Assembly (NCBI RefSeq): GCF_054482525.1
Contig: NZ_CM137006.1
Length of the DNA stretch: 64,000 bases
Reading direction: 5' to 3' (one strand)
Made by a program: the position numbers and the translations under genes. Below the pieces are notes generated by a model. The model saw only the letters and a list, made by a program, of their open reading frames with translations. It was not told the DNA's origin and did not search any database. Positions 1-64,000 of the stretch are shown here, one piece after another (position 1 is the stretch's first letter; each line of letters starts with the position of its first letter).

Positions 1-45887: not shown

Positions 45888-46430
45888 TCACTGGTAAACC
45901 AGATCAAAATAGAGAACCGCCGTCGCATTACCGCCCGTTGCTCCCGCCTTTGTGGACTTATAACGAAGTTGATATTTGAGTGTGTTATCCCCGGCTTTTA
46001 AGGGCGTAAGAGGCTGGACCTGATTGAGCGGGATTTCTTGCTGACTTTGCGCATCAAGAATTTGCACGGCAATCCCCGTTGCCATACCACCGCTTCCGCC
46101 TGTGTCAGTTAGTTTGAGCAGTGTCGGCGCAAGGGTGTCAGCCTCGCCGCTAAAAAGGACGTCCGCGCCAGTAATACCAGCGGCACAACCGGTGATATCG
46201 ATATTCAAATCAGCAGCAGTGCTTACGGTATTCGCGGCCTGAAAATCACTGATATTAAAATCACCAATATGAATATTTTGTAATGCACTTTTGGTGGCGA
46301 CATCACAGCCCTGATCGACCACATTCCCATAAATATGCATACTAACTTGTTCAGGCCCAGCCATCCCGACATGGGTGTTAAGAAAGCTAAAGAACAAGAT
46401 AACGTACTGAAATATTGTTTTTTTCTTCAT
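45888..46430 (-). CDS. ycbU: YcbU, fimbrial-like subunit
   Basis: 180-aa ORF with signal peptide MKKKTIFQYVILFFSFLNTHVGMA and fimbrial subunit C-terminus. Confidence 0.88.
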   Translation of the reverse strand: MKKKTIFQYVILFFSFLNTHVGMAGPEQVSMHIYGNVVDQGCDVATKSALQNIHIGDFNISDFQAANTVSTAADLNIDITGCAAGITGADVLFSGEADTLAPTLLKLTDTGGSGGMATGIAVQILDAQSQQEIPLNQVQPLTPLKAGDNTLKYQLRYKSTKAGATGGNATAVLYFDLVYQ

Positions 46431-46441
46431 ACGTTCACGCG

Positions 46442-50103
<3,662 letters not shown>

Positions 50104-50127
50104 CTCGCTCTCTTAACTGAAGACGGC

Positions 50128-50829
50128 TTACGATTTGCAGTTGAGTTGCGGCGTTTCCGCCCCGTAGTCATTGATGGTTCGGTACGTTACGCTGTTATTT
50201 TTGGCACCCTTTGGCAGAGAGAATTGGTATTTATCAAAGGGGGAAATCATTTGATTTTTAACTACCTTTCCACCTATTTTCAGGTCTGTCAGGGTAATGA
50301 AATAAGGTGTTGGGTTACTGACCGTAACCATGTCAGCTGACGAAGTGCAACGCAGTTTCGCCGGAGCCTCGGCTAAGGGATACGCTAAACCTTTTGGTCG
50401 CCAGAAAAGTTTGATGACGCTTTGTGTGGCAATCTTCAGGGTATTGCCTTCTTCCCGCTTCGTTGTTGAAGGGACTGCCCGTACGCTGGTGAAGAAAAGA
50501 GTTTCTCTGTCTTTCGCCAACGGCGCGCCAATGTACATAATGCGTAGCAGGTTCTCGTTTGCCGGATTTAGCACAAATAGCGGTGGTGTAATAATAAAGT
50601 CCGCTGACTTTTTATTATCTGGTGTCATCACCCATGACTGAATCAGATAAGGAACATCCGGACTGGTGTTACGTACACCCAGTGAAATTTGCTCTTCACC
50701 TTCCGAATAAACAAGACGTGTTGCTGCAAGTCCGACCCCACCTTTACCTGCCGCCCATGTGAACGAACAGCTGAGTAATATTGCCGTTAAACTTACGGTC
50801 ACAATTCCCTTTGTTATGCAAGTTTTCAT
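50128..50829 (-). CDS. elfD: ElfD (YcbR), periplasmic fimbrial chaperone
   Basis: 233-aa ORF with signal peptide (MKTCITKGIVTVSLTAILLSCSFTWA), PapD-like. Confidence 0.92.
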   Translation of the reverse strand: MKTCITKGIVTVSLTAILLSCSFTWAAGKGGVGLAATRLVYSEGEEQISLGVRNTSPDVPYLIQSWVMTPDNKKSADFIITPPLFVLNPANENLLRIMYIGAPLAKDRETLFFTSVRAVPSTTKREEGNTLKIATQSVIKLFWRPKGLAYPLAEAPAKLRCTSSADMVTVSNPTPYFITLTDLKIGGKVVKNQMISPFDKYQFSLPKGAKNNSVTYRTINDYGAETPQLNCKS

Positions 50830-50911
50830 AAATAGTCACTCTTAAAAAATATGGATATCCCCTCCAGAACACTGGAGGGGGACTAATTAATAAAACAATT
50901 AATGTGTTCTA

Positions 50912-51454
50912 TTAATAATAGTTAATATGAAAATCCGTTACCGCATTAACATTACCTGAAGTCGCTTTACCCGTAGCGATATAATCAACTTTAAAAGTCA
51001 CTGTTTGCTCAGCGGAATCCGCTAACTGAATATTCGACGTTTCAATACCGGGAGTTACCGATGTAGAACCATCTGGCAGATACATTTGTAGAGCAACATT
51101 CGTCGCTGCATCGGTGGAAGCCTGGTTGGCAAATGCTGTAGGTTGCACTCCGTCAGCCGTACCACTGAAGGTAAAAGTCGCATTTTTAGTTACAGTAACA
51201 TCACAGCCTTCTAAGGCAATTGGTACATCAGTTTTAACGCCAGAGACTGCACCATTAGTTTGCAACTTGGTGGCGCTGACATTTGGCAATGTGACTACTG
51301 AATCTTTGTTCGCAGCTACCAGCGAACAAGCTGGAGCAATGACTTTACCATTAAATGTTACTGAGCCATCCGTGATAGCATTATCATCAGCTGCCATAAC
51401 ACTGGACGTTGCACATACCACAGTTATAAACGCCGTCAATACACTTTTTTTCAT
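50912..51454 (-). CDS. elfA: ElfA (YcbQ), major fimbrial subunit
   Basis: Track ORF 50912-51463; start at MKKSVLTAFITVVCATSSVMAA; ends in the donor-strand motif typical of pilins (...AVTDFHINYY). Confidence 0.88.
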   Translation of the reverse strand: MKKSVLTAFITVVCATSSVMAADDNAITDGSVTFNGKVIAPACSLVAANKDSVVTLPNVSATKLQTNGAVSGVKTDVPIALEGCDVTVTKNATFTFSGTADGVQPTAFANQASTDAATNVALQMYLPDGSTSVTPGIETSNIQLADSAEQTVTFKVDYIATGKATSGNVNAVTDFHINYY

Positions 51455-51809
51455 CGTTATCATCCTGATCTTTTCGTAAATATGATAATGCCTTTAAATG
51501 ACATTGGACTTAATAATAACAACAATTGTCCGCCATTTAAATCAAGCATCTTTAATCCATTAAGTGACAAATCTTTAATTTATAGATTTCATGAATATTT
51601 TCTTATTGCCTGAATGAGTAATTCATTGATTCAACATCTAATGACTATCCAATAAATAAATATGCGTGATATATAAAGCCCTTTCTTTAGTTTATTTTCA
51701 GAAAAAGATACACAAAATTTATATTTGGCATTTTCTTGTCTCTCCGACAGACTGACCGAATTGTTATCAATGTTAACAAAAAAAGAACAATTGGTTATAA
51801 GGAGAGAGT
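51455..51809. promoter_or_regulatory. AT-rich divergent control region: elfA promoter (leftward) and ssuE promoter (rightward)
   Basis: 355-bp strongly AT-rich intergenic region, typical of nucleoid-protein-silenced fimbrial promoters. ssu expression is known to need CysB/Cbl sites upstream of ssuE; I did not locate the sites precisely. Confidence 0.5.
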
Positions 51810-52385
51810 ATGCGTGTCATCACCCTGGCGGGTAGTCCTCGCTTTCCTTCTCGCTCCAGCTCCTTGCTGGAATATGCGCGGGAAAAACTGAATGGCCTGG
51901 ATGTAGAGGTTTATCACTGGAATCTGCAAAACTTTGCCCCGGAAGATCTGCTTTATGCTCGTTTCGATAGTCCGGCACTCAATACCTTCACCGAACAGTT
52001 GCAACAGGCTGACGGGCTGATTGTCGCCACGCCTGTGTATAAAGCCGCCTATTCCGGTGCGCTAAAAACCCTGCTCGACCTGCTGCCAGAACGTGCGTTG
52101 CAAGGCAAAGTGGTGCTACCGCTGGCGACGGGCGGTACGGTGGCCCATCTGCTGGCGGTCGATTATGCCCTTAAGCCAGTTTTAAGTGCGCTGAAAGCCC
52201 AGGAGATCCTGCACGGCGTGTTTGCCGATGACTCACAGGTGATTGATTACCACCACAAGCCGCAGTTCACGCCGAATTTACAAACCCGTCTTGATACCGC
52301 GCTAGAAACTTTCTGGCAGGCATTGCACCGTCGGGATGTTCAGGTTCCTGACCTTCTGTCTCTGCGAGGTAATGCCCATGCGTAA
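51810..52385 (+). CDS. ssuE: SsuE, NADPH-dependent FMN reductase
   Basis: 191-aa ORF MRVITLAGSPRFPSRSSSLLEYAREKLNGLDVEVYHWNLQNF... Confidence 0.93.
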   Translation: MRVITLAGSPRFPSRSSSLLEYAREKLNGLDVEVYHWNLQNFAPEDLLYARFDSPALNTFTEQLQQADGLIVATPVYKAAYSGALKTLLDLLPERALQGKVVLPLATGGTVAHLLAVDYALKPVLSALKAQEILHGVFADDSQVIDYHHKPQFTPNLQTRLDTALETFWQALHRRDVQVPDLLSLRGNAHA

Positions 52386-53307
52386 GATCATTAAACTGGC
52401 GCTGGCGGGATTGCTTAGCGTCTCTACTTTTGCGGTTGCTGCAGAATCCTCGCCTGAAGCGTTACGTATAGGCTATCAGAAAGGCAGTATTGGTATGGTG
52501 CTGGCAAAAAGCCACCAGTTACTGGAAAAACGCTATCCGCAAACAAAAATCTCGTGGGTGGAGTTTCCCGCGGGACCGCAAATGTTGGAGGCGTTAAACG
52601 TTGGCAGTATTGATCTCGGCAGTACCGGAGATATTCCGCCAATCTTTGCCCAGGCTGCCGGTGCTGATTTGGTATATGTGGGCGTCGAGCCGCCGAAGCC
52701 CAAAGCCGAAGTGATTCTGGTGGCAGAAAATAGCCCGATCAAAACCGTAGCCGATCTTAAAGGTCACAAAGTTGCCTTTCAGAAAGGTTCCAGCTCTCAC
52801 AATCTTTTACTACGCGCACTACGCCAGGCCGGGCTTAAATTCACGGATATTCAGCCCACTTACCTGACGCCTGCCGATGCCCGCGCCGCGTTCCAGCAAG
52901 GTAACGTCGACGCATGGGCTATCTGGGATCCCTACTACTCCGCTGCATTATTACAGGGCGGCGTGCGGGTGTTGAAAGACGGCACCGATCTCAATCAAAC
53001 CGGATCGTTTTATCTGGCAGCTCGCCCCTATGCAGAAAAAAACGGCGCTTTTATTCAGGGCGTACTGGCAACCTTTAGTGAGGCCGATGCGTTAACCCGC
53101 TGCCAGCGCGAGCAAAGCATCGCCTTATTGGCAAAAACGATGGGCTTACCGGCCCCAGTGATTGCCTCGTATCTGGATCATCGCCCTCCCACCACCATCA
53201 AACCGGTTAACGCCGAAGTTGCCGCCTTACAGCAGCAAACGGCAGATCTGTTTTATGAAAACCGTCTGGTGCCGAAAAAAGTCGATATTCGCCAGCGTAT
53301 CTGGTAG
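52378..53307 (+). CDS. ssuA: SsuA, periplasmic aliphatic sulfonate-binding protein
   Basis: Track ORF 52336-53307; start chosen at the ATG overlapping the ssuE stop ([21 protein letters not shown] signal peptide, GAGG 9 nt upstream). An upstream alternative start cannot be excluded. Confidence 0.88.
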
Positions 53308-53333
53308 CTCACTCAACTGGAAGGAAAACAATT

Positions 53334-54479
53334 ATGAGTCTGAATATGTTCTGGTTTTTACCGACCCACGGTGACGGGCATTATCTGGGAACGGAAGAAG
53401 GTTCACGCCCGGTTGATCACGGTTATCTGCAACAAATTGCGCAAGCGGCGGATCGCCTGGGCTATACCGGTGTGCTGATCCCAACGGGGCGCTCCTGCGA
53501 AGATGCGTGGCTGGTTGCCGCGTCGATGATCCCGGTGACGCAACGGCTGAAGTTTCTTGTCGCCCTGCGTCCCAGCGTAACCTCACCTACCGTTGCCGCC
53601 CGCCAGGCCGCCACGCTTGACCGTCTCTCGAATGGTCGTGCGTTGTTTAATCTGGTCACAGGCAGCGATCCACAAGAGCTGGCAGGCGACGGCGTGTTCC
53701 TTGATCATAGCGAGCGCTACGAAGCCTCGGCGGAATTTACCCAGGTCTGGCGGCGCTTATTGCTGGGGGAAACCGTCAATTTCAACGGTAAACATATTCA
53801 TGTGCGCGGAGCCAAACTGCTCTTCCCGCCGATTCAACAGCCGTATCCTCCGCTTTACTTTGGCGGATCGTCAGATGTCGCCCAGGAGCTGGCGGCAGAA
53901 CAAGTTGATCTCTACCTCACCTGGGGCGAACCGCCGGAACTGGTTAAAGAGAAAATCGAACAAGTGCGGGCGAAAGCTGCCGCGCATGGACGCAAAATTC
54001 GTTTCGGTATTCGTCTGCATGTGATTGTTCGTGAAACCAACGACGAAGCGTGGCAGGCCGCCGAGCGGTTAATCTCGCATCTTGATGATGAGACTATCGC
54101 CAAAGCACAAGCCGCATTCGCCCGGACGGATTCCGTAGGACAACAGCGAATGGCGGCGCTACATAACGGCAAGCGCGACAATCTGGAGATCAGCCCCAAT
54201 TTATGGGCGGGTGTTGGCTTAGTGCGCGGCGGTGCCGGGACGGCACTGGTGGGCGATGGTCCGACGGTCGCTGCGCGAATCAACGAATACGCTGCACTTG
54301 GCATCGACAGTTTTGTGCTTTCGGGCTACCCGCATCTGGAAGAAGCGTATCGGGTTGGCGAATTGCTGTTCCCGCATCTGGATGTCGCCATCCCGGAAAT
54401 TCCGAAGCCGCAGCCGCTGAATCCGCAAGGCGAAGCGGTGGCAAATGATTTTATCCCCCGTAAAGCCGCGCAAAGCTAA
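53334..54479 (+). CDS. ssuD: SsuD, FMNH2-dependent alkanesulfonate monooxygenase
   Basis: 381-aa [55 protein letters not shown]... (luciferase-like). Confidence 0.95.
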
Positions 54480-54489
54480 GGAATAAATA

Positions 54490-55281
54490 ATGGCAACGCC
54501 AGTGAAGAAGTGGTTATTGCGCGTTGCCCCCTGGTTTTTACCGGTGGGCATCGTGGCGGTGTGGCAACTGGCCTCCTCAGTTGGCTGGCTGTCGACGCGT
54601 ATTTTGCCCTCTCCGGAAGGAGTGGTGACGGCGTTCTGGACGCTCTCCGCCAGCGGCGAATTGTGGCAGCATCTGGCGATCAGCTCCTGGCGGGCGTTGA
54701 TTGGCTTTTCAATTGGCGGATCGCTGGGGTTGATTTTGGGACTGATTAGCGGGCTATCTCGCTGGGGAGAACGGCTGCTGGATACCTCCATTCAGATGTT
54801 GCGTAACGTGCCGCATCTGGCGCTGATCCCGCTGGTGATTTTGTGGTTTGGCATTGATGAATCCGCAAAAATCTTTCTGGTGGCGCTCGGCACGCTATTC
54901 CCCATTTATATCAACACCTGGCACGGCATCCGTAATATCGATCGCGGTCTGGTGGAAATGGCGCGTAGCTATGGATTATCCGGCATCCCGCTGTTTATCC
55001 ATGTGATCCTGCCTGGTGCCCTGCCCTCCATTATGGTCGGCGTGCGTTTTGCGTTGGGCCTGATGTGGCTGACGCTGATTGTTGCCGAAACCATTTCTGC
55101 CAATTCCGGCATTGGTTATCTGGCGATGAATGCGCGGGAGTTTCTGCAAACGGACGTGGTGGTTGTCGCCATTATTCTTTACGCCCTGCTCGGCAAACTT
55201 GCTGACGTCAGCGCGCAGCTGTTAGAGCGCCTCTGGTTGCGCTGGAACCCGGCTTATCATTTGAAGGAGGCCACGGTATGA
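54490..55281 (+). CDS. ssuC: SsuC, alkanesulfonate ABC transporter permease
   Basis: 263-aa membrane ORF with the ABC permease EAA-like loop. Confidence 0.95.
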
Positions 55282-56045
55282 ATACTGCTCGTCTGAACCA
55301 GGGCACACCATTGTTGCTCAATGCAGTAAGCAAACATTACGCGGAAAATATCGTCCTGAACCAACTGGATTTACATATTCCTGCAGGTCAGTTTGTGGCG
55401 GTGGTGGGCCGTAGCGGTGGTGGCAAAAGTACCTTGCTGCGCCTGCTGGCAGGTCTGGAAACGCCAACCGCAGGCGATGTGTTAGCGGGCACCACACCGC
55501 TGGCTGAAATTCAGGAAGACACGCGAATGATGTTTCAGGATGCGCGTCTGCTACCGTGGAAATCGGTGATTGATAACGTTGGGTTAGGCCTTCAAGGTCA
55601 GTGGCGCGATGCCGCGCGTCGGGCGCTGGCTGCGGTAGGACTGGAGAATCGCGCGGGGGAATGGCCTGCCGCACTTTCTGGCGGGCAGAAACAGCGTGTG
55701 GCGCTGGCAAGAGCGTTGATTCATCGACCGGGTTTATTATTGCTTGATGAACCGCTCGGGGCGCTGGACGCCCTGACTCGGCTCGAGATGCAGGATTTGA
55801 TTGTGTCACTTTGGCAGGAGCACGGCTTTACCGTACTGTTGGTGACGCATGATGTGAGCGAAGCGGTAGCAATGGCTGACCGGGTGTTATTAATTGAAGA
55901 GGGAAAAATTGGTCTGGATTTGACAGTGGATATCCCCCGTCCGCGTCGATTAGGGTCGGTGCGATTAGCGGAGCTGGAATCGGAAGTGTTGCAAAGGGTG
56001 ATGCAGCGTGGGCACTCTGAACAACCGATTCGGCGTCATGGGTAA
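55278..56045 (+). CDS. ssuB: SsuB, alkanesulfonate ABC transporter ATP-binding protein
   Basis: 255-aa ORF with Walker [10 protein letters not shown], signature LSGGQKQR and Walker B LLLDEP. Confidence 0.95.
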
Positions 56046-56262
56046 TATGCCGGATGTGGCGCACAAAACCAGCATTTCCAACGGACTTGTGGGCCTGATA
56101 AGACGCGTCAAGCGTCGCATCAGGCAGTTGGACCCGGTTGCCGGATGCGCGTAAACGCCTTATCAGGAAGTTGGGCACGGCTGCCGGATGCGGCGTGAAC
56201 GCCTTATCCAGCCTACAAAACCAGCATTTTCAACGGACTTGTAGGCCTGATAAGACGCGTCA
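56046..56262. repeat. REP cluster (bacterial interspersed mosaic element) with several palindromic units between ssuB and pepN
   Basis: Repeated GCCGGATG... / GCCTGATAAGACGCGTCAAGCGTCGCATCAGGC-type palindromes at about 56049-56065, 56091-56124, 56130-56160, 56180-56215 and 56240-56262. The last unit is interrupted by the IS. Confidence 0.8.
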
Positions 56263-56313
56263 TGAACTGCACCCCAAATGTTGGACATAATCTGACATCT
56301 GAAGGTGCAGTTT

Positions 56314-56835
56314 ATGAAACATTCATTTGAAGTAAAACTTGCCGCTGTAAATCACTACCTGGCTGGTCATGCAGGCATCATTTCTACGGCAAAACTCTTT
56401 CAACTTTCTCACACCAGCCTCTCACACTGGATTAATCTTTTTCTTCTTCACGGTCCTCGGGCACTGGATTGCAGACACAAGCGTAGCTATTCTCCTGAAG
56501 ATAAACTTTGCGTGGTTCTTTATGCTCTCGGGCATTCTGAGTCTCTACCCCGGGTAGCTGCCCGGTTTAACATTCCCAGCCACAACACGGTTAAAAACTG
56601 GATAAAAGGCTACCGCAAATCTGGTAATGAGGCCTTTATCAGGCGCAGGAAGGAGAAAAGCATGACCCGTTCTGATGATACCCATGAAAACGAGGCAAAC
56701 ATGACGCCGGAAGAGATGAAGAATGAGCTGCGTTATCTTCGCGCAGAAAATGCATATCTGAAAGCCATGCAGGAGCATCTCCTGGAAAAAAAGCGCCAGG
56801 AGCTGGAGAAAAAACGAAAGTCATCCGGAGCCTGA
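56314..56835 (+). CDS. IS orfA (transposase N-terminal part, helix-turn-helix plus leucine zipper)
   Basis: MKHSFEVKLAAVNHYLAGHAGIISTAKLFQLSHTSLSHWINLF...; ATG at 56314 with GAAGG 8 nt upstream (track ORF starts at an upstream GTG, 56305). Ends just after an A-rich slippery run. Confidence 0.88.
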   Translation: MKHSFEVKLAAVNHYLAGHAGIISTAKLFQLSHTSLSHWINLFLLHGPRALDCRHKRSYSPEDKLCVVLYALGHSESLPRVAARFNIPSHNTVKNWIKGYRKSGNEAFIRRRKEKSMTRSDDTHENEANMTPEEMKNELRYLRAENAYLKAMQEHLLEKKRQELEKKRKSSGA

Positions 56836-56939
56836 GGTGCGGACACTGCCAGTCTGACCTGTTAAAGGCTGCAGGGCTGGCCAGAAGCACGCTGTACTAC
56901 CAGCTGTCACTGCAGAAGGCTAAGGACAAGTATGCTGAT

Positions 56940-57694
<755 letters not shown>

Positions 57695-57725
57695 GTCAAG
57701 CGTCGCATCCGGCATTTTGGCTCAA
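57695..57725. repeat. Right half of the interrupted REP palindromic unit
   Basis: GTCAAGCGTCGCATCCGGC immediately after the IS right end; together with 56241-56262 it reconstitutes GCCTGATAAGACGCGTCAAGCGTCGCATCCGGC. Confidence 0.7.
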
Positions 57726-57730
57726 AAGTA

Positions 57731-60343
57731 TCAAGCCAGTGCTTTAGTTATCTTCTCGTACAGATCGCCAGAGAGATTTTCCAGCCCTTTCAACTGCTCC
57801 AGCGCCGCGCGCATTTTCTCCTGACGTTTGGCATCGTAACGCTTCAGGCGAATCAGCGGCTCAATCAGGCGCGAAGCCACCTGCGGGTTACGGCTGTTGA
57901 GGTCGGTAAGCATTTCCACCAGGAACTGGTAACCGCTGCCATCTTCGGCATGGAACGCTGCCGGGTTGCTGCCCGCAAACGCGCCAATCAACGAACGAAT
58001 GCGGTTCGGGTTGCTCATGGTAAATGAGCGATGCTGCAACAGACCACGCACCGTCTCCAGCACATTTGCCGCCGGGCTGGTGGCTTGCAGGATAAACCAT
58101 TTATCCATCACCAGACCGTCCTGATGCCACTTGTCGTCGTACTCCTGCATCAGCGCGTCACGGCATGGCAGCTGTGCAGCAACCGCCGCAGAAAGCGCGG
58201 CCAGCGCATCGGTCATATTGTTTGCTTCATGGAACTGCTTGCTCACCAGCACGTCAGCCAGATGCGTTTCACCAAAAGCGAGGAAACGCAGGCAGGCATT
58301 TCGCAGAGTGCGTTTTGCAATATCTTCATGCTCAACACGGTACTCGCTCTGGTAATTCGCGTTGTAAATAGCCAGTAGCTCATCCGCCAGTTCAGTCGCC
58401 AGAGTACGAGTGAGTGCTTCGCGTACTTCAGCAATAGCAATCGGGTCGATGATATCGAACAGTTCTGCCATTTCATTGACGGAAGGCAGCGTCAGGATTT
58501 CTGCCGCCAGTGCCGGATCAATCTTCTCATCAAGCAGTACCGCGCGGAAAGCATCAGCCACATGCACCGGCAGAGACAGCGGCTGCCCTTGCTGATGACG
58601 GGCGACGTTGAGCTTGATGTAGGTTGCCAGCAGGCTTTGCGCCGCATCCCAGCGGGAGAAATCATTACGCGCATGGCGCATCAGGAAGGTCAGTTGCTGA
58701 TCGCTCCACTTATATTCCAGTTTCACTGGCGCAGAGAATTCGCACAGCAGCGCAGGCACCGGCTGAAAGTAGACATTATCAAAGACAAAGGTCTGTTCCG
58801 CCTGGGTGACGTTCAGCACCGAATTCACCGGGTGACCGCCTTTCTGCAACGGGATCACTTTGCCTTCGTTGTCATACAGTTCGATGGCAAACGGAATATG
58901 CAGCGGCTGTTTTTCTGCCTGATCCGGCGTAGCAGGCGTGCGCTGGCTGATGGTCAGGGTGTACTGCTCGGTTTCCGGATTATAGTCGTCTTTGACGGTC
59001 ACAACCGGCGTACCGGACTGGCTGTACCAACGGCGGAAATGAGAGAGATCGACATTCGACGCATCTTCCATCGCCTGAACAAAGTCGTCGCAGGTTGCCG
59101 CGCTGCCATCATGGCGCTCGAAATAGAGCTGCATCCCTTTCTGGAAGTTTTCTTCGCCCAGCAGGGTGTGGATCATGCGAATCACTTCCGCGCCCTTCTC
59201 GTAAACGGTCAGGGTGTAGAAGTTGTTCATCTCAATGACCATATCCGGGCGGATCGGGTGCGCCATCGGGCTGGCGTCTTCCGCAAACTGCAATCCGCGC
59301 ATGGTGCGCACGTTGTTGATACGGTTTACCGCGCGGGAACCAAGGTCAGAGCTGAATTCCTGATCGCGGAAGACGGTTAAACCTTCTTTCAGGCTGAGCT
59401 GGAACCAGTCGCGGCAGGTCACACGGTTACCGGTCCAGTTATGGAAATATTCATGGCCGATAACACGCTCAATATCGAGGTAATCTTTATCGGTGGCGGT
59501 GTCGGTACGGGCCAGCACATATTTGGAGTTAAAGATATTCAGACCTTTATTCTCCATTGCGCCCATATTGAAGAAATCCACCGCGACGATCATATAGATG
59601 TCGAGGTCATACTCCAGGCCGAAGCGTTCTTCATCCCATTTCATGGAGTTTTTCAGCGAGGTCATCGCCCACGGCGCACGATCAAGGTTGCCGCGATCGA
59701 CGTACAGCTCCAGCGCAACTTCGCGACCAGAACGCGTGGTGAAGGTGTCGCGCAGCACGTCGAAGTCGCCTGTCACCAGCGCAAACAGGTAGCACGGTTT
59801 CGGGAACGGGTCCTGCCACTGTACCCAGTGACGTCCGTTTTCCAGTTCGCCTTGCGCAACGCGGTTACCGTTGGAAAGCAGGAAGGGATATTTGGTTTTA
59901 TCGGCAATAATTTTGGTGGTAAAACGCGCCAGCACGTCCGGGCGGTCAAGATAATACGTAATATGGCGGAAACCTTCGGCTTCACACTGAGTGCAAAGCG
60001 CATCGCCTGACTGATAAAGCCCTTCCAGCGCGGTATTCGTCGCCGGGCTAATTTCATTAACGATCTTAAGCGTAAAACGCTCCGGCAAATTACTGATGAC
60101 CAGTGCGCCCTCTTCTTCTTTCCAGGCGGTCCACGGCTCATCATTAATATGAACAGAAACCAGTTTAAGATCTTCGCCATCAAGACGAAGCGGAGCATCT
60201 GATGCACCATGACGGACAGCCTGGCTGACCGCGGTAACGACCGTCTTTTGCGCGTCCAGGTCAAAGGTCAAGTCAATATCAGTAATCTGGTAATCCGGCG
60301 CACGATAATCGTGACGGTATTTGGCTTGTGGCTGTTGAGTCAT
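57731..60343 (-). CDS. pepN: PepN, aminopeptidase N (M1 family zinc metallopeptidase)
   Basis: 870-aa ORF MTQQPQAKYRHDYRAPDYQITDIDLTFDLDAQKT... with GAMEN and HEYFHNWTGN (HExxH) motifs. Confidence 0.97.
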   Translation of the reverse strand: MTQQPQAKYRHDYRAPDYQITDIDLTFDLDAQKTVVTAVSQAVRHGASDAPLRLDGEDLKLVSVHINDEPWTAWKEEEGALVISNLPERFTLKIVNEISPATNTALEGLYQSGDALCTQCEAEGFRHITYYLDRPDVLARFTTKIIADKTKYPFLLSNGNRVAQGELENGRHWVQWQDPFPKPCYLFALVTGDFDVLRDTFTTRSGREVALELYVDRGNLDRAPWAMTSLKNSMKWDEERFGLEYDLDIYMIVAVDFFNMGAMENKGLNIFNSKYVLARTDTATDKDYLDIERVIGHEYFHNWTGNRVTCRDWFQLSLKEGLTVFRDQEFSSDLGSRAVNRINNVRTMRGLQFAEDASPMAHPIRPDMVIEMNNFYTLTVYEKGAEVIRMIHTLLGEENFQKGMQLYFERHDGSAATCDDFVQAMEDASNVDLSHFRRWYSQSGTPVVTVKDDYNPETEQYTLTISQRTPATPDQAEKQPLHIPFAIELYDNEGKVIPLQKGGHPVNSVLNVTQAEQTFVFDNVYFQPVPALLCEFSAPVKLEYKWSDQQLTFLMRHARNDFSRWDAAQSLLATYIKLNVARHQQGQPLSLPVHVADAFRAVLLDEKIDPALAAEILTLPSVNEMAELFDIIDPIAIAEVREALTRTLATELADELLAIYNANYQSEYRVEHEDIAKRTLRNACLRFLAFGETHLADVLVSKQFHEANNMTDALAALSAAVAAQLPCRDALMQEYDDKWHQDGLVMDKWFILQATSPAANVLETVRGLLQHRSFTMSNPNRIRSLIGAFAGSNPAAFHAEDGSGYQFLVEMLTDLNSRNPQVASRLIEPLIRLKRYDAKRQEKMRAALEQLKGLENLSGDLYEKITKALA

Positions 60344-60561
60344 AAATAACCTTTAGCATCTTTTATAGAGTCTGGTGTTCAGTCTATTCCTGTTGCGTAA
60401 ATCGCGCTATGCAGAATCTTCATCTTTTCAGGTACAAACGCCTTTATTGCTACATTTTTATAACATACACCGCGTAATGCCATCGACCAGAAAGGTGGCA
60501 TATGGTGTGATCGGGGTTCAATAAATTGCGAAACAAGGTATACTCCAGCAGTTCCTGAAGA

Positions 60562-60579
60562 TGTTTATTGTACTAAACG
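60562..60579. promoter_or_regulatory. Putative NadR operator in the pncB promoter
   Basis: TGTTTATTGTACTAAACG resembles the NadR box palindrome TGTTTA-N6-TAAACA, about 30 bp upstream of the pncB ATG. Recalled consensus; untested. Confidence 0.45.
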
Positions 60580-60608
60580 CTCCTGTACGAGGACGCTACT
60601 GCGCACCT

Positions 60609-64000: not shown

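What the first reader, a model, noticed from the sequence alone, without database searches (positions are those of the whole stretch)
56046..56262. Multi-unit REP cluster at the convergent ssuB/pepN junction acting as an IS landing site
At least four or five palindromic units of two related types alternate in this 217-bp stretch. Such clusters act as terminators and mRNA stabilisers and bind gyrase and IHF. Here one unit has been hit by the IS, illustrating these clusters as hotspots for this IS family.
Basis: partly seen in the sequence, partly recalled or inferred. Interest (0 to 1): 0.25.

Follow-up and report, generated by a model that had tools for sequence, protein, structure and literature searches.

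The report
REP cluster split by IS1397
The stretch between the E. coli genes ssuB and pepN is an ordinary cluster of REP palindromes (Y and Z2 units), and one unit has been split by IS1397, an insertion sequence already known to jump specifically into REP hairpin loops.

Summary
The 217 bp after the ssuB stop codon (56046-56262) contain:
- a truncated Y unit;
- an intact Z2 unit;
- a degenerate Y-like unit;
- an intact Y unit;
- the left half of a second Z2 unit.

The IS (56263-57694) is IS1397. It is 100% identical to annotated copies and is flanked by a 4-bp duplication, GTCA. One sequenced strain carries the exact empty site.

IS1397 sat inside a REP loop at all seven loci examined. It occupies this same unit in 39 of 5426 complete E. 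coli genomes. Differences in duplication length and in IS sequence, on identical flanks, suggest at least two or three separate insertions there.

- K-12 has no REP at this junction. It has a 42-bp spacer with a plain terminator-like hairpin.
- The cluster is BIME-2-like (Y/Z2). It lacks the IHF-binding L linker, so the IHF claim does not apply here.
- REP targeting belongs to IS1397 and a few other elements, not to the IS3 family as a whole.

All of this is established biology. Interest is low.

The parts
55278..56045 (+). ssuB coding sequence (255 aa). Its stop codon TAA is at 56043-56045.
   Evidence: ORF list. RefSeq annotation of the identical sequence in strain PCN033 and others.
56048..56061 (+). 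PU0: a truncated Y-type palindromic unit. Only the head arm TGCCGGATGTGGCG remains; the loop and tail arm are deleted.
   Evidence: Head motif with 1 mismatch. It aligns with the head of PU3, followed directly by the tail-to-tail linker (D11/D2, 15). The truncation is present in all REP-bearing alleles, including Escherichia sp. E1V33.
56062..56088 (.). Tail-to-tail linker, copy 1 (CACAAAACCAGCATTTCCAACGGACTT).
   Evidence: Part of a 48-nt direct repeat, 96% identical to 56215-56262 (D2). It is specific to this locus: 2249 of 5426 genomes carry it, with a median of 2 places each. It has no IHF consensus.
56089..56126 (-). PU1: an intact Z2-type palindromic unit, head-first on the minus strand.
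   Evidence: 35/38 identical to a Z2 unit from another locus. Hairpin -21.8 kcal/mol, z = -6.3. Covered by the Rfam RF02564 match.
56127..56138 (.). Head-to-head linker (GTTGGACCCGGT). It resembles the 'l' linker of the REP325/naRNA4 unit.
   Evidence: It aligns to the linker positions of the Rfam naRNA4 model. The Y-l-Z2 unit is described in PMC4550694.
56139..56167 (+). PU2: an extra, degenerate Y-like unit. The head has a 1-nt deletion, the tail is Z-like, and there is no CTAC. Together with the linker at 56168-56181 it forms a 44-bp insertion relative to the commoner allele.
   Evidence: 28/35 to the Y reference. Its fold is no better than shuffles, -5.8 kcal/mol, z = 0.1. It is absent from the medium alleles and present in only 35 of 5426 genomes.
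56182..56216 (+). PU3: an intact Y-type palindromic unit with one stem mismatch (CCAGCC instead of CCGGCC).
   Evidence: 33/35 to Y units at the livF and gudD loci. Hairpin -15.1 kcal/mol on the + strand and -18.7 on the minus strand, z about -3.2 to -3.5.
56217..56240 (.). Tail-to-tail linker, copy 2.
   Evidence: Direct repeat D2.
56241..56262 (-). PU4, left half: the tail arm GTAGGCCTGATAAGACGCG plus the loop bases, of the Z2 unit split by the IS. The left copy of the target duplication GTCA is at 56259-56262.
   Evidence: The tail motif matches with 0 mismatches. The restored unit is 35/38 to the Z2 reference and folds at -17.1 kcal/mol, z = -3.6. Strain 19KM1831 carries the exact empty site.
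56263..57694 (+). IS1397 (IS3 family), 1432 bp. Its features are: 25-nt imperfect inverted repeats at 56263-56287 and 57670-57694; orfA at 56314-56835; the orfB frame, open from 56727, with its stop at 57662; and A-runs at 56786 and 56809 in the overlap, candidates for the -1 frameshift.
   Evidence: Inverted repeat I1. 100% identity to copies annotated 'IS3-like element IS1397 family transposase, programmed frameshift'. Pfam domains: HTH_28/HTH_Tnp_1 in OrfA, and HTH_21 plus rve (integrase core) in OrfB. Frame analysis.
56260..56317 (+). A hairpin that pairs the flank plus the left IS end with the orfA ribosome-binding and ATG region. It would form in transcripts reading in from ssuB.
   Evidence: Inverted repeat I8. 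Fold -29.7 kcal/mol, z = -6.5. Its function is inferred by analogy with other IS elements.
57695..57714 (-). The right copy of the target duplication (GTCA, 57695-57698), followed by PU4, right half (head arm AGCGTCGCATCCGGCA, 57699-57714).
   Evidence: Head motif with 0 mismatches on the minus strand at 57701-57713. Flank analysis.
57731..60343 (-). pepN coding sequence (870 aa), convergent with ssuB. Its stop codon lies 16 nt from the head of PU4.
   Evidence: ORF list. RefSeq annotation of identical sequence.
56092..56169 (-). A match to the Rfam model RF02564 (naRNA4), which is a Y-linker-Z2 unit. Here it spans PU2, the linker and PU1.
   Evidence: 62.6 bits against a gathering score of 59.5, E = 1e-8, full model length. 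The equivalent PU3-linker-PU1 stretch of the medium allele scores 76.9 bits.

Best explanation
What it is. The ssuB-pepN spacer of this strain, which is E. coli PCN033-like, is a BIME-2-like REP cluster. It consists of two tandem Y / tail-to-tail linker / Z2 / head-to-head linker modules. The first Y is truncated, and there is one extra degenerate unit.

The insertion. IS1397 inserted into the loop of the last Z2 unit, the one nearest pepN, and duplicated the four loop bases GTCA.

How the insertion works (inferred). The IS1397 OrfAB transposase is a DDE enzyme made by a -1 frameshift. It recognises the palindromic unit and makes a 3-4-bp staggered cut in its loop. IS3-family elements move by copy-out/paste-in, so the donor copy stays in place.

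What the cluster does (inferred from the literature, not shown here). Its hairpins sit in the 3' untranslated regions of two convergent mRNAs. There they can slow 3'-to-5' exonucleases and attenuate read-through.

Consequence of the insertion (inferred). ssuB keeps three units downstream. pepN loses its proximal hairpin and now reads into the right end of the IS. Transcripts entering the IS from ssuB can fold a hairpin that hides the orfA start codon.
For: Shown directly:
- The IS is 1432 bp, has 25-nt inverted repeats and is 100% identical to annotated IS1397. OrfA carries HTH domains and OrfB carries HTH_21 and rve domains.
- GTCA is duplicated on both sides of the IS.
- Removing the IS and one GTCA gives a sequence identical over 819/819 nt to strain 19KM1831.
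- The units are typed Y or Z2 against references from other loci. They fold as significant hairpins, except PU2. The Rfam Y-l-Z2 model matches above its gathering score.
- At six further loci IS1397 lies inside a palindromic unit: cyuA, tRNA-Pro, livF, gudD, REP325 (yjdM/N) and yjjV. Five of them show a clean 3-4-bp duplication.
- 39 of 5426 genomes carry the IS in this same unit and orientation.
- On identical flanks, 3 genomes are full-length matches identical to the window, which has the GTCA duplication. The other 31 long-allele genomes match over 2600 nt; the four of these that were sequenced have TCA, with IS copies differing at 4-16 sites. Five records carry the IS on a diverged, shorter allele.

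From the literature:
- IS1397 and ISKpn1 insert specifically into REPs (PMC1525189; reference lists).
- REPs act as 3'UTR terminators and stabilisers, and about 30% of convergent gene pairs have one (bioRxiv 10.64898/2026.03.23.713779).
Against: - No expression, RNA-end or protein-binding data exist for this locus, so every functional role of the cluster is an inference.
- PU2 does not fold better than chance, and PU3 and PU4 each carry a stem mismatch. Part of the cluster may be decaying rather than functional.
- The tail-to-tail linker (24 nt, specific to this locus) could not be matched to the published S motif, because the consensus was not available to me. 'BIME-2-like or atypical BIME' is as precise as I can be.
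- The different IS variants at the site could come from gene conversion between IS copies rather than from separate insertions. The mosaic block at IS positions 1035-1165 points that way.
Confidence: 0.9

Rival explanations
1. All 39 occupied genomes descend from a single ancestral IS1397 insertion. On this view the unit is one of hundreds of possible targets, hit once by chance, and is not a hotspot.
For: - All 39 have the IS in the same unit and the same orientation.
- Only 39 of about 2250 genomes with the REP-bearing allele are occupied.
- The mosaic pattern of IS differences, with the block at 1035-1165 present in L018, L020 and L021 but absent in L019, shows that gene conversion between IS copies happens. 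That could explain the IS divergence.
Against: - On flanks that are identical over about 1160 nt, the duplication is 4 bp (GTCA) in the window class and 3 bp (TCA) in strains 1190, WP4-S18, S1-SRL-01-C and UID2309220033. Gene conversion inside the IS cannot change that.
- An empty site persists in the same flank background.
- The IS also sits in the diverged medium allele, whose unit has a 1-nt shorter loop.
- The livF unit shows the same pattern, GTA versus GTAA with different IS variants.
Confidence: 0.25
2. The cluster is a gene for a nucleoid-associated RNA of the naRNA4 type, which binds HU and helps condense the chromosome.
For: - Rfam RF02564 (naRNA4) matches 56092-56169 on the minus strand at 62.6 bits, above the 59.5 gathering score.
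- The model describes a Y-l-Z2 unit of REP325 (PMC4550694).
Against: - The model is in effect a generic BIME-2 unit, so any Y/Z2 doublet with a similar linker will match.
- The match is only 3 bits over threshold, and its Y half is the degenerate PU2.
- There is no evidence of a separate transcript here.
Confidence: 0.04
3. The cluster is a BIME-1 (RIB/RIP) element that binds IHF.
For: - The tail-to-tail linker begins CTACAAAACC, like the L linkers seen beside other IS1397 copies.
- One IHF-like site with a single mismatch, TATCAGGAAGTTG, overlaps the tail of PU2.
Against: - The partner units are Z2 (38 nt), not Z1.
- The tail-to-tail linkers have no WATCAANNNNTTR match within two mismatches. 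Genuine L linkers at livF, gudD and cyuA each have a one-mismatch site at the same linker position.
- The linker is specific to this locus rather than a dispersed conserved motif.
- BIME-1 occurs as single copies, not tandem modules (PMC3333891).
Confidence: 0.04
4. The repeats are not REP-family elements. They are a local tandem duplication of a terminator hairpin, and the IS landed there by chance.
For: - The 48-nt direct repeat D2 and the locus-specific linker show that part of the structure did arise by local duplication.
Against: - The palindromic units themselves are dispersed in every E. coli genome, at a median of 29 places per genome for a query containing them.
- They match Y and Z2 units from unrelated loci at 92-94% identity.
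- They pass a curated covariance model.
- IS1397 lies in such units at 7 of 7 loci, although these units make up well under 1% of the genome.
Confidence: 0.01

Closest known systems
BIME-2 / atypical BIME (bacterial interspersed mosaic elements of E. coli; Gilson, Bachellier and Hofnung; summarised in PMC3333891)
   Same: - Y and Z2 palindromic units lie in opposite orientation, joined head-to-head by a 12-nt linker and tail-to-tail by a second linker, in tandem modules.
- The number of units varies between strains.
- The cluster is extragenic, at the 3' ends of convergent genes.
   Different: - The first Y unit is truncated.
- An extra degenerate unit (PU2) breaks the alternation.
- The 24-nt tail-to-tail linker is specific to this locus and could not be equated with the published S motif.
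- PU3 and PU4 each carry a stem mismatch.
IS1397 (IS3 family), the palindromic-unit-specific insertion sequence of E. coli (Bachellier 1997; Clement 1999; Wilde 2001, 2003; cited in PMC1525189 and PMC3333891)
   Same: - 100% nucleotide identity to annotated IS1397 copies.
- 1432 bp, with 25-nt inverted repeats ending TG...CA.
- orfA and orfB joined by a -1 frameshift.
- Insertion in the loop of a palindromic unit with a 3-4-bp duplication.
   Different: Nothing material. This is one more genomic copy at a site shared by 39 sequenced genomes.
REP325 / naRNA4 (Rfam RF02564; yjdM-yjdN spacer of K-12)
   Same: - One Y-linker-Z2 unit of the window passes the family's gathering score.
- REP325 is itself an IS1397 landing site in strain S1-SRB-02-B.
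   Different: - REP325 has six near-identical 77-bp units. This cluster has about two modules of lower quality.
- REP325 lies within an operon, not between convergent genes.
- No separate RNA is known from this spacer.
The K-12 allele of the same junction (42-bp spacer with a 13-bp GC hairpin and a T-rich tail)
   Same: - Same position between the ssuB and pepN stop codons.
- It also provides a strong hairpin (-25.1 kcal/mol, z = -6.3) at the 3' ends of both genes.
   Different: - It has no REP and looks like a classical intrinsic terminator.
- The last 11 codons of ssuB also differ, so the two alleles are old and the boundary lies inside ssuB.

Membership tests
REP / palindromic unit (PU) family of E. 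coli | An imperfect GC-rich palindrome of about 35-38 nt with an asymmetric head (GCCKGATGCGRCG) and tail (CGYCTTATCMGGCCTAC). | tested here: met
   Head and tail motifs are enriched and clustered in the spacer. PU1, PU3 and PU4 are 92-94% identical to Y and Z2 units from other loci. Their hairpins have z-scores of -3.2 to -6.3. PU0 (a half unit) and PU2 (degenerate) meet the feature only partly.
REP / palindromic unit (PU) family of E. coli | Extragenic and dispersed in many copies around the genome. | tested here: met
   The cluster lies between two stop codons. A query containing the spacer finds a median of 29 places per genome in 5425 of 5426 genomes, including K-12 derivatives that lack this cluster.
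BIME-2 | Made of Y and Z2 units in alternating orientation. | tested here: met
   Typing. The order and orientation are Y(half)+, Z2-, Y'+, Y+, Z2-. The alternation is perfect in the commoner medium allele and is broken only by the extra PU2 in this lineage.
BIME-2 | Characteristic linkers: S between tails, and s, l or r between heads. | tested here: inconclusive
   The head-to-head linker aligns to the 'l' linker of the Rfam naRNA4 model. The tail-to-tail linker is specific to this locus. The S consensus was not available, because the supplement of PMC3333891 is not held. [quoted passage not shown]
BIME-1 (RIB/RIP, IHF-binding) | A single Y-L-Z1 module whose L linker carries an IHF site. | tested here: not met
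   The units are Z2, not Z1 (the Z1 consensus is from memory). There is no IHF consensus in the tail-to-tail linker within two mismatches, whereas real L linkers have one. The modules are tandem.
IS1397 (IS3 family) | Sequence identity to IS1397, terminal inverted repeats, and orfA/orfB with a -1 frameshift and a DDE (rve) domain. | tested here: met
   100% identity over 1432 nt to annotated copies. 25-nt inverted repeats. Pfam rve, rve_2, HTH_21 and HTH_28 domains. Overlapping frames with A-runs.
IS1397 (IS3 family) | Insertion in the loop of a palindromic unit with a short (3-4 bp) target duplication. | tested here: met
   The window has GTCA. Other loci have GTAA, GCCA, GTA/GTAA, GTTA and GCAA. 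The empty site was recovered. The yjjV copy lies in a Y unit but showed no clean duplication.
naRNA4 (Rfam RF02564) | Covariance-model score at or above the gathering threshold. | tested here: met
   62.6 bits against 59.5. The margin is small, and the model is in effect a generic Y-l-Z2 unit.
naRNA4 (Rfam RF02564) | Made as a discrete RNA that binds HU. | not testable with these tools
   No expression data are available. The nucleoid role is itself disputed.
Intrinsic (Rho-independent) terminator | A GC-rich stem-loop followed directly by a run of T. | tested here: not met
   No terminator-like site lies in the spacer at 56046-56262 or 57695-57730. The K-12 allele does have one.

The most novel reading that the evidence does not exclude
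This particular Z2 unit may be a recurrent, orientation-locked hotspot for IS1397.

- At least two or three independent insertions appear to have occurred in the same loop: a 3-bp versus a 4-bp duplication on identical flanks, plus a third allele background.
- Across seven loci the IS always reads Y units head-first and Z2 units tail-first. Its orientation therefore follows one strand of the BIME, the strand on which the loop reads CG-YNA, and not the polarity of the unit itself.

This would mean that the transposase reads the loop sequence of one strand, perhaps in an extruded hairpin. It may already be described in the IS1397 papers, which I could not read.
Probability: 0.3. Interest if true: 0.3.

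Novelty: already known. Interest (0 to 1): 0.12.

Why it matters
It matters little beyond annotation. The locus is a clean textbook example of three known things:
- REP clusters vary between strains. This one junction has three alleles: no REP, about 3.5 units, and about 4.5 units.
- REP clusters sit between convergent genes.
- IS1397 uses REP loops as safe, gene-free landing pads.

Practical uses are limited:
- The natural trio of alleles could test what a REP cluster does for two convergent mRNAs. The trio is the K-12 hairpin, the empty REP cluster in strain 19KM1831, and the IS-occupied cluster in 19KM1776 and PCN033.
- The variation in duplication length and IS sequence is a handy marker for telling lineages apart.

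Tried and rejected
- The classical Stern REP consensus with a fixed 5-nt loop and up to 3 mismatches found nothing in the window. As I recalled it, that consensus has an extra N in the head that the Y and Z2 heads here lack, and the loop lengths differ. Separate head and tail motifs worked.
- I tried to read the primary IS1397 papers (PMC94167, PMC169884, PMC95333). None is held. The statements that IS1397 makes 3-4-bp duplications and has 'transpositional hot spots' therefore rest on my own data and on my memory of those papers.
- The supplement of PMC3333891, which lists BIME linkers, is not held. The S motif could not be compared.
- I first read the mismatched last unit (tail arm with T, head arm with G) as a sign that the two IS flanks came from different units, for example through IS-IS recombination. 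I rejected this. The empty-site strain has exactly the same hybrid unit, and other alleles show it is a single A/C polymorphism.
- I scanned one genome per species for the locus-specific linker, to decide which allele is ancestral. It returned only Escherichia sp. E1V33, which has the REP-bearing allele. This does not settle the question.
- The promoter scan found no outward or inward sigma-70-like promoter in 55900-57900.
- The Rfam naRNA4 hit was considered as a possible gene and rejected as a generic BIME-2 match.

Full report
**1. What is at the coordinates**

ssuB (55278-56045, + strand) and pepN (57731-60343, minus strand) converge. The finding covers exactly the 217 bp between the ssuB stop codon and the left end of an insertion sequence.

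Reading the sequence and the repeat analysis gives this order on the + strand:
- PU0, 56048-56061: only the head arm of a Y unit.
- A 27-nt tail-to-tail linker.
- PU1, 56089-56126: Z2, tail-first.
- A 12-nt head-to-head linker.
- PU2, 56139-56167: a degenerate Y-like unit.
- A 14-nt linker.
- PU3, 56182-56216: Y, head-first.
- A second copy of the tail-to-tail linker.
- PU4, 56241-56262: the tail arm and loop of a Z2 unit.

PU4 continues after the IS at 57699-57714, 16 nt from the pepN stop codon.

**2. Is it more than chance, and are these REPs?**

- The REP tail motif occurs 5 times in the window against 0.34 expected, and 3 of those are here.
- The head motif occurs 20 times against 7.6 expected. 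Four of the seven hits with at most one mismatch belong to this cluster.
- PU1, PU3 and the restored PU4 fold at -21.8, -15.1 and -17.1 kcal/mol, with z-scores of -6.3, -3.2 and -3.6. PU2 does not beat shuffled sequence, at z = 0.1.
- I used as references palindromic units found next to IS1397 copies at unrelated loci. PU3 is 33/35 identical to Y units. PU1 and PU4 are each 35/38 identical to a Z2 unit.
- A query containing the spacer hits a median of 29 places per genome in essentially every E. coli. That includes K-12 derivatives, which lack the cluster here.
- The curated Rfam model RF02564 describes the 77-nt Y-l-Z2 unit of REP325 (PMC4550694). It matches 56092-56169 on the minus strand above its gathering score, and it matches the equivalent unit of the commoner allele at 76.9 bits.

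The repeats are REP-family units of types Y and Z2.

**3. Which kind of cluster**

According to PMC3333891:
- BIME-1 is a single Y-L-Z1 module whose L linker often carries an IHF site.
- BIME-2 is a set of tandem Y/Z2 modules with short linkers.
- Atypical BIMEs mix these features.

Here the units are Y and Z2, the modules are tandem, and the head-to-head linker aligns with the REP325 'l' linker.

The tail-to-tail linker is specific to this locus. It occurs in 2249 of 5426 genomes, twice per genome. It has no IHF consensus within two mismatches, whereas genuine L linkers at livF, gudD and cyuA each have a one-mismatch site.

I therefore call the cluster BIME-2-like or atypical, and not an IHF-binding BIME-1.

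**4. The IS**

- The element at 56263-57694 is 1432 bp with 25-nt inverted repeats.
- It is 100% identical to copies annotated as IS1397 transposase with a programmed frameshift.
- OrfA has helix-turn-helix domains. OrfB has HTH_21 and the rve integrase core.
- The two frames overlap across A-runs.
- GTCA is duplicated on both sides.
- Deleting the IS and one GTCA gives a sequence identical over 819/819 nt to strain 19KM1831. This was a simple insertion into an intact unit.

**5. Is the REP the target?**

At six other loci IS1397 also sits inside a palindromic unit: yhaL/cyuA, downstream of a tRNA-Pro, livF, barA/gudD, yjdM/yjdN (which is REP325 itself) and yjjW/yjjV. Five of them show a clean 3-4-bp duplication.

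This agrees with the literature cited in PMC1525189. That paper also stresses that REP targeting is a property of individual elements in five IS families. It is not a defining trait of the IS3 family.

**6. Population picture**

The junction has three alleles:
- K-12 and about 59% of complete genomes have a 41-42-bp spacer with no REP. It contains a 13-bp GC hairpin with a T-rich tail, which looks like a terminator.
- About 41% have a REP-bearing spacer of 193-206 bp.
- Thirty-five genomes have the 249-bp form, which includes the extra PU2.

The last 11 codons of ssuB also differ between the K-12 and REP alleles. The REP allele is present in Escherichia sp. E1V33. The polymorphism is therefore old.

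IS1397 occupies PU4 in 39 genomes, always in the same orientation.
- Within the long allele the flanks are identical over about 1160 nt.
- Three genomes match the window exactly over the full 2601 nt, and the window has GTCA and an IS identical to copies at other loci.
- The four long-allele genomes I sequenced from the other 31, which all match over 2600 nt, have TCA and an IS that differs at 4-16 sites.
- Five records carry the IS on the diverged medium allele.

The simplest reading is two or three independent insertions into the same loop, with some gene conversion between IS copies. A single ancient insertion followed by conversion and a junction indel is not excluded.

**7. How it probably works**

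*Shown here:* the anatomy, the family membership, the hairpin potential, the target-site duplication, the empty site, and the recurrence of IS1397 in palindromic units.

*Inferred:*
- The hairpins lie in the 3' UTRs of both convergent mRNAs. There they can block exonucleases and attenuate read-through.
- Y/Z2 pairs are the class reported to bind gyrase (reference list).
- After the insertion, ssuB keeps PU1 to PU3, while pepN loses its proximal hairpin and reads into the IS. The IS offers other stems there but no T-tract.
- Transcripts entering from ssuB can fold a -29.7 kcal/mol hairpin that pairs the IS end with the orfA start region. This is a known way for insertion sequences to avoid activation from outside.

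**8. Verdict**

- K-12 has no units at this junction.
- IHF binding does not apply to this cluster.
- The specificity belongs to IS1397, not to the IS3 family.
- Half of the split unit lies outside the stated coordinates.

Everything fits established knowledge of BIMEs and IS1397, so novelty is nil and interest is low.

Noticed in passing
L001 (K-12 NC_000913.3 993235-993276) versus window 56046-56262 plus 57695-57730: K-12 has no REP between ssuB and pepN. Its 42-bp spacer holds a 13-bp GC hairpin with a T-rich tail, which looks like a terminator. The last 11 codons of ssuB also differ (GESETRLRKQG against [11 protein letters not shown]), so the allele boundary lies inside the gene.
   Followed up: yes
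window 56259-56262 / 57695-57698; loci L018-L021 and L015-L017: The same palindromic unit carries IS1397 with a 4-bp duplication (GTCA) in the window, which 3 genomes match exactly. All four other long-allele genomes sequenced (of 31) have a 3-bp duplication (TCA), on identical flanks. Their IS copies differ from the window's at 4-16 sites in a mosaic pattern: shared changes at IS positions 93, 96 and 102, and a block at 1035-1165 that is present or absent. This suggests repeated insertion together with gene conversion between IS copies.
   Followed up: partly
L009, L010, L013 (unit downstream of livF): A second example of the same unit being occupied with different duplication lengths (GTA against GTAA). 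The IS variants there encode different transposase accessions.
   Followed up: partly
window 56241-57714; loci L007-L013, L022, L023: In seven loci IS1397, read from orfA to orfB, crosses Y units head-first (livF, gudD, cyuA, yjjV) and Z2 units tail-first (ssuB/pepN, tRNA-Pro, REP325). Its orientation therefore follows one strand of the BIME rather than the polarity of the unit. The duplications read (G)YNA: GTCA, GTAA, GCCA, GTTA, GCAA.
   Followed up: partly
L022 (strain S1-SRB-02-B, yjdM-yjdN spacer): IS1397 is inserted in a Z2 unit of REP325, the model REP cluster that encodes the naRNAs.
   Followed up: partly
window 56260-56317: A 14-bp stem (-29.7 kcal/mol for the whole hairpin, z = -6.5) pairs the flank plus the left IS end with the orfA ribosome-binding site and ATG. 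It would silence translation of transcripts reading in from ssuB.
   Followed up: partly
window 56139-56181: The 44-bp extra unit (PU2 plus a linker) is found in only 35 of 5426 genomes. It is 80% similar to the neighbouring half-unit/linker/half-unit stretch, which suggests an old local duplication rather than a fresh one.
   Followed up: partly
reconstructed empty spacer (window 56043-56262 plus 57699-57733): Without the IS, the whole 249-bp spacer can fold into one long composite hairpin (-114 kcal/mol, z = -6.1). In that fold the orphan head arm PU0 pairs with the head arm of PU4.
   Followed up: no
window 8728-8764: An isolated, somewhat degenerate Z2-like REP (TGCCTGATGCGACGCTAATGCGCCTCATCAGGCTTAC). 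It is the only other REP detected in the window.
   Followed up: no
window 6628-7050 (-), 17594-17678 (+), 44546-44619 (-): Rfam matches above gathering score: a cspA-type thermoregulator 5'UTR, a tRNA, and the PyrD leader.
   Followed up: no
L023 (yjjW/yjjV spacer, strain 377323_2f): This IS1397 copy lies in a Y unit but shows no clean target duplication. The left flank ends TAAAC and the right flank starts GAAC. This may be a junction mutation or a slightly different IS end.
   Followed up: no

What the first reader, a model, noticed from the sequence alone, without database searches (positions are those of the whole stretch)
56727..56835. Programmed -1 frameshift window in the IS (orfA/orfB overlap with an A-rich slippery run)
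orfB is open in the -1 frame from 56727 and overlaps the last 36 codons of orfA. A run of six A followed by C (about 56809-56815, zero-frame codons AAA AAA) sits 6 codons before the orfA stop. This is the standard IS3-family arrangement for making an OrfAB transposase by -1 slippage. The run is a homopolymeric A6 rather than the textbook A-AAA-AAG heptamer, so efficiency and exact slip site are open questions.
Basis: partly seen in the sequence, partly recalled or inferred. Interest (0 to 1): 0.3.

Follow-up and report, generated by a model that had tools for sequence, protein, structure and literature searches.

The report
IS1397 transposase frameshift site, mislocated

Summary
The window holds an intact 1432-bp copy of IS1397 (IS3 family) at 56263-57694. 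It sits in the loop of a REP element between an ABC-ATPase gene and pepN, with a 4-bp GTCA target duplication.

The orfB frame opens at 56727, orfA stops at 56835, and an A6 run followed by C lies at 56809-56815. In the orfA frame this run reads A_AAA_AAG, which is the canonical and most efficient E. coli -1 slippery heptamer.

Four lines of evidence place the slip there:
- NCBI's annotated IS1397 OrfAB proteins carry that junction. Only one deposited protein carries the A6C junction.
- The two closest non-E. coli relatives keep the heptamer at the same codons.
- In a three-way comparison, purifying selection switches from the orfA frame to the -1 frame exactly at the heptamer. The peptide APGAGEK, encoded between the two A runs, is invariant, and every substitution there is synonymous in the -1 frame.
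- An SD-like AGGAG lies 11 nt upstream, and a predicted -12.4 kcal/mol hairpin starts 4 nt downstream with the A6 run in its loop.

No unusual structure follows the A6 run. No frameshift product was observed here. Verdict: already known, low interest.

The parts
56263..57694 (+). Complete IS1397 copy (1432 bp), IS3 family
   Evidence: 100% identical over 1432 bp to copies labelled 'IS3-like element IS1397 family transposase' in many E. coli genomes. The ends read TGAACTG...CAGTTCA.
56263..56287 (+). Left terminal inverted repeat (IRL)
   Evidence: Matches the reverse complement of 57670-57694 at 21 of 25 positions.
57670..57694 (-). Right terminal inverted repeat (IRR)
56259..56262 (.). Target-site duplication GTCA, left copy, in the loop of a REP/PU
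   Evidence: Removing the IS plus one GTCA gives a 400-nt sequence found at 100% identity, uninterrupted, in E. coli 19KM1831 next to pepN.
57695..57698 (.). Target-site duplication GTCA, right copy
56314..56835 (+). orfA (173 aa, HTH DNA-binding protein; product of unshifted translation)
   Evidence: The exact protein is in the public collection (P0017, over 1000 contigs). Pfam HTH_28 / HTH_Tnp_1.
56727..57662 (+). orfB reading frame (-1 relative to orfA); rve/DDE catalytic domain
   Evidence: Pfam HTH_21, rve, rve_2.
56771..56775 (+). SD-like AGGAG, 11 nt upstream of the heptamer; candidate 5' stimulator
   Evidence: Read from the sequence. 'tgcaggag' is identical in IS1397, the Pantoea relative and L087. 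The position falls within the 6-17 nt interval used as the criterion in PMC4066793. Function is inferred.
56770..56784 (+). Small hairpin CAGGAG-CAU-CUCCUG just upstream of the heptamer (contains the SD-like motif)
   Evidence: -8.0 kcal/mol. Five base pairs are kept in the Pantoea relative but not in L087. Significance unknown.
56787..56793 (+). Slippery heptamer A_AAA_AAG (orfA-frame codons AAA 56788-90 and AAG 56791-93): the proposed -1 slip site
56797..56834 (+). Predicted 3' hairpin (4 bp, 2x2 internal loop, 5+2 bp; 11-nt loop), starting 4 nt after the heptamer
   Evidence: -12.4 kcal/mol, 0.33 kcal/mol/nt, ranked 52nd of 1394 38-nt windows of the IS. Not significant against shuffles (z = -1.16 for the 107-nt stretch). 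Prediction only.
56809..56814 (+). It lies in the loop of the predicted hairpin and encodes E-K of the conserved -1-frame peptide APGAGEK.
   Evidence: At best it is a G_AAA_AAA near-heptamer or an A_AAA tetramer.
56940..56942 (+). First canonical start codon (GTG) in the orfB frame
   Evidence: It lies 49 codons downstream of the slip site. The stretch before it (including LLKAAGLARSTLYYQ) aligns with positions of the IS3 transposase profile that OrfB from this GTG does not cover.

Best explanation
The locus is an intact IS1397. Most ribosomes translating orfA terminate at 56835 and make the 173-aa DNA-binding OrfA. A minority slip back one nucleotide on A_AAA_AAG (56787-56793). The P- and A-site tRNA-Lys re-pair from AAA-AAG to AAA-AAA, the next codon read is GCG (56793-95), and translation continues in the orfB frame to 57662. 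The result is the 449-aa OrfAB transposase with junction ...LLEKK-APGAGEKTKVIRSL....

The slip is probably helped by pairing of the upstream AGGAG (56771-75) with the 16S rRNA 3' end, and by a hairpin at 56797-56834. The A6 run at 56809-56814 is not the main slip site. It is part of the hairpin loop and of the -1-frame coding sequence.

Shown here: anatomy, identity, conservation and the frame-specific switch in constraint. Inferred: that slippage is ribosomal, the roles of the stimulators, and the efficiency.
For: - Identity: 100% match to PGAP-annotated IS1397 copies whose CDS is joined from two pieces and noted 'programmed frameshift'.
- Junction in deposited proteins: re-reading any base from 56786 to 56793 gives P0001 (71 contigs), and re-reading 56794 gives P0032 (465 contigs). 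Only re-reading within 56809-56814 gives P0016 (1 contig). Of 131 distinct full-length variants fetched, one has the A6C junction.
- Conservation: the Pantoea sp. SO10 plasmid relative (52.8% aa) and contig L087 keep A_AAA_AAG at the same EKK codons.
- Constraint upstream of the heptamer: variable codons are 8 synonymous / 7 non-synonymous in the orfA frame, against 0 / 16 in the -1 frame.
- Constraint between the heptamer and the second A run: 3 of 3 variable codons are synonymous in the -1 frame (APGAGEK invariant), while 3 of 4 change the amino acid in the orfA frame.
- Family context: 56 of 60 more distant -1-type relatives have an in-frame A_AAA_AAG or A_AAA_AAA in their overlap, followed by a covarying 10-bp stem.
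- Fusion product: it matches the IS3 transposase profile NF033516 end to end across the junction (residues 62-442 to profile positions 1-369; 387 bits against a cut-off of 160).
- Literature: A_AAA_AAG is among the three most efficient heptamers in E. coli, and with A_AAA_AAA it makes up 72% of the heptamer-bearing IS1/IS3 elements surveyed. A_AAA is the weakest active tetramer (PMC4066793).
Against: - No protein or RNA data for this element were available. The primary IS1397 papers (PMC94167, PMC95333, PMC169884) are not held, so I could not confirm experimental mapping of the site.
- NCBI junctions are computational annotations, not measurements.
- The downstream hairpin is not more stable than shuffled sequence. 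Its base pairs are not conserved in the two relatives, which have different predicted structures.
- The constraint analysis rests on three sequences and few substitutions.
- The IS3 profile does not discriminate between the two junctions (387.2 against 386.0 bits).
- The A6 run also has a GGAG 6 nt upstream, so low-level slippage there cannot be excluded.
Confidence: 0.85

Rival explanations
1. One reading: the -1 slip happens on the A6 run at 56809-56814 (codons AAA AAA), giving OrfAB with junction ...EKKRQELEKK-TKVIRSL....
For: - The run is real, in frame and inside the overlap.
- An A6 or A5 run is kept at this place in the two nearest relatives.
- A GGAG lies 6 nt upstream.
- One deposited protein (P0016 / MCW7009108.1) was annotated with this junction.
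Against: - The motif is G_AAA_AAA, not a true X_XXZ_ZZN heptamer. As an A_AAA tetramer it belongs to the weakest active class in E. coli, about 10-fold or more below the good heptamers (PMC4066793).
- The 21 nt upstream of it evolve as -1-frame coding sequence with APGAGEK invariant. That is unexpected if those codons were read in the orfA frame in the transposase.
- No structure beyond the shuffled expectation follows it (z = +0.67).
- A far better motif lies 16 nt upstream.
- The Pantoea relative has only A5G here.
Confidence: 0.05
2. Transcriptional slippage: RNA polymerase adds one extra A while copying the A7 run (56786-56792). A fraction of mRNAs then carry A8 and encode OrfAB in a single frame, with the same protein sequence as ribosomal slippage.
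For: - A 7-nt homopolymer is present.
- Transcriptional realignment is a known route to fusion transposases in some IS elements (Baranov 2005, cited in PMC4066793; PMC6211511 title).
- The product would be identical to P0001, so the annotation cannot distinguish the two routes.
Against: - From established knowledge, not tested here: efficient slippage by E. coli RNA polymerase needs runs of about 9 or more A/T, so A7 gives little.
- The motif is conserved specifically as A6-G in frame in IS1397, the Pantoea relative, L087 and most distant relatives. That is the signature of tRNA-Lys re-pairing rather than of run length.
- SD-like and hairpin elements flank it in the positions expected for ribosomal frameshifting.
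Confidence: 0.07
3. No recoding: OrfB is made on its own from GTG 56940 (or by coupling to orfA termination), and OrfA and OrfB act as separate proteins.
For: GTG 56940 is the first canonical start in the orfB frame, with AAGGA 13 nt upstream. Separate OrfB products are reported for some IS3-family members (established knowledge, not tested here).
Against: - The 49 -1-frame codons between the heptamer and GTG 56940 are homologous to conserved IS3 transposase sequence. The fusion covers profile positions 1-369, whereas OrfB from the GTG covers only 136-369.
- The -1 frame is under purifying selection from the heptamer onward.
- In the IS3 family the fusion protein carries the transposase activity (PMC5009743).
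Confidence: 0.03

Closest known systems
IS1397 (IS3 family), E. coli REP/BIME-specific insertion sequence
   Same: - Identical sequence over 1432 bp, with the same annotated 449-aa frameshifted transposase.
- Insertion in the loop of a REP palindrome with a short duplication. This is the behaviour described for IS1397 (PMC1525189).
   Different: Nothing found. This is simply one more copy, at the ssuB-like / pepN intergenic BIME.
IS150 / IS911 / IS3 -1 programmed frameshift signals (A_AAA_AAG plus stimulators)
   Same: The same heptamer and the same orfA/orfB logic: regulator alone or fused transposase. An SD-like element sits upstream as in IS911 and dnaX, and a stem-loop downstream as in IS150 (PMC4066793 and PMC5009743).
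   Different: The stimulators in IS1397 are only predicted, and the hairpin is modest (-12.4 kcal/mol, 0.33 kcal/mol/nt, against a mean of 0.45 for 271 IS3 members in PMC4066793). IS3 uses a pseudoknot and IS911 a three-way junction. No pseudoknot was looked for or found here.
Distant relatives of the same IS3 subgroup in Bacillota and Pseudomonadota (e.g. ISBth167-like; loci L008-L082)
   Same: OrfB is 51-59% identical, there is a -1 overlap, and an in-frame A_AAA_AAG or A_AAA_AAA is present in 56 of 60.
   Different: Their heptamer sits at the ENAYL-KK-L codons and is followed 8 nt later by a conserved, covarying 10-bp stem. In IS1397 those codons read YLKAM (ctg aaa gcc, not slippery) and the heptamer lies 8 codons further downstream at LLEKK. 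The Pantoea relative and L087 share this arrangement.

Membership tests
IS3 family insertion sequence (IS1397) | Near-identity to the named element | tested here: met
   100% over 1432 bp to copies labelled IS1397 family by PGAP; 1707 E. coli genomes hold a copy covering at least 80% of the query.
IS3 family insertion sequence (IS1397) | DDE (rve) transposase with N-terminal HTH; match to the IS3 family profile | tested here: met
   NF033516 at 387 bits against a cut-off of 160. Pfam rve, rve_2, HTH_21 and HTH_28.
IS3 family insertion sequence (IS1397) | Two partly overlapping ORFs, the second in the -1 frame | tested here: met
   orfA 56314-56835; orfB frame 56727-57662; 109-nt overlap.
IS3 family insertion sequence (IS1397) | Imperfect terminal inverted repeats ending 5'-TG...CA-3' and a 3-4 bp target duplication | tested here: met
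   IRs match at 21 of 25 positions and read TGAACTG...CAGTTCA. GTCA is duplicated. The empty site was found at 100% identity in another strain.
IS3 family insertion sequence (IS1397) | IS1397-specific: insertion into the loop of a REP/palindromic unit | tested here: met
   The flanks rebuild GCCTGATAAGACGCGTCAAGCGTCGCATCCGGC, a REP like the intact one at 56093-56126. The property is described in PMC1525189.
Programmed -1 ribosomal frameshift signal (bacterial, IS3 type) | In-frame X_XXZ_ZZN slippery heptamer inside the overlap | tested here: met
   A_AAA_AAG at 56787-56793 in the orfA frame.
Programmed -1 ribosomal frameshift signal (bacterial, IS3 type) | Conservation of the motif, and a change of the constrained reading frame at the motif | tested here: met
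   Kept in the 2 closest relatives. The synonymous / non-synonymous pattern switches frame at the heptamer. Only three sequences were compared.
Programmed -1 ribosomal frameshift signal (bacterial, IS3 type) | [quoted passage not shown] | tested here: met
   GGAG at 56772-56775, 12 nt before 56788, conserved in all 3 sequences. The stimulatory effect itself was not tested.
Programmed -1 ribosomal frameshift signal (bacterial, IS3 type) | Downstream stimulatory hairpin or pseudoknot starting 4-10 nt after the motif | tested here: inconclusive
   The hairpin at 56797-56834 meets the empirical rules of PMC4066793 (starts at +4, C-G closing pair plus 3 bp, -12.4 kcal/mol). However, z is only -1.16 against shuffles and no covariation is available.
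Programmed -1 ribosomal frameshift signal (bacterial, IS3 type) | Trans-frame protein actually produced at a measurable rate | not testable with these tools
   This needs a reporter assay or proteomics. The primary IS1397 papers are not held.

The most novel reading that the evidence does not exclude
IS1397 and its two nearest relatives have lost the slip site that at least 50 more distant relatives keep at ENAYL-KK-L. They rebuilt one 8 codons downstream, and they retain a second A-run 16 nt further on, inside the stimulatory hairpin loop. That second run might act as a back-up slip site, so the element would make two OrfAB isoforms differing in 7 residues (APGAGEK or RQELEKK). The ratio could depend on hairpin folding.
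Probability: 0.08. Interest if true: 0.25.

Novelty: already known. Interest (0 to 1): 0.08.

Why it matters
It matters little beyond correct annotation. IS1397 is a described element, and its transposase is routinely annotated as a programmed-frameshift product.

The useful outcome is a correction. The slip site is the canonical A_AAA_AAG at 56787-56793, so there is no unusual homopolymeric-A6 frameshift signal to explain. Any reporter or mass-spectrometry design should target the junction EKK-APGAGEK.

A minor evolutionary point also emerges. Within this IS3 subgroup, the heptamer and the 5' arm of its hairpin have moved 8 codons relative to distant relatives. This shows that the position of the signal within the overlap is free to drift.

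Tried and rejected
- G/C polymorphism at 56793. Most deposited proteins read EKK-P-PGAG rather than EKK-A-PGAG. I rejected a polymorphism because the DNA is identical, and the difference comes from placing the annotation join at 56794 instead of 56793 or earlier.
- Profile scoring of the two alternative fusion proteins against NF033516. It does not discriminate (387.2 against 386.0 bits).
- The primary IS1397 papers (PMC94167, PMC95333, PMC169884) are not held. Full-text search for IS1397 found no paper dealing with its frameshift.
- The first homology search with the fusion protein returned only near-identical E. coli variants and gave no diversity.
- The representative search found nothing between about 53% and 97% identity. 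The tblastn search of plasmids found only one useful relative, from Pantoea. Covariation support for the IS1397 hairpin could therefore not be obtained.
- Variant ORFs P0174 and P0204 read through both A runs in one frame, with one A missing in each run. They carry further frame errors downstream, so I treated them as probable homopolymer sequencing errors or decayed copies, not as natural fused alleles.
- I did not verify IS150 itself. L088, fetched as a candidate, is another IS3-family element.

Full report
**What is there.** The finding lies inside a complete insertion sequence at window 56263-57694 (1432 bp).
- Its ends are imperfect inverted repeats, TGAACTGCACCCCAAA... and ...TTTGGGGTTCAGTTCA, matching at 21 of 25 positions.
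- It is flanked by a 4-bp direct repeat, GTCA.
- It interrupts the loop of a REP palindrome in a cluster of REPs between an ABC-transporter ATPase gene (55278-56045) and pepN (57731-60343, minus strand).
- Deleting the element plus one GTCA gives a 400-nt sequence that occurs uninterrupted at 100% identity in E. coli strain 19KM1831. This confirms the boundaries and the duplication.
- The 1432 bp are 100% identical to copies in many complete E. coli genomes.
- IS1397 is the IS3-family element known for inserting into REP sequences (PMC1525189).

**Checking the observation.**
- orfA runs 56314-56835.
- The -1 frame is closed by TGA at 56724 and open from 56727 to 57662, so the overlap is 109 nt.
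- A6 lies at 56809-56814 with C at 56815. It reads AAA AAA in the orfA frame, six codons before the stop.

In the orfA frame (…CTG GAA AAA AAG CGC…), positions 56787-56793 are exactly A_AAA_AAG. The statement that the textbook heptamer is absent is therefore wrong.

**Which run is the slip site?**

*Deposited proteins.* I built both possible fusion proteins and looked them up by exact sequence.
- The product of slipping on the A7G run (…LLEKK-APGAGEKTK…) is deposited as IS1397 transposase from 71 contigs.
- The commonest deposited form (465 contigs) differs at one residue, P instead of A at 161. This comes from the same DNA with the annotation join placed one base later, at 56794. It is not a polymorphism.
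- The product of slipping on the A6 run (…EKKRQELEKK-TKV…) exists once, on one contig.
- Among 131 distinct full-length variants fetched, one has the A6 junction.
- These are computational annotations, so they show consensus practice, not proof.

*Relatives.* IS1397 is an isolated lineage, with nothing found between about 53% and 97% protein identity. Two relatives were recovered: an IS on a Pantoea sp. SO10 plasmid (L086, 52.8%) and a metagenome-assembled contig (L087). Both keep A_AAA_AAG at the same E-K-K codons.

*Selective constraint*.
- In the 60 nt upstream of the heptamer, variable codons are 8 synonymous and 7 non-synonymous in the orfA frame, but 0 and 16 in the -1 frame. In L087 the -1 frame even contains stops there.
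- In the 21 nt between the heptamer and the second A run, all three variable codons are synonymous in the -1 frame: CCA/CCG, GCT/GCG/GCA, GGA/GGT. The peptide APGAGEK is invariant.
- The same substitutions hit second codon positions of the orfA frame and change its amino acids: Q/R, L/R/Q, E/V.
- The functionally constrained frame therefore changes at the heptamer, upstream of the A6 run. This rests on three sequences and few substitutions, but every one of them points the same way.

*Motif quality.* In E. coli, A_AAA_AAG is one of the three most efficient -1 heptamers. Together with A_AAA_AAA it accounts for 72% of the heptamer-bearing IS1/IS3 elements surveyed. The A6 run is G_AAA_AAA in frame, so it offers only an A_AAA tetramer with imperfect P-site re-pairing. 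A_AAA is the weakest of the six active tetramers, and tetramers peak about 10-fold below the best heptamers (PMC4066793).

**Flanking elements.**
- *Upstream.* AGGAG at 56771-56775 lies 11 nt before the heptamer. That is inside the 6-17 nt interval in which SD-like sequences have been shown to stimulate -1 frameshifting (criterion quoted from PMC4066793). The octamer tgcaggag is identical in all three relatives.
- *Downstream.* RNA folding gives a hairpin at 56797-56834: CAGG/CCUG, a 2x2 internal loop, then CUGGA(GA)/(UC)UCCGG, with an 11-nt loop. Its energy is -12.4 kcal/mol and it starts 4 nt after the motif. It meets the empirical rules of that paper and ranks 52nd of 1394 38-nt windows of the IS.
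- The A6 run sits in the loop of this hairpin, and the orfA stop lies in its 3' strand.
- *Limits.* The 107-nt region is not significantly more stable than shuffles (z = -1.16). The two relatives have different predicted structures, so there is no covariation support. I call the hairpin predicted, not shown.

**Is the fusion the functional product?**
- The fused protein aligns with the IS3 transposase profile in one piece across the junction (residues 62-442 to profile positions 1-369; 387 bits against a cut-off of 160).
- OrfB started at the first canonical start, GTG 56940, covers only profile positions 136-369. It would lack the conserved LLKAAGLARSTLYYQ segment.
- In the IS3 family the fusion carries the transposase activity and OrfA alone acts as a regulator (PMC5009743).
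- Independent OrfB synthesis cannot be excluded with these tools, but it is not needed and would omit conserved sequence.

**Wider family context.** A scan of one genome per species returned 80 loci encoding relatives with 51-59% OrfB identity.
- Of 60 with a -1 arrangement, 56 have an in-frame A_AAA_AAG or A_AAA_AAA in the overlap.
- In them the heptamer sits at the codons ENAYL-KK-L. It is followed 8 nt later by a 10-bp stem whose pairs covary: one pair is GC in 14 sequences, AU in 11 and GU in 8.
- In IS1397 the homologous codons read YLKAM (ctg aaa gcc), which is not slippery. The heptamer lies 8 codons downstream at LLEKK, an arrangement shared with the Pantoea relative and L087.
- The signal has therefore moved within the overlap in this small clade. 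This is a modest evolutionary detail, not a new mechanism.

**Rivals.**
- *Slippage on the A6 run as the main route:* unlikely (0.05), for the reasons above. A trace contribution cannot be excluded.
- *Transcriptional slippage on A7:* it would give the same protein. From established knowledge, A7 is short for E. coli RNA polymerase, and the conserved A6-G, in-frame form is the signature of tRNA-Lys re-pairing (0.07). Transcript sequencing would settle it.
- *Separate OrfB without recoding:* 0.03.

**Verdict.** This is an ordinary, already annotated programmed -1 frameshift of a known IS. No experiment on this element could be consulted or run, so the mechanism is well supported by anatomy, conservation and family knowledge, but it was not directly observed.

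Noticed in passing
window 56751-56759 (ctg aaa gcc) compared with 56785-56793: In about 50 distant relatives the slippery heptamer sits at the ENAYL-KK-L codons. In IS1397, the Pantoea relative and L087 those codons are not slippery (YLKAM / YLKVM / YLKTL), and the heptamer lies 8 codons downstream. The frameshift signal has been relocated within the overlap in this clade.
   Followed up: partly
window 56093-56262 and 57695-57715: A BIME-like cluster of four REP units lies upstream of the IS (REP-like cores at 56093/56125, 56140, 56183 and 56245). The IS splits the last one in its loop. The uninterrupted site exists at 100% identity in E. coli 19KM1831.
   Followed up: yes
window 57618-57644: A perfect 12-bp inverted repeat, CTCAGTCCGGTA-GAA-TACCGGACTGAG, lies inside the 3' end of orfB (codons LSPVEYRTE), about 25 nt before IRR. 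It is the most stable 38-nt window of the whole IS (about -21.7 kcal/mol). Its role is unknown; it could be a terminator-like or mRNA-stability element, or a coincidence.
   Followed up: no
loci L003, L004, L006, L007 (Pseudomonas asuensis); L043, L046 (P. oryzihabitans / P. rhizoryzae): These relatives encode the transposase as one uninterrupted ORF (…ENAYLKQARSLGSK…), with no frameshift needed. They are natural in-frame orfAB fusions within the same subgroup.
   Followed up: partly
proteins P0001 and P0032 (window 56793 / 56794): RefSeq and GenBank hold two versions of the IS1397 transposase from identical DNA, differing at residue 161 (Ala or Pro). The cause is that the annotation join is placed at 56793 or earlier in one and at 56794 in the other. 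The Pro version, the commoner one, does not correspond to simultaneous-slippage decoding of A_AAA_AAG.
   Followed up: yes
proteins P0174 and P0204 (E. coli-like IS1397 variants, no locus fetched): These are ORFs reading …LLEK-SARSWRK-TKVIQ…, which means one A is missing from each of the two A runs, so orfA runs into orfB without recoding. They carry further frame errors downstream, so they are probably homopolymer sequencing errors or decayed copies.
   Followed up: partly
loci L064, L075 (Pseudomonas relatives): These have no A6R heptamer in the overlap. The homologous place reads CTA AAG GAG, which is only an in-frame A_AAG tetramer, the most efficient tetramer class in E. coli according to PMC4066793.
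   Followed up: no
whole window: AAAAAAG occurs 28 times on both strands, against 16.1 +/- 3.6 expected from dinucleotide shuffles, and no shuffle out of 100 reached 28. Frames and gene contexts of the other 27 sites were not examined.
   Followed up: no
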